Shown here: one piece after another, positions 1 to 64,000 of the stretch
How the letters are laid out: the number at the start of each line of letters is the position of its first letter
Numbering within the stretch: position 1 is the first letter of the stretch
Assembly (NCBI GenBank): GCA_050246315.1
Contig: JBFWWG010000007.1
Span: forward strand, 32,001-96,000
Direction of reading: 5' to 3'
DNA: 64,000 bases
From: Nitrospiraceae bacterium
GTDB lineage: Bacteria; Nitrospirota; Nitrospiria; Nitrospirales; Nitrospiraceae
Made by a program: the position numbers and the translations under genes
Notes under the pieces: generated by a model
What the model was told of the DNA's origin: nothing
What the model saw: only the letters and a program-made list of their open reading frames with translations
Database searches by the model: none

Positions 1-2
1 TG

Positions 3-176
3 CCCTTGAACCGAAAACGAAAGCTGGCCGACGACGTCATCGACGGGGATCAGCCGCTGCGCGTGCTCCGCCGCCAGGTGGCCCGCCTCTTTGAAACCTA
101 TCGGATCATGGCCTCCCACCGCACTCGACAGCGCGCGGCCACCTTGCCCCGAACCTCGACCCGTGCAGGGCTGTGA
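3..176 (+). CDS. coaE: Dephospho-CoA kinase, C-terminal fragment (gene begins before the window)
   Basis: Frame from nt 3 reads PLNRKRKLADDVIDGDQPL...AGL*, resembling the CoaE C-terminal 'QMPLxxKxxxADxVIxN' motif; TGA at 174-176. Confidence 0.7.
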   Translation, partial: PLNRKRKLADDVIDGDQPLRVLRRQVARLFETYRIMASHRTRQRAATLPRTSTRAGL

Positions 177-198
177 GCCCGTGTGCTAGAGTGCCGGC

Positions 199-1122
199 AT
201 GCGCCAGGTGGTCATCATCGGCTCCGGTCCCGCAGGACTGACAGCCGCCCTCTACACGGCTCGCGCCAACCTCTCGCCCCTCCTGATCGAAGGCTGGCAA
301 GCAGGTGGACAACTGACAACCACCACCGAAGTTGAAAATTATCCCGGCTTTTCGCAGCCGATTATGGGCCCCGATCTGATGAAGGCGATGCGCGCCCAGG
401 CCGAACGGTTCGGCACTGAGTTTCTGACCGGCGACGTCACCTCGGTGGATCTCGGCCGTCGGCCGTTCACCCTCACCGTTGACGGGGAAAAGAACCTGAC
501 TACCAACGCTCTCATCATCGCGACGGGCGCGTCGGCCATTCGATTGGGTCTGCCCAATGAATCGCGCTTAACCGGTCATGGCGTTTCCACGTGCGCCACA
601 TGCGACGGGTTTTTCTTTCGCGGTCAGGAACTGATCGTGGTGGGCGGCGGCGACAGCGCCATGGAGGAAGCCCTCTTCCTTACCAAATTCGCCACCAAGG
701 TCACGGTGGTGCACCGGCGCGACAAACTGCGTGCGTCGAAGATCATGCAAGAACGCGCGCAGATGAACGCCAAGATCTCCTTCTTGTGGAATACCGTCGT
801 CGAGGACATCCTGGGCTCGGACAAGGTGACCGGCGTTCGGCTACGCCAGGTGCGGACCAACCAGGTCTCTGAGTTGCCGTGTGCCGGAGTTTTTGTGGCG
901 ATCGGCCACCGGCCGAATACGGATCTCTTCACGGGTCAGCTTGAGGTGGATGAGAAAAAATATATCGTAACTCGGAAGGGAACCGTCACCAGTGTCGCGG
1001 GGGTCTTTGCCGCCGGGGACGTGCAAGACTCGGTCTACCGCCAAGCCGTCACCGCCGCCGGCTCCGGTTGCATGGCCGCCATCGACACCGAACGCTGGCT
1101 GGAATCCGTGGGACATCCGTGA
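199..1122 (+). CDS. trxB: Thioredoxin-disulfide reductase
   Basis: [11 protein letters not shown] motif, CATCDG redox motif, [16 protein letters not shown]. Confidence 0.97.
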
Positions 1123-2300
1123 TGCGTGTGGCCATCGTCCACTATCACGAGTTGGCTCTCAAAGGACGCAATCGTCCATTCTTCGAGCAGCGTCTGGTGG
1201 AACACCTGCGCGGAGCGCTCAAGGATCTTGGTGTGCGACAAATCCAGGCGCTTCACGGCCGCATCCGGGTCGAAATGACGGTCGAGACCGATTGGAAGGT
1301 CGTGCGCGAACGCCTGGCACAGGCCTTCGGATGCACCCACTTCTTGTTGGCCCACGCGGTGCCCATGGACGTCGCGCAGCCGGATCTGGAACCGGTCAAG
1401 ACTGCCGCCTCGGTGCTGGCCTGCGGCCAGTCCTCCGCCACCTTTCGCGTCACCGCCAAACGAGCGGACAAGCGCTATCCCTGGACCTCGATGGACATCG
1501 AGCGGGCGGTTGGCGAACACGTCTGTGGAACCACCGGCAAGCGAGTCAGGTTGAAGCAGCCTGATCTGACGATCTACGTCGAACTGGCGTCCAAGGAAGC
1601 CTACGTGGCGGTCGAACGGCATACGGGACCGGGCGGACTGCCGATCGGCGTCAGCGGCAAGGTGGCCTGTCTGCTCTCGGGAGGGATTGATTCACCCGTC
1701 GCCTCCTACCGCATGATGAAGCGCGGCTGCCGGGCCACGTTTGTCCATTTCCACGGTAGGCCGTTCGTGAGCCGCGCGTCGGAGGAGAAGGCTCGCGAGT
1801 TGGTCAAGATCCTCACGCCCTACCAACTGACCTCTCGCCTCTACCTCATCCCGTTCGGAGAGATCCAACGGCACATCGTCCTGAGCGCGCCTGCAGCCGT
1901 TCGCGTCGTCTTGTATCGCCGCATGATGATCCGGATCGCGGAGGAACTCGCCCGGCGTGAACACTGTTGGGCATTGGTGACCGGAGACAGTCTCGGGCAG
2001 GTGGCGTCGCAGACAGCGGAGAACCTGAGCGTGATCGAGGAAGCGGCCACCCTCCCCCTTCTGCGCCCGCTCATCGGAATGGACAAGATTGAAATTACCG
2101 GCGAGGCTCAGGCCATCGGCACTTTCGAAACCTCGATCGAACCGGATCAGGATTGTTGCCGACTGTTCGTCCCGCCCCATCCCAGCACGAAAACCGACCT
2201 CGACCACATCCGCAAGCTCGAACGGCATCTCGACATCGGCACCCTGACCAAACAGGGGTTGGAGGCAGCCGAGTCGGTCGATTTGGCGTTCCCTCGCTAG
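1122..2300 (+). CDS. thiI: tRNA 4-thiouridine synthase ThiI (THUMP + PP-loop, no rhodanese domain)
   Basis: HYHELALKGRNR N-terminus, LLSGGIDS PP-loop, TGDSLGQVASQT, DCC; ATG at 1122 overlaps the trxB stop. Confidence 0.95.
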   Translation: MRVAIVHYHELALKGRNRPFFEQRLVEHLRGALKDLGVRQIQALHGRIRVEMTVETDWKVVRERLAQAFGCTHFLLAHAVPMDVAQPDLEPVKTAASVLACGQSSATFRVTAKRADKRYPWTSMDIERAVGEHVCGTTGKRVRLKQPDLTIYVELASKEAYVAVERHTGPGGLPIGVSGKVACLLSGGIDSPVASYRMMKRGCRATFVHFHGRPFVSRASEEKARELVKILTPYQLTSRLYLIPFGEIQRHIVLSAPAAVRVVLYRRMMIRIAEELARREHCWALVTGDSLGQVASQTAENLSVIEEAATLPLLRPLIGMDKIEITGEAQAIGTFETSIEPDQDCCRLFVPPHPSTKTDLDHIRKLERHLDIGTLTKQGLEAAESVDLAFPR

Positions 2301-2902
2301 TGCCCCTTGTCCAGCTTCGCCAGCTTGGCCCGCACCAGCTTGAAATGGGCCTCGAGCTCGCGCTTGACCTCGAGGGCCACGAGCCAGTCCGGCGCGATCG
2401 TTTTGGGCTCGACCAGAAGGTCGAACTCTGCCTTGGTATGGAGGGGAGACCCGTTCGAAGAGAGTTTCCACGTGCGCGCATAGCGTTTGAAGTCGCCGCC
2501 GATCATGGTCGTCGTCAAGCCCCCGTCCGGCGAGATTCGATTCTCTCCGAGCAGACGCGACTCGCCGGGCAAGATGGGATGAGCGATAAAGATCTCCGTA
2601 ATGGCACGATCAGGCATCCGCTCGACTTTTCCCACCCTCATCGACACGTCGAACAGCTCGGGCCAATGTTCGTAATCCGTGAACAGGGCCTGTACGGCGG
2701 CCATCGGGGCCGGCAGATCAAGGATGGCGTGGGCCCTCACCCCGCCTTGCGGATCGGGCTTGACATCGAGGTGTGTGTTGATCGCCGCCACATCCTCGAT
2801 CCCGGCCCCCGTGGCTCCCGGTGCTTGAAACAATGCGGCCGCGCACCAGAGTAGCGGCCAGGCCCGGCCACTCACAAGATGCCTCGTCACTCCCTGTCCC
2901 AC
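2297..2902 (-). CDS. Exported SRPBCC/polyketide cyclase-like (START fold) protein
   Basis: Signal-peptide-like N-terminus; 'AVQALFTDYEHWPELF' and 'GDFKRYARTW' are typical of SRPBCC proteins. Confidence 0.65.
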   Translation of the reverse strand: MGQGVTRHLVSGRAWPLLWCAAALFQAPGATGAGIEDVAAINTHLDVKPDPQGGVRAHAILDLPAPMAAVQALFTDYEHWPELFDVSMRVGKVERMPDRAITEIFIAHPILPGESRLLGENRISPDGGLTTTMIGGDFKRYARTWKLSSNGSPLHTKAEFDLLVEPKTIAPDWLVALEVKRELEAHFKLVRAKLAKLDKGH

Positions 2903-2903
2903 A

Positions 2904-4028
2904 TCATCCCAGCTTCATCAGTGAATCCAGCAGCCGCTGGTGAATGCGCCGAACCCGCTCGAGCTGCCCCTTGGCTGGAAACCGCTCATAAAAGCCGTCG
3001 GCCCGAAACTCCTTAACCAGCTTCGCCCAAGGTTGCAGCAGGTCGGCAAACGGCTTCGGCGATCGTTGCTGCTCCCAATCGCTGATGAGCTTTCGGTCGA
3101 TAATCAGGTCGTCCAGCACGCGGATCAGCGCCTTAAGCGTCACATCCCGCGTAAACATGTATCGCTCGTTGTTTCCCCATATTTCGCTCATCACTTCCTT
3201 GGCGCCCTTGAGATAGTCCCGCACGAGCGCATAACACCGGTCCGGCTTCATACCCAGGTGCGTGTCCATCCAGCGCTTATGCGCCGTCACGACTTTCAGC
3301 AACTCGTTGAAGATCTCGGACTGGAGCACCCACTTTTCCTGCTTGCTGCGTCCGCCCAGCCGGTTGATCTTGTATTGGAGGGGCGAGTCTGCCTCTTCAT
3401 AGAGCAGATTCACTACCTTGGCGGTGAACTTCTTCTCCGGACTTTCCCAGGAAACCTTTTCGTACAGATCCACGAGATGCGACCGGTTGATGCGCGTGTG
3501 GGTCGAGTTGATAATCACGAACATCTCGGTGGCGAAGTCTGCGCTGCGCCCATCGAACAGCACGCAAGGCACTTCCACCTGCTCAATCTGATCCGGGTGC
3601 CTGTCCTGAAAAAAGTGAAGGCCGGCCAGTCGGTGCTGGCCGTCGATCACCAGGTACTTACCGTTCGGCTCGCTCAGATGCCCCAGTGTTTCATTCCCGT
3701 CGAGCTTTTGGAACCGCAAGGTTTCATCGGTGAACAAGAGCACGGTACCGGGAATCATGGGCTGCGTCACGACCGTCTCGTAGAAGTTCACAATCTGTTT
3801 GATTTTCTGGCGGTTCAAGATACGTTGAAAACCCCTCTCGCTCCGCTCGATGCCTGCGATAAACTTGGCTACTTCGTCGTGCTCGGATACTTTCCCTTCC
3901 GCGATTTCCTCGCCTTCGAAATAGTAGCGGCTCGTGAACCGAACTTTGCGCAACAGGTCCTGCGCCTTGTATGAGATAAAATAGAACGTGCCTTCCTTCT
4001 GGCGGATCCGCGTTGCGAGCATCGTCAC
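2904..4028 (-). CDS. DGQHR-domain (DndB-like, ParB/Srx-fold) protein
   Basis: FQRILN motif, 'LVIDGQHRLAGL', 'EMFVIINSTH'. Confidence 0.88.
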   Translation of the reverse strand: MTMLATRIRQKEGTFYFISYKAQDLLRKVRFTSRYYFEGEEIAEGKVSEHDEVAKFIAGIERSERGFQRILNRQKIKQIVNFYETVVTQPMIPGTVLLFTDETLRFQKLDGNETLGHLSEPNGKYLVIDGQHRLAGLHFFQDRHPDQIEQVEVPCVLFDGRSADFATEMFVIINSTHTRINRSHLVDLYEKVSWESPEKKFTAKVVNLLYEEADSPLQYKINRLGGRSKQEKWVLQSEIFNELLKVVTAHKRWMDTHLGMKPDRCYALVRDYLKGAKEVMSEIWGNNERYMFTRDVTLKALIRVLDDLIIDRKLISDWEQQRSPKPFADLLQPWAKLVKEFRADGFYERFPAKGQLERVRRIHQRLLDSLMKLG

Positions 4029-4046
4029 CCCTCGTCCTGACTCCGT

Positions 4047-5756
4047 TCACTGCTTGAGAGCCGCCTGAATCTCGGCCGGCTCCAGTGTGTTGACCACATC
4101 GGTGACGCTCAGCCCTCCCTTGCGGGCGACATTCACCCCGAACGGAACGTCCCTCAATCCGTCTGCGACATGAGCATCAGGATTGATGCTGACCTTGACA
4201 CCCTGCTCTCTGACCGCGGCGCAGAGACGCCAGTCGAGGTCCAGCCGGTGCGGGTTTGCGTTGATCTCGAGGATCTTGCCGTGCTCCTTCGCCGCCTGGA
4301 TGACGCGGGCCATGTCGATCCGATACCCTTCGCGTGAGAGCAGGAGCCGGCCGGTGGGGTGCCCGAGCATCGTCACATGGGGATTGGCCAAGGCGCGCAC
4401 CACACGGGCGGTTTGCTCCTCCTCCGGAAGATTGAAACGGCTGTGGACCGAGGCGATGACAAAGTCGAACGTCGCCAATACCTCATCCGGATAATCCATC
4501 GCGCCGTCAGCCAGGATATCGGCTTCGATACCTTTGAGGATGAGGATGTCGGGCAGCCGCTTGCGCAGCGCGTCAATCGCCGCATGTTGCTCGCGGATGC
4601 GGTCTTCCTTCAAGCCGTTGGCGTAGAACGCGGACTGGCTGTGGTCCGAGATGCCGATGTATCGATACCCTAGCCTCCGGGCCTCCTCGACCATCTCCTC
4701 CAATGTGGAGGAACCGTCGCTGGCGGTCGTATGGTTGTGAAAGATACCTTGGATATCGTGCGCTGTCACGAGTCGAGCGAGTTCGCCCCGCTCGGCCGCC
4801 TCAATCTCGCCCAATCCCTCCCGTAACTCCGGCTCGATCCAGGGCAGGTCCAGCGCTCGATAGAGGTCGGCCTCATTCTCCGCCGGTGGAGACAGGGGGC
4901 CTCGGTCCTCGTCCAGATTCCATGTGACTCCCCGTGCCGTGGCACGGTCTCTCAACCGAGCCAGGTGCTGATCGTTGCCGGACTTGGAGAGCAGGAGATG
5001 GGGTGAGAGGGATGAGGAAACGTGAATCACCACGGCAAGCCCCAGCGCTGACCGCCCGCGAAGGACGGGCCCTTCCTGAATCAGCCGGTGATCGATGCCT
5101 TGCGCGACAAGCGCCGGCCCGATTGAATCCGGCCGATCCGTGGCCACTACCAACTCAATCGTTTGGACGATCTCCATGCAACGCCGGAGATCGCCCACCA
5201 ACTCAACCCGTACCACTCCTGAGACCGACCGGCAAGCGGCGACGAGCGCCTGGGCCTCCTCGATGGCATTGGCGAAAAGTTGAAACCCTTGACGCTTCTT
5301 GAACTGGAGAATTCCCTGTCTGATCTTATCCTGGGTCTTCTGTCCGAATCCGGGCAATCCGACCAAGCGATTCTCGATGCAGGCATATTCAAGTTCCCCG
5401 ACCGTGGTGACACCAAGCTGTTGCCACACGGTCAAGATTTTCTTCGGTCCCATTCCAGCAATGGCCCGCATGTCGACCAAGCCGGCCGGCACTGACCGTT
5501 TCAACTCCTCATAGTAGACCAGCCGCCCCGTCTCCACCAGTTCGGTGAGCTTCTCGGCCAGAGCCTGTCCGATTCCCTTCAATTCGCGAATGCGCCCCGT
5601 GGCCACCATCTCGGCGAGATCGTCCGTGGCCCCTACGATGGTCCTGGCCGCATTGTAATAGGCCTGGCTCTTGAATGGACTCTCTCCTTTGAGCTCCAAC
5701 AGCAACCCGATATCATCGAGGATCTCTACGATCTCGCGCTTGGTCGGCGACGGCAT
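4047..5756 (-). CDS. polX: DNA polymerase X/PHP 3'-5' exonuclease, with degenerate polymerase active site
   Basis: GESPFK..AY N-terminal domain, HhH motifs GIG/GMGPK/GFGQK, PHP motifs HNH..SDG, SDHS, GIEAD, GHPTGR, NPDAH. Confidence 0.93.
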   Translation of the reverse strand: MPSPTKREIVEILDDIGLLLELKGESPFKSQAYYNAARTIVGATDDLAEMVATGRIRELKGIGQALAEKLTELVETGRLVYYEELKRSVPAGLVDMRAIAGMGPKKILTVWQQLGVTTVGELEYACIENRLVGLPGFGQKTQDKIRQGILQFKKRQGFQLFANAIEEAQALVAACRSVSGVVRVELVGDLRRCMEIVQTIELVVATDRPDSIGPALVAQGIDHRLIQEGPVLRGRSALGLAVVIHVSSSLSPHLLLSKSGNDQHLARLRDRATARGVTWNLDEDRGPLSPPAENEADLYRALDLPWIEPELREGLGEIEAAERGELARLVTAHDIQGIFHNHTTASDGSSTLEEMVEEARRLGYRYIGISDHSQSAFYANGLKEDRIREQHAAIDALRKRLPDILILKGIEADILADGAMDYPDEVLATFDFVIASVHSRFNLPEEEQTARVVRALANPHVTMLGHPTGRLLLSREGYRIDMARVIQAAKEHGKILEINANPHRLDLDWRLCAAVREQGVKVSINPDAHVADGLRDVPFGVNVARKGGLSVTDVVNTLEPAEIQAALKQ

Positions 5757-5824
5757 GGCGGAGAAATTCTACGCTCCCCACGGAAGTGGCCGCAACTCAT
5801 CGCCCTATGTTACGATGCGCCGTC

Positions 5825-6211
5825 ATGAAGGCGCGCAACTTCATGTTCTTGATCGCCGTGGTGATCGTAGTAGGCGGGACCGCCCTGTGGTTCGCGAACG
5901 CCGTCCTCCCTTCGAGTTGGGCTCAGGACATTCCGGAAGACCCGCACGTCACGACAGAACGATTTTGCAGTTTCGGCATGGCCAAGGGAGAAAAACACCA
6001 GAAGTGCGAAGTGCCGATCCTGCCGGGGTGCGTGGTCGCCAATTTTCCCGGAACGAAGAAGCCCTGGACCACCATTTCAAAGGGCGGGAAGACGACCTGT
6101 CAGTTCGACCCCAAAGCCACCGACTGGAAAACCAGAATCGTCGGCGCCTGCACGAAATGCACCTCCACGCAATGTTCCGTGACCTTCAACGTTCGGTTTA
6201 TGTGTTCATAG
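5825..6211 (+). CDS. Hypothetical exported Cys-rich protein
   Basis: Hydrophobic N-terminus, 8 Cys in the mature part; TGT-TACGAT extended -10-like element just upstream. Confidence 0.7.
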   Translation: MKARNFMFLIAVVIVVGGTALWFANAVLPSSWAQDIPEDPHVTTERFCSFGMAKGEKHQKCEVPILPGCVVANFPGTKKPWTTISKGGKTTCQFDPKATDWKTRIVGACTKCTSTQCSVTFNVRFMCS

Positions 6212-6260
6212 CCTACCGGCTTCGGGACGACTGAATCCGATCCTACCTTCATGGCCACCC

Positions 6261-7250
6261 ATGTCTCTCAGCAACAGAATCAAGCAGGAGGCGCAGGTAC
6301 TGGGATTCGACGCAGTCGGGATTGCCCGCGTGCCGCCGTCCAGCCACGAGAGCGGTCCCCAAAGCACGTCATCGCCATCGGCATTTCTGTCCCACCTCCT
6401 CGACCGGCTTCGCACCTGGTTGGACGCTCAGTTCCACGGGACGATGGGATGGATGGCGCGCGACCCGGCCCGGCGGGCCGATCCTTCTCGCGTCCTGCCC
6501 GAGTGCCGGTCCCTGGTATCTGTCGGCCTGAATTACTTCACCGGCCATCACGCCGACGAAGGCCCCGGATACGGACGGATCGCACGCTACGCATGGGTGC
6601 GCGATTATCATGAGGTGCTGGGAGACAAACTCGCCGCCTTCTGCGCCCGCATCCACGACCTTGCGCCGGAGTCCCGATCAATCTGGTACGTGGATACCGG
6701 TCCGGTGATGGAGAAGGCCTGGGCGCAACAGGCCGGTCTCGGCTGGATCGGCAAGCATTCCAATCTGGTTTCGGGACAGTACGGTTCGTGGCTGGTCCTG
6801 GGCGAGGTCCTGACGACATTGGAGTTGGAGCCTGATGAGGCGGGCAGCGATCTCTGCGGTTCCTGTTCGCTGTGCATCAACGCTTGCCCGACCGGCGCGA
6901 TTGTCGCCCCCTATGTCGTCGATGCGCGGCGGTGCATCTCCTATCTCACGATCGAATATCGCGGCGAAGGTTCGGATATTCCGGACCAGCTTCGCCGGAG
7001 CATGGGCCACCGCATTTTCGGTTGCGACGACTGCTTAGATGTCTGCCCGTACAATGCGCAGGCTCCGGCCACCGCGAACGCGGAGGTACAGCCCCGTCCC
7101 TGGACGCTACGGCCCGACCTCACGCGCCTCGGCGAGACGACAACTGCCGACTTCCTCAGCCTCACCCACCAGAGCCCGATTCGTCGAAGCAAGCATGCGG
7201 GATTCCTCCGGAACATCGAGATCGCGCGCCAAAACACCGGTTCCTCCTGA
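6261..7250 (+). CDS. queG: Epoxyqueuosine reductase QueG
   Basis: IARYAW..DYH, VDTGPVMEK, AGLGWIGK, CGSCSLCINACPT, RCISYLTIE, GCDDCLDVCP. Confidence 0.96.
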   Translation: MSLSNRIKQEAQVLGFDAVGIARVPPSSHESGPQSTSSPSAFLSHLLDRLRTWLDAQFHGTMGWMARDPARRADPSRVLPECRSLVSVGLNYFTGHHADEGPGYGRIARYAWVRDYHEVLGDKLAAFCARIHDLAPESRSIWYVDTGPVMEKAWAQQAGLGWIGKHSNLVSGQYGSWLVLGEVLTTLELEPDEAGSDLCGSCSLCINACPTGAIVAPYVVDARRCISYLTIEYRGEGSDIPDQLRRSMGHRIFGCDDCLDVCPYNAQAPATANAEVQPRPWTLRPDLTRLGETTTADFLSLTHQSPIRRSKHAGFLRNIEIARQNTGSS

Positions 7251-7422
7251 TTCGGCAGCTCGTACCGCAACCCAGTCCGTGACAACCCCACCCGTCAGTC
7301 CCGGACTCCCACCGGGATGGACGCTTGCTTCTTGGCAGGGGTATGATGACCGCGAATAGTCGGCCGATCCATCGAGAGATCGCGGAACCCGATCAGACCA
7401 CAGCCGACCGGCAAGAGGGCAC

Positions 7423-8799
7423 ATGCGGCCACCAATCTTGCTCATTATTGAAGACGAAGAGCGCATGCGCCGGCTCTTCGAACTGGTCCTATCGCCGGAA
7501 GGCTATGATCTGCGTCTCGCTCGAAGCGGGGAACTGGGTCTGCAACTCCTCGCCGACACTCCCCTGCCGGACCTCATCATTACCGACCTCCAATTGGGTT
7601 CCGGCATGACCGGCATGCAGGTGCTGGAGTCGGCCAAAGCTTCCCATCCCGATATTCCGGTACTGATCGTGACCGGGTACGGAACGGTCAAATCGGCGGT
7701 GGAGGCCATGCACAAGGGCGCCTACGACTATATCTCCAAGCCCATCGACAACGAGGAACTGAAGATCGTGGTGGCCCGCGCCATCGAACTCCGGCGCCTG
7801 TCTCAGACCCAGCAGGTGATGTACCGGGACTTGGAAAACGAATACGGCTTCGACCGCATGATCAGCCTCTCACCCCGCATGGCGCAACTGAAAGCCCTGG
7901 CCCTCGACATTGCCAAGGCGGACGCCACGGTGCTTGTCACCGGAGAAAGCGGAACGGGCAAGGAGCTGCTCGCGCGCGCCATCCACCTTGCCGGCAGCCG
8001 ATCCGGAGGCCCGTTGGTCGCCGTAAACTGTGCCGGCATCCCCGAACATCTCTTAGAGTCCGAACTCTTCGGGTACGAGAAGGGAGCCTTTACCGACGCC
8101 AAGCGATCCAAGCCCGGTCGTTTTCAACTCGCCGATCGAGGCACGTTATTTCTAGATGAGATCGGGGAAATGAGCCTCACGGCGCAGGCCGCCATGTTGC
8201 GGGTGCTGGAAACCCGACTGGTGGAACCGCTCGGCTCGGTGCGCGCCGTCAACGTGGACATTCGGATCATCGCCGCTACCAACCAGTCGTTGCCGGACCT
8301 GGTCAAACAGGGACGGTTCCGCGAGGATCTCTATTACCGACTGAACGTCTGCCACCTGCACATCCCTCCGCTCCGCGAACGGCCGGAAGACCTACGTCCC
8401 CTGCTCGACGCCTTTCTCGAACGATCCCGTCGGGAGAGCGGGACCCGGCTGCGCCGAATATCCCCCGAAGCCTTGGCGCGCTTGGAACAGTACGAATGGC
8501 CGGGTAACGTCCGAGAGCTGCGGAACCTGGTCGAATGGCTCACTCTTACCTGCAAACGGGACGAGGCTAGATCGGAAGATTTGCCGCCAGCCTGGACGGG
8601 CCGCACGACGGCTCCGGTACAGGCCGATCCGCCTCCCGCCTCGTTATTGTCGTTCGGCCTGTCGGCCGATGAGATGGAAAAACGTTTGCTCCAGGAGGCC
8701 TTGGACAGGAGTCGCGGCAACATTTCCGAGGCCGCCCGCATGCTCAAAATGACACGGAACACACTTCGCTATCGGATGGCCAAGTATCAGCTCTCCTAA
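7423..8799 (+). CDS. Sigma-54-dependent NtrC-family response regulator
   Basis: Receiver domain (IEDE, ITD, KP), GESGTGKE, GAFTDA, FLDEIGE, WPGNVREL, Fis-type HTH. Confidence 0.95.
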   Translation: MRPPILLIIEDEERMRRLFELVLSPEGYDLRLARSGELGLQLLADTPLPDLIITDLQLGSGMTGMQVLESAKASHPDIPVLIVTGYGTVKSAVEAMHKGAYDYISKPIDNEELKIVVARAIELRRLSQTQQVMYRDLENEYGFDRMISLSPRMAQLKALALDIAKADATVLVTGESGTGKELLARAIHLAGSRSGGPLVAVNCAGIPEHLLESELFGYEKGAFTDAKRSKPGRFQLADRGTLFLDEIGEMSLTAQAAMLRVLETRLVEPLGSVRAVNVDIRIIAATNQSLPDLVKQGRFREDLYYRLNVCHLHIPPLRERPEDLRPLLDAFLERSRRESGTRLRRISPEALARLEQYEWPGNVRELRNLVEWLTLTCKRDEARSEDLPPAWTGRTTAPVQADPPPASLLSFGLSADEMEKRLLQEALDRSRGNISEAARMLKMTRNTLRYRMAKYQLS

Positions 8800-8915
8800 C
8801 CCGCATTATTCACGATGACTGCTCCTGCAACCGCCGTGCGATCCGTTGCCGCCCAAGACCAACGGGCGAAACGGCACGAACTCTCGTGAAGAATGCGGGT
8901 TAACCGGGCAACGGC

Positions 8916-10904
8916 ATGATCGCTCCAACTCGACGCGGCGGTCTCCAACGCAAGTTTTTCTTCACCCTCCTGTTGGTCGGCATTCTTCCCGGGATTGCAG
9001 CCCTCGTCGCCACCTACCTGTACAGCACACACAGCCTGAAACACTCGATCGGCAGCGGGTTTCAGGAAATCGCCCACTCGGCCGCCCTCCGGCTCGCCGC
9101 CACGGTGGATACCGAGATCGATCGCGCCGAACGCCTGGCGCTCGTGCCGGTCTATATCAGACGCCATGTCGAATCCGCCAATGAACGGTACGAAGGGAAA
9201 ACTCGCGAGGACATCCGAGCCCTGCTCGACCGGATGCTCGCGACAGAAGGCCCGCAGCGCGGTATCGGTTCACCCGCCGCCCATCAGGGAACGATGGAAT
9301 ACCTGCAACAGTGGATCGCCAAGACCCGGTATTACATCGGCGTGACCGTCACCGATCGAGAAGGAGCCACGGTTGCCTCCAGCGATCCCGAGGCTCCTCT
9401 CCTCAATCGAAACCGACTCTGGTGGCAGGAAATCATGAGCGGAGGGGGCGCTGCCTACGTCAGCTCGCTGAGGTGGGATGGGGCCTATCAGGATTACGTC
9501 TTCGACGTGGCCGCCCCGATTCTCTCTCGCCAAGGACCGAATCCTATCGGGGTCGTGCACAGCCTCGTCCGCCGTGGGGTCTTGCTGCATACCGTGCTGA
9601 CGATTCACGTCGGCGAGACAGGCCACGGTATGCTCGTCGACACGGACGGGACCCCCTTGATCTGCCCGGTGCTGCCTCCCACCAGCCACCTGATTCACCA
9701 AGTCCTGTTGAATCAGTTCATGATCGACCAACCCACCTGGTTTGTGGCGGAGGATGACGCGCACGGCGGGCACCAAACCTTGGTGGGTTCCGCTCCCGTC
9801 CGCATCATCCATCCCCTGACGTCCAAAAGCCTGGGCGGCACCAGATGGTTTGCCTTCGTGCGCCAACAACCGGATGAGACCTATGCGCCCATCTACAACT
9901 TGTTGATCACCGTCGGCCTCATCGGCTTCGGATTGCTCGTGGCCCTGGCCTCCTCGGGATTCTTCGTTGGGCGACGGATCGTAGCACCAATCTCCTCGCT
10001 CCGGCAGGAGGCCGAGGAGCTGCGCCAGCAGTTTGCCGTACGGCAAGAGGGAGGTGGGAAGGCAACAGCGCGACCGGTCCAGCAGCATCCCGCTACCAAC
10101 CTCGATGAAATCGCCGACCTGACGCAGTCTTTTCACACCATGCGGATGGCTCTGGAGGAGAGCCTGTCCACGGTCCGCGATCAGCAGGAACAACTCGTCC
10201 GGCGTGAACGGCTGGCCTCCGTCGGACAGTTGCTGGCCGCCCTCGCACACGATCTGCGAAATCCGCTCGGCGTCATCAGGAGTTCAGCACAAATTATCCT
10301 GGACCGAAATCGGCCCGATTCGGTGAAGGAGGAGGTGGCGCGGTACGTGATCGACGAGGTTGACCGGTTGACCCACCGCATCAATGACTTTCTCCGGTAC
10401 GCGCGGCAGAAGCCGCCCGAACCGCAGCCCGTGGCCGCGGAGGAGCTCCTCCGAGAGGCCCTGCGTCACTGGAAGGCCCAGGCTGGACAGGAGCGCATCG
10501 TTGTGGACCGCCGGCTGGCGCCCGATCTCCCACTGATCTCAGTCGATCCGCATCAAGTCAAGGAAGCATTGGTCAACCTGTTCATGAACGCGAGCGAGGC
10601 GATGCCAGAGGGGGGAACCCTGACGGTCGGCACCAAACGTGCGGCCAGCGGCTCAGTGGAATTGACCGTGGCGGATACGGGCATCGGCATCTCCGAGGCC
10701 AACCTGCGGCGCATCTTCGAGCCGTTTTTTACGACCAAGGAATTCGGAACGGGATTGGGACTGACGAATGTGAAACGGTTGGTGGAAGACAACGGCGGGA
10801 CGCTGCAAGTCGCGAGCAAGGAGGCAGCCGGGACCGAATTCGTTCTCTATTTCCCAGAGTACAACGTGGCCGCGCCTCCTTCCGCAAGCCCGCATGATTC
10901 ATGA
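8916..10904 (+). CDS. Membrane sensor histidine kinase (Cache-like periplasmic domain, HAMP, HisKA, HATPase)
   Basis: Two TM segments, AHDLRNPL H-box, NASEA N-box, DTGIG, FFTTK..GTGLGL. Confidence 0.93.
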   Translation: MIAPTRRGGLQRKFFFTLLLVGILPGIAALVATYLYSTHSLKHSIGSGFQEIAHSAALRLAATVDTEIDRAERLALVPVYIRRHVESANERYEGKTREDIRALLDRMLATEGPQRGIGSPAAHQGTMEYLQQWIAKTRYYIGVTVTDREGATVASSDPEAPLLNRNRLWWQEIMSGGGAAYVSSLRWDGAYQDYVFDVAAPILSRQGPNPIGVVHSLVRRGVLLHTVLTIHVGETGHGMLVDTDGTPLICPVLPPTSHLIHQVLLNQFMIDQPTWFVAEDDAHGGHQTLVGSAPVRIIHPLTSKSLGGTRWFAFVRQQPDETYAPIYNLLITVGLIGFGLLVALASSGFFVGRRIVAPISSLRQEAEELRQQFAVRQEGGGKATARPVQQHPATNLDEIADLTQSFHTMRMALEESLSTVRDQQEQLVRRERLASVGQLLAALAHDLRNPLGVIRSSAQIILDRNRPDSVKEEVARYVIDEVDRLTHRINDFLRYARQKPPEPQPVAAEELLREALRHWKAQAGQERIVVDRRLAPDLPLISVDPHQVKEALVNLFMNASEAMPEGGTLTVGTKRAASGSVELTVADTGIGISEANLRRIFEPFFTTKEFGTGLGLTNVKRLVEDNGGTLQVASKEAAGTEFVLYFPEYNVAAPPSASPHDS

Positions 10905-10957
10905 TTGATGACGGTCAGAAGGAGTGCGCGAACGACCGGAATCCCATGGTTGCCGAC

Positions 10958-13717
10958 TCAGGGTTTGTGCGGTTGTGATGTGTCTCGTTCCAGCCGTCGC
11001 GTCGCAGGCCTGACCAACACCTCCCGCACTTTTTGGAGTAGGGTATCGGGGGGAAAGGGTTTGTAGAGAAACCAGGCCTGGCCTGTGGGAAGTCCCTGAA
11101 GCAAGAGCGAATCGGGCGCGTATCCTGAAATGAACAACACGCTGACCGTCGGAAAACGCAGGATGACTCTGTCGGCCAACGTGCGTCCTGTCATACCCGG
11201 CATCACCACATCGGTGATCAAGAGGTCGATCGGCAGCTTGTTTTCGGCACAGACTCGCAGCGCCTGTTCCCCATCGGCCGCCTCCAGCACGCGATACCCC
11301 TTGTTCTTGAGGAGATCGCGCACGAAGGTCCGCACGATGGTTTCATCCTCCACCAGCAGAATCGTCTCCGACCCCTCCGGCGTGCTGGTCGTGAGGACCG
11401 TTCGTTCGACGGGCTCCGCCGCCTTCTCGCTTCGCGGCAGGTAGACCATGAAGGTGGAACCTTTCTTCGGCACGCTGGTCATTTCCATGAATCCGCCGCT
11501 CTGGGTGACCACCCCATACACCATGGACAGACCGAGACCGGTGCCTTTGCCGACCTCCTTGGTGGTGAAAAAGGGCTCGAACACCCGCTTCTGCGTCGTC
11601 TCATCCATGCCGGTGCCGGTGTCGGTAACGGCCAGCCGGACATAGGGCATCGACTGGATCGTGCCGAACACCTGTCCGTGCCGAGGTCTGACAACTTCCG
11701 CCGCATCCATATTGACGGTTTCGATGATCAGCCGACCGCCTCGCGGCATGGCATCCCGCGCATTCACCGCCAAATTCATGATGACTTGTTCGAACTGCGC
11801 GGCATCGGCGTCCACCGACCACAGATCCGGAGACAACACCGTGTTCAATTGAATGTTTTCTCCGATCACACGAGTGAGCATCCTCGTCAGGGTCTCGACC
11901 ACGACATTCACATTGATCGTCGTCGGCCGTAAGATTTGCTTTCGGCTGAAGGCCAGGAGTTGGTGGGTCAACGCGGCGGCATGACTTCCGGCTTTCTTCA
12001 TCTCGCGGGCCGCATGCACGACCGTATCGACCGGCAACGAACTGTCACCGAGCATATCGCTGTATCCATTGATAACGGTCAACAAGTTATTGAAGTCATG
12101 GGCGATGCCGCCGGCCAACTGCCCGACGGCTTGCATCCGTTGTGAATGGATCAACTGCTCCTCTAATCGTTTTCGCTCTGTCACATCGGTCAGGGACCCC
12201 GATATCCTGATCGGACGCCCGGCCTCGTCCCAGATCGCCTGCCCCCTCGCCCTGAACCAGCGATATTCCCCCTGCTTGGTTCGCAGGCGATATTCCACGT
12301 CGTAGGGAACCTTCCGCTCGACATGTGCCGCGAGCGCTCCGAATATCCGTTGCTCATCGTCTGGATGCAGATGGGTCGCCCACGACTCCAGCACGTCCGG
12401 AAACTCATCGTCGCGGTATCCGAGCATCTCCTTGAACCGCGGTGACCGCCAGACCGGAGTCTGCGGACTATGCCAGGGTTCATCGGGCAGCGTCCGGCTA
12501 TCCCACAGGCCGTCGCTTGAACCGCGGACGGCCAGGTCGAGCCGCTCCATCGCCTCCCGTAGCGCCTTCTCCGCCCGATTGCGCTCGCTGGCTTCCATCG
12601 CCAGTGTCACCATGGAGGCGAACGACCCTGCGAGGCTCTGCTCCTCGATCGTCCAAGCCCTCGAGCCGCCGAGGTGCTCGTGACAAAGCACGCCGACGAC
12701 CTGACCCTTTACCCGGATCGGAGCGTCCAACATGGCCCCAATCCCCATGGGAATGAGATAGGTTTGGGTCAATTCGCACGTTCCAGGATCTGTCCTGGCG
12801 TCATTGGCCGAAATCGCCCGTTCCTCCCTCTCCAGCCCGAGGAAGTAGGAAGGATAGTCGCGCGTCCAGAGCACCTGGCCGGTCGAGTGTTGCCCCGTGG
12901 CAGATTCATAGAGGTCCTGCAATTCGATCGCGCTGCGATCCGCCCTATAGAGCCAGATGCTTGCGCGCCCCACCAGTAACGTCCGCGTCGACACTTCGGT
13001 GATAACTTGAAAAGCCCTGGGCAATTCCCCTCCGTGAACGGCTGGATGCTTCGCCAGCTCGATGAGGGCATTCTGATGGACGGCCATCTGCTGTATCTTG
13101 CGCTCCTCCTCCGCCTCCGCCCGCTGCCGCTCCAATTCGGCGCCGGCACGCGCCGCAATAATGGTCAGGACCCGCCTGGCGTCCAATGGCATGCTCATGG
13201 GCCGGTCGTGCATCACGGCGAGCAATCCCAGGACCACCCCTCCGCGGTCAAACAACGGGGCGCCGCAATAGCTATCCACTCCCCTCTCCACGAGAAAGCG
13301 AACCTGGGGGAACAAGTCTTGAACGCCGCGCTCGTAGTAGCAAATCTCTTGGTTCATGACGTTCGCGCAAGGTGTTCCGGCCGGATCATATTCGAAGTTG
13401 TCGACCAAGGCGTCATTCGCCCAGAAGGCCCGCGTCCGCACCCGATCCACGCAGCCCGGGATCGCTTCCCCGACCAAGGCATACCGGACCTTCAAGACGG
13501 AGGCGAGTTCCATAACAAGCGAACGGAAGAAATCATCTCCCGTCACAGGGGCCGTGGCTGTAAACATGCTGCTCAATGCAGCGGCCTGCTCATGGATCTG
13601 TTGGGTCGTTGATTCGCTCACGCCGACCAGGCTTTCCTGAATGGTGTGGTCCAGTTGCACTTCATCGAGATGACGTTTGAGCTGAGCGGCTTGACGGGAT
13701 TCTGCATCATCGGACAT
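10958..13717 (-). CDS. Cytoplasmic hybrid histidine kinase (GAF-GAF-PAS-HisKA-HATPase-REC)
   Basis: GAF 'GTPCANV', PAS 'HPDD...EYRLRTKQGEYRWFRARG', AHDFNNLL, NARDAM, C-terminal receiver (VEDE, TDVVMP, KP); start may be 13717 or 13747. Confidence 0.93.
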   Translation of the reverse strand: MSDDAESRQAAQLKRHLDEVQLDHTIQESLVGVSESTTQQIHEQAAALSSMFTATAPVTGDDFFRSLVMELASVLKVRYALVGEAIPGCVDRVRTRAFWANDALVDNFEYDPAGTPCANVMNQEICYYERGVQDLFPQVRFLVERGVDSYCGAPLFDRGGVVLGLLAVMHDRPMSMPLDARRVLTIIAARAGAELERQRAEAEEERKIQQMAVHQNALIELAKHPAVHGGELPRAFQVITEVSTRTLLVGRASIWLYRADRSAIELQDLYESATGQHSTGQVLWTRDYPSYFLGLEREERAISANDARTDPGTCELTQTYLIPMGIGAMLDAPIRVKGQVVGVLCHEHLGGSRAWTIEEQSLAGSFASMVTLAMEASERNRAEKALREAMERLDLAVRGSSDGLWDSRTLPDEPWHSPQTPVWRSPRFKEMLGYRDDEFPDVLESWATHLHPDDEQRIFGALAAHVERKVPYDVEYRLRTKQGEYRWFRARGQAIWDEAGRPIRISGSLTDVTERKRLEEQLIHSQRMQAVGQLAGGIAHDFNNLLTVINGYSDMLGDSSLPVDTVVHAAREMKKAGSHAAALTHQLLAFSRKQILRPTTINVNVVVETLTRMLTRVIGENIQLNTVLSPDLWSVDADAAQFEQVIMNLAVNARDAMPRGGRLIIETVNMDAAEVVRPRHGQVFGTIQSMPYVRLAVTDTGTGMDETTQKRVFEPFFTTKEVGKGTGLGLSMVYGVVTQSGGFMEMTSVPKKGSTFMVYLPRSEKAAEPVERTVLTTSTPEGSETILLVEDETIVRTFVRDLLKNKGYRVLEAADGEQALRVCAENKLPIDLLITDVVMPGMTGRTLADRVILRFPTVSVLFISGYAPDSLLLQGLPTGQAWFLYKPFPPDTLLQKVREVLVRPATRRLERDTSQPHKP

Positions 13718-13794
13718 GACGCCCCCTGGATCGATCTCGCCGCACACTCTCCGATCTGCTCCTTATTGAATGAACTCCCAATGAGCAACTCCCA

Positions 13795-13950
13795 GTGATG
13801 TCACGCCATTCGTGTCACTGTACGAAGAACGTGCTGCCTTCACTCCAGGTTCAGCCGGGTGAAGATCGAATCGAGGCGCCGCTCCACCTTCTGGACGTTG
13901 ACAACGCACACCATCGATCGAGTCCGCCGGCGCACCTCGACGAAGCAGCG
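13795..13950 (-). mobile_element. IS256-family transposase remnant (C-terminus plus probable right end)
   Basis: Minus strand reads RCFVEVRRRTRSMVCVVNVQKVERRLDSIFTRLNLE*RQHVLRTVTRMA*, resembling the IS256 C-terminal 'ERxFxEVRRRTR' segment; in-frame TGA at 13842-13840; followed by IR-like TGACATCAC. Confidence 0.72.
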
Positions 13951-13967
13951 GTCCTGGATGGTGGAAA

Positions 13968-14005
13968 CCATGGCGAGGAGGTCACACCATGGCGCTGAGG
14001 TCACA
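13968..14005. repeat. Tandem 19-bp imperfect direct repeat
   Basis: ccatggcgaggaggtcaca (13968-13986) and ccatggcgctgaggtcaca (13987-14005), 17/19 identical. Confidence 0.8.
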
Positions 14006-14218
14006 TTCTGCAATCACGCTGCTCCCGTTTGGGCATAGGCCTACCAACTGGCTCGATCGCGAATCTTACGCGAATCGACAATGAATGCAACGAGAAATCG
14101 GCGACGACATTCTCCCGGCAAACGTGGCAAGGAGAGAGGAGACGACGGGCCCCGGGAAAACACCCGCCAACGGAGGCGGTCCTATGTGTGATTGCAAGAC
14201 CTGCCAGAATCACTTTGA

Positions 14219-14398
14219 CCGACCAAGGAATTCGGGAGGGGCTTGGGCCTGACGAACGTGAATCGGTTGCTTGAAAACAAGGGCGGGCCCCTGCAGGACG
14301 CGAGCAAGGAAGGAGTCGGGACCGAATTCGTTCTCGATTGTCCCGCCTACAACGGGACGTCCGCTACCGTCGGGAACCCCTCCCCCGACAGTGGATGA
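14219..14398 (+). pseudogene. Decayed duplicate of the 3' end of the 8916-10904 histidine kinase
   Basis: Translates PTKEFGRGLGLTNVNRLLENKGGPLQDASKEGVGTEFVLDCPAYN versus TTKEFGTGLGLTNVKRLVEDNGGTLQVASKEAAGTEFVLYFPEYN; about 84% nt identity over 120 nt with 10731-10850 (hand count). Confidence 0.9.
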
Positions 14399-14455
14399 CC
14401 CTGTACGATACGGTTGTCCGGAGGCTCCGATGGCCGTCCGATCCGGAACATTCAT

Positions 14456-16054
14456 TCACGGCGCGTCGGCGGCGCATCGGAATCCCAAGGTGGGTCCCCA
14501 ATAGGTCATCTCGTCCCATCCGCGATAGCTCGTCTGGAGTTCGAGTGGACCCTGCCCCCAATCACCGCCTCGAAGGACCCGGAACGAACCTCTCGGCGGT
14601 CCCTGAGGGTCGCGCGGTGGAGCCACCGCATAAAAGTCCTCGGCATACCAGTCCTTGACCCACTCCCACACGTTCCCGGTCAGGTCCAGCGCACCATAGG
14701 GGGATGCTCCCTCCTGGAAACTCCCAACCGGTTGCGGCTCACCATGGTTCGTCTGGTTCTCGCCGTTCTTTCCCCGGCTGAGAATCGGATCCCTGTCGTT
14801 CCCCCAGGCATAGCGTCTCCCATCGACTCCCCGCGCGGCCTTTTCCCATTCCGCTTCGGTGGGCAATCGCTGGCCGGCCCACTGGCAAAATGTGCGGGCT
14901 TGCATCCAGGTCACGCTGGTCACGGGATACTGGCCCAGGGCTTGATCCTCGAATGGGGCGCGGACCTTGGGCGGCTGGCAGACTCCCGCCTCCACGCAAC
15001 GGCGATAGCGGGCATTCGTGACTTCATACTTGTCGATTCGATAGGCGCTCAAGTGCACAGCATGCACAGGTCGCGCATCCGGCAAGCCATCGTCCGATCC
15101 CATCAGGAACTCCCCCTCCGGGATCAGCAACAGGTCCTCGTGAGCGACCACGTCGCGCGCCCTCGGCCGCTGGATCTCGGTCTGTTGGACCGGCGCGGAA
15201 GGCTCCCGCTCCCTGGATGCGGAGGGACCGGGATTGGACTCGCGCGCCGGGCGATCGTTCGACGCACGTGGTGGACGAGACGAGGTGCCGGCCTCCTCGG
15301 CCTTGGCTCGCGCCGAGGTCCCCGCGCCAGGAGACGGCGGATCGCTGCGCACGGTTTCAATCCGGACCGTCACACGCGCGAGTTCACGAACGAGGTCGCC
15401 GTTCTTGTCGTCGGCCTTGGTCTCTCGACGGGTTTTGCCGATCGCGCTGAAATCAAACTCGGGGATGTTGGCGAGCAATGGCGTGGCGTAACTCAGCGGC
15501 ACGGCGAACGACATCCCTTCGGGAATGATGCCCGATGGATGGCTGAATTTGGTCGTCAGGATCCCGATGATTTCGCCGCGTCGGTTGAACACCGGCCCTC
15601 CGCTATTTCCTGGATTGATCGCGGCATCGACTTGAAACACCCGCCGCACTCCCTTGGTGCGCATCGCCGCGATCCGGCCACGCGTCACCGAGATATCCTT
15701 CAACCCGAACGGGAAACCGATGGTGATGACCTCCTGGTCCAGTCGGACCGATCCGGCATACCCGAGCGCCGCCTCGGAGAGTCCCACGGTATCGATTTTG
15801 AGCAGGGCGAGATCGTGCTCCTGATCCGAGCTCACGATCAACGCCGGCGCGCGAAACTCGCCGGGCGTGACCACAACGATGCGCCGCGCGCCCGCGACCA
15901 CATGGTACGCCGTCAGGATGTAGCCGTCGGAATGGACGATCGCACCGCTGCCGGACGGTCGTTCGGACGGTAGAGCCGAGGGCTCCGCCGCGCCGAATTG
16001 CGCCTGCAGCAGGACCAACCCTCCGAGAAGGACGAACAATCGGGCAGACGTCAT
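14456..16054 (-). CDS. Exported trypsin-like (S1C) serine protease fused to a C-terminal FGE-sulfatase (SUMF1-like) domain
   Basis: Signal peptide; TAYHVV/DLALL/GNSGGP triad; FLMGS, RLPTEAEWEKAARG, DLTGNVWEW, GFRC; ATG overlaps the upstream stop (ATGA). Confidence 0.9.
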   Translation of the reverse strand: MTSARLFVLLGGLVLLQAQFGAAEPSALPSERPSGSGAIVHSDGYILTAYHVVAGARRIVVVTPGEFRAPALIVSSDQEHDLALLKIDTVGLSEAALGYAGSVRLDQEVITIGFPFGLKDISVTRGRIAAMRTKGVRRVFQVDAAINPGNSGGPVFNRRGEIIGILTTKFSHPSGIIPEGMSFAVPLSYATPLLANIPEFDFSAIGKTRRETKADDKNGDLVRELARVTVRIETVRSDPPSPGAGTSARAKAEEAGTSSRPPRASNDRPARESNPGPSASREREPSAPVQQTEIQRPRARDVVAHEDLLLIPEGEFLMGSDDGLPDARPVHAVHLSAYRIDKYEVTNARYRRCVEAGVCQPPKVRAPFEDQALGQYPVTSVTWMQARTFCQWAGQRLPTEAEWEKAARGVDGRRYAWGNDRDPILSRGKNGENQTNHGEPQPVGSFQEGASPYGALDLTGNVWEWVKDWYAEDFYAVAPPRDPQGPPRGSFRVLRGGDWGQGPLELQTSYRGWDEMTYWGPTLGFRCAADAP

Positions 16055-16830
16055 TTCTTGATCGGGATCACCACGCTGATCGCCCCGGCGTTGTGGCCGA
16101 GCTGAAGCCCTTCCTTGGGATAGCCCATCTTGTCGATCGCCCCCTTCGGCTCGCCATGGCAATCCAGACAGTGCCGCGTGGCATACAAGGGAAACATGAG
16201 TCGCAGTGCGCCACTCCGCACCGTGATCTCGGTGATGGTCTTTTCCCTCGGATAGCTTGGATCGGAGAAATCCCGCAAGGCGGCCTGTTCAAACGGATCG
16301 GGGGCGTTGAGAGGATTGCGTGGAGCCAGCGAGGTCTGTTTCAGCCGGACTCCGGTCTGTTTCGTGAATTGGGCGGCTGTTCGTGCGCCGAACACGGCCG
16401 GGATGAACCCGGTCCTCCCACCATCTGAGCGGTCGGCCTGACCCTCCGCTTCCGTTACCACCCGTTTACTGACGGAGACCAGTGCCTGGAGAAGGCGAGT
16501 GGCCTTCGCCGACAAGCGAGCCGTGTCCAGATGGTTCAGGTCAACACTCGAACGGCTCCGGAAGACTTCGATGAGCTGCCGCTCGAAGACCTCCGCTGTG
16601 AATTCTTTTGAGTCGTGGCTGGCACCATCGAAGAGAGGCTGGTTCTCGTTGATGACCGAGCGTCCTGAATCGAGGAGCACGGCCAGGAGCCGTGCGGTTT
16701 TCTCTGTCTCGATCAGTGCGTCGAGGGTGGGACCAGCATCACCCTTGCGAGGCGAGGCAGGTTCCGCAAGCACTGTGGCGGCGCCAACCAGCCACACGGC
16801 CATTCCCCACCGCAGGACCATCTGCGTCAT
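16051..16830 (-). CDS. Periplasmic DUF3365/Tll0287-like c-type heme protein
   Basis: Signal peptide, 'PRNPLNAPDPFE', CLDCH heme motif, GAISV; GAGGAGG RBS before ATG 16830. Confidence 0.85.
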   Translation of the reverse strand: MTQMVLRWGMAVWLVGAATVLAEPASPRKGDAGPTLDALIETEKTARLLAVLLDSGRSVINENQPLFDGASHDSKEFTAEVFERQLIEVFRSRSSVDLNHLDTARLSAKATRLLQALVSVSKRVVTEAEGQADRSDGGRTGFIPAVFGARTAAQFTKQTGVRLKQTSLAPRNPLNAPDPFEQAALRDFSDPSYPREKTITEITVRSGALRLMFPLYATRHCLDCHGEPKGAIDKMGYPKEGLQLGHNAGAISVVIPIKK

Positions 16831-16895
16831 CGGCACCTCCTCACCCACCCATCGGTCTGTTGAACCCAACGGTCAATGGGAGAGGCAGATGATCA

Positions 16896-16978
16896 CGGTC
16901 TCGGAATCCCCGGCTGGTACCATGCCTGGAGATTCCAAGACCGGTACGATGGTAATCGGCGCCGGAAAGACAAGTCAA
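16896..16978 (-). promoter_or_regulatory. Sigma70-like promoter followed by a 16-bp 5' stem-loop, upstream of the DUF3365 gene
   Basis: TTGACT(16978-16973)-18-TACCAT(16954-16949); stem cggtcttggaatctcc/ggggattccgagaccg whose two mismatches are G-U pairs only on the minus strand. Confidence 0.55.
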
Positions 16979-16990
16979 GGCACGCCGACG

Positions 16991-17497
16991 CTATGGGGAT
17001 CGAGACACATCGATGACGACATTGTCGGCATCCAGCTCGACCTCAACCGGCATGCCCTCCGCGAACGTCGAGAATTTGCTCCCGGCCAGACTATCCACTT
17101 CAAAGATCTCGGTGCCGTCCGGGGTCGAAATTGTGATCTCGCTCCAAAACGCGTCGCTGTAGGTGAGCCTCCCCGCGATCACCCGATGGTCCGGCGCCGG
17201 CAAGCCGTCGGCGCGCGCATCGATCAGCACGTTCCCCGAATCGACCCACAGATTGACCCGATCGCCGATCTTCGCATTATGCAATCCAACACGATCGACC
17301 CGCCTAGGACTGATCGCCCGCGCTTGCAGCCCGACGGGAGGTTGTACGAACAGCATGCCGGAATGGATCTTGGAGACCACTCCCGTCATGCCATAGTAGT
17401 GGCTGGCATCCACCATGCCCGGTTCATCCGCCGTCACCGGGACAACCACGCAGAGGAACAGCATGCTTCCCGCCATGAACGCTATGGCCAATCGCAT
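16991..17497 (-). CDS. Hypothetical exported protein
   Basis: AAGGAGGT RBS, signal peptide MRLAIAFMAG...VTA, beta-rich mature part. Confidence 0.8.
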   Translation of the reverse strand: MRLAIAFMAGSMLFLCVVVPVTADEPGMVDASHYYGMTGVVSKIHSGMLFVQPPVGLQARAISPRRVDRVGLHNAKIGDRVNLWVDSGNVLIDARADGLPAPDHRVIAGRLTYSDAFWSEITISTPDGTEIFEVDSLAGSKFSTFAEGMPVEVELDADNVVIDVSRSP

Positions 17498-17591
17498 GAC
17501 ATTCACCTCCTTACGATGGGCAATGTCCTCAACACCAGCCCCTTTCACTCGACGCCTCACCCACATTCTTCATGACGGTTCGTGACGTTCC

Positions 17592-17618
17592 ACCCGTAGC
17601 ATCTCCGCAGCTACGGGT
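17592..17618 (-). terminator. Stem-loop downstream of the 17660-18028 gene
   Basis: acccgtagc-N9-gctacgggt perfect 9-bp inverted repeat; no clear U tract. Confidence 0.4.
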
Positions 17619-17659
17619 CGCACAGCGACTGCGGCAGAAGCGTTCATGAATCATGCGGG

Positions 17660-18028
17660 CTAAGGAACCGAGGGCGCCGAAATCGGCACCATAATCCCAT
17701 ACTCCTGCACCGGGGTGATCAGAACCGCGAAGTTGAAGAGTTCATCCGCGGCCACATCATGAATGCCATAGTCCCGATTGCGGAGCATCTTGAACCACTG
17801 GCCCATCTCCATCCGGACGGCCCGCTGATCCCCTTTATCCACGGCCTCCCGCACCAACATCAGCTTGTCCTGATAGGGCGCCCAGTCTGAGTTGGGGTAG
17901 CTTGTCTTGTAGAAGTTGACCGAATTCGACAGCTCATCGATCCAGCCCGTCTCGGCTGCCGTCGCGGTCGGGACGAATGCCAGCAAGCCGATCCCGAGGA
18001 TCGTCACTAACATAGCTCGTTGCATCAT
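17660..18028 (-). CDS. Hypothetical exported protein
   Basis: GGAGGGG RBS before ATG 18028, signal peptide ending ATA-AE, helical mature part. Confidence 0.8.
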   Translation of the reverse strand: MMQRAMLVTILGIGLLAFVPTATAAETGWIDELSNSVNFYKTSYPNSDWAPYQDKLMLVREAVDKGDQRAVRMEMGQWFKMLRNRDYGIHDVAADELFNFAVLITPVQEYGIMVPISAPSVP

Positions 18029-18035
18029 GGCCCCC

Positions 18036-18248
18036 TCCATACCGACCTTCGGTTGAGCCGGCGGCTCATCGGGCGAAGCCCTTCCCCATTGACGCCGCCG
18101 GAGAAAGCCCTCAAGTGATCTGCTTCTTCTGACCCAACCTTCGGTTGAGCCGCCCGCCCGTTTGATTGAGCTTGGCGGTCGGGAAACACGCCTCATGGAA
18201 TTCGCTTTGTCCGGCTTCCATACCAACCTTCGGTTGAGCCGGCGGCTC
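18036..18248. repeat. Three regularly spaced palindromic repeats (about 90-bp period)
   Basis: tccataccgaccttcggttgagccggcggctc (18036-18067), ccaaccttcggttgagccg (from 18134), tccataccaaccttcggttgagccggcggctc (18217-18248). Confidence 0.9.
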
Positions 18249-18369
18249 CCCCGCGTCTTGTCGACCATCTTGGCGTTTGAGAAACACCTTCCCGATTCGT
18301 CATGCCAAATGCGCAGGGCGCGCGCCGATCCCGATCGCGCGCCGCGCTCCGCTTCGCTGCCCCCCCTCA

Positions 18370-18783
18370 TCACTCGGGCACACGAATCCAGACCTCATTC
18401 TCGGCGCCCAAGTCCGTGTCAAACCCCAAATTGATCTTCTGATACCGGGCAGGACTCTCCGGTTTCTCCGGGCCGCTGCCAGCCATGAGCTGATCGCGGG
18501 GAGTTGCGGCGATAGCCGCAGTTCCACTGGTGGCGCCTTTGGTCTCCGACTCCGGCGCCAGGACCCACACCTCATTGTCGCCGCCCAAATCCGGGTCGTA
18601 GCCCAGGTTGAGCTTCTTGTACCCGAGCATGTCCTGCCCCGAGGACGGCGCCATCGGTTCCTGGGACAGATCCATCGAGGAATCGGTGTGTTGATCCGCA
18701 GCCCAGACCGGACCGGCCTCCACGCAGAACCACATCAATACCGCCCCCATCAACAGGCGTCCTATCATTCGCCGTCCATACAT
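18370..18783 (-). CDS. Hypothetical exported protein with an internally duplicated 24-aa motif
   Basis: Signal peptide ending VWA; YKKLNLGYDPDLGGDNEVWVLAPE and YQKINLGFDTDLGAENEVWIRVPE. Confidence 0.82.
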   Translation of the reverse strand: MYGRRMIGRLLMGAVLMWFCVEAGPVWAADQHTDSSMDLSQEPMAPSSGQDMLGYKKLNLGYDPDLGGDNEVWVLAPESETKGATSGTAAIAATPRDQLMAGSGPEKPESPARYQKINLGFDTDLGAENEVWIRVPE

Positions 18784-18857
18784 CCTTCACCTTCCTTGTA
18801 AGAGAATTGGCCATTCCACGCTCACGTTGGAAATCAAGGACGCATGAAAGCTGCCAC

Positions 18858-18927
18858 AATCTAGCGGGATCAGGGGCAACAGGACGATTACCCGAGGGGT
18901 GGATTTTCCCTCACTCAGTCGGGTGAG
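18858..18927 (-). promoter_or_regulatory. Two imperfect palindromes (candidate NarL-family operator sites) upstream of a -10-like TAGATT
   Basis: Minus strand CTCACCCGACTGAGTGAG (18927-18910) and TCCACCCCTCGGGTAAT (18903-18887); TAGATT at 18863-18858. Confidence 0.45.
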
Positions 18928-18947
18928 GCCGGCAGAGGGACCAGCGA

Positions 18948-19592
18948 CTACGCGCCGCGCAGGAAGAGCAGGATGGCTTCGACTCGACCGGAAACACCGA
19001 GCTTGTGGTAGATGTGATGGAGGTGGGTCTTCACCGTGTCCAGCGATACGCACAGTTGGTCGGCAATCTCCTTGTTCCCCTTCCCGGCCGCCGCATGCGA
19101 GAGGATTTCCCGTTCTCGTTCGGTGAGGAGCGCCAAGCCGGTTGCTTTTTTGAGGCCTTCGCCGTAGATGGCCCCCACCGCCTTCCTCGCGAACCGGTCC
19201 GGCATGAAGGGGGATTCGACCTGCTTGCCCCGATGGGTCTCGCGGATGATCCGCAAGAACTCCTGGTGGTCGGCGTCCTTCAGGATATAGCCGCTGGCTC
19301 CCGCCAGCACGGCCGACACGATGCGCGCATCATCGTCGTGCACCGACAACATTAAGACTTTCGTCTCAGGCGAGCAGCCCAGGATCAATTTGGTTGCGGT
19401 GATGCCGTCCACATTCGGCATATCGACATCCATCAGGACGACGTCCGGCTTCTGGGCCATGGCCGAGAGATAGGCTTCGTGACCGTTGGTTGCTTCTCCC
19501 ACGACTGTGAGATCCGGCTCACGCTCGAGCAACAGCCTGAGGCTCTGCCGGAACAGCCGTTGATCCTCGGCGATCAGGAGTCGGATGGACAT
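18948..19592 (-). CDS. NarL/LuxR-family response regulator
   Basis: IAEDQ, LMDVDMP, GYILKD receiver; LTEREREIL...NKEIADQL..S..TVKTH HTH. Confidence 0.95.
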   Translation of the reverse strand: MSIRLLIAEDQRLFRQSLRLLLEREPDLTVVGEATNGHEAYLSAMAQKPDVVLMDVDMPNVDGITATKLILGCSPETKVLMLSVHDDDARIVSAVLAGASGYILKDADHQEFLRIIRETHRGKQVESPFMPDRFARKAVGAIYGEGLKKATGLALLTEREREILSHAAAGKGNKEIADQLCVSLDTVKTHLHHIYHKLGVSGRVEAILLFLRGA

Positions 19593-21859
19593 ACCAGGGT
19601 TTCCTGACCCGGAAGGACCACCGAGAAGACGGCCCCGCCGATCGGGCGGTTCGCAGCCACGATCCGCCCATGGTGCGCCTCAACCACGAGGCGACAGAAA
19701 TGCAACCCGAGGCCGCGGCCGATGCGCAGATCCGTCCCATCTTTTTTCCGGAAGAACATCTCGAAGATCTGCGGCAGGTCAGTTGGATCAATCCCCGGCC
19801 CTTCATCCTGAATCTCCGTGACCACCGGCGGTGGCCGCCCCTCGCCGGCGGCGCCCGACCCTTCGCCGCTGCGAGCCACACGCACCGCCATGACGACTCG
19901 CCCGGCGGGAGGGGAATATTTCAGCGCATTGTGCAGCAGGTTGATCCAGACTCGCTGCAACCGTCGCCGATCTCCCTGCATGACGATCTCCCCGTCCGGC
20001 GCTTCGATCAGAATCCTCACGCCTCTGGCCGAAGCCTCCGATTGGAACAAGTGCGCCACCTCCCGCAACTCTTCGTTGACCGAGAACCGCGCCCGGGACA
20101 ACGGAAGTCCCGAGTAACTGTCCTGATAGACGTCCAGCATGTCGTTGATCATCCCAAGCAGCAGGTGCGCGGTAAATTGCAGGTCTTCGATCAACGTCCG
20201 CAGCGGAGCCTTCTGCAGGTCGCAGTGCTCGGCCAGCACTTCCAGCGTCTTCTTGATCCCGGCCAGGGGGTTTCGGATATCGTGCGCGAACATCGAGGCG
20301 AACTGGCTGAGCGAGGCCAACCGTTCGGATCGCAGCAGTTGTCGCTCCAGCGTCTTCTTCTCGGTGAGGTCGCTGAACTGCAACAACACGTGCGTAACGG
20401 AACCGGCCCGTTTGAGGGGAACGAGGTTGACCTCGACGGTCAGCAGGAGGCCGGACGGGGTCGGCAGGTAAGTTTCAAACGGAGGACTCTCCGCTCCCGT
20501 GGCCAACACGAGACGGAACCGCTCCTCCCATTGATTCCGGTCGGCGTCGCGGAACAGGCCCAGCCATCCGTTCCCGTGAAGCCCGACTGCCGAGTGCTCC
20601 AGTTTGGATTCGGCCCGATGATTGACGTTGCGCACGATGCCCTCGGGATCGATGAGGATCTTGCCGTCCACCGACGAATCCCACAGAGTCCGATAATGGC
20701 GCTCCGATTCGGCCAACTCCTGATTCGCCCGTTCGAGTTCCATCATGGAGCGACTGGTTTCACGCGCCGCCCTCTCCAGCCGGTCCACCATGGTATTGAA
20801 GCTGCCGGCCAGGGTGTCGATCTCCCTGATACCTTTGGATACGGCACGGTCCAGTGGCCGCGCTCCCTTTCCTTCCGCGATCCGCCCGACCCTCAGACCC
20901 AGTTCATTCAACGGCTGCACGATCCGACGGGCGGTTCTGACACCAAGCCAGACGAACAATCCCAGGGTGGTAACTCCAAAGCCCGCCAATTTCCACAGAA
21001 GTCCGATAACAGGCGCCTCCGTTTCATCGGAATCTTGTCGGACAACGACGTACCAGGGCCTGGCCTGTCGCACTCGTGGCGGCAGGGTGACAGCCGCAGC
21101 GGCAATCACATCGCTCACGTTGTCGGCTACTTCCTCGGTGAAGAGAGTACGAGCCGTCGGCTCGGCACTCCCCTCCGTGAGGACCTCCTGTACATCCGGC
21201 CGAGCGGTTTGCAGAATCGGACAGAGTCGTCGTTGCCCGCAGTCCTGGGCCAACATCAACTGCCCGGTTGTCCCGATGCGCGTTCCCAACATCGTGGCAA
21301 GCAGCCGATCCATCGCGAGCACGACCTCGAGCGCCCCGATGACCTGCGCCTCCCCATCCGAGACCGGCACGGCCACCTCCCAATAGCTCCGTCCGTGCTC
21401 GTCTACCCTGATATTGCTTGACCATGGCCGCCCCTCCTCGAACACCACAGACCACCACGGTTGCTCACGATAATGGGCCGCACTCATGTCGGACGGCGCG
21501 ACCCCCACCAGCCGACCCTGCCGATCAAGGAGTACCAGCGAGCGAAAGTCGCGCTGATGCTCTTCATGCCATCTGGTTATCCCTGGGGCTCGAGCGACCA
21601 ATCGTGCCCCATCCCGGAGCGCATCACGAACCTCCGGAAGGCGGCTCAACCGCTCGACCCATTCGACCTCTCGAGAGAAAATGAGACCGACGTTGGCAGC
21701 GCCCTGCTTCGACAATTCCACGAAACTTTGGCCGATCGTGATCTGAAGCGCCTGTCTTGCATGCCAGTAGGCATACGCAAGGCCCACGGCTCCGAACACC
21801 AGCCCGAGACAAAGAATCGTGAGCGAAATGGAACGCTGGAGGCTGATTCGCTGCGCCAT
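19574..21859 (-). CDS. Membrane sensor histidine kinase (Cache-like, HAMP, PAS, HisKA, HATPase)
   Basis: Two TM segments, AHDIRNPL, NLLHNALKYS, DEGPGI, GLGL; overlaps the regulator start. Confidence 0.92.
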   Translation of the reverse strand: MAQRISLQRSISLTILCLGLVFGAVGLAYAYWHARQALQITIGQSFVELSKQGAANVGLIFSREVEWVERLSRLPEVRDALRDGARLVARAPGITRWHEEHQRDFRSLVLLDRQGRLVGVAPSDMSAAHYREQPWWSVVFEEGRPWSSNIRVDEHGRSYWEVAVPVSDGEAQVIGALEVVLAMDRLLATMLGTRIGTTGQLMLAQDCGQRRLCPILQTARPDVQEVLTEGSAEPTARTLFTEEVADNVSDVIAAAAVTLPPRVRQARPWYVVVRQDSDETEAPVIGLLWKLAGFGVTTLGLFVWLGVRTARRIVQPLNELGLRVGRIAEGKGARPLDRAVSKGIREIDTLAGSFNTMVDRLERAARETSRSMMELERANQELAESERHYRTLWDSSVDGKILIDPEGIVRNVNHRAESKLEHSAVGLHGNGWLGLFRDADRNQWEERFRLVLATGAESPPFETYLPTPSGLLLTVEVNLVPLKRAGSVTHVLLQFSDLTEKKTLERQLLRSERLASLSQFASMFAHDIRNPLAGIKKTLEVLAEHCDLQKAPLRTLIEDLQFTAHLLLGMINDMLDVYQDSYSGLPLSRARFSVNEELREVAHLFQSEASARGVRILIEAPDGEIVMQGDRRRLQRVWINLLHNALKYSPPAGRVVMAVRVARSGEGSGAAGEGRPPPVVTEIQDEGPGIDPTDLPQIFEMFFRKKDGTDLRIGRGLGLHFCRLVVEAHHGRIVAANRPIGGAVFSVVLPGQETLVCPSDS

Positions 21860-22061
21860 GATAACCTCAGGCTCAGCGCTGCTGGATGGGAACGAAGGGA
21901 ACCACGCCCACAGGCCCGCGGCCCCTTCTCTGTGAGAGATACCGCGTGTCGTACCGAGGTAGCCTATCACCTTGTTCGGATGATTTCACCCAGACCGGCG
22001 CCCGGCTCTGGAGGCGGTTTCGACAGGGCCGAAGAATCCGGCCTGTCCGAACCTGTTGCGT

Positions 22062-24485
22062 TCAGCCGCCCAAATCGACCAGGGTCACGCCGTCTCCTCC
22101 CTCGTGGCGATCGCCGGTGCGGAACGCCGAGACGTAAGGAGAACCTTTCAGATAGTCCCGCAGGGTTGCGCGCAGCTTACCAGTCCCATACCCATGGATG
22201 ATGCGCAGGAGCCCCCCGCCGGACAGCACCATCTGATCGAGCCGGGCGATCACTTCATCGAGGGCCTCATCCGCGGCTTTCCCTCTCACATCCAGCACGT
22301 GGTCGATCTGCGGTGATCCCGCGCGCGACCAGTGCCCCGGGACCTTGGAGCCGGCTCCTGCTGGCGACTCGGATCGGCTTATTCCGGTTTTCCCGGTCCC
22401 ATGAAGGGCATCCACGGAAACCGACATGTCGGTCGTCCCAACTCGAACGCGGACCCGTCGCTTGCCGACCGGGGCATCGAGCAGCAGGCCTTGTGTCCCC
22501 AATCCCGCGATCTCGACCTCATCACCTGGTTTGAGTCGATCGATCGGTACGGTCGAGACCGTCTCCGCCAACACCTCGGAACGCTGGTCCGCAATCTCCG
22601 ACAGCCGCTCCCTGGCGGCTTTGGCCTTCTCGGTGGTCCGATCTCGTTTGAGATCATCCAAGACAGCCTGGATCTCGCTCCGCGCGCGTTGCAGCTCCGC
22701 TGTCAGCCGCTTGCGAAGGTCTTTCCGTTCCGTGTGCTCGGAAGCTCGCAGGCGCTCCGTGATCGCCGCCGCCTCGCCAGCCTGCTGTTCGGCCTCAACC
22801 CGAAGTGCGGAGAGACGGTCCCATTCCTCCGCCACCCGCCGTTGGGTGTCCTGCAGATCACCAAGCAACCGTTCAAGCGCCTCGTCATCCCGTTCCAGCC
22901 GGCCCCGAGCCGCCTCCAAGAGGTCCTCGTCCATTCCAAGACGACCCGCGATTTCGATCGCGGAAGATCCGCCCGGAATCCCTATGATCAGCCGGTACGT
23001 GGGCGCCAGCCGCGCCACGTCGAACTCGACGCTGGCGTTCAGAAACCCGCGCGTCTCCTGCGCCAAGACTTTCAATTCCGTGTAATGGGTCGTGACCACC
23101 GCCTTCACGTTCTGGTCGGCCAATCGTAACAACAGAGCCTGCGCCAACGCGGCCCCTTCGGCGGGATCGGTGGACGTCATGGGTTCGTCAAGCAGCACGA
23201 GGAACGAGCGCAGCTCCCTGCGCCCGTCCCGTTGCGCCTCGGACAACAGCGCGAGCAGACGAATCATCGTGATCATGTGGGCTGAAAAACTCGACAAGTC
23301 TCTGGTCAGATCCTGCGCGTCTCCGATATCCGCATAGACCTCTTCAAACAACGCCATCTCCGACCCTTCATCACAGGGCAGCAGCAACCCGGCCCGGACC
23401 ATAAGCGCAAAAAGCCCGAGCAATTTGAGCACCACAGTCTTACCGCCCGTATTGGCGCCGGAGATGACCAGGGCGCACACGGACTCATCGAGGACGATAT
23501 CGTTGGGTACAACCTCGGGGCGGGCCAACGCCAGCAAAGGATGGCGCGCCTGGATGACCTTGATGCGGCCTCGATCATTCAACGCGGGGGCGCTCGCTCG
23601 TAATTGAGCCGCCAGAGCCGCCTTCGCGTGAATCGCATCGAACAGCGCCAGAATATCGAGGGCCTCCGACAACGCCGAAGCCTGCACCGAGACCACCAGC
23701 GACAATTCGTGAAGAATCCGGTTGATTTCGCGTTCGACCGCCACCTCGGCCACCTTGATGGCGTTGTTCACCTCGACCAGTTCCCGAGGCTCGAGAAAGA
23801 CTGTGGCGCCGCTGGCCGACACATCGTGCACGATACCGGGCACGGCAGTCCGCATTTCCGTCTTGACGGGAACGACATATCGCCCTTCCCGTTGGGCGAA
23901 GTACCGCTCTTGGAGGATGTCCTCGTACCGTTTGGATTGCAGGATCGATTCGAGACGATGGCGTACCTGCTGTTTGAGGTCATGAACCTGTTGGGTGAGT
24001 CGCCGCAGCTCAGGGGTGGCCGAATCCTTGATGGTGCCTTCGGGATCGATCGCCCACTCAAGCTCGGCCCGAAGCCCGCTCAATACATGAGCCGGCGGCA
24101 GCGGCGCCCCGAGGGCCGCCAGACACGCTGCGTCCTCGCGATGACGGGAGAGATAGCGGATCACGTCCTCAATCAGCCGGATCACACTCCCGACATCCCG
24201 AAGCTCATGGCTGTCCAATACGCCGCCTTTCCCGGTGCGTTGGAGCAATTCACTCACATCGGCGAACGGTAACGCGGGAAACGGGTCCGTCCCCGCACGC
24301 AAGCCCGCCATTTGGACGGTTTCACGCTGACGTTCCGTCGCCTCCGTCAGGTCGGTCGCGAGCTTCAACCCGCGGCAATATTGCGCACCCATGGTCGACC
24401 GCGCATGCCCGGCCAGGGCCTCGAGCAGGCGCTCCCATTCCAGCGCGCGTATGGTGTCCTGTTTGAGGTTGAGGTCGTCGCTCAT
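22062..24485 (-). CDS. mutS2: Endonuclease MutS2
   Basis: GIVHDVSASGAT, ISGANTGGKT P-loop, LSSFSAHM, C-terminal Smr domain (LDVRG...IIHGYGTG). Confidence 0.96.
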   Translation of the reverse strand: MSDDLNLKQDTIRALEWERLLEALAGHARSTMGAQYCRGLKLATDLTEATERQRETVQMAGLRAGTDPFPALPFADVSELLQRTGKGGVLDSHELRDVGSVIRLIEDVIRYLSRHREDAACLAALGAPLPPAHVLSGLRAELEWAIDPEGTIKDSATPELRRLTQQVHDLKQQVRHRLESILQSKRYEDILQERYFAQREGRYVVPVKTEMRTAVPGIVHDVSASGATVFLEPRELVEVNNAIKVAEVAVEREINRILHELSLVVSVQASALSEALDILALFDAIHAKAALAAQLRASAPALNDRGRIKVIQARHPLLALARPEVVPNDIVLDESVCALVISGANTGGKTVVLKLLGLFALMVRAGLLLPCDEGSEMALFEEVYADIGDAQDLTRDLSSFSAHMITMIRLLALLSEAQRDGRRELRSFLVLLDEPMTSTDPAEGAALAQALLLRLADQNVKAVVTTHYTELKVLAQETRGFLNASVEFDVARLAPTYRLIIGIPGGSSAIEIAGRLGMDEDLLEAARGRLERDDEALERLLGDLQDTQRRVAEEWDRLSALRVEAEQQAGEAAAITERLRASEHTERKDLRKRLTAELQRARSEIQAVLDDLKRDRTTEKAKAARERLSEIADQRSEVLAETVSTVPIDRLKPGDEVEIAGLGTQGLLLDAPVGKRRVRVRVGTTDMSVSVDALHGTGKTGISRSESPAGAGSKVPGHWSRAGSPQIDHVLDVRGKAADEALDEVIARLDQMVLSGGGLLRIIHGYGTGKLRATLRDYLKGSPYVSAFRTGDRHEGGDGVTLVDLGG

Positions 24486-24645
24486 AGAACTATCCGTCAC
24501 AATGGTCTATCAATCGATCGGCCCACAGGGCGCATTTCGAAAACCTCCCGTTGGTGGCGGCCTCCGGCTTCGTGTGAGGCTCGATCAATGGCCCGCAACG
24601 CCTCCGAGGCCGGCGTGTCGGAGCCGAGGCCCCCCATCGAATGAC

Positions 24646-24674
24646 TTGACTCGACGCGAAGGGGTCAGTACCAT
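24646..24674 (+). promoter_or_regulatory. Sigma70-like promoter of the gap operon
   Basis: TTGACT-17-TACCAT. Confidence 0.6.
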
Positions 24675-24738
24675 CTCCGAGTCCGCGTGCTTTTTCAACC
24701 CTTCACCTCACAACATTTTGCTTGTAGGAGTTCGCACC

Positions 24739-25743
24739 ATGGCCATCCGTGTCGGAATCAACGGGTTTGGAAGAATCGGGCGAAACGTACTGCGCGCGTC
24801 CCTTCACGACCCCTCGCTGGAATTTGTCGCGATTAATGACCTGACCGACGCTAAGACGTTGGCCTATCTGCTTGAATACGACTCCGTGCACGGGCGTCTC
24901 GATGCCACAGTTTCACACAAGGAAGACGCAATTCTCGTCAACGGGAAGCCCTTGATCGTGCTCGCAAAAAAAGACCCCAAGGATCTCCCCTGGAAAGACC
25001 TGGGTGTCGAGATCGTCATCGAATCCACGGGACGCTTCACTGATCGGGACGGAGCCGGCCGTCACCTGGCCGCGGGAGCCAAGCGCGTGGTGATCTCCGC
25101 GCCGGCGAAAGACCCGGACGTGACGATCGTCATGGGCGTCAATGACGGCACCTATGATCCGACGAAACACGCGATCGTGTCCAACGCCTCCTGTACGACC
25201 AACTGTCTCGCGCCGGTGGCCAAGGTCCTGCTCGACAGCTTCGGCATCAAGCACGGCGTGATGACGACCATCCATTCCTACACGAACGATCAGCAACTCT
25301 TGGACCTGCCTCATAAAGACCTACGCCGGGCCAGGGCCGCCGCCATGTCCATGATCCCCACCAGCACCGGCGCCGCCAAGGCTCTGCACCTGGTCTTGCC
25401 GCAGTTGAAGGGAAAGATGGACGGCATGGCGATCCGGGTGCCTACCCCGAACGTGTCGCTGGTGGACCTGTCCGTCGAGACGGACAAGGACTGTGACGCG
25501 GCTTCGATCAACGCCGCCTTCAAGAAGGCCTCCGAAGGACCGTTAAAAAACATTCTGCAATACTCCGATGCGCCGATCGTCTCGATCGACCAGAAAGGCG
25601 ACCCGCATTCCGCCACGTTGGACGCGCCCTTGACGACGGTGCTGGAAGGCCGCATGGTCAAGGTCATCGCCTGGTACGACAATGAGTGGGGCTACTCCTG
25701 CCGCGTACGGGACCTCATCAAGATGATGGCGGCCAAGGGATGA
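24739..25743 (+). CDS. gap: Type I glyceraldehyde-3-phosphate dehydrogenase
   Basis: GINGFGRIGR, SNASCTTNC, WYDNEWGY; AGGAG RBS before ATG 24739. Confidence 0.98.
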   Translation: MAIRVGINGFGRIGRNVLRASLHDPSLEFVAINDLTDAKTLAYLLEYDSVHGRLDATVSHKEDAILVNGKPLIVLAKKDPKDLPWKDLGVEIVIESTGRFTDRDGAGRHLAAGAKRVVISAPAKDPDVTIVMGVNDGTYDPTKHAIVSNASCTTNCLAPVAKVLLDSFGIKHGVMTTIHSYTNDQQLLDLPHKDLRRARAAAMSMIPTSTGAAKALHLVLPQLKGKMDGMAIRVPTPNVSLVDLSVETDKDCDAASINAAFKKASEGPLKNILQYSDAPIVSIDQKGDPHSATLDAPLTTVLEGRMVKVIAWYDNEWGYSCRVRDLIKMMAAKG

Positions 25744-25786
25744 TTCGTTGCTTTGTACACGACCATTGCGCTTCTAGGGAGTCGGC

Positions 25787-26986
25787 ATGAACCTGCACAA
25801 ACAGACGATCGACGACATCAGGTTGAAGGATCAACGAGTCATCGTTCGCGCGGACTTCAACGTACCGTTGGACGACGCGTTGCAGATCACCGACGATACG
25901 AGGATTCGCGGCACGCTGCCGACGATCAATCGTGCGGTGGACGAGGGCGCGAAGGTCATCCTCTGCTCGCACCTCGGACGCCCCAAGAGCAAGCCTGATC
26001 CCAAATACAGTCTGGCGCCGGTGGCCAAACGGCTACAGCGCCTGTTGGGCAAAGAGGTGGTGTTCGCCCCGGACTGCATCGGCCCGGGAGTAGAAGCGCT
26101 CGTATCCAAGATGAAGCCGGGCGACGTCTTGCTGCTCGAAAATCTTCGATTCCATGCAGGCGAAGAGAAGAACGATGATCAATTCGCCAAGGCGCTCGCC
26201 TCGCTGGGCGACATCTATGTCAACGATGCGTTCGGAGCCGCGCACCGGGCGCACGCGTCGATCGTAGGGATCACCAAGTTCATCAAGACTGCGGCGGCCG
26301 GCTACCTGCTGAAGAAGGAAATCGAATATCTGGAAGGCGCAGTGGAGAACCCCGTGCGTCCGTTCGTCGCCATCCTAGGCGGAGCCAAGGTGTCCGGCAA
26401 GATCGGCGTGATCGAGAACTTGGGCAAGCGGGTGGACAAAGTCATCATCGGCGGAGGCATGGCCTTCACGTTCATCAAGGCCATGGGCTATGAGATCGGC
26501 AACTCGCTTGTGGAAAACGATATGCTGGACTTCGCCCGCGGCATTCAGGATCACGCCTTCTCGCGCGGCGTGAAGTTCTACCTGCCCGTGGATTGCGTGG
26601 TGGCCGCCAGCCGAGAGCCCGGCGCGGAAAGCAAAATCGTGCCGATTCAGGAGATTCCCAAGGATTGGTACGCATTGGATATCGGACCCGCCTCCGTTAA
26701 GCTGTTCAGCGAAGCGATCCAGAACGCCAAGACCATCCTCTGGAACGGTCCGATGGGCGTCTTCGAGATCGATGCCTTTGCCAGAGGCACATTGGCCGTC
26801 GCCCATGCCGTGGCCAACGCCTATGCCCTGACGATTGTCGGAGGAGGCGATACGGCTCTGGCCGTGCACCGCGCGGGCGAAACGGACAGCATGTCGTTCA
26901 TCTCAACCGGCGGAGGCGCCGCGCTCGAACTGTTGGAAGGCAAGCAATTGCCCGGGTTGATCGCATTGCCCGAACGGGCTGATTAG
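25787..26986 (+). CDS. pgk: Phosphoglycerate kinase
   Basis: RADFNVP, LLENLRF, NDAFGAAHRAHAS, GGAKV, WNGPMG, STGGGA. Confidence 0.98.
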   Translation: MNLHKQTIDDIRLKDQRVIVRADFNVPLDDALQITDDTRIRGTLPTINRAVDEGAKVILCSHLGRPKSKPDPKYSLAPVAKRLQRLLGKEVVFAPDCIGPGVEALVSKMKPGDVLLLENLRFHAGEEKNDDQFAKALASLGDIYVNDAFGAAHRAHASIVGITKFIKTAAAGYLLKKEIEYLEGAVENPVRPFVAILGGAKVSGKIGVIENLGKRVDKVIIGGGMAFTFIKAMGYEIGNSLVENDMLDFARGIQDHAFSRGVKFYLPVDCVVAASREPGAESKIVPIQEIPKDWYALDIGPASVKLFSEAIQNAKTILWNGPMGVFEIDAFARGTLAVAHAVANAYALTIVGGGDTALAVHRAGETDSMSFISTGGGAALELLEGKQLPGLIALPERAD

Positions 26987-27035
26987 CGTGCCTCATTCCG
27001 GCACTACTCCTATTCCAGAGCTCGCACCTCGTTTC

Positions 27036-27803
27036 ATGGCACCCTACCTCATCGTCGGCAATTGGAAGATGACTCGGACGGCCTCGGAAGCCCCGTCCTT
27101 GGTCACCAGGCTGCTTGAGCTTGTTCCGACCGGGCTCTCGGTCGAAGTCGTCCTCGCCCCTCCCTTTACCAGCATCCCCGTCGTGGGGCAGCTCCTTGCC
27201 GCCGCGAACCATCGCCTGTCGCTGGGGGCGCAGAACGTGTTTTGGGAGGATCGCGGCGCCTATACCGGGGAGGTCTCCGCCCCTATGCTCGTAGACCTGG
27301 GCTGCCGGTACGTGATTCTCGGCCACTCGGAGCGCCGTCATCTCCTGGGAGAACAGGACGAAGCCGTGAACAAGAAAGTACGGGCGGTTCTTCGCCACGG
27401 ACTCTCCCCGATCCTCTGCGTGGGAGAAACCCTTGCCGAGCGGCAACAGGGACAGACCGAGAAAGTCATTCGGCGCCAACTCGATGCGGGGCTTGATGGG
27501 GTCACCGGACAAGATTTGACGACACTCACCGTCGCCTATGAGCCGGTGTGGGCTATCGGAACCGGGCAGGCGGCGAGCGTCGACCAGGCAGCGGAGGTGC
27601 ACCGGCAGATCCGTTGTGCGGTCGGAGAGAGAGGCGTGAGCAGCGCTGAGTCCGTTCGCATCCTGTATGGCGGGAGCGTGTCCGCGCAGAACATTGGCGA
27701 CTTTCTCTCCTCTCGCGAGATTGGCGGCGCATTAGTGGGCGGCGCTTGTCTCGATCCTGAAGTCTTTGCTAAGATCATTCGGATTGCCCAAGAGAAAGAC
27801 TGA
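27036..27803 (+). CDS. tpiA: Triosephosphate isomerase
   Basis: GNWKM, GHSERR, AYEPVWAIGTG, LYGGSV. Confidence 0.97.
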   Translation: MAPYLIVGNWKMTRTASEAPSLVTRLLELVPTGLSVEVVLAPPFTSIPVVGQLLAAANHRLSLGAQNVFWEDRGAYTGEVSAPMLVDLGCRYVILGHSERRHLLGEQDEAVNKKVRAVLRHGLSPILCVGETLAERQQGQTEKVIRRQLDAGLDGVTGQDLTTLTVAYEPVWAIGTGQAASVDQAAEVHRQIRCAVGERGVSSAESVRILYGGSVSAQNIGDFLSSREIGGALVGGACLDPEVFAKIIRIAQEKD

Positions 27804-27820
27804 TTTTTCATGGAGCGCTC

Positions 27821-28186
27821 ATGTACACCCTACTGATCATCGTTCATATCCTCACTTGCTTCTTCATGATCGCGACCATTCTGCTGCAATCAGGCAAGGG
27901 CGCCGAGATCGGGGCAGCCTTCGGCGGATCAAGTCAAACCGTCTTCGGGAGCCGAGGCCCTGCGAACTTTTTGAGCAAACTCACCGTCGGCTGCGCCGCC
28001 GTGTTCATGGTGACGTCATTGAGTCTGGCCGTCCTGGCCAAAGAACGGACGTTTTCCTCCACCGTCATCGATCTCAACAAGAAAGAATCATCCACTCCCT
28101 CATCGTCTGCCCCGTCATCGTCTACTCCGTCTGCGACGGAACAGAAGCCGACAGAGAGCGCCGCGCCTTCCGAATCTTCCAAATAG
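27821..28186 (+). CDS. secG: Preprotein translocase subunit SecG
   Basis: ILLQSGKG...FGG..QTVFG...FLSKLT; canonical position after tpiA. Confidence 0.93.
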   Translation: MYTLLIIVHILTCFFMIATILLQSGKGAEIGAAFGGSSQTVFGSRGPANFLSKLTVGCAAVFMVTSLSLAVLAKERTFSSTVIDLNKKESSTPSSSAPSSSTPSATEQKPTESAAPSESSK

Positions 28187-28326
28187 TCGGGTTTCCCCAA
28201 CCAAGACTCGGCAGTACGAGCAACGGATCCTCGGGGATGCTTCTAGGTCGTGCGCACGCGCCTACCGGGAGCGCTACTGAAAGTGCTTGGCAGGTCGAGG
28301 GATGGGAAGTGTTGAGGAGGTGGTTC

Positions 28327-29238
28327 CTACACCGGCGTGAGCCAGCCGGAATGGGCTGAGTTCTCGCCTCGGACGATCGAGAAGAAAGCCTGTTGAAGCG
28401 AGGTCGTGATTGGCCCCGGCTTTCCGTTTCCGATCCGGCGGCCGTCGATCTCGCGAATAGGGGTCACTTCGGCCGCGGTGCCGGTCACAAAGGCTTCCTC
28501 CGCCACATACATCGCATCCCGCGTGAACCGCTCTTCAACGACCGGCAGATTTCGCTCGCGGGCGAGTTGCATGAGGGAATTGCGCGTGATCCCCTCCAGA
28601 ATCGAGGTCAATGGGGTGGTGATAAGCCGTCCTCGGCGCACGATAAAGACGTTCTCGCCGGTGCCCTCGGCCACATAGCCGTCGGGATCGAGCAGGATGG
28701 CTTCGTCGTACCCATTTGCCTTGGCCTCCCGCTTGGCCATGATGGAATTGACATAGTAGCCGGAGATTTTGCCTCTCGTCATCGATACGTTCACATGGTG
28801 GCGCGTGAATGACGAGACGCAGGCCCTCATGCCGTGCGCCAAGGCTTCCTCCCCCAGGTAGGCGCCCCAGCGCCAGGCGGCAATCGCGAGTCGGATCGGA
28901 TTGTCGCCCGGATGCACGCCCATCATGCCGTACCCGATATACACGAGCGGGCGGATATAGCAACTGTCGAGCTTGTTCACGCGGACTGTTTCGATGATCG
29001 CATCCGCCACCTGTTTCTTGTCATACGGAATGGTCATCATCGCGATGTGCGCCGATTCAAACAGCCGATCCACATGCTCGTACAATCGAAAAATAGCCGA
29101 CCCCTGTTTGCCCTGATAGCACCGGATCCCTTCGAATGCGGCCAATCCGTAGTGGAGCGAATGGGTCAGGATGTGGACGTTCGCCTCGCTCCAGGAGACA
29201 AATTGGCCATCCATCCAGATTTTCTCACTTGCCTGCAT
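28327..29238 (-). CDS. ilvE: Branched-chain amino acid aminotransferase
   Basis: LHYG..FEGIR, YIRP, EGTGEN, ILEGITR, GTAAEV. Confidence 0.96.
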   Translation of the reverse strand: MQASEKIWMDGQFVSWSEANVHILTHSLHYGLAAFEGIRCYQGKQGSAIFRLYEHVDRLFESAHIAMMTIPYDKKQVADAIIETVRVNKLDSCYIRPLVYIGYGMMGVHPGDNPIRLAIAAWRWGAYLGEEALAHGMRACVSSFTRHHVNVSMTRGKISGYYVNSIMAKREAKANGYDEAILLDPDGYVAEGTGENVFIVRRGRLITTPLTSILEGITRNSLMQLARERNLPVVEERFTRDAMYVAEEAFVTGTAAEVTPIREIDGRRIGNGKPGPITTSLQQAFFSIVRGENSAHSGWLTPV

Positions 29239-29434
29239 GGGTCCTCGCCACCGGAGTGCTGGGGGTAGATCGAACGGATGTACTGCCGCTCTGCATGCCT
29301 GTCATTTGCACTTGTACCATGGACCGCCTGGTTCAAGCCAGCCTCAAGCGGATTGCTTGACACCTTCTTTCCCGATGTGATACCTGTGTTGGTCTTTCAA
29401 AAATCCAGCGCACAATTACAGGGATCTTCTCACT

Positions 29435-29749
29435 ATGTATGCCATCATTGCCGCAGGCGGAAAACAATACCGCGTGGAGACGGGTCATGTACTCCAGGTC
29501 GAAAAGCTTCCGGGTGACGTAGGCGCCACCGTTGAGTTGAAGGATGTCCGGTTGATCCAGGGCGACCAGGGTGTCGTGATCGGCCAACCGACCGTCGCCT
29601 CCGCCCGTGTGACCGCGGAAATCATTCGCCAGGGTAGGACCAGGTCGATCATGATCTTCAAAAAGAAGCGCCGGAAGAACTATCGCCGGACCAAAGGGCA
29701 CCGACAGGCCTTCACGCAGATCCGGATTACAGGCATTGAAACCAAGTAG
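29435..29749 (+). CDS. rplU: 50S ribosomal protein L21
   Basis: [20 protein letters not shown]...GHRQ. Confidence 0.97.
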
Positions 29750-29766
29750 TCGCGAGGTACGGTACC

Positions 29767-30024
29767 ATGGCAACAAATAAAGGCGGCGGATCATCCAGAA
29801 ACGGTCGGGATAGCAATCCTCAATATCTCGGGGTCAAGGCGTATGGAGGACAGGTCGTTCCTGCCGGGAGCATTATTGTGCGCCAGCGGGGGACCAAGTT
29901 CTTCCCGGGCTTCAACGTCGGCATGGGTAAGGACCACACCCTGTTTGCCAAGATTTCGGGCGTCGTCAAATTCGAAAGCGGACGCGCGCGCGCCCGGGTC
30001 AGTATCCTCCCCGTCTCCTCTTGA
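29767..30024 (+). CDS. rpmA: 50S ribosomal protein L27
   Basis: [26 protein letters not shown]. Confidence 0.97.
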
Positions 30025-30159
30025 GCGAGCCCGCTTGTCACCGCCCCTTTCAGTCGGAGCCTTCACTGGACAAGCTCTCCTGACTTTTGATTGAATCTCG
30101 TTCTCTGACCGGTCCTGAAACGGGCCGGTGGCACTGACTGCTTATCAAGCAGGCTCCTC

Positions 30160-31185
30160 ATGTTCGTTGACCAGGTACGTATCTTCGTCAAGGCCGGGGC
30201 CGGTGGAAACGGGGCCTGCAGCTTCCGACGGGAGAAGTACGTCCCCCGGGGCGGGCCCGACGGCGGAGACGGAGGAGCTGGCGGGTCCGTGATCCTCCAA
30301 CCCTCACACCGGCTGACCACCCTGCTCGACCTGCGCTATCAACAGGAATACCGGGCCGACGCGGGAAGACCGGGCGATGGTTCGAACAAGCAGGGCAAAA
30401 CAGCATCGGATGTCGTGGTCAGCGTCCCGGTGGGGACATTGATCATGGACGACGAGTCCGGGGAAGTCCTCGCCGACTTGACCGCCGAGAGCCAAACCTA
30501 TGTAGCGGCTCGCGGAGGACGGGGTGGGCGAGGCAACGCGCAATTTGCCACCTCGACCAATCAAACCCCGACCCACTGCCAACCCGGACAACCGGGCGAG
30601 GAACGGTGGCTGCGGCTTGAGCTGAAACTGCTGGCCGATGTCGGATTAGTGGGCCTGCCCAATGCGGGCAAGTCCACCTTGATCGCGGCCGTATCTGCAG
30701 CCCGACCCAAGATCGCGGACTACCCCTTCACAACCCTGATCCCGAACCTCGGCGTCGTCCGGTGGGACGAGGAGCATCACTTTGTCATCGCGGACATTCC
30801 CGGTCTGATCGAAGGGGCTCATGAGGGCAAGGGGTTGGGCCACCAATTTCTTCGTCACATCGAGCGGACCTCTTTGCTCTTATATCTCGTGGATATCTCC
30901 GACTGGACGACGGACGACCCCGTGGAGGCGTTCTTGACCCTCCGTCGTGAGGTCGAAGCCCACGACCACACGCTGAAGAAGCGGCCCTTCGCAATCGCCG
31001 CCACCAAGCTTGACATCCAAGGTGACGGCCGCCGTCTTGCGGACCTCCGAGCCTTCTGCAAGAAACGGCGCATTCGCCTGTTCCCAATTTCGGCCGCCAC
31101 GCGGGAAGGGCTCGACGGCCTGATTCGCTTCCTCGGCAAACAAGTCCTGACGCTGAGGCAAACTCCGTGCGCGAGCAACTACTGA
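30160..31185 (+). CDS. obgE: GTPase ObgE
   Basis: MFVD, FRREKYVPRGGPDGG, GLPNAGKST, DYPFTT, DIPGLIEGA. Confidence 0.98.
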   Translation: MFVDQVRIFVKAGAGGNGACSFRREKYVPRGGPDGGDGGAGGSVILQPSHRLTTLLDLRYQQEYRADAGRPGDGSNKQGKTASDVVVSVPVGTLIMDDESGEVLADLTAESQTYVAARGGRGGRGNAQFATSTNQTPTHCQPGQPGEERWLRLELKLLADVGLVGLPNAGKSTLIAAVSAARPKIADYPFTTLIPNLGVVRWDEEHHFVIADIPGLIEGAHEGKGLGHQFLRHIERTSLLLYLVDISDWTTDDPVEAFLTLRREVEAHDHTLKKRPFAIAATKLDIQGDGRRLADLRAFCKKRRIRLFPISAATREGLDGLIRFLGKQVLTLRQTPCASNY

Positions 31186-32291
31186 AAGACGTCTCCCGCC
31201 TCGTGGTGAAGATCGGGAGCAGCCTGATCGCATCCCGCAACCTGGGTCTGCGCGAAGATCGAATCGAGCGTCTGGCTGCCGAAATCAGCGCGATCAAGCA
31301 GGAGGGCCGCGAGGTGCTGATCGTCACCTCCGGCGCAATTGTATCGGGCCTGACCAAGCTGGGGCTGTCCTCGTCCCCGAAACACCTGCCGGTCAAACAG
31401 GCCGCCGCCGCAGTGGGGCAGAGCCGGCTGATGTGGGCCTATGAAAAGGCATTCGAACGATTCGGCCAGAAGGTCGCGCAGGTACTGTTGACGCACCAGG
31501 ATTTAGCCGACCGACGACGATTCTTGAACGCCAGACATACCTTGACGGCGCTCTTGGCATTCAGCGTGATCCCGATCATCAACGAGAACGACACCGTCGC
31601 CGTGGACGAGATCCGCTTCGGCGACAACGACACGCTGGGGGGGGAAGTGGCCCATCTGGTCGATGCCGGCCTCCTGGTCATCCTCTCGGATGTAGACGGC
31701 CTGTTCACGGCCGACCCTCGCAAGCATCACCACGCCACATTGATCCCGCTGGTCGAGAAAGTCACGGATGAGATTCAACAGTTGGCTGGCGCCTCTTCCA
31801 CCCTCGAAGGAACGGGAGGAATGGTCACCAAAGTCAGGGCTGCGAAGAAAATCGCATCCTACGGCGTCGGTACGCTCCTGCTTAACGGCGAACAGCCGGG
31901 GCTATTGCAGTCCGTCCTGCACGGTTCGCAAGGCGGAACCGTCTTCCTACCGCAATCCCGTCGGCTGGGAAGCCGAAAACATTGGATTGCCTTTACTCTG
32001 CGATCGAAAGGAAGCCTCACACTGGATGACGGCGCCGTAGAGGCTCTGGTCGAACGCGGAAAAAGCCTGTTGGCCTCCGGCATCACCGGGATCGCCGGCG
32101 ACTTCCAGGCGGGAGACGCCGTGGCCTGCCTCACTCACGACGGAAGAGAATGTGCCAAGGGTTTGGTAAATTTTTCCGCCGACGCCCTGATGCGGATCAA
32201 AGGCCTCAAGACCACCGAGATCCGTGAACGATACGGACAACAGGAATACGAGGAAGTCATCCATCGGGACAACCTGGTCCTGCTCGACTAA
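31167..32291 (+). CDS. proB: Glutamate 5-kinase (with PUA domain)
   Basis: VVKIGSS, AAVGQ, INENDT, FGDND, GTGGM, VIHRDN. Confidence 0.97.
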   Translation: MREQLLKDVSRLVVKIGSSLIASRNLGLREDRIERLAAEISAIKQEGREVLIVTSGAIVSGLTKLGLSSSPKHLPVKQAAAAVGQSRLMWAYEKAFERFGQKVAQVLLTHQDLADRRRFLNARHTLTALLAFSVIPIINENDTVAVDEIRFGDNDTLGGEVAHLVDAGLLVILSDVDGLFTADPRKHHHATLIPLVEKVTDEIQQLAGASSTLEGTGGMVTKVRAAKKIASYGVGTLLLNGEQPGLLQSVLHGSQGGTVFLPQSRRLGSRKHWIAFTLRSKGSLTLDDGAVEALVERGKSLLASGITGIAGDFQAGDAVACLTHDGRECAKGLVNFSADALMRIKGLKTTEIRERYGQQEYEEVIHRDNLVLLD

Positions 32292-32300
32292 CCCCTACCC

Positions 32301-33035
32301 ATGTCCCTCCCTCGCCCCGCAGCGCAGACCGGCCAGCGACCACTGAAGATCGGCCTGCTCGGCGGCACGTTCAACCCCATTCACCGCTGCCACCTCACGG
32401 TCGCCCACAACGTGCGCCAACGGCTGAACCTGGATCAGGTGCTCTTCATTCCGACCGGCGATCCGCCCCATAAGCTGGCCGGCGGTCTGGCTCCGGCCGA
32501 AGATCGGCTGGCGATGGTGCGGCTGGCCTTGGAAGAAGAATCCTGTTTAACGGCCTCTGACCTTGAAGTCAGGCGGCCTGGCCGTTCCTATTCGATCGAC
32601 ACGGTGACCTTTCTTCAACAGGAATGGGGAGCGACCGCGGAGCTGTATTTTCTGATCGGTCTGGATGCCTTCCTCGATCTCTCGACTTGGCGGCGCGCCG
32701 ACGACCTGCTCACCTCCTGTCACTTTGTTGTCGTCTCGCGGCCTGGCGCCTCCTTCACCGCACTATGTCGTATGGAGTTGCTGCCGCGCCTCGACGACGC
32801 CGCGCTTCGCGCCTTGGAGAACGGCCGCATGGACTCCGTGGTGTTCGACCTGCCGTCGGCACGACGTCTATTTCTATTGGATATCCCACCTTGTTTGGTC
32901 TCGGCAACGTTGATTCGCGAGCGTCTTCGGCATGGGGCCAGCCTCGACGGTCTCTTGCCCGCTCAAGTTGAATCCTATATACTTCGCAAGGGGTTATATC
33001 GGGAGAGCCATCATCTCGCTGGATTCAAAAGCTAA
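32301..33035 (+). CDS. nadD: Nicotinate-nucleotide adenylyltransferase
   Basis: GGTFNPIH..H, PPHK, SYSIDT, LIGLD, VSATLIR. Confidence 0.95.
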   Translation: MSLPRPAAQTGQRPLKIGLLGGTFNPIHRCHLTVAHNVRQRLNLDQVLFIPTGDPPHKLAGGLAPAEDRLAMVRLALEEESCLTASDLEVRRPGRSYSIDTVTFLQQEWGATAELYFLIGLDAFLDLSTWRRADDLLTSCHFVVVSRPGASFTALCRMELLPRLDDAALRALENGRMDSVVFDLPSARRLFLLDIPPCLVSATLIRERLRHGASLDGLLPAQVESYILRKGLYRESHHLAGFKS

Positions 33036-33438
33036 GGCACTGGCCATCGCACGCGCGTCGTTGGATAAGAAAGCCTCCGATGTGCGTGTCCTGCATGTGG
33101 CCGCACTGACCTCCGTCGCTGATTACCTCGTCATCTGTTCCGGTGAATCTGAACGGCAGGTCCGCGCCATCGCGGACAGCATCGACGGAACCCTGTCCTC
33201 ACAGCGCCACCCACCGCTGAGCATGGAGGGCGCATCCTCGGCAAAATGGATTCTCATGGACTTCGGCGATGTCGTGGTTCATATTTTCCACAGCGCCGTT
33301 CGCGAACACTACGGGCTGGAACGCCTGTGGTCGGATGCGAAGCGCATTCGCATTCCCAGCACGATACCGTCCCCTCAACCGGCGGAACGTCCGCGGCGGG
33401 CACACTCTCGAGCATCCGGGCTCAGCCGTGGAGCCTAA
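33013..33438 (+). CDS. rsfS: Ribosome silencing factor RsfS (start codon uncertain)
   Basis: DKKA.DV, DYLVICSG.S.RQV, WILMDFGDVVVH, YGLERLW. Confidence 0.92.
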   Translation: MSLDSKAKALAIARASLDKKASDVRVLHVAALTSVADYLVICSGESERQVRAIADSIDGTLSSQRHPPLSMEGASSAKWILMDFGDVVVHIFHSAVREHYGLERLWSDAKRIRIPSTIPSPQPAERPRRAHSRASGLSRGA

Positions 33439-33441
33439 GCC

Positions 33442-34839
33442 ATGTTGCGGTTGCTGTTCTCGATCTTCCTGTTTACGGTGGTCTTCCTCTTCTACGGTTA
33501 CTTCCGCGAGCTGAACCCCGGCACCATCACCATCCGCACCAGCCCCACGGTCGCCCTCGAACTCAGCCCCGTGACGCTCATTCTATCGTCGATGGCCGTC
33601 GGGGTTCTGATTGTGACGGTCATCGTGGGCATTCGCGAAACCACACATCTGATCGGAGCCTGGCGCAGCACCAGGCTCCAGCGCCGTCACGAGAAGGGGA
33701 CGGCCCTGCATCAAGAAGGTATGCAGGCGTTCCTGTCGCGCCGGCTCGGCGACGCCAAGACGATCTTCCAAAAAGCGCTGGCTATCGATTCCCATCGAAT
33801 CGAAACCCTCATCTGGCTCGGCAACCTCTATCGGGCCGAACACAATTTCGTTGAAGCAATCCGATTGCACCAGACCGCCCACCGGGTCGAGCCCCGCAAC
33901 ATCGAAGTCCTGCTGGAACTCGCCACCGACCTGGAGGGCGCCAAACGGTATGAGGACGCGTTGCAGGCCTTGCAGGATATCCTTCGCATGGATTCCGACC
34001 ATCTGACCGCGCTCATCCGCAAGCGCGATCTGCTCATTCGGTTGGAAAAGTGGGGTGAGGCCCTGGAGATCCAGCACCGGCTGGTGAAGGCCAATCTGCC
34101 GGCGGCCGACGCTGGTGCCGCATCCGACCTGCTGGTCGGCTGCATGTACGAAGTTGGCCGGCAATTTCTCGAGCGAGGCCATCCGGAAAAGGCCCGCCGC
34201 TACTTCCGAGGCGCGATTAAGAAGGACCGGCGCTTTTTGCCCGCCTATATCGGCCTTGGAGAAATTCTGCTGCACGAGGGCAAGATCAAGAACGCGGTGG
34301 AGATTCTCGAGAAGGTCTATGCCAAGACCAAGAGCATCATCCTCCTCCATCGGTTGGAAGAATTGCATCTGGAACTCGGCGAACCGGCGGAGATCATCCG
34401 CATCTATCAGAGCGCCATTCAGCGAGACCCGCAGAACCCTGTCCTCCAGTTCTACTTGGGGAAGCTGTACTATCGCCTGGAGATGGTCGATGACGCCTAT
34501 GAACTGTTGAGTGCGCTTGAAGGTCCCCACGACCAGTTGGCTGACTACCATAAGATCATGGCCAACCTGCATCTTCGCAAGCACCAGATGGAGGAGGCCG
34601 TGATCGAGCTCAAGAAGGCGCTCGGATTCCGAAAGCGGGTGGTGGTTCCCTACCGGTGTCTGCATTGCCAAGTAGAATCCAAAGAATGGTCCGGCCGCTG
34701 CCGCGCCTGTGGGCAGTGGAACTCCTTCGTGGCCCTGCCCTGGCTGGGGTCGCCGCCTCAGGTGTCCGACCAAGAATCCTCGCAACCGGCTCCCCGTCCG
34801 ACCTACCAAGGTGTTGCATCGCCGTTTGAAACCGTGTAG
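33442..34839 (+). CDS. lapB: LapB-like TPR protein with N-terminal LapA-like TM region and C-terminal rubredoxin-type Zn site
   Basis: Two N-terminal TM segments, multiple TPRs, YRCLHC...WSGRCRACGQWNS. Confidence 0.72.
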   Translation: MLRLLFSIFLFTVVFLFYGYFRELNPGTITIRTSPTVALELSPVTLILSSMAVGVLIVTVIVGIRETTHLIGAWRSTRLQRRHEKGTALHQEGMQAFLSRRLGDAKTIFQKALAIDSHRIETLIWLGNLYRAEHNFVEAIRLHQTAHRVEPRNIEVLLELATDLEGAKRYEDALQALQDILRMDSDHLTALIRKRDLLIRLEKWGEALEIQHRLVKANLPAADAGAASDLLVGCMYEVGRQFLERGHPEKARRYFRGAIKKDRRFLPAYIGLGEILLHEGKIKNAVEILEKVYAKTKSIILLHRLEELHLELGEPAEIIRIYQSAIQRDPQNPVLQFYLGKLYYRLEMVDDAYELLSALEGPHDQLADYHKIMANLHLRKHQMEEAVIELKKALGFRKRVVVPYRCLHCQVESKEWSGRCRACGQWNSFVALPWLGSPPQVSDQESSQPAPRPTYQGVASPFETV

Positions 34840-34878
34840 GCTTCCGCTTCTTTTGATCGGCGCACAGCATCCATTCCC

Positions 34879-35925
34879 ATGATGAGCGACACACTGTATC
34901 AATCCTGTGCGGCCAAAGCGCTTCGCGACGAATCTCTGACTCGTGAGGAGTCGGCGGCTGTCTTGTCGACTCCGGACGATCACCTCCTGAAGCTGCTCGA
35001 CGCAGCCTTTGCCGTCCGCCAGCGGTATTTTGGACGCAAGGTCCGACTGCAGATGCTGCAAAACGCAAAGAGCGGCGCCTGTCAGGAGGACTGCCACTAT
35101 TGCTCCCAATCTTCGATCTCGACCGCACCAATCGAACGCTACGGGCTGCTGCCACGCGAGGCCATGATAGCAGGAGCCCGGCAGGCGGCCGCATCCAAAG
35201 CCCAGCGCTATTGCATCGTGATCAGCGGCAGAGGCCCGTTGGATCGAGAGATCGACGAAATCTCCCAGGCGGTCCGCGCGATCAAACGGGAAGTCCCGAT
35301 ACAAATCTGCTGCTCGTTGGGACTGCTGAACGGAGATCAAGCCCGTCGATTGAAATCGGCCGGTGTCGACCGCATCAACCACAACCTGAACACGAGCGAA
35401 CGACACCATCCGTCGATCTGTACGACACACACCTATCAGGACCGGTTGGCCACCATTCGCCATGCGCGCGACGCGAATCTTGAGATTTGCTGCGGCGGCA
35501 TTCTCGGCATGGGTGAGCAGGACGAGGATGTCCTGGACCTGGCGTACGCATTACGGGAGGTTCGGCCGCACTCGATTCCGCTGAACACCTTGCATCCGGT
35601 TCCCGGCACACCGCTGGAAGGCTGCCAGGACCTCAGTCCACAGCGTTGCCTGAAGATCCTCTGTCTGTTCCGGTTTCTCCATCCAAGGACAGAAATCCGG
35701 GTCGCCGGCGGGCGGGAGCACAACCTCCGCTGGCTTCAACCGCTGTCGCTCTACCCCGCCGATTCCGTCTTTGTGAACGGCTACCTCACCACACCGGGAC
35801 AACCGGCGCCCGATGTCTGGAAGATGATTGAAGACCTCGGATTCGAGGTCGAAGTGCAGGATGACCAGCCTACCGGAGCCGGGCAGGAAACCGGATCAGC
35901 GATTCCTCTTTCTCGTCACTCATAG
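34879..35925 (+). CDS. bioB: Biotin synthase
   Basis: CQEDCHYCSQS radical-SAM motif, CCSLG, NHNLNT, CCGGILGMGE. Confidence 0.96.
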   Translation: MMSDTLYQSCAAKALRDESLTREESAAVLSTPDDHLLKLLDAAFAVRQRYFGRKVRLQMLQNAKSGACQEDCHYCSQSSISTAPIERYGLLPREAMIAGARQAAASKAQRYCIVISGRGPLDREIDEISQAVRAIKREVPIQICCSLGLLNGDQARRLKSAGVDRINHNLNTSERHHPSICTTHTYQDRLATIRHARDANLEICCGGILGMGEQDEDVLDLAYALREVRPHSIPLNTLHPVPGTPLEGCQDLSPQRCLKILCLFRFLHPRTEIRVAGGREHNLRWLQPLSLYPADSVFVNGYLTTPGQPAPDVWKMIEDLGFEVEVQDDQPTGAGQETGSAIPLSRHS

Positions 35926-38522
35926 CGCAACCCCTCCGCAGGAACCTGTCTGCTCACCCAACGAGCCGGCCAGGCACCGGCGACGAGCGCCGCTCCCATG
36001 GCCAACACGACCGCCTGTGCCAATACCGGAAACGAGATCGTCAGATGCACCGTCCATCCAAAGGATTGTTTATTGATGACCCGCACCAACACCAGGGCCA
36101 GGCAGAGCCCGCTCGCCACACCCAGGATCGCCCCGATCACGCCAAGATACAGCGCTTCCCAAAGGACCAAGCCGGTCACCTGGCCATGGCTTGCTCCCAT
36201 GGCCCGCAAGGTAGCGAATTCCCTCTGTCGTTCCAGCACCGCCGTGAGCAATGTATTCACGATGCCCAGCACCCCGACCATCACCGCGATCACTTCCAAT
36301 ACATAGGTCAGTGCAAAGGTGCGGTCGAAGATCGTCAGAATCTCCCTCCGCAGGTCTGCATTCTTGATCACCGTGAGAATGGGCGCGGATCGGCTGAGTC
36401 CCAGAAATTGCCATTCCAATCGGCGGGTGACCTCGTCCAGATCGGCGCCAGGCTCAAGGTACACCGGCACCACCGTGGCCCCTTCTTCTCCCCAGAGCTC
36501 CCGGAACAGCGAACGGTCCATCACCATCTTTCCGCCGTCGGTCGCATAGTCATAAAAGACCCCCACCACGGGAACGGTCCGTTCTCCCGCGGGCGTCGGA
36601 ATCACAATTACGTCGCCCTCACGTAAGCGAAGCGCGTTTGCCAACACCTCGGAAACCACGACTCCTCGGCGGAGGATCGCCTGCCGGAGGATGGTCTCCG
36701 ACTCGCCGGCGGTGAAGAGATACCGGCTCCGTTGAGCATGGAGCGTCAGATCTCTGGCAACGATCGACCGCGGACGCCCGTCGAGTTCGATCCGGAGGTC
36801 ACGATAGGAATCAACCGCCTCCACACCGGGAGTCCGGGCGATTCGGTCCGTCCAAGCAAGGGGGATCAAAACATCGCGACCGCCTTCATGCCCCGCATAG
36901 GGCCATCCACCAGGCGCTATAATCAGGTCCGCAACTACCGTCTGGTCAATCCAGGCCTCCACGGTCTGGCGGAAGCTCTGAATCATCAACACCACCCCGA
37001 CCATGATCGCCAGTCCGATCATGAGGGCAGAGACCGTCACTCCATTTCGCCCGGGCGACCGTCCCGCGGTTTGGACGGCCAGAACCGGGAAAATGGCCCT
37101 GGGGTGGGTGTTCCATCGATCCCACGCTCGGAACAGGCTCCCTCCAGCACAGACAGATATCAGCGGTGGCGCCAGGAACGAAAACCCGATCAAGAGCAGG
37201 AGAACCGAAAGATACCCTCCCACCGGAATCGCCCCTACCGGGGGTAGGATCGACAGGCCCGCAGAGCTGATCAGCAGAGCCACTCCGGTCCAGACGTGCC
37301 GCGAGACCCGTATGGGTCTCGCCGAGTCGTATCCGCCGACCGAGAGCGCTTGAACCACCTCGGTTCGTGCGGCCTCGATGCTCGGCCCCAGGGCACCCAG
37401 CAGTGAGAATCCCGTTCCGAGAAGCAGGCCCCTCCCCAACAGCGGAAGAACAGCAACGTCGAGATGCGTGCTGGCCGAGACCGCGGCATAGAGATCGGTT
37501 ACCGTGCGTCCGACCAACAGGATCAAGCGATCAGCCAACACCAGCCCCAGAAGGCTGCCCAGCATCCCCCCCGCTATGCCGAACACGGCACCTTCGATCA
37601 AAAACAAACCGGCCAGCATCGGCTCCGACATCCCGATCGCGCGCAAAATGCCGATCTCCCGGCGGTGCTGCGCGACTGAGAACGATAGCGTGTTGTAGAT
37701 CAAAAATCCGCCTACGAGCAGCCCAACCAGGCTCAACATCAGGAGATTAAGCCGAAATGCCTGCACCATCGCATCCATCTGCTCCCCCCGTTGCTCCGGT
37801 CGTCTGGCATGGAGCGAGGGGGGAAGCAGGGCCTGGACCTGGCCCTGTATCTCTTCCAGGGACTGTTCCGCCTCGACTAAGAGTTCGATTCGATCTAGCT
37901 TCCCCACCCGTTCAAAGAGTTCCTGGGCCGCGGCAATGTCCATGACAGCCAGGTCGTCCCAGACAGACGGCCCATGAGACGCTCCTTCTATAATGCCGAT
38001 GACAACCAGCCGGTGAGGTTCGACCCCGGCGATGACATCCAAGTTGCGGCCAGATTGCGCACCGATGCGATCGGCCAGGCGACGCCCGACCAAGACCGCC
38101 CTTTCTTCGAACCATCGAGGGGTGGGGGAGTTCGGCAGATCATCCTGAAGTTTTACGGGTTTGATCCGTTCCAGATCGAGGAGATCCAGAGCGAGGACTG
38201 AAAAGGCTAAACCGGAAGCCGAGTGGCGAAGCCCTTCCTGGAGCACCGGCATGGCGGCGAGCACCCCTGGGATGCCGCGCAAGGGGACGATGATCTCCTC
38301 GGCAAAACTCCCTGTGTCCGAGACCACCTCCAACCTTGCCCCACCGGCAACCTCGAGTACCGCTTCTTGGAACGACTCCAGGACCACCTGATTGGCGCTT
38401 TGGAGCCCCACCGGCGCCGCAACTCCCAGACTGACGCCGACGATGGTCAGACCCGTGCGAAGCGGATGGCCAGTGACATGGCTCTTGGCCAAGCGCCAGG
38501 CGCAGAGCAGGAGCCCGATCAT
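35916..38522 (-). CDS. Large FtsX/MacB-type ABC transporter permease (duplicated domains)
   Basis: Two MacB-PCD/FtsX halves, RREIGILRAIG and REFATLRAMG, INKQSFGW. Confidence 0.9.
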   Translation of the reverse strand: MIGLLLCAWRLAKSHVTGHPLRTGLTIVGVSLGVAAPVGLQSANQVVLESFQEAVLEVAGGARLEVVSDTGSFAEEIIVPLRGIPGVLAAMPVLQEGLRHSASGLAFSVLALDLLDLERIKPVKLQDDLPNSPTPRWFEERAVLVGRRLADRIGAQSGRNLDVIAGVEPHRLVVIGIIEGASHGPSVWDDLAVMDIAAAQELFERVGKLDRIELLVEAEQSLEEIQGQVQALLPPSLHARRPEQRGEQMDAMVQAFRLNLLMLSLVGLLVGGFLIYNTLSFSVAQHRREIGILRAIGMSEPMLAGLFLIEGAVFGIAGGMLGSLLGLVLADRLILLVGRTVTDLYAAVSASTHLDVAVLPLLGRGLLLGTGFSLLGALGPSIEAARTEVVQALSVGGYDSARPIRVSRHVWTGVALLISSAGLSILPPVGAIPVGGYLSVLLLLIGFSFLAPPLISVCAGGSLFRAWDRWNTHPRAIFPVLAVQTAGRSPGRNGVTVSALMIGLAIMVGVVLMIQSFRQTVEAWIDQTVVADLIIAPGGWPYAGHEGGRDVLIPLAWTDRIARTPGVEAVDSYRDLRIELDGRPRSIVARDLTLHAQRSRYLFTAGESETILRQAILRRGVVVSEVLANALRLREGDVIVIPTPAGERTVPVVGVFYDYATDGGKMVMDRSLFRELWGEEGATVVPVYLEPGADLDEVTRRLEWQFLGLSRSAPILTVIKNADLRREILTIFDRTFALTYVLEVIAVMVGVLGIVNTLLTAVLERQREFATLRAMGASHGQVTGLVLWEALYLGVIGAILGVASGLCLALVLVRVINKQSFGWTVHLTISFPVLAQAVVLAMGAALVAGAWPARWVSRQVPAEGLRYE

Positions 38523-38665
38523 CCAGCCCCCTTCATGGACAGGGCCTTCTGGCCGGGTAGATGAGCCGGCCGATCCGATCACGCACAGGAAAAAAACCAC
38601 AGGCCTAGGGGTTTTACCAGCAGGTAGTTTACAGGGGCTGTCGGCTGTGCTAGGCTAGCCACACT

Positions 38666-38968
38666 ATGAAGACGCACCGAAAGACAACCAAACGAGCCAG
38701 ATCGCCTGTCAGATCGCGAGCCCGTGCGACCGCCGCCACACGCTCGGTCCCGAGATTGGCCCTGACGCCTCGACAGAAGGAAATCCTGCGCTGTGTCGCT
38801 CAAGGTCTGACCAATCGAGAGACGGCGCACCGATTACGGATCAGTGTGCGCACCGTCGAAGTGCACCGCTTCAATCTCATGCGCCGTCTGGGAGTCCGGA
38901 ACGTGGCCCAGTTGCTACGCCAGGCCCTGATGCACAAGTTTCTCCCGAAGAATTTTCTCGCCCGATAA
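38666..38968 (+). CDS. Stand-alone LuxR-type HTH transcriptional regulator
   Basis: LTPRQKEILRCVAQGLTNRETAHRLRISVRTVEVHRFNLMRRL; basic low-complexity N-terminus, no receiver. Confidence 0.85.
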   Translation: MKTHRKTTKRARSPVRSRARATAATRSVPRLALTPRQKEILRCVAQGLTNRETAHRLRISVRTVEVHRFNLMRRLGVRNVAQLLRQALMHKFLPKNFLAR

Positions 38969-38979
38969 GCCGCGGCCCC

Positions 38980-39912
38980 TCACAGCTCCTGCAGTTTCCC
39001 GCGGCAGGAATCCACTGTCTCGTATCCCTTATCAGCTAGAACCGCCGCGAGGTCCCGTTCCAGCCGCTCGAACACCTCCACACCTTCTTCAACCAGCACC
39101 GTTCCGACCTGGATCGCAGACGCTCCACAGAGAATGTGCTCGAAGGCATCGATCCCTCGGACAACCCCCCCCGTACCGATAATCGGCACGCGACCCTCCA
39201 GCAGCTTCCAAAAGGCCCGGACATTGGCCAGCGCCACAGGCTTGATGATGGCTCCTCCGAGTCCTCCGAAGCCGCCCTTGGGTTTGATCACCACCGACTC
39301 CTGCTCCGGATCGACGACCAGCGCGTTACCCACCGAATTAATCAGGGAGAGAAAATCCACCTCCGTACGACGGATCACCTCCGCCATCACCTGGTGGTGG
39401 GCAGGATCGAAATATGGGGGAAGCTTCACTCCCATGGGAACGGTGATCAGCGGGCGGACTCGCCTAAGCAGCCGCTCCGAGGCCTCAGGATCATAACCGA
39501 TTTGCGGTTTCCCGGGGATGTTTGGGCAGGACAGATTCACCTCGATCAGATCCGGCTTGCTATTATTGATCTCCTTGGCGATCACGACGAAATCGTCCTC
39601 GCACAGGCCGGCGACGCTGGCGATGACCGGCTTCTTGAAGGCCTGAAGCGAGGGGATCATCTCCGCGTAGGCGAGATAGCCCAGATTGGGCAAGCCCATG
39701 GAATTGATCGAACCAGATGAAAATCCGTAATACCGCGGCTCGGGGTTGCCCTGTCGGGCTTCCACGGTCATCGATTTGGTCACGATGGCTCCGGCACGAG
39801 ACCGGCCCAACCGTTCCAATTCTTCGCGCGTGACGCAGAGCGCCCCGGCGGCGTTCATGAAGCAGGAGGGGAATCGAACTCCCGAAATGATGGTCGATAA
39901 GTCCGGCGTCAT
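38980..39912 (-). CDS. pyrD: Dihydroorotate dehydrogenase, class 1A
   Basis: MNAAG, SINSMGLPN, NLSCPN catalytic Cys, KLPPY, IKPKGGFGGLGG. Confidence 0.92.
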   Translation of the reverse strand: MTPDLSTIISGVRFPSCFMNAAGALCVTREELERLGRSRAGAIVTKSMTVEARQGNPEPRYYGFSSGSINSMGLPNLGYLAYAEMIPSLQAFKKPVIASVAGLCEDDFVVIAKEINNSKPDLIEVNLSCPNIPGKPQIGYDPEASERLLRRVRPLITVPMGVKLPPYFDPAHHQVMAEVIRRTEVDFLSLINSVGNALVVDPEQESVVIKPKGGFGGLGGAIIKPVALANVRAFWKLLEGRVPIIGTGGVVRGIDAFEHILCGASAIQVGTVLVEEGVEVFERLERDLAAVLADKGYETVDSCRGKLQEL

Positions 39913-40625
39913 GGGGCGTCCTGTGGCATCACAGTTGATGGCTCCTCGTGAAGCGACCCGTCCTGCATCCGGCAGAGCCGATCGGCTTGCCGTGCCGCCG
40001 CATCACTGTGTGTGGCTAGCATGATAGTGCAGCCGAAGCGGTGCGGCAAGCTCCGCAAGAGCGCCAGGATCTCTTCGGCGGTTCGCGAATCCAGATTACC
40101 GGTCGGCTCATCCGCGATGAGGAGCCTCGGTCCATGGACAATTCCGCGCGCAATGGCGACGCGCTGTTGCTCTCCGCCCGAAAGCTCGTTCGGCCTGTGC
40201 CTAGCCCGGTCGCGAAGGCCGACCAGTTCCAGACATTCCTCTACCCGGGAGGACAGACTGCGCCCCGCACCACCGCTCAGCAACAGCGGCATGGCGACAT
40301 TCTCCTCGGCCGTCAAGGCAGGCAAGAGGTGGAAGGCCTGAAACACGATCCCGATCAAGTCTCTTCTGGCCCTCGTCCATTGGAGCGAAGACCAGGAACC
40401 GGTAGAGTGTCCATTCACGAGGATATCGCCGGACGTAGGCCGGTCGAGGCCAGCCACCAGGTTCAGCAGAGTGCTCTTACCACAACCGCTTGGCCCGGTC
40501 AGCGCAAGGTATTCTCCGGCTCCCACGGAGAGCGTGACGTCGCGCAAGGCTTGGACCGGTACCGGTCCTCGATCGTAGGTCTTGCTCACTGCGCGCAGTT
40601 GTATGATGTTGGTCTGGATCGACAT
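39909..40625 (-). CDS. ABC transporter ATP-binding protein (LolD/MacB-like)
   Basis: GPSGCGKST, LSGGEQQRVAIAR, ADEPTGNLD. Confidence 0.93.
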   Translation of the reverse strand: MSIQTNIIQLRAVSKTYDRGPVPVQALRDVTLSVGAGEYLALTGPSGCGKSTLLNLVAGLDRPTSGDILVNGHSTGSWSSLQWTRARRDLIGIVFQAFHLLPALTAEENVAMPLLLSGGAGRSLSSRVEECLELVGLRDRARHRPNELSGGEQQRVAIARGIVHGPRLLIADEPTGNLDSRTAEEILALLRSLPHRFGCTIMLATHSDAAARQADRLCRMQDGSLHEEPSTVMPQDAP

Positions 40626-40654
40626 GAGAAGCGGGCTCGTATAGCATATCCACC

Positions 40655-41431
40655 ATGTCGGTTGCACCCTTCCCCTTGACGGTTCCACAGTCATGGCCGA
40701 CAGGGATCGGATCCGTCGGGCGGCGCATCCTGAATCATCTTCTGCCCTTCTCGTGCGGTGCTTGCGGTATCGGCTTGACGGACGACCCCCTCCCTTTCAT
40801 CTGCCGACTCTGTTGGGCGCGGATCACACCGCTGCCACAACCTCGCTGTCCTCGCTGCGGTATCCCATTTGCCTCACCGCATACTTTGATCTATAGCCCC
40901 GACCACACCTGCCGGTCCTGCCGTCGCCACAAGCCGTCCTACACCCGAGCTTGGTCCCTCTTTCCTTACGAATCCTCTCTGCGGAACCTGGTCCATCTAC
41001 TCAAGTACAGGAAAAAGATCGCGCTGGGATCGGTCTTAGGTCGGTTGATGTGTGAGCACCTCCCTGCGCTTCCTGAGATCGATTTGGTCATGCCGGTGCC
41101 GCTGGCTCGCCAACGGCTGCTGGAGCGGGAGTACAACCAGTCCCTGTTGTTGGCGGATCCCATCTCCCGCGCCATCGGCAAACCGTTGGACTGGCACAGC
41201 CTCGTCCGTATCCGACCACGTACTCCCCAAACAGCGTTGCCTCGCCGGGCCCGGCTCAAGAATCTTCGACGCACCTTTGCGGTCGCCAACCCCGCACAAA
41301 TCTCCGGCCAGCGCGTGCTCCTGGTCGACGACGTCTTCACAACCGGCACGACGGTCAACGAATGTGCGAAAGCCCTTCGCAAGGCCGGCAGCGCCGCAGT
41401 ATATGTCGTGACGCTGACTCGAACCTTGTAG
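40655..41431 (+). CDS. comF: ComF-family protein (double zinc ribbon + PRTase)
   Basis: Four CxxC, REYNQS, LLVDDVFTTGTT. Confidence 0.9.
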   Translation: MSVAPFPLTVPQSWPTGIGSVGRRILNHLLPFSCGACGIGLTDDPLPFICRLCWARITPLPQPRCPRCGIPFASPHTLIYSPDHTCRSCRRHKPSYTRAWSLFPYESSLRNLVHLLKYRKKIALGSVLGRLMCEHLPALPEIDLVMPVPLARQRLLEREYNQSLLLADPISRAIGKPLDWHSLVRIRPRTPQTALPRRARLKNLRRTFAVANPAQISGQRVLLVDDVFTTGTTVNECAKALRKAGSAAVYVVTLTRTL

Positions 41432-41478
41432 CGTCTGTCCGCAGCGCCTTCCTGCTCGCTACCAGTTTGTAATGTGGC

Positions 41479-41507
41479 TTGACAAGCCGGCTCCATCCTC
41501 CTACCAT
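41479..41507 (+). promoter_or_regulatory. Sigma70 promoter upstream of mraZ
   Basis: TTGACA-17-TACCAT. Confidence 0.65.
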
Positions 41508-41603
41508 GGCCTCATCAGCGCACCTTCCAAGCCCGTTTCACCACACGGGCGGTCGTGATCACCATTTCCGAGCAACATCGGTTTCAGTTCCTTATAGCGA
41601 ACG

Positions 41604-42086
41604 ATGGACCTTGGCAATCTGAGAGAAGAGAAGCGAGGCCAGTCCTTCTTTGCCGGAGAATACCTCTGCAAAGTCGATGAAAAGGGCCGGTTTATCATGC
41701 CCTCCCCTATTCGAGAGCAAGTCGAATCCGAGGCCAGAGGTGTCGTCTTCCTGAAGGGGCCGGAGCAATCATTGTGGATATACACCGCTCCCGAGTGGGA
41801 GCGTGTCCTCGGACGCATGCAGTCCAAATTGGACGAGGACCAAAGCCGCCTGTTTATGCACTTTATCGTGTCGGAAGCCGGCAATTCCGATCTGGATAAA
41901 ACCGGCCGTGTGCTGATCCCCGGCCGATTACGCAAGCTCATCCCGCTGGATGAAGACCAGGAGGTGGTGCTTGTCGGCATGTACCACCGGATCGAACTCT
42001 GGAATCCATCGGACTGGCGTCGCTACATCAGCAAGACCGAAGATCACTACGAGCAAAATATCGGCAAGATTCTCAACCTGTTGTGA
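41604..42086 (+). CDS. mraZ: MraZ-family transcriptional regulator
   Basis: FAGEY..KVDEKGRFIMP and LDKTGRVLIP (two DxxGR motifs), IELW. Confidence 0.9.
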   Translation: MDLGNLREEKRGQSFFAGEYLCKVDEKGRFIMPSPIREQVESEARGVVFLKGPEQSLWIYTAPEWERVLGRMQSKLDEDQSRLFMHFIVSEAGNSDLDKTGRVLIPGRLRKLIPLDEDQEVVLVGMYHRIELWNPSDWRRYISKTEDHYEQNIGKILNLL

Positions 42087-42718
42087 CCCTCCGCCCATCC
42101 GACTTCTCATCCCGTAAGCAGAATCGATATCCGGTCGCTGCACGCATGGTGTCCTATCGCGGTCGACATTCGGCCTCGTCCGACGACGTGCTCTCCATCG
42201 TCGAACGTGTGGCTGTGCCGTCCCGCGGACTCGATTTCCTCAGAAACACGTCCTCCTCCAAGTCGATGAGAAGACCATCGGCGTCCGGTCCGCCGGTTCC
42301 CTTTCCAGATCCTTGCATCACCGATTCACGTCTGGAAGCGATCCTCCCGGTTCCACCGAGTATCAACCACCAATATGCGACGGTCAACGGCCGCCGCGTG
42401 CTGACGGCGGCCGGTCGATCCTACAAACTGGAGGTCGCTCAGATCGTCGCGGTCGGACTCGCCCGTTCTCCCGGGCGAACCGTCTTTCTGAACAGGGCCC
42501 AATCGGGCGCCCTTTCACTCACGATCCGATTCTGCTTCATTTCAGCGCTCCGGCGGGACGTGGATAGCGGGTTGAAAATCGCGCAGGACGCGCTCTGCGC
42601 CGGCCTGGGGATCAACGACAATCGGATCACGGAAATCCATCTATTCAAGCGACAGGATAAGGACTATCCGCGCATCGAGGTGACACTCTCTCTGTTGGAT
42701 CAGCCCTGCTCTGGTTGA
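42083..42718 (+). CDS. rusA: RusA-family Holliday junction resolvase (start uncertain)
   Basis: LPVPPSINH, RRDVDSGLKIAQDAL, PRIEV. Confidence 0.82.
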   Translation: MTLRPSDFSSRKQNRYPVAARMVSYRGRHSASSDDVLSIVERVAVPSRGLDFLRNTSSSKSMRRPSASGPPVPFPDPCITDSRLEAILPVPPSINHQYATVNGRRVLTAAGRSYKLEVAQIVAVGLARSPGRTVFLNRAQSGALSLTIRFCFISALRRDVDSGLKIAQDALCAGLGINDNRITEIHLFKRQDKDYPRIEVTLSLLDQPCSG

Positions 42719-42925
42719 TCCGGCTCGACCTGCGGCAGGCGGATCAAGGAGAGTACCGTCGATGGGAGGGTTCTTGAATCGATCGTAACGTTGCTGATGA
42801 CGATCACCGCGGCACAAGCCTACGCTTGATTGTTGGAACTGGCTCCGACCAGCTACAGCAATCTTCCCTCGCCCCCGGCCTCAACCCCCAAGCGCCAGGG
42901 CAGAAAGTAACTTCCGCCGGTCGAT

Positions 42926-44161
42926 CTATTCATACCGAAGCGCCTCGATCGGGTTCAGTCGAGACGCCTTGTTAGCCGGATAGAGCCCAAAAAAGAGCCC
43001 AATCGCTACGGAGCATGCGAACGCGACCAGAATCGACGTTGCCGAAATGATCGTGGGCCAGCCGGCCACAGCCGTGGCCACCTTCGAGGCCACCATCCCC
43101 ACGACGATCCCCGCCACCCCTCCGAGCACACTCAGCGTGACCGCTTCGATCAAGAATTGAAAGAGGATATGCCACCGCTTGGCTCCGACGGCCATTCTGA
43201 CACCGATCTCCCTGGTCCGCTCGGTGACCGAGACCAGGAGAATGTTCATGATTCCGATACCGCCGACCACGAGCGAGATTGAAGCCACCGCGAACAACAG
43301 ATTAGTAATGGTCGCCGTGACGCCCTCCTGAACTTTACCGATATCCACCTGCGTACGGACGGTAAAGTCGTCCGGTTGGTCCGACTGAAGCCGGTGACGT
43401 CCTCGCACCACCTCCCTAATCCGCTCGACGGCTTCAGGCAGGTCTTCCGGCCTGGCAGTTGACGCAAAGAGAGCCCCGACCGAGCCGAGAAACGAGGTGC
43501 CGACGACCTTCCGTTCCGCCGTGGTGAAGGGAATGAAGACGATATCATCCTGATCCGATCCCTGGGCCGATTGACCTTTGGGAGCCAGGACACCGACAAC
43601 CGTGAAGGGTACATTCCTGATGCGAATGGCGGCTCCCACCGGGTCTTCACCCGGCTCAAACAGGTTCTCGGCCACGGTGTGCCCGATCAACGCCACTCGG
43701 GCCGCCTGATCCATATCCGCCTGCGTGAAGGGTCCGCCGCCGGCGAAGGACCAATCTCGGATCATCAGATACGACGGGGAGATCCCGTTCACCGGTCCGT
43801 TCCAGTTCTTGTTGCCGCTGACGATCTGCAACACGTCTCGCTTCGCCCAACCGGTGTCCAGCAGCAACGGCACTTTCTTTTTCAAATCCAGCGCGTCCGC
43901 CACGGTGAGCGTGACGGCGGCGCCTTGGCCCGCTCTCACACCGCCCACAGTGGTGGCGCCTGGGAATACAACGATGACATTCGTACCGATCGAGGCGATT
44001 TGAGTCTGGACGAGCAGGCGAGCCCCTTGGCCGATGCTGACCATGGCGATGACCGCCGCCACCCCGATGATGATGCCGAGGATCGTGAGGGCCGCGCGGA
44101 GCCGATTGCGCGCGATGACCCGGAAGGCGGTTGTGATGGTCAGGTGGAGGAAGGCGTACAT
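42926..44161 (-). CDS. MacB-type ABC transporter permease
   Basis: LTILGIIIGVAAV, VGGIGIMNILLVSVTERTREIG, PIEALRYE. Confidence 0.94.
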   Translation of the reverse strand: MYAFLHLTITTAFRVIARNRLRAALTILGIIIGVAAVIAMVSIGQGARLLVQTQIASIGTNVIVVFPGATTVGGVRAGQGAAVTLTVADALDLKKKVPLLLDTGWAKRDVLQIVSGNKNWNGPVNGISPSYLMIRDWSFAGGGPFTQADMDQAARVALIGHTVAENLFEPGEDPVGAAIRIRNVPFTVVGVLAPKGQSAQGSDQDDIVFIPFTTAERKVVGTSFLGSVGALFASTARPEDLPEAVERIREVVRGRHRLQSDQPDDFTVRTQVDIGKVQEGVTATITNLLFAVASISLVVGGIGIMNILLVSVTERTREIGVRMAVGAKRWHILFQFLIEAVTLSVLGGVAGIVVGMVASKVATAVAGWPTIISATSILVAFACSVAIGLFFGLYPANKASRLNPIEALRYE

Positions 44162-44871
44162 GACGGAGCAGAAATCATGGCCGAGGAAATATGTCGGTCG
44201 CTCACAACTTCACCGTCTCGCATCATCAGTTGGCGAGACGCATGGGCCGCGATGTGGGCTTCATGGGTCACAAGAATGACAGTAAGACCTTCGTCATGGT
44301 TCAGGCCTTGGAGGATGCGCATGATCTCCCGGCTGGATTCCGTATCGAGATTGCCTGTGGGTTCGTCCGCCAGGAGAATCGACGGGGCCGAAACCAGGGC
44401 CCTGGCAATCGCGACTCGCTGCTGCTGCCCTCCGGACAATTGGGGAGGGTAATGCGATTCTCGCCCCGACAGCCCGACGCGGGCAAGTGCGGCCGACGCC
44501 CGAGCCCGCTGTTCGTTCAGCGCGACGCCTCGATAGAACAGCGGAAGCTGGGCATTTTCCAACGCGCTCGTGCGGGGAATCAGGTTGAAACTTTGAAAGA
44601 CGAACCCGATCTTCCGATTTCGAATCTCGGCCAACTCATCGGGCGATGCAGATCCGATCTCCTGCCCATCCAAGAGGTAGGCCCCGCTGGTCGGGTGGTC
44701 CAGGCAGCCAAGGATGTGCATGAGTGTGGATTTGCCCGATCCCGATGGACCAAGAATCGCGATGAACTCCCCTCCTTGCACTCGAAGGTTGATCCCTCGA
44801 AGCGCCGGCACTTCGACCGATCCAACCCGGTAGACCTTCCAGACATCCCGGCAGTCGATCAGATCACCCAT
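44140..44871 (-). CDS. MacB-type ABC transporter ATP-binding protein
   Basis: GPSGSGKST, LSGGQQQR, ADEPTGNLD. Confidence 0.94.
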   Translation of the reverse strand: MGDLIDCRDVWKVYRVGSVEVPALRGINLRVQGGEFIAILGPSGSGKSTLMHILGCLDHPTSGAYLLDGQEIGSASPDELAEIRNRKIGFVFQSFNLIPRTSALENAQLPLFYRGVALNEQRARASAALARVGLSGRESHYPPQLSGGQQQRVAIARALVSAPSILLADEPTGNLDTESSREIMRILQGLNHDEGLTVILVTHEAHIAAHASRQLMMRDGEVVSDRHISSAMISAPSCTPSST

Positions 44872-44895
44872 GGGCTCTTGCGGATAGACCGGATT

Positions 44896-46146
44896 CTACA
44901 GGTTGCGATCGCGCCCAGAACGTTGCCGCGGCGAGCCGAAACCGGGCGGCAAATTGGTGGCCTTCTGTTCCGACCTCGGTGACTCCAGTCCGACAATGAC
45001 GCGGTCTCCCTCCTGCAGCGTGGCCCCGGCGACCTCCGTGAACAGGCCGTCCGAGAGTCCGGGTTGGATCGGAACAGCTTCCGGCCGATCTCCGCTCCCG
45101 AGCCGCCAGAGAGATTTCCCCCTTGGTTCCGCTACAACGTCAGTCTTCGGCGCCGCCGTCGCGGAGTCGATCGCACCGCCACCCAATGGTACGGCGGGCG
45201 GCATGAAACGCAAGGCAGCGGTGGGCACTTTCAACACCTGCTCGCGCTGCGCCACCACGATTGACACATTGGCGGTCATGCCCGGCTTCAACCGAAGGTC
45301 TTGGTTCTCGACCTCCACCACCACATTGTAGGTGACCACATTCTGGATGTTGATCGGCGCGTTGCGTACCTGCCGGATCTTGCCACGAAACAATTCCCCC
45401 GGATAGGCATCCACCGTGAAGACCGCCTCCTTCCCCTCGGCAATGCCCCCGATATCGGCTTCGCTCACATTCGTATCCACCTGCATGTGGGTCAAGTCCA
45501 AGGCGATCAAGAACAGGTTGGGGGTGGCGAAGCTCGCAGCGACCGTCTGGCCCACCTCGACGTTGCGGGCAATCACTATCCCGTTCACCGGGGAGCGAAT
45601 CGTGGTGTACCTCAAATCGAGCTCGGCGGCAGCCAACGTCGCTTCCGCCTGCTTGAGTTGAGCTTCGGCCAACTTCAGGTGGGCCTGGGCGTTTTCGTGG
45701 GCCGTGCGGGCCACATCCACGTCGTTTTGTGACACGAACTGTTGGGCGAGCAATCCCTTTATGCGTTCCAGTTCGCGTGTCCGTTGCGTGAGATCCACCC
45801 TCGCCTTCGAAACGGCCGCCTGCGCCATTCCTAGGTTGCCCGCAGTCTGATCCCGCCTGGCTTGAAAGGGAGCTGGATCGATCTGCGCAATCACCTCCCC
45901 CGATTTGACGACCGAGTTGAAATCCGCATTGAGGCTCTTGATCATTCCCGAGACCTGGGTCCCAACCTGCACCGCGACGACGGGAGTCACCGTCCCGGTC
46001 GCATTGACGACCGACACGACCGCTCCCCGCTCGAGTACGGCCGTCTTGTACCGAATCACCGTGGGAGAATCACTTCCAAACAAGAGAAACCACACTCCGA
46101 CTCCCACGGCACCCAGCAATGCGATAATCGCGAATGTTCGACGCAT
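44896..46146 (-). CDS. MacA-like efflux periplasmic adaptor subunit
   Basis: N-terminal TM, VQVGTQVSG, IRSPVNG..GQTVAAS, LKPGMTA. Confidence 0.93.
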   Translation of the reverse strand: MRRTFAIIALLGAVGVGVWFLLFGSDSPTVIRYKTAVLERGAVVSVVNATGTVTPVVAVQVGTQVSGMIKSLNADFNSVVKSGEVIAQIDPAPFQARRDQTAGNLGMAQAAVSKARVDLTQRTRELERIKGLLAQQFVSQNDVDVARTAHENAQAHLKLAEAQLKQAEATLAAAELDLRYTTIRSPVNGIVIARNVEVGQTVAASFATPNLFLIALDLTHMQVDTNVSEADIGGIAEGKEAVFTVDAYPGELFRGKIRQVRNAPINIQNVVTYNVVVEVENQDLRLKPGMTANVSIVVAQREQVLKVPTAALRFMPPAVPLGGGAIDSATAAPKTDVVAEPRGKSLWRLGSGDRPEAVPIQPGLSDGLFTEVAGATLQEGDRVIVGLESPRSEQKATNLPPGFGSPRQRSGRDRNL

Positions 46147-46269
46147 ACATTCAGCCTTCGGCCTGGGCTATTCTACCAAGTCGATCCCTGCGGAGCCATC
46201 CCGGCTGGTCTCTGGCGATCCCTATTCCGGAGCGGTTTTCTTGCGCACGCAGACTAGCCCCACAACACA

Positions 46270-46304
46270 AAGGGGCTGTTTGCCGCATCGGCAAACAGCC
46301 CCTT
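46270..46304 (-). terminator. Strong stem-loop after the HhH lipoprotein gene
   Basis: aaggggctgtttgccg-cat-cggcaaacagcccctt perfect 16-bp inverted repeat. Confidence 0.7.
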
Positions 46305-46329
46305 CACCCTACCGCAGCGCTTGCTTCCC

Positions 46330-47067
46330 TTACGGGCTGACCGTCACACGATCCTTGATGACGTCATAGGTTTCTTTCGGCACAACGTTCTTCGCTACCA
46401 ACTCTCCCTTGAGTCGGTAAGGACGATGGCTCACGATCTTTTCCGCCACATCCTTCGTCACTCCCAGTTGCTCCACCATTTCACCGGCCGTCGCCTTGTT
46501 GAGATTCAGGGGCGCCCCGGCTCCCATCGGCGGCAGCCCGGAAGGCGCCGCCTTGGCCCCAAGCCCAGGAGGAGAGGTCGCAGCCGACGGACCTGGCGCG
46601 CCGGGCAGCGATAAGGCTGGTGGTTGAGCACTCCCTGGGACCGGCACGGGAGTCCGATCCTTCAACTCTTTTTGATAGCGAGCGACCAGGGATTTCAGCG
46701 TCTCGTTATGCCGCTTCACATCCTCGTATTCGTGGCGGAGGCTCCGCTGTTGCGCGCTGAGCTGCGCCACTCTCTGCTCTAACTCTTTCGTATGCGTGTC
46801 CACGGAGGACCGCTCCTTGTCTCGGCCATGCTCAATCCGCTGGAGCTCATCGCGCGCGGCCTGGGCTTCGTTGCTGAATTTGACGTTCAACTCCTTGAGG
46901 GTTTTGACCTGTTGTTCCAGCGCGGTCTTTTGTGAACGGGTTCGCTCCAGCTCGGTCAGCGTCGCCTCCTTTTCGGACACCATTTCATTATACTTACCGG
47001 AGCTCACGCAGCCGCCGACAAGGCAGGCCGTCACAAGTGCTCCCGTCACGGCGTAGATCGGTTTCAT
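46330..47067 (-). CDS. Lipoprotein with coiled coil, Pro-rich linker and C-terminal ComEA-like helix-hairpin-helix domain
   Basis: Lipobox LVGGC; heptad region; LNLNKATAGEM..LGV...AEKIVSHRPY. Confidence 0.8.
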   Translation of the reverse strand: MKPIYAVTGALVTACLVGGCVSSGKYNEMVSEKEATLTELERTRSQKTALEQQVKTLKELNVKFSNEAQAARDELQRIEHGRDKERSSVDTHTKELEQRVAQLSAQQRSLRHEYEDVKRHNETLKSLVARYQKELKDRTPVPVPGSAQPPALSLPGAPGPSAATSPPGLGAKAAPSGLPPMGAGAPLNLNKATAGEMVEQLGVTKDVAEKIVSHRPYRLKGELVAKNVVPKETYDVIKDRVTVSP

Positions 47068-47321
47068 GGACTCTCTCCTTTCGCGTTACATGATCATGCA
47101 ATACTGTGGTGGGACTGAGACTCGGCCAGCTATGCTGTCATGTATTGTATCAGCTCGGTTTTGTCAACTCATTTGCGTTCTCTGTCCCGCGGACAGCGCA
47201 CGCCTGGCCGGCCGACAGACACATCCGCATGGCGCTTGACGCACAGCAGCGGCTCTGTGATGATGGCCGCCGTGCATTCCAGCCGACTCTCCGACGTCAT
47301 CCTCATCAAAGGAAGGTACTT

Positions 47322-48200
47322 GTGAATGAATGGGGTCCGGAACTGGCCGTTCTGCTGGGTCTTGTCGAAGGGTTGACGGAATATTTGCCGGTATCCTCCA
47401 CAGGCCACCTCATTTTGGTCGGTCACGCCGTTGGGTTTACTGGAGAGATCGCGTCCAGCGTCGAAATTTCCATCCAACTCGGCGCCATCCTGGCAGTGAT
47501 CGTCTATGAATGGAGCAAGATCAAAACACTCGCCGCACGCGCATACCAGGACCAGCTTGACTTCCGACGCATGGCAACGGAACACGCACCTGCCTCGTGG
47601 ACTCTGGTACTTCGAGAGTCATTTCGCCTCCACCCGAGCCTGTGGTTCATCGTCGGAATCGGACTCGCTTTCCTGCCGGCCGCCCTGGTGGGCATTATCG
47701 CGCACGGGTGGATCAAGGATCATCTCTTCACTCCCTACACGGTGGCCCTCTCGTCTATCGCGGGAGGGCTGGTCATCCTGGCGGCCGAAGCCATGAAGGA
47801 TCGTCCACGGATCAAGGAACTGCCACAGGTGACGCTCTCCCACGCCTGGTGGATCGGTCTGGCCCAATGCGCGTCGTTGATTCCCGGCATGTCCCGCTCC
47901 GGCTCCACCATCGTCGGCGGGCTTCTGGCCGGCCTCGATCGAAAGGTGGCGACGGAATATTCGTTCTTCCTCGCCCTCCCAACCCTTATCGCCGCAACGC
48001 TGTATCAATTCACAAAATCGCAGGCGCTCATGTCACGAGCGGATCTGTTGGCACTCGGCATTGGCCTGGTCGTGTCGTTTTTTACCGCTTGGGCCGTCAT
48101 TGCGCTGTTCATGGGATTCGTCAAGCGCCACACGCTCCGAGCCTTTGCGTACTATCGGATGGGGTTGGGAGCATTGGTCCTCTATGTGTTCGCAGGCTAG
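47322..48200 (+). CDS. uppP: Undecaprenyl-diphosphate phosphatase
   Basis: GLVEGLTEYLPVSSTGH, IQLGA, PGMSRSGST, EYSFFL; GTG start after GGAAGG. Confidence 0.95.
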   Translation: MNEWGPELAVLLGLVEGLTEYLPVSSTGHLILVGHAVGFTGEIASSVEISIQLGAILAVIVYEWSKIKTLAARAYQDQLDFRRMATEHAPASWTLVLRESFRLHPSLWFIVGIGLAFLPAALVGIIAHGWIKDHLFTPYTVALSSIAGGLVILAAEAMKDRPRIKELPQVTLSHAWWIGLAQCASLIPGMSRSGSTIVGGLLAGLDRKVATEYSFFLALPTLIAATLYQFTKSQALMSRADLLALGIGLVVSFFTAWAVIALFMGFVKRHTLRAFAYYRMGLGALVLYVFAG

Positions 48201-48261
48201 GCCATCCGACCATCGATGGGATGGAGGATCGCCTACGAGGGAGGGACAAGCGTTGGTGGGA

Positions 48262-48789
48262 TCAGGAATCCGGACGAACGGCGGCCGCCGGCGGAGGAGC
48301 TTCGGTCTTCTTCTCAAACGCAAAGTGCAGGATGAGAAAAAAGACTCCGACGCTGATCGCGGCATCCGCCACGTTGAATGCCGGCCAGTGGTACGACCCA
48401 ACATAAAAATCGAGAAAGTCGATCACCTCGCCGAACCGCACACGATCCAGCAGATTGCCAATGGCGCCGCCGAGAATGCCGGCGATGCTGTACTGGCCCA
48501 TCAAATCCTGTTCCGGTAGCCGGACGAGAATCGTCCCCAGCAACACCACGGCGAAAATCGAGGTAAAAGCGAAGAAGATGAGGCGAAACCCCGTGCTGCT
48601 CCCCGCCATCAGTCCGAACGCCGCACCGGGATTTCGAATATAGGTGAGGTTGAACAGATCAGGTATGATCGGGGTCGATTCATGCAATTGCATCGACTGC
48701 ATGATTTGGAGCTTCGTCAGTTGGTCGGTAAAGACGACCGCTCCGCTGACCAGCGCGAGCAGCAGAAATCTGGTTCCACCGGCGGTCAC
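48262..48789 (-). CDS. lspA: Lipoprotein signal peptidase II
   Basis: [30 protein letters not shown]. Confidence 0.96.
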
Positions 48790-51623
48790 TGGATCGCCTC
48801 ACAACACCGATCACAGAGCGTGGGATGGTTCCGATCCTGCCCGACAGACGACCGGTAGTTCCAGCAGCGCTCGCATTTGCGGTCCATAGATTTCTGGACT
48901 GTGAAGCGCATTCCTGCCGTGAAGCCCAGACCTGCGTCCACAAGTAGTGCCGGTGACGTCTTCACATCTACACTCGAAACAATCAGAAGGCTTGGCAGGT
49001 CAACCTCGTATTGCAAAAGAAATTCATACTGTTGTGGATTCGCCTCGATGACGACGTGGGCTTCAAGAGACGACCCAATGACTTTTTCTCGCCGCTTTTC
49101 TTCCAGCGCCGCCTGAACGGCCGTCCGCACCTCCAGGAGCTTGTCCCACCTTTGAGCCAATGCCGCATCGTTCCATTCTGAACGAGCCTCGGGAAACGAC
49201 GCCAGGTGCACGCTCCAGTTCCGCGGATCGGACACCGCCCCTTTCGGCAGCATGCGCCACACTTCCTCGGCGGTGAAGCTCAGGATCGGCGCCATGAGCT
49301 TGGTCAATGCCCCCAGAATATCGAGTAATACTGTCTGGGAACCGCGGCGCAACCGTGAGTCCTTGCGGAAGGTGTACAGACGATCCTTCAGAATATCCAA
49401 GTAGACGGCGCTCAAGTCCACCGAGCAAAAGTTGTTGAGTTGGTGGAAGATCGAATGGAATTCAAAGGATTCATAGGCGGCCCTGACCCGGGGAATCAGT
49501 TGGTTGAGCCGCATGAGCGCCCAGCGATCCAGCTCGGGCAACCGTTCATACGCTACACGATCCTGAAGCGGATCGAAATCATACAGGTTGCTCAACAGGA
49601 ACCGGCTCGTGTTACGGATTTTCCGATAGGCTTCCACCAGTTGTCCCAGGATCTCCTGCGAGATCCGGAGATCTTCCCGATAATCCTGCGCGGACACCCA
49701 GAGTCGCAGAATTTCCGCTCCGTACTGTTTGATCACGTCCTGGGGAGCGACCACGTTGCCTGCCGATTTGGACATTTTCTTGCCCGCACCGTCCACGACG
49801 AACCCGTGCGTCAGCACCGCCTTGTAGGGAGCGCGCCGGTCGGTGGTGACCCCGGCCAAAAGGGCACTGTGAAACCACCCTCGGTGCTGGTCCGACCCCT
49901 CAAGATAGAGATCTGCCGGCCACCATTTGCGTGGCTTGAGCACGGCGGCATAACTCACGCCGGATTCGAACCAGACATCCAAAATGTCCTTTTCCTTTTC
50001 GAAGGACATGCCGCCGCACTTCGCGCAGGCGGTTCCCGCCGGCAGTAATTCAGCCGCCGATCGGCTGAACCACACATCGGTTCCGTCCCGTTCGACCAGC
50101 GCCGCCACCTGTTCCACGATCGTCGGATTGACGAGGACGGTCTTACAGGCGGTGCAGGAGAATCCGACAATCGGCACCCCCCACACACGCTGCCGCGAGA
50201 TGCACCAGTCGGGGCGATTCTCGATCATGCCGTTGATCCGGTCGCGCCCATAGGACGGAATCCATCGCACCCGCTCGATTTCCGCCAGCGCGTCCTTCCG
50301 GAGGTCGTTCGTCTCCATCGAGACGAACCACTGCTCGGTCGCCCGGAAAATGACCGGACTCTTGCATCGCCAGCAGTGAGGATACGAATGGTTCAGCGAC
50401 CCATGTCCAAGAAGTCGCCCGTTCTCTTGCAACCGTTCCACGATCCGAGGGTTGGCCTTGAACACATGCTGGCCGGCAAAGTCCGGGACGGCCTCGGTAA
50501 ACCGCCCCGCATCGTCAACCGGCGCCAGAATCTCCAGCTTTTCTCCCGGAGAGGCCTGAGCATTGTGTTGGAGGACAAGGAGGTAGTCTTCCATCCCATG
50601 CCCCGGCGCAATATGCACACAACCGGTCCCCTGTTCGAGCGTCACAAAATCGTCGAGCAAGACCGGCGACAGGCCGGTGTTCAATGGACGCTGCGTCTCC
50701 AATCCTTCGAACCCCTCCCCGCCCTTCTTGACGCCCAGCACCGAGACCTGGTCCAACCGACAGGCCTTCGCCACGGCCTCAAGCAGCTTGTGGGCGACGA
50801 TAATCACCTCGTTGCCGACCAGTGCGAACGCATAGTCGATGTCCGCATGGAGGCAGACGGCCTGATTGGCCGGCAAGGTCCAGGGCGTCGTGGTCCAAAT
50901 GACGATAGAGACCCTGGTTACCGAAGGGGGAATCGCGATTCCCGGAAACTTCGTGGCGATCGCAGCCGGCGCTCCGGCCACAGGGAATCTCACATATATC
51001 GAGGGCGACCGATGGTCGTCGTACTCCACTTCGGCTTCCGCGAGCGCCGTTTGGTCCTGCGTGCACCAGAGCACCGGCTTAAGCCCTTTATAGACGCCGC
51101 CGCGCTCGACGAACTTGCCCAGCTCGCGTACGATTTCGGCTTCGTAGGCCGGGGCCATCGTCAGATAGGGGTGGTCCCAATCTCCTAGCACCCCCAGACG
51201 CCGGAATTCGTCGCGTTGGATCTGGTAGTATTTCTCCGCGTATTCCCGGCAGAGCCGCCTGATCCCGATCAGATCAAGCCCCTGCTTCTTGCCTCCCAAC
51301 TCCTTCAACACCTGATGCTCGATCGGAAGGCCGTGACAATCCCACCCCGGCACATACGGAGCCTGATACCCGGCCATGGTCTTGGACTTGACGATGATGT
51401 CCTTCAAGATCTTGTTGAGCGCGTGACCGATGTGAATCCGGCCGTTCGCATAGGGAGGCCCATCATGTAGCATGTAGAGAGGCCGTCCCCGCCCGGCTGC
51501 CTGAATCGCGTCGTAGAGCCGTTGCTGGTCCCACCAGGCGAGCAACTCCGGTTCCCGCTGCGGCAGGTTCGCTTTCATGGGAAAGTCGGTCTGGGGCAGG
51601 TTGAGCGTCGTCTTATAATCCAT
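48786..51623 (-). CDS. ileS: Isoleucine-tRNA ligase (type 1)
   Basis: [28 protein letters not shown]-terminal KCERCW...LCDRC zinc finger. Confidence 0.98.
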
Positions 51624-51708
51624 CAATGAGCCACATACACGAAGATTCGCCCGGAAGTCCAGCGTTCGGGATCGGCAGTGTGGAAGGTGGGAATTCTTTG
51701 CAGGTTGC

Positions 51709-52854
51709 TCAGCTCAGATCCATCATTCGATCCAGCGCCACTCTGGCCCACTGCTTCTCGTCGTCGGGAACGGTGATGTGATTCACCACCCGCCCCTCCA
51801 CCAGATTCTCCATCGCCCAACAGAGATGCGGCGCATCGATCCGGAACATCGTGGCGCATTGGCAGACGGTGGAAGACAGGAAAAACACACGCTTATCGGC
51901 CTGCTCCCGCTTGAGCCGATTCACGAGATTCAGTTCCGTGCCTACGGCCCAGGTCGTACCGGCCGGCGCCTCGCTCACCGCGCGGATGATAAATTCCGTA
52001 GATCCGATCAAATCGGCCTTGTTGACCACGGTTTCGTGGCACTCCGGATGCACGATCACCGTCGCTTCCGGATACTGCTTCCGAAAATAGTCCACATGGG
52101 AAGGCTGGAACATCTGATGAACGCTGCAATGCCCCTTCCATAACAGCAGCCTGGCCTTGCGGACGGCCTCTTGGGAGTGCCCTCCGTTCGGTAAGAGGGG
52201 GTCCCACACGAGCATCTGATCGGGCGGGAAACCCATCTTGTTCGCGGTATTGCGCCCCAAGTGTTCGTCCGGAAAGAACAGGATCTTCTCCCGTCTGGCC
52301 CAGGCCCATTCCATGATCGCCCGCGCGTTCGAGGACGTGCAGGTAAGCCCCCCGTGTTCGCCGCAAAAGGCTTTGAGATTCGCCGCGGAATTGACGTAGA
52401 CGACCGGCAACACGGTCTCCTCGACCGGCACCGCCCTCCCCAGCGATTCCCAGCATTGTTCCACCTGTTCGATCGCCGCCATATCGGCCATCGAACAGCC
52501 TGCGGCGAGATCCGGGAGAATGACGGTTTGGTTGGATCGGCTCAGGATATCGGCGGTCTCCGCCATGAAATGCACGCCGCAAAAGACGACGTACGGGCGG
52601 TCCGCATGTTGTTGGGCCAGCTTCGCCAGAAGCAACGAGTCACCACGAAAGTCCGCGTGCACGATGACTTCGTCGCGCTGGTAGTTGTGACCCAACACCA
52701 TCACTCGGTCGCCCAACGCCCGCTTTGCCTCAATGGTACGTCTGTAGAGTTTATCCGCAGACACCGACTGATATTCGGAGATGGGATGGCACTCGGATCG
52801 CCGGGCGTGTTCCGAGGCAAGCGGTTGACCAAGCACGGGCGATTGAACGAACAT
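51709..52854 (-). CDS. nadA: Quinolinate synthase
   Basis: [34 protein letters not shown]. Confidence 0.96.
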
Positions 52855-52878
52855 GTGCTCCTTGAGTAGAGGGGATTT

Positions 52879-52913
52879 CGTAAATTCTACGTGAGTGGTG
52901 CTCCAACAATCAA
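52879..52913 (-). promoter_or_regulatory. nadA promoter overlapped by a palindromic operator-like site
   Basis: TTGATT(52913-52908)-18-TAGAAT(52889-52884); palindrome CGTA-GAATT-TACG at 52891-52879. Confidence 0.55.
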
Positions 52914-53037
52914 CGGACCCGGAAGCACTACCGGCTTGGCGTTCCCTAGGTCCCCTGGGCCAATCGGATTCCGCATTCGAATTCGGTCCTCCTCCTCACA
53001 GACCCGACGGATGTCCTTTGGGCTGACTCTGAGAAGA

Positions 53038-53067
53038 TTGACACCCTCCAAACCGCAGGTGTACGAT
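53038..53067 (+). promoter_or_regulatory. Sigma70 promoter of the thiC leader
   Basis: TTGACA-18-TACGAT just upstream of the riboswitch. Confidence 0.65.
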
Positions 53068-53083
53068 GCGTCAGCATTTGCAT

Positions 53084-53172
53084 CCCAGCTAGGGGAGCCG
53101 AAAGGCTGAGAGCCCGGATAACCGGGCGACCCTCTGAACCTGACCTGGATAATGCCAGCGTAGGGAAGCGGC
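53084..53172 (+). ncRNA. TPP riboswitch (THI element)
   Basis: GGGGAGCC...GGCTGAGA...ACCCT-TGAACCTGA-CTGGATAATGCCAGCGTAGGGAAG consensus, upstream of thiC. Confidence 0.95.
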
Positions 53173-53189
53173 GAACTTGATACCGTTGA

Positions 53190-55169
<1,980 letters not shown>

Positions 55170-55183
55170 CAGGAGCGATCATC

Positions 55184-55984
55184 ATGACAACACCAAGACC
55201 GGCTCCATTGCAGGAACGCGACATCACCCGGCACATCGCCCGGGAGTACCATAAAGAATTCGACCAGCTCATCGAGAGCGACGTGATCATCGTCGGAGCC
55301 GGCCCATCGGGCTTGATCTGCGCCCATGACCTGGCGGCGATGGGGTTCCGGACCTTGATCGTCGAACAGTCACTGGCGCTTGGCGGCGGGTTCTGGCACG
55401 GCGGCTATCTGATGAACAAGGCCACCATCTGCGAACCGGCCAACGAGATTCTTGAAGGAATCGGCGTGCCCTGCAAACGGATCAAGGAATGTGAGGGCAT
55501 GTACATGGTTGATCCACCGTACGCGACCGGGGCTCTCATCGCCGCCGCCTACCGGGCCGGGGCAAAGGTCTTGAACCTCACCAGGGTCGTGGATCTCATT
55601 CTGCGGCGGGAGGGGGTGCTGGAAGGAGTCGTGGTCAACAATACGACGGCGGAAATGGCCGGGCACGACGTCATTCACGTCGATCCCATTGCTCTGGAAA
55701 GCAAGATCGTGGTCGATGCGACCGGCCACGACGCCGTCGTGGTGGGATTGCTCCACCGGCGCAATCTCTATCAGCGGGTGCCGGGCAACGGGGCCATGTG
55801 GGTGTCCCGATCGGAAGAAGAAGTCATGAATCGGACCGGCGAGGTGTATCCGAATTGCTTTGTCATCGGGCTGGCGGTGGCGGCCGTCAACGGCACGCCT
55901 CGCATGGGGCCGGCCTTCGGCTCCATGTTGTTGTCCGGCCGATACGGCGCCGAGTTGATTAAGAAGAAACTGAAGCAGGAGTGA
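55184..55984 (+). CDS. thi4: THI4-family thiazole synthase, non-Cys (sulfide-using) type
   Basis: IVGAGPSG, GGGFWHGG, HVDP, DATGHD, PRMGPAFGSMLLSG. Confidence 0.92.
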   Translation: MTTPRPAPLQERDITRHIAREYHKEFDQLIESDVIIVGAGPSGLICAHDLAAMGFRTLIVEQSLALGGGFWHGGYLMNKATICEPANEILEGIGVPCKRIKECEGMYMVDPPYATGALIAAAYRAGAKVLNLTRVVDLILRREGVLEGVVVNNTTAEMAGHDVIHVDPIALESKIVVDATGHDAVVVGLLHRRNLYQRVPGNGAMWVSRSEEEVMNRTGEVYPNCFVIGLAVAAVNGTPRMGPAFGSMLLSGRYGAELIKKKLKQE

Positions 55985-55997
55985 GGCACTTTTCTTT

Positions 55998-56122
55998 GCG
56001 GCTGTTCAAACCCGTCACTCAGCGAGGCCGCAAGGAGTGAATACCCCGAGGCGTACTCTTTCTCGTACGTCGAGGGAGATGAACGACTGAGAACGACGCT
56101 GATGGCGGGTTTCAACAGCCGC
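55998..56122. repeat. 125-bp intergenic element with terminal inverted repeats (MITE/REP-like)
   Basis: gcggctgttcaaacccgtca ... tggcgggtttcaacagccgc, 18/20 complementary. Confidence 0.75.
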
Positions 56123-56124
56123 TT

Positions 56125-56640
56125 ATGGATGTACAAGATTTTCTAGCCCAGGGCGAAGGCCGCGAAGAAGACAAACGCGAAGCGTGGCAGCTTTTCCAGC
56201 AAGCCTTCGAGTTGCAACGAAAGGGTGAGTTGGAGGAAGCCGTCCGCCTCTACAAGCGGTCGATCGACGCCTACCCGACTGCCGAAGCCTATACGTTTCT
56301 CGGGTGGACCTACAGCTTCATGGGGCGGATCGACGAGGCGATCGAGGAATGCCACCATGCGATCTCGCAGGACCCGGATTTCGGCAACCCCTACAACGAT
56401 ATCGGCGCATACCTGATCGAGAAGGGGCAATTCGACGACTCCATTCCCTGGTTCGAGCGCGCCATGCAGGCCAGGCGGTATGAAAGCCCGGAGTATCCAC
56501 ACCTGAATCTCGGCCGAGTTTATGAGCGCAAAGGCGATTGGCCCAAGGCGATTGACTGTTACAAACGGGCGCTCACGCTCAACCCCAATTACGCGCTCGC
56601 CAAGAAGTCGCTGGGACGGCTGATCAGTTCGATGAACTAA
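56125..56640 (+). CDS. TPR-repeat protein
   Basis: Successive TPRs: AEAYTFLG, GNPYNDIG, PHLNLG. Confidence 0.9.
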   Translation: MDVQDFLAQGEGREEDKREAWQLFQQAFELQRKGELEEAVRLYKRSIDAYPTAEAYTFLGWTYSFMGRIDEAIEECHHAISQDPDFGNPYNDIGAYLIEKGQFDDSIPWFERAMQARRYESPEYPHLNLGRVYERKGDWPKAIDCYKRALTLNPNYALAKKSLGRLISSMN

Positions 56641-56660
56641 TCAAATTGAAATCTCCTGCA

Positions 56661-57044
56661 ATGACCGACCAGACGAAAACGATCCTCGTCGTGATCAACG
56701 ACCTTTTCTTTTACACGAAGCTGCGCGATGCCCTGCTTCCTCAGGGCTACAAGCTGGAGCGGGCTCGCACGCAGGAGGATTTCGCGTCGAAGGCCGCCGC
56801 GATCGGTCCTGATGCAGTGGTCATGAACCTCAACGACCTCAGTCTGGACCCGTTCCGAGCACTGACGTTGTTGAAGGCTGATCCTGTATTGGCCAAGGTG
56901 CCGGTGTTGGCCTTCGCCAACCATGAGGAAGTGGAGACCTGGCATCGTGCAAAGACTCTTGGTGTCTCGAAGATCGTCTCGCGCAATGAGTTTTCCGCAC
57001 GAACGAGCGCGTTGGTTCAAGAAGTCATGGGAGGCCGTCCATGA
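56661..57044 (+). CDS. Stand-alone receiver-like protein
   Basis: Receiver-fold pattern ILVVIND...DAVVMNL...VPVLAF. Confidence 0.65.
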   Translation: MTDQTKTILVVINDLFFYTKLRDALLPQGYKLERARTQEDFASKAAAIGPDAVVMNLNDLSLDPFRALTLLKADPVLAKVPVLAFANHEEVETWHRAKTLGVSKIVSRNEFSARTSALVQEVMGGRP

Positions 57045-58141
57045 ACCCGTTACGCCTGAGAGACGAACATGCCGCGGCCGGAGCCGAGTTTGGCGATGCA
57101 TTCGGCTGGGAGGTGCCGCTGCGTTACGGTGATCCTGCAGACGAACACCAGGCCGTTCGCCAAGCCGTTGGGCTGTCCGATCTGTGCCACCGGGGCATCC
57201 TCCGGGTGACCGGCGACGATCGGGTGAAGTGGCTCCAGAGCATCATCAGCAACGACCTCATGCCCCTGAAACCGGGCCAGTATCTCTATTCAAGCTTGCT
57301 CACGCACAAAGGCAGGATGCTCTCTTATTTCCGCTGCTACATACAGGAAGACGCGGTGTTGCTGGAAGACGTGGGGGAAGTCGGGGACCTAACCTATCAG
57401 GCAATCCGGAAATTCCTCCTGTACGGCACCAAGGCCAAGCTTCAGAATCTTTCAGAAACCTGGGGACTACTCCTCGTGAGCGGCCCGAGAGCCGCGGAGC
57501 TGATCAGGACTTCGTTCGGTCTCGACACCGCTTCGCTCCAGCCCCTGCGGTTCATCAGCCACAACCTCGAAGGATCACCTGCACTGTTCAGTCGCACGGA
57601 GGAGACGGGAGAGACCGACATCGAAATTCTCCTCCCCAGCGACAGGCTCGGATCGGTCTGGCAGCAACTCCTGGCTGCGGGCCGTCCGTTCGGGCTGAAA
57701 CCGGTTGGATCAGAGGCACGGCAGGCCCTGCGAATGGAAGCGGGGATCCCAGCTATTGGAATCGATTTGACGGAAGACATTGTACCCCCGGAAGCGAATC
57801 TGGAAGGCAAAGCATTCAGCCTGACCAAAGGCTGTTATCCGGGACAAGAGGTCGTGGCGCGGATGGACACCTACGGGAGCGTCCGGCGTCACCTGGTGGG
57901 ACTCGTGGTCGAGGGATCGACGGTCCCACCGAAGGGAGCGAAACTGTTCAGCGGGGATCGCGAGGTGGGATGGATCAGTAGTGCGGTCCACTCTCCTCAG
58001 TTGGGACAGGTCATCGCCTTTGGTTTCCCGCTGCGGGACTTCAGCAAGCCGGAGACCTCGTTGAGCATCGAACTGGACAGCCGCCGGGTCCACGCGACCG
58101 TCCAGGCCCTACCGTTCTACCGCCGGTCCTCTCCCGCCTGA
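57041..58141 (+). CDS. ygfZ: YgfZ/GcvT-family folate-binding protein
   Basis: GcvT fold with KGCYPGQE signature. Confidence 0.85.
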   Translation: MNPLRLRDEHAAAGAEFGDAFGWEVPLRYGDPADEHQAVRQAVGLSDLCHRGILRVTGDDRVKWLQSIISNDLMPLKPGQYLYSSLLTHKGRMLSYFRCYIQEDAVLLEDVGEVGDLTYQAIRKFLLYGTKAKLQNLSETWGLLLVSGPRAAELIRTSFGLDTASLQPLRFISHNLEGSPALFSRTEETGETDIEILLPSDRLGSVWQQLLAAGRPFGLKPVGSEARQALRMEAGIPAIGIDLTEDIVPPEANLEGKAFSLTKGCYPGQEVVARMDTYGSVRRHLVGLVVEGSTVPPKGAKLFSGDREVGWISSAVHSPQLGQVIAFGFPLRDFSKPETSLSIELDSRRVHATVQALPFYRRSSPA

Positions 58142-58183
58142 TCAACCTCGGCTGAAGCGATTTCGGTCAGGAGCCCTTCGGGG

Positions 58184-58666
58184 CTACTTCTCCGGGTTTC
58201 GCGCGGACGTAACCGCCGCGGCAAAATTCAACAGAGTCTTTCGTTCCGCATCTTCCAGCGCCAGCAGCAGGTGTGCCTCCTCGCCATGCATCAGCCTCAG
58301 GCTGAGAAACGGGTCCTCCTGCCGCTTCTCGCGGTTGTTCCAAAGCGCGTCGATCACCTGCACCTTGTCCAACTGGCCAACCGAGACGATGTCGTAACGA
58401 AAGTACGAGTCCCCGATGACCATATCGAAGACCACGCCTCCTGCCGTCAAGGCCAACACATTGAACCGTCCCTGGTCTTCGTAGCCTTCCGGCAAAAACT
58501 TATTGATGTGGAAATGCGCGACCTTGCGGTCCCCCAGCGCCGCCTGCACATTCTTCCTGAGCGCCTCATAGTCGATCTGCAATGCTTTTTCATCCGGCCC
58601 GGTCGCCGCCACGGCGGCATCCTTGACCCGCTCAAATACGTCGTTCGCTGTGATGCCTGCTCCCAT
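58184..58666 (-). CDS. Hypothetical protein
   Basis: Host-like codon usage; GGAGAG RBS before ATG 58666. Confidence 0.75.
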   Translation of the reverse strand: MGAGITANDVFERVKDAAVAATGPDEKALQIDYEALRKNVQAALGDRKVAHFHINKFLPEGYEDQGRFNVLALTAGGVVFDMVIGDSYFRYDIVSVGQLDKVQVIDALWNNREKRQEDPFLSLRLMHGEEAHLLLALEDAERKTLLNFAAAVTSARNPEK

Positions 58667-58724
58667 CGTGCTCTCCCCTTTCTGGTCTTCGCCATCTCCT
58701 TGCAAACACAGCCAATTGGAGTGA

Positions 58725-58970
58725 TCAGGATGGCCGGATCGATCGCCGCGCCCGGATCACGCCCATGACTCCGATCGCCGCCCAGGAGAACTCCAAGAGA
58801 ATGAATCCCGCTTGCTGTTCAACCAGCGCCACCAGGCCGAGCAACAGCGATCCGAGAATATTCAGTGCCAAATACCCGCCGTCCAGCTCGCGCCAAATGC
58901 CGTTCTGATTCAATCCATAGGCCACCAGCACCATCACCGCCCCGATCACCGACAGAACTTGAAGCCACAT
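58725..58970 (-). CDS. Small membrane protein (CBU_0592-like)
   Basis: Three hydrophobic helices, 'IGAVMVLVAY...YLALNILGS...FILLEFSW'. Confidence 0.75.
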   Translation of the reverse strand: MWLQVLSVIGAVMVLVAYGLNQNGIWRELDGGYLALNILGSLLLGLVALVEQQAGFILLEFSWAAIGVMGVIRARRSIRPS

Positions 58971-59135
58971 CGCCGCATCCGTTCCGCCCGCGGACGCAGG
59001 ACCTCACTCTTCCAGACCGACAGTGGCCGTCAGATCGTCCTGCGTAGGGCGTCGTACCGTACCTGGTCGGCGTTCGAGAATGCAAGCGAGCAGCCGGCCG
59101 GATTCAAATGATTCGAAAGGCGCGACGACCGAGTG

Positions 59136-60695
59136 CTAACGAGCCGCCACTTGGTGAGTGTGACGGACCGTTCCCTCTTCGTCTGCAATCTGCACCTGAA
59201 ACCGCTGCCGGTCAGCCGTCACAAGCCCGAAGTTGAAGTACCCCGAATCGGAGAACAGATTGGTGGGGCGGAACGTCGGCGCAGGCGTGACCGGACGAGC
59301 GGGATTCGCCGACAAGGGGCCGGCGATGAATTCATGAAAATCCGGTACCCCGTCGCCCGACGGATCGTAGGCATTGGCTTGGACGTAGTGGACGTCGGCG
59401 GCGAGCCATACGACGTTGCGGATGTCGCGGCTCAGGATCGTCTCGACGATCAGGCTCAACTCATACTCGAATCCCGTCCCGTCATTGGCCCGGGCCCAAC
59501 TGTCGTGTCCAGGCGCGCTGATCGTCCCTCCTTTCCGATTGTTGGAAAGCGGCACGCTGGTCACGATGACCTTCCAGGTCGCAGTCGATTCCGCCAGGCC
59601 CCGCAACAGCCAGTCCCGTTGATTGGCTCCCAGCATCGTCTTGCCGGGACCGTCGGGGTCGCTGTTGCGGCTGCGGTACTGCCGCGTGTCGAGGATGAAG
59701 AGTTCCACGTCCGCGCCGTATCGGAATCCTCGATAGAGCCTCGTCGGGTCATCCTGCGGGGTTCCGATCGGCCAATAGTCCAACAACGCCTGACGACCGG
59801 CCGGCATCTGCGAATCGTAGGGTCCCGAGAAATTGTTGCGAACCTCGTGATCGTCCCAGGTCACCAATACCGGCGTTTCGCTCAGGAATCGCCTGAGACT
59901 GGAGGCACCCCGCTGGTAGCGATGCTTGGCGCGATATTGGTCCACGGTTTCCGCGGCAAACGAACTGCCCGCCACGTTCGGAGGAGCGCCGCAGACCTCA
60001 TCCCCATACACGGTGTCCCCAACGAATAGCATGGCTTCGGCCTGCTGATTCCTCATGCGGTCGAAGATGGGATATTCGTCCTGGCCAGTCCGACATCGCC
60101 CCTGTCCGCCAAGATCGGCGCTCCAGAGCAACCTGATCGGGCTGTGCTCCGTGACTGTCGGCGCAGTGCGAAACGTCCCTTCCTCACTCGGCTTGGCCGC
60201 GTTGCCGAAAGAAGCGGCCTCGTCCACGGCCGCCGCCCAAAACCGATAGCGATACCTGGTCGCAGGACGGAGACCGGAAATTTTCACCTTCACCGTATAA
60301 TCATCGGCAGCGCTCGTGGCCCGGAGCGCGCTTGCTTGGGAAGCTTCAGCCGGAGGAGGAGCCTTCGCCTGAGCCCGTCCTGACACGGTTCCATCGGTAG
60401 CAGTACCAGCTTCATCCCACCATTCCGCTTGAATGATGCGAGGACCGTTGGTCCTGGTCCAGATGACCGCTGTCTGGTCCGTAATATCGCCGCTGGCGAG
60501 ACCTTGGACAAAAGGACCGATCGGGGCCTCTTCCTCCGTGAACGGGCTGCCCGGCGGCAGGCCTTCCTTGTAGACAGGGGCACAACTTGCGAAGAGTACG
60601 AAGAGACCGGCTGCGAGGCCACCACGCAAGGAGAAGAGCTGACCACAGTGGACCATGTCGCTCAGTCGTTTACAGGAAGGAGTCAGGAGCGTCAA
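59136..60695 (-). CDS. phoD: PhoD-family alkaline phosphatase (lipoprotein-like)
   Basis: GLASGD..VIWTR, GDTVY, WDDHE, LDTRQYR, ADVH; LFASC lipobox-like; start uncertain. Confidence 0.9.
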   Translation of the reverse strand: MTLLTPSCKRLSDMVHCGQLFSLRGGLAAGLFVLFASCAPVYKEGLPPGSPFTEEEAPIGPFVQGLASGDITDQTAVIWTRTNGPRIIQAEWWDEAGTATDGTVSGRAQAKAPPPAEASQASALRATSAADDYTVKVKISGLRPATRYRYRFWAAAVDEAASFGNAAKPSEEGTFRTAPTVTEHSPIRLLWSADLGGQGRCRTGQDEYPIFDRMRNQQAEAMLFVGDTVYGDEVCGAPPNVAGSSFAAETVDQYRAKHRYQRGASSLRRFLSETPVLVTWDDHEVRNNFSGPYDSQMPAGRQALLDYWPIGTPQDDPTRLYRGFRYGADVELFILDTRQYRSRNSDPDGPGKTMLGANQRDWLLRGLAESTATWKVIVTSVPLSNNRKGGTISAPGHDSWARANDGTGFEYELSLIVETILSRDIRNVVWLAADVHYVQANAYDPSGDGVPDFHEFIAGPLSANPARPVTPAPTFRPTNLFSDSGYFNFGLVTADRQRFQVQIADEEGTVRHTHQVAAR

Positions 60696-60793
60696 GACAA
60701 GTTTGAGGCTGACAGGATTGAGGCGAATGAAATTATGGCCGGTTGCTTTCCGAGAGCGGCGTTGGGCATACTAGATCCCGAAAGGGCAGACCA

Positions 60794-61033
60794 ATGACCA
60801 GCGAACGTTGTCTCGTTCAGGACTGTACCGCCCGACCCTATGCGCCGGCAGGCACGGGCGCGATCTGTAAGCCGCATTTCATCGATTTCCTGACATGGCG
60901 CCGCCGCCGCGGGCTTCAGATGTTTCTGAAATACGCCGGCATGACCATGCCCGAGCGCGATGTGATCGTCGAAGAATGGCGCAAGACCGTCAAGGTCGAA
61001 GAAGCGCCGATCGCCCCGACTGCAAAACCCTGA
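60794..61033 (+). CDS. Small hypothetical protein with C-x4-C-x13-C-x2-H motif
   Basis: MTSERCLVQDC...ICKPHF. Confidence 0.65.
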   Translation: MTSERCLVQDCTARPYAPAGTGAICKPHFIDFLTWRRRRGLQMFLKYAGMTMPERDVIVEEWRKTVKVEEAPIAPTAKP

Positions 61034-61212
61034 GTCGTCCGCCCCGTTGGTTTACTTCTCTCCGTCGAACTGTACCTCACGCCCTGATTGTCCCCCTCTT
61101 CCCAAAGCAGACGTATTTGTGGCAAACGAAGCCGCAGGGCAATGCAAGTCGTTCGCGGCAGGCACAGGAACTAAACGTATCTGATGGAACGCTGGCGACG
61201 CCACCGATCACC

Positions 61213-64000
61213 CTACCGTTGGCCTTCGTCACCAACACCGTCGCCTGACTTGTCGTCGTACTCGTCATAGCTCCTGTTTCGCATTTCCTTTCTGGACTCA
61301 GCGCGCCGCTGTTCCGATGCAATCCTGAGGTCGAGTTCTGCGATATGACTTTCGGCGAACGCCCTAACCGTGGACCTTTCATCTGTTAGCCATTCTGTCA
61401 ATGATTCCTTCCTGGCCTGCAATGCTTCTGAAAAGCCAAATTCTCCCCTTACAACTCCAGTGTTGTCGATACTGACCCGGACCTCGTTCAATTTGTGCTG
61501 GTCATCTGGAAACCGCGACACAATTTCCTTCAACACAACGTGGACAGAAGTCACACCGTCATAGTTCTGCAGTATCGCCAGCGCGAAATCTGCCTCCGTA
61601 TCACCGCCGGTTTTTACCAAGTCGGCAAGTGCGGTAGCGAACTCCGGAGTGCAGTTGGTGAACACATTGCTAAGCAGGCGCCCCCCCTCGAAACTGGAAA
61701 AGCCTTCGGTCTTGAGTGAACCACGATAGCCCTTTGCTGATTGCGAGCGACGGGTTCTTCGAGAGCTCCTTTTCAAGGCCATGGAACTGAAACGGCACCG
61801 CCTCGAAGCGATCTTCGTCCTCACCGTCAGCGGCCTCATGGGAAAGCCGAACTCCGAAATAGTCCCAGACTGCCTCTGGCTGGCGATCGGCAAGCCGGAC
61901 CAAGACACGCTCGGCTTTATAGTTTAGCCTGCGAAGATAGCCCAGATTTTTCAAGAGCTGCACCGTCACCTCCTGGGTAAGTTCCTCATAGAACTTCGTG
62001 GCCTTCTGCAGAAACCACCCTTGCGAGACCCAACTCGGGTCTTTTCGGTCATTTAGAAAGGCCAGGGCGTCACGCACGAACGTGTCTGGGTCTGCGATCT
62101 TCTCCGTTCCGTAATGCTCCAAAGCGAAGAGCAGGCATTCAATGACAGCTGTTTGGTCGCCTTTTTCAATCGCGCGTTTCAGTAGGCGAGTAGCGAAATC
62201 GGGCCTCTTCACATCGGAGTACCGCAGGTGCCGTGCTAGGCCAGTGAGGTTTTTGGCAGACTCAAGCTCACTCTCCAAGATCCGCTCATAAATATCAGCT
62301 CGGCTGCCCACAGCGAGTCCATTGAGGAAGCCAGCAAGAAAGATGCGTAGGTCATCCGAGGCCTTTGCTAAAAACCTGTCAGCTACTTCGGGCTTGCTCT
62401 CAGCCAGCTTGCTGATGAAATTGCCGAAAACCGGGAAGGTGGCAAGATCGCTCGACCTCGTTTGCGCGCAACGCTCTACCAGGTCGAACCAGTCGTTCTC
62501 ATTCTCCGGGTTGATCTCATCGATGTAGCGGTCAGCTTCACTATGCCGATATTGGTCGGCTCTTTCTAGTTCGAACTCCTCGTCGGTCCAGTGATCTGGA
62601 TAAGCAGATTCAAAGCCTACCAGGACTTTATATCGGACAAACCGATCATCGGTGTTGATTGTGTCTCGAAACCTAAAGATGGCAGCCACGAGTGCCATGG
62701 CTTCGGCCTGACAACCGAACCGATTGCCCGAGTCTTCTGTAAGACCCTTCACCCTGAAATAGTCGTAGAGGAAGCGGTGCTCTAAGTGCTGAAGCAGCTC
62801 GTAGCTCATCACGCCAGCGCGTTCCAACACGAAGTTAACAATGCGTGTGGCATCCTTGAGCGTGATGGACAAGAGCTCATTAGAATATTGCCCTCGATGG
62901 GGAGTCCTTGTTGCGGCGTCCAGCGATGAAAGAACTGCGCGCTTCTGTACATCGTCGGTCGATCTATCATAGGCTGCGAAAAGGACTTTGATTGCCTTGT
63001 CGCGCACTTCTCTGAGCTGATCGGATGCGGGCACGGCGCCTGTGCTAAAGACTACGGAGTCTGCCTTCCACTTTGTGCCGCTGATGTCTGATTGAATCGC
63101 TTCGGTCCAGACGGCAAGAGCGATGGGCCGGATCTTGTCCATCTCGACCTCGTTCATTTGAGCGAGGTGATCTACCAATGCCATCTGAAGCCTCGGCCCT
63201 ACCTGGTTGTACGCGTCGATGTTGTACTCGGACAGCTTCTTGACGGCGTTCACAATCTGCTGGCGAATGGCTTCGCTTGGCTCGTCCCGATAGATGTCGA
63301 TAAGCAGTTGCAGAGTTCCAACTATGTCGGCGTAGCGCAGATTCTCAACGATCTCCACGACAAGTCTCGTCACTGAATCGGCCTTGAAGCCCTCCATATT
63401 TCCGTAGGTCGTTTCCATCGGAACGGGCTCCGTGGCGCGCGCCGCTTTAACAGACCTCAGCAGAGGGCCTTTCAATGCCTCAAAGGCAGCCGGGAGGTCG
63501 TCGTAATTGGGAATGGCGTAATCTTTCAGTCCTGACAGAATCTCGTAACGCTCGTTGTTGTTCTGCGCATTGTCCAGCAGGTTGGCGATATCTTTGTCGA
63601 AGAGCTCCTTGCCTTGGAGGAGCCGTTCATATTCCTGCTGGGCTTTCTGAAACTCATATCCAGCCGGGATCAGATACTTGTCCATGATCCGAGCAAATCG
63701 GCTGGCGATACCTTTCATGGCTTTCTCGCCGTAGCCTTCGCCCAGCTTGTTCTTGTAGACGATGTCGTGTGAGGTCTCGGACCAAGCGTGCTCCAGAATG
63801 GTTTGGACCTGAATTTCGCACCGCAGGCCAGCGAATCTCGCATATTCTGGAAGGCGTAAGCGATCCTCGCGAAGCCGGACCGTGTAGTGAATTGCGCGAT
63901 ATTGCGCTCCTTGGTTCTCCGGGGTGGGGTGGTGGATCCTGGTCGAGTTCTCCTCGATCTCGAAATTTTCGTGAAATAGTGGTGAGGCCACGAAACGGTC
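61213..64000 (-). pseudogene. Large RelA/SpoT-domain protein, 5'-truncated by the window edge and frameshifted at a G7 tract (61681-61687)
   Basis: YRAIHY...CEIQVQTILEHAWSETSHDIVYK synthetase motifs; ORF 61670-63991 ends FQFRGG-APA* while ORF 61213-61908 continues GG-RLLSNVF. Confidence 0.8.

Follow-up and report, generated by a model that had tools for sequence, protein, structure and literature searches.

RSH synthetases share the motifs RxKxxxS, DxxGxR, ExQ, and HxxxYK. Among the small alarmone synthetases (SAS), RelQ and RelP of the Firmicutes (SAS1/YjbM and SAS2/YwaC; PDB 5dec, 5ded, 6ewz, 6ex0, 6fgk, and 2be3) are stand-alone, vertically inherited enzymes of ~200-230 aa. CapRel, a fused toxSAS toxin-antitoxin that senses phage capsid (PMC9712102; PDB 7ztb), carries a C-terminal regulatory/sensor part behind its RelA/SpoT-type head, within one chain. 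There is also a precedent for a pppGpp-making SAS acting as an abortive-infection effector once activated by a bound partner, namely Pag1B of PANGU (bioRxiv 10.64898/2026.04.06.716658). Members of the pRel2 subfamily printed in the supplement of Jimmy et al. 2020 (PMC7229694) include Bordetella genomosp. 11, Henriciella, and Hyphomicrobium entries, and Gallionella capsiferriformans ES-2 is given there as PRel2[S] in a supplementary table. A nuclease family that will be met below, PIN_12 (PF16289, formerly DUF4935), is listed as a family of unknown function in the PIN classification paper (PMC5499597).

Gene architecture and predicted structure

We analysed a 64,000-nt stretch of Nitrospiraceae contig JBFWWG010000007.1 (the window), whose right-hand end holds a minus-strand gene for a RelA/SpoT synthetase (61213-64000), with its start 258 nt past the window edge. 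A preliminary description made from the letters of the window had noted synthetase motifs at the N-terminal end of a frame open past that edge, and both observations held: the frame continues in the contig to a GTG at window-equivalent position 64258 (contig position 96258), where the homologues also start, and Pfam RelA_SpoT (PF04607) matches residues 44-171 of the upstream frame at 41.3 bits (cut-off 27; E 2.2e-10), compared with 26.3 bits for the window-only fragment. The retrieved upstream part encodes R44-x-K46 and D72-x-x-G75-x-R77, so that both the RxK motif and the catalytic Asp are present. PF04607 was the sole Pfam family found in the protein at E ≤ 1, with no HD, TGS, or ACT domain; the last two had already been reported missing. 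The features of the head and the solenoid are as follows.

61673..64000, minus strand: residues 87-862 of the RelA/SpoT-solenoid gene product, the portion of its 862-codon upstream frame that falls inside the window, from ORF lists and translation, with full-length identity of 75-86% to proteins of ~1014 aa
63752..64000, minus strand: C-terminal two thirds of the SYNTH domain, by Pfam PF04607, invariant columns, and predicted fold (Z 17.8 to RelQ 5dec)
Beyond the window edge, minus strand: RxK (R44, K46) and D72xxGxR77 motifs, by alignment
63884-63901, minus strand: YRAIHY, by translation
63800-63817, minus strand: EIQVQT, catalytic, by translation
63752-63769, minus strand: HDIVYK, by translation
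63596..63727, minus strand: predicted long helix, residues 178-221, closing the RelQ/RelP-like head and connecting it to the solenoid, by AlphaFold2 models and alignment with RelQ/RelP chains
61817..63589, minus strand: predicted HEAT/ARM-like alpha-solenoid, residues about 224-814, by model and Foldseek

In an alignment of 77 heads, the window's own included, the columns Y6, R44, K46, D72, R77, E148, Q150, L155, H164, Y168, and A199 were invariant, and S50, G75, and K169 were conserved in at least 90%. The catalytic motifs were invariant in 76-77 family members spanning 26-86% identity. Residues 1-225 of the window protein were modelled with a pLDDT of 94.9, and Foldseek matched this model to the SAS fold (E 2e-9). 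Alignment with VIA-align gave Z 17.8 to 5dec_B and Z 17.4 to 6fgx_A, and over RelQ/RelP chains the Z scores were 15.8-17.8 (rmsd 2.5-3.1 Å) with 183-190 residues aligned within model residues 2-216. The head is thus predicted to be a complete RelQ/RelP-like small alarmone synthetase occupying residues 1-221.

The ~800 aa of helical sequence that the preliminary description had placed after the synthetase were recovered when the nearest intact homologue, with 86% identity, was modelled in AlphaFold2; the model is almost all helix over residues 178-1004, and its scores (pLDDT 92.1, pTM 0.78) suggest a defined head-solenoid arrangement. The solenoid contains two beta-hairpins, at 281-288 and 391-408 (homologue model numbering). 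Foldseek matched it to transportin-3, CAND1, importins, and PR65 (probability 1.00, E 4e-6 to 1e-4), although the TM was only 0.15-0.26. Model and Foldseek agree with the proposed single chain, which joins an enzymatic head to a very large domain of repeat-like character. No Pfam HEAT family matched the window protein at E ≤ 1; one stand-alone solenoid relative carries a precomputed PF02985 match.

Relatives of the solenoid also occur without the head. Residues 309-999 of the family protein P0004 align with residues 117-802 of stand-alone proteins of ~800 aa at 26% identity (E 2e-77), and on plasmids of Pseudanabaena and Legionella two such homologues, of 802 and 806 aa, each follow a PIN_12 (PF16289) nuclease gene at a distance of 3 nt. 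In other Nitrospirota the ~200-aa C-terminal domain occurs in a fusion with PilZ, at 56% identity with residues 785-1009 (E 1e-76). A word-indexed profile search for other solenoid fusions returned 16 proteins, all of them stand-alone and 548-826 aa long. Clusters of 789 and 798 aa at 0.88-0.89 in the Atlas are leads only. In a viral structure library the head alone matched phage RelA/SpoT proteins, with no credible match to the solenoid, and a phage genome collection yielded one partial head match. Among close relatives identity was 0.77 in the solenoid vs 0.72 in the head, and among distant ones 0.30 vs 0.46; this comparison of close and distant relatives revealed no hypervariable stretch in the solenoid.

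Distribution and genomic setting

The family comprises 5330 cluster representatives at E ≤ 1e-3 and 538 clusters of 50% identity at E ≤ 1e-30, mostly of 990-1020 aa and colinear. Identities of 70-86% were found across Nitrospira, Gallionella, Sedimenticola, Thiobacillus, and a cyanobacterial MAG, a pattern that points to lateral transfer. The gene was present in 2 of 41 related genomes and in none of three from the same genus, and among 401 Nitrospirota genomes only eight carried full-length or remnant copies, half of them damaged. Interrupted frames were seen at nine of 64 loci. One copy (L018) is embedded in a prophage, with the portal gene on one side and the terminase gene on the other; three full-length copies were found in IMG/VR contigs; and a copy on a Rhizobium plasmid has IS, integrase, VapC/Phd, and SIR2 genes around it.

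The lower GC content relative to core genes that had been pointed out earlier was reproduced on a genome-wide scale: bins of 500 nt ranged from 51 to 56% over 61000-64000 vs 58-63% upstream, and the 3046-nt gene region had 53.9% compared with a genome mean of 59.7% (sd 2.1%), a value as low as in only 1.65% of 4309 genome windows of equal size. The genes flanking the locus are housekeeping genes (PhoD, SnoaL, EamA, a methyltransferase, and an M32 peptidase). Comparison with sister genomes gave the left edge of the variable part:

60743..61033, plus strand: conserved 96-aa ORF at the left edge of the variable slot, by sister-genome comparison, matching no Pfam family

Similarity to the sister genome G002 ends 2-3 nt after the stop codon of this ORF (about 61035). 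In G002 the same chromosomal slot is taken up by genes for a PemK/MazF toxin and an RHH antitoxin and by an unknown gene; in G001 it holds Mrr_cat, a restriction-enzyme fragment, and IS5 and Y1 transposases. No tRNA was found in 18 kb and no direct or inverted repeats flank the cargo, the only repeats being a REP-like cluster on the right side. The gene stands alone, is patchily distributed, and is laterally moving cargo that occupies a variable slot of the chromosome.

An all-against-all BLAST of 277 neighbour ORFs from 64 loci revealed no conserved partner or antitoxin, only synteny among near-identical Nitrospira contigs. A 187-aa ORF (L001 9452-10015), considered as a Panacea-type antitoxin, was rejected with nothing relevant in Pfam even at E ≤ 5. 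At 18 of 53 non-redundant loci, a count without background control, an integrase, transposase, resolvase, ParA, prophage gene, toxin-antitoxin (TA) toxin (RES, HipA, BrnT/CopG, or MNT), Mrr, SoFic, or T5orf172 lay within two ORFs; many family loci are flanked by housekeeping genes. The preliminary description had put the gene at the probable edge of a defence island and proposed looking for neighbourhood enrichment, and here it did not stand up: both flanks are housekeeping, and PADLOC matched 10 of 150 neighbour ORFs from the 53 loci at E ≤ 1e-5 vs 12 of 55 control ORFs, which is no enrichment over a crude control consisting of ordinary, larger genes of the window from one genome.

A putative sensor-effector system

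We hold with moderate confidence that the window contains a frameshifted copy of an autoinhibited, single-gene, horizontally mobile sensor-effector conflict system. The intact protein of ~1014 aa would consist of a RelQ/RelP-type head (residues 1-221), a ~600-aa solenoid of the HEAT/ARM kind, and a C-terminal domain of ~200 aa. In the resting state, the solenoid and C-terminal domain would hold the synthetase inactive until the solenoid bound a ligand, either a protein of a phage or mobile element or a host factor that infection or stress has altered, and so freed the head. The freed head may then use ATP as pyrophosphate donor for a nucleotide acceptor, GDP/GTP being the most likely one and (p)ppGpp the result, with growth arrest of the abortive-infection or addiction type as the presumed outcome. 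Autoinhibition, trigger, product, toxicity, and defence role are putative throughout. Invariant catalytic residues, lateral and patchy spread, the cargo slot, copies on mobile DNA, and the often broken frames argue for a sensor-effector, and the pairing of the solenoid with a PIN_12 nuclease amounts, by analogy, to the sort of effector swap that conflict systems show. Counting against it are the lack of PADLOC enrichment, the housekeeping flanks of this and many other loci, a solenoid with no hypervariable stretch, a head nearest to non-toxic housekeeping SAS enzymes, and the merely partial PDC-S33 match (152 of 349 positions). A single-chain sensor-effector had already been proposed for this gene; the architecture, the solitary gene, the patchy mobile cargo, and the PIN_12 pairing elsewhere support that proposal in part, and its defence-island setting has to be dropped.

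Some of these observations would suit an accessory physiological stress synthetase whose solenoid docks on a conserved cellular machine or a metabolite-bound protein and tunes ordinary (p)ppGpp with no conflict role: the head is RelQ/RelP-like in sequence and fold, the solenoid is well conserved without a variable patch, many loci lie among housekeeping genes, PADLOC matches of neighbours do not exceed the control, and no antitoxin-like partner emerged from 64 loci. However, the genome already has a long RSH (a 795-aa frame on another contig), the gene is extremely patchy in distribution and 70-86% identical across phyla, the slot is used by TA and restriction genes in sister genomes, prophages and plasmids carry copies, a PIN_12 nuclease is partnered with the same solenoid, and frames are often broken. 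On this evidence we regard a role of this sort as unlikely.

The conservation of the solenoid, with no variable patch, speaks more for a ligand that is itself conserved than for an arms race against phage proteins. Tentatively, we suggest a broader possibility, that the solenoid and C-terminal domain form a portable sensing module of an undescribed family of one- and two-gene abortive-infection or addiction systems, acting in cis on a complete RelQ-like synthetase with (p)ppGpp as the immune output and in trans on a PIN_12 nuclease, and that the last 200 residues were captured by a PilZ protein (c-di-GMP-binding type) in one Nitrospirota genus. On this reading, a solenoid so conserved would stand watch over a host component that changes little, or detect some conserved feature of invaders, and would not chase fast-evolving phage proteins.

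Probable product of the head

By likeness to RelQ/RelP, (p)ppGpp is the most likely product. A profile search of the PDB retrieved RelP 6fgk (E 2.3e-13), with no match to CapRel, FaRel2, or Tas1 at E ≤ 1. Structural alignment of the head gave Z 12.0 with CapRel (177 residues aligned), Z 9.8 with Tas1, and Z 6.2-6.4 with FaRel and FaRel2, comparisons that do not read out acceptor specificity. CapRel-like tRNA chemistry is not favoured because the head is closer to RelQ/RelP than to CapRel or FaRel2 (Z 6.2). The gated "nucleotide or tRNA pyrophosphokinase" suggested beforehand is accordingly narrowed, its first half agreeing with the nucleotide-synthetase-like head and its second being disfavoured by the higher RelQ/RelP scores.

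The same architecture and logic might be combined with another chemistry, either pyrophosphorylation of the tRNA 3'-CCA (CapRel, FaRel2, PhRel2) or ATP-draining (pp)pApp synthesis (FaRel, Tas1). Validated toxSAS effectors use such reactions (PMC11782079; 10.1101/2021.04.30.441581); CapRel is the next-best structural match after RelQ/RelP, Tas1 is also matched, and the PADLOC candidate PDC-S33 matches the head. We nevertheless consider this improbable, as RelQ/RelP score 4-6 Z units higher with the whole head aligned, flanking helices included, and FaRel and FaRel2 score far lower still.

State of the gene copy in the window

The gene is broken by a +1 frameshift at a G7 run, an extra G splitting the 1014-codon gene into frames of 862 and 155 codons. 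The features around the break are as follows.

61681..61687, minus strand: G7 homopolymer, frameshift site; intact relatives have TTC CAG TTT CGA GGG GGG CGC CTG (G6 or an interrupted run)
61670..61672, minus strand: premature TAG stop, three codons past the frameshift, by sequence and translation
61682..61816, minus strand: start of the conserved C-terminal domain, 45 codons (residues 815-859) still read in the upstream frame, by alignment
61213..61680, minus strand: shifted frame covering the end of the C-terminal domain, 155 residues (RLLSNVF... to ...GDEGQR), and the stop at 61213-61215, by alignment

The shifted frame aligns with columns 861-1015 of intact homologues, and tblastn with residues 843-1014 of P0004 matched its region at 73% identity (E 4e-77). 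The lower end of the feature in the preliminary description, 61213, coincides with the stop of this frame. The title of that description, a giant RelA/SpoT-domain protein, does not show the break. Among 28 relatives, with one spurious minus-strand match left out, the longest G run at the site was 6 in eight, 5 in five, 3 in seven, and 2 in eight, and 7 in none. The identical G7 sequence was present in contigs of all four runs examined, from four studies, at a word depth of 10-97; all sampled words were present in 20 runs of six studies, and the exact 862-aa product was encoded on 12 contigs. Because the same allele recurs in these runs and contigs, the lineage keeps it stably, and the frameshift is a genuine allele and not an assembly error.

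By adding a G to a G6 run, the mutation would cut the protein within its C-terminal domain and so inactivate this copy, which is most likely inactive or decaying. A promoter and terminator scan over the locus found 2 and 7 sites, compared with 1.5 and 3.4 in shuffles, with nothing above the shuffles. It is very improbable that the copy still works, as an 862-aa truncated protein with or without a separate C-terminal fragment, or through transcriptional or translational slippage at G7 that restores some full-length product: a stable allele, intact catalytic residues in the head, and two frames open over the whole homologous length are set against a break inside a domain conserved as a unit, three further Nitrospirota copies that are each damaged differently in a manner resembling decay, and a promoter/terminator scan no better than shuffles.

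For the gene in the window the message is therefore modest, a genuine frameshifted allele that is probably non-functional. If the system proposed above is real, its intact relatives would represent a second, structurally unrelated solution to the CapRel idea, in which one protein senses and poisons by coupling a giant HEAT-like sensor to a head resembling a normal (p)ppGpp synthetase. The stringent-response messenger would then be tied directly to mobile-element conflict in environmental bacteria, including wastewater-treatment nitrifiers. The PIN_12 pairing also provides a first functional context for that nuclease family.

Comparison with known systems

As far as searched, the 800-aa extension and its relatives are undescribed. 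Our literature searches found no description of a synthetase-solenoid fusion and no experiment on members of the family, whose hundreds of 50%-identity clusters are catalogued at most as an unnamed or "PRel2" synthetase. The trimmed PRel2 synthetases printed by Jimmy et al. 2020 (PMC7229694) share distinctive motifs with the family in a comparison by eye only. The accessions of 10 family clusters did not overlap with the PRel2 accessions compared from the supplement; PRel2 does not occur in the main text of that paper, nor did the literature search yield a relevant discussion. The PADLOC HMM PDC-S33, of which that search found no mention, matches head residues 33-190 (E 4.8e-14); a full-length match was rejected, as only profile positions 60-211 of 349 (152 positions) are used and the solenoid is uncovered.

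PANGU type I likewise employs an alarmone synthetase as an abortive-infection effector, but it consists of two genes, the NAP sensor Pag1A and the GRel-type SAS Pag1B (bioRxiv 10.64898/2026.04.06.716658), with a small acidic C-terminal domain and a nucleoid-protein sensor, unlike the solenoid-fused family; no NAP gene was seen beside family members in the loci examined. RelQ and RelP share the fold of the whole head, including the N-terminal and the long C-terminal helix, and have the same catalytic motifs, whereas the solenoid-fused proteins carry ~800 further residues and are sporadic and laterally transferred. CapRel resembles the family in joining head and regulatory part in one polypeptide, in its occurrence on prophages or mobile DNA, and in having no separate antitoxin gene. 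Its C-terminal part is small, in a chain of 343-344 residues, and has no detectable relation to the ~800-aa HEAT-like region; alignments with 7ztb and 9erv were limited to model residues 1-202 and did not match the CapRel C-terminal domain. CapRel also modifies tRNA, while a guanine-nucleotide product would be favoured here by analogy. The PIN_12 pairs of Pseudanabaena galeata pPg_05 and Legionella adelaidensis plasmid 9 are related through the other end of the protein, with a homologous solenoid and C-terminal domain; there a separate gene upstream supplies the effector, a VapC-type PIN-like nuclease, whereas in the synthetase family it is the fused head.

A frameshifted synthetase-solenoid gene

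The window was drawn from positions 32001-96000 of contig C7 in a 4.39 Mb genome of 30 contigs. At its right end, the preliminary description had reported a giant RelA/SpoT-domain protein on a lower-GC segment with a frame open past the edge, and these observations were confirmed. The quoted synthetase motifs (YRAIHY, EIQVQT, HAWSE and HDIVYK) all occurred in the translation, the upstream RxK and catalytic Asp motifs (R44-x-K46 and D72-L-A-G75-x-R77) were found beyond the window edge, and the start was a GTG 258 nt past it. GC content was 53.9% for the gene compared to 59.7% for the genome (sd 2.1%), equally low in 1.65% of 4309 equal-sized windows. The description needed correction in two respects: the gene reads right to left, and its frame is broken.

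Parts of the gene in the window (numbering carried past the right edge as window-equivalent)
64258 (window-equivalent, GTG) to 61670-61672 (TAG), minus strand: upstream frame of 862 codons, from translation
61213-61908, minus strand: second frame, overlapping the end of the 862-codon frame, from translation
61681-61687, minus strand: G7 run at the junction of both frames, from sequence

When aligned to intact relatives, the first frame corresponded to columns 1-859 and the second resumed at the very next residue (...FQFRGG followed by RLLSNVF...). Among 28 relatives read at the junction, with one spurious minus-strand motif match excluded, the longest G run was 6 in eight, 5 in five, 3 in seven and 2 in eight, and none carried G7; several had TTCCAGTTTCGAGGGGGGCGCCTGCTT, which is the window sequence less one G. 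As the frames join exactly and several relatives are one G shorter, this is a 1014-codon gene (859 + 155) disrupted by a +1 insertion in the homopolymer, ~45 residues into the C-terminal domain.

The exact 862-aa product was encoded on 12 contigs, and all sampled 31-mers of 61400-62000 were present in 20 runs from six studies (wastewater, sludge, bioreactor and landfill metagenomes). Contigs from all four runs assessed (four studies) spanned the stretch unbroken with 0 differences and 0 gaps at a word depth of 10 to 97, where one run is perhaps the assembly source, the others are independent, and contigs are able to mask minority variants. These gap-free, difference-free contigs rule out assembly error as the source of G7, which is the majority sequence of the lineage. 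The gene belongs to a large, uncharacterised synthetase-solenoid family, and its frameshift is genuine.

Predicted structure

An 86%-identical intact homologue was modelled with AlphaFold2 from the family alignment (pLDDT 92.1, pTM 0.78).

Elements of the AlphaFold2 homologue model
Residues 3-31: N-terminal helix
Residues 40-170: alpha/beta core
Residues 178-221: long helix
Residue 221 to ~960: stacked helices broken by two beta-hairpins
C-terminal end: helix of 40 residues

In a Foldseek search of the PDB, the matches of the helical body were transportin-3, CAND1, importins, exportins and PR65 (E 4e-6 to 1e-4), with low TM-scores (0.15-0.26), as expected for flexible solenoids. Residues 1-225 of the window protein, folded alone, reached a pLDDT of 94.9. 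This head was closest to RelQ/RelP (Z 15.8-17.8, 183-190 residues aligned over model residues 2-216), ahead of CapRel (Z 12.0), Rel (Z 11.7), an exported small alarmone synthetase (SAS; Z 11.4), Tas1 (Z 9.8) and FaRel/FaRel2 (Z 6.2-6.4). In a sequence profile search at E<=1, RelP (E 2.3e-13) and RelQ were the only alarmone-synthetase structures matched, and CapRel was absent. Since fold and profile agree, the head is predicted to be a complete RelQ/RelP-type SAS and not a CapRel-type one. The first solenoid repeats (residues 221-336 of P0004, an intact ~1014-aa family protein; window-equivalent ~63250-63597) gave a weak profile match to the fungal HET-s "small s protein" (PDB 2wvq and 2wvn, E 0.0014), a resemblance that may be due to chance.

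Family and conservation

RelA_SpoT was the sole Pfam match of the protein (41.3 bits). A word-indexed search returned 844 matches, the best 120 of which were 75-86% identical, were nearly all 1008-1017 aa long and, where named, came from Nitrospira, Gallionella and Sedimenticola MAGs under the label "RelA/SpoT domain-containing protein". When 50%-identity cluster representatives were searched exhaustively, 5330 matched at E<=1e-3, 2155 at 1e-10 and 538 at 1e-30; the top 150 were mostly 990-1020 aa and colinear across the entire query at 26-59% identity. Invariant in 76 full-length members were Y6, R44, K46, D72, R77, E148, Q150, L155, H164, Y168, A199, W743, R804 and P822, and the first eleven (Y6 through A199) stayed invariant when the window's own head was added. 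These columns indicate that the enzyme is under purifying selection family-wide and that the window copy retains its catalytic residues; that this broken copy is still active nevertheless strikes us as very improbable. Identity of solenoid versus head was 0.77 versus 0.72 among close relatives and 0.30 versus 0.46 among distant ones, and this comparison revealed no variable patch in the solenoid. For the relative P0059 (1088 aa, 78% identical), the precomputed Pfam matches include HTH_3 and phage CI-repressor besides RelA_SpoT, which reflects either fusion to a regulator or a gene call that merges two genes.

Solenoid and C-terminal domain in other proteins

Among plasmids, tblastn detected two records whose similarity is confined to residues 298-976. 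Pseudanabaena galeata pPg_05 and Legionella adelaidensis plasmid 9 encode 802- and 806-aa proteins that correspond to the solenoid plus C-terminal domain (26% identity across ~700 residues, E 2e-77), and 3 nt upstream of each lies a PIN_12 (PF16289) gene with a 332-346-aa product. PMC5499597 lists PIN_12 as a VapC-type PIN-like nuclease family of unassigned function. The effector is interchangeable, being a SAS in cis or a PIN nuclease in trans. An integrase gene adjoins the Legionella pair. After the Pseudanabaena pair come first a hypothetical gene of 207 nt on the opposite strand and next the gene for a hypothetical protein of 1021 aa; just upstream of the pair, the opposite strand carries a gene with a PIN domain and another small hypothetical gene.

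Sixteen stand-alone solenoid proteins (548-826 aa) were recovered, and in the ESM Atlas the closest non-RelA clusters were unnamed 789- and 798-aa proteins (scores 0.88-0.89, leads only). The last ~200 residues also recur by themselves: joined to a PilZ domain, they are present in 21 of the 35 genomes of a single Nitrospirota genus (g10), at 56% identity to residues 785-1009 (E 1e-76). Judged from translations, the PilZ-fusion genes adjoin genes resembling phage-tail-tube or contractile-injection-system proteins. Judged by these alignments, the solenoid is a module in its own right.

Features on other replicons
L109 (Pseudanabaena plasmid) 7383-10448, plus strand: 1021-aa hypothetical protein without a Pfam family
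L120 1087-2178, plus strand, and L122 1438-2778, minus strand (genus g10): PilZ plus C-terminal-domain proteins, ~300-450 aa

A variable cargo slot

The gene had been described as probably lying at the edge of a defence island, which the surroundings contradict: the flanking genes are ordinary ones and encode a PhoD phosphatase, SnoaL_3 protein, EamA transporter, O-methyltransferase, M32 carboxypeptidase, Fur and an ABC transporter. The genome's one long RSH lies elsewhere. The gene occurred in 2 of 41 related genomes (its own counted) and none of three from the same genus. In the sister genome G002, flanks were 95-97% identical; similarity ended 2-3 nt past the stop of a conserved 96-aa ORF (~61035) and returned ~3.4 kb on, past the synthetase gene start. 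Between these points the cargo of G002 consists of a PemK/MazF-like toxin, a ribbon-helix-helix protein and an unknown of 319 aa. In a second sister, G001, it consists of an alpha/beta-hydrolase-like protein, a fragment of a BsuBI/PstI endonuclease, a two-frame IS5 transposase, an Mrr_cat protein and a Y1 transposase; in our genome the RelA/SpoT gene is the sole cargo. Given these differing contents, the locus is a slot whose cargo is selfish or defensive, and not an island.

The 96-aa ORF (60743-61033, plus strand) is conserved in G001 and G002, always at the slot border; it had no Pfam family, and in translation its Cys/His spacing resembles a zinc-binding site. Short palindromic and direct repeats cluster just beyond the window edge (own locus L001 4640-5080, window-equivalent 64640-65080; arms of 18-23 nt, one exact direct repeat of 47 nt); pieces of this cluster match dozens of sites in three same-genus genomes, and the repeats therefore look like REP/MITE-type elements. 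The Y1 transposase of the G001 slot is IS200-like, RAYT-type. A 187-aa ORF adjoining the Fur gene (L001 9452-10015, minus strand; window-equivalent 69452-70015) had no Pfam family at E<=0.001, leaving a Panacea-type antitoxin identity unsupported.

Genomic context of homologues

We collected 64 loci with a near-full-length match (7 genomes, 3 viral contigs and 54 metagenomes). No recurrent neighbour family was found beyond one set of near-identical Nitrospira contigs. After excluding six redundant loci (L015, L031, L036, L044, L046 and L048) and five without a neighbour ORF of at least 75 aa within two positions (L032, L066, L083, L103 and L104), 53 remained. In 18 of these, a gene marking mobile DNA, a toxin-antitoxin system or defence lay within two ORFs, a count that stands without a background figure. 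The marker genes were integrase, rve transposase, resolvase, ParA/VirC1, prophage terminase, CopG/BrnT, RES, HipA, MNT-type nucleotidyltransferase, Mrr_cat, SoFic, T5orf172 and the PADLOC candidates PDC-M63A and PDC-S05.

At E<=1e-5, PADLOC models matched 10 of 150 neighbour ORFs compared to 12 of 55 in the ordinary rest of the window, which argues against the defence-gene enrichment predicted for the neighbourhood. Control matches were mostly generic ATPase, protease and permease similarities. Those at 2904-4028 (minus), 14456-16162 (minus) and 39909-41431 hit DpdB/DndB-like, RT-protease/LmuA-like protease domain, mad3/mad8 and PsyrT/ShosT-like models, probably through generic domain similarity.

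A cyanobacterial MAG copy (L018) sits inside a prophage between portal and terminase genes, two of three IMG/VR contigs carrying the family have it adjoining integrases, and a Rhizobium rhizogenes plasmid copy lies among IS5, integrase, VapC/Phd, IS256 and a SIR2 gene; taken singly, each context is suggestive. The Rhizobium homologue (pC6.5d, L111 5791-9723), 1310 aa long under the annotation "poly-gamma-glutamate hydrolase family protein", seems to have an additional ~260-aa C-terminal domain or to be merged with the next gene. The frame was uninterrupted in 55 of the 64 loci and interrupted in nine. Full-length or remnant copies occurred in 8 of 401 Nitrospirota genomes, four of them damaged (the window's frameshift, an in-frame TGA, an N-terminal truncation and a remnant).

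Proposed function and relation to known systems

The family joins an intact, conserved SAS head and a very large protein-binding-type scaffold in one chain. Together with a swapped effector and genes that are solitary, patchily distributed, laterally transferred and in many cases decaying, these features form the pattern typical of conflict systems, a function to which we give an even chance; the proposed alarmone-based defence or toxin system is partly supported. In such a system, the solenoid and C-terminal domain would hold the head off until a ligand binds, and the released head would make an alarmone that stops growth, most likely (p)ppGpp because the head resembles RelQ/RelP. A classical phage-protein sensor is disfavoured by the conserved solenoid lacking a variable patch, the housekeeping genes around many loci, and PADLOC neighbours not above control. 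A purely physiological accessory synthetase is unlikely but deserves some weight beside the conflict-system pattern. It is less probable still that the same gating logic drives a different chemistry on tRNA or towards (pp)pApp, given the RelQ/RelP resemblance.

The PANGU report describes a pppGpp-making SAS, inert until a protein binds its non-catalytic domain, that acts as an abortive-infection effector (bioRxiv 10.64898/2026.04.06.716658); this partner-activated SAS is a precedent for the ligand-gated head proposed here. In the Jimmy et al. 2020 supplement, a trimmed synthetase alignment contains a subfamily "pRel2" and a table gives Gallionella capsiferriformans ES-2 PRel2[S] (PMC7229694); compared by eye, pRel2 motifs look the same as those of our family. 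PRel2 was not found in the main text of that paper, and no relevant literature mention was found for PRel2 or PDC-S33. We found no published description of the synthetase-solenoid architecture in the literature searched, which took in passages of that supplement. The family is best described as a new version of the fused sensor-plus-SAS theme.
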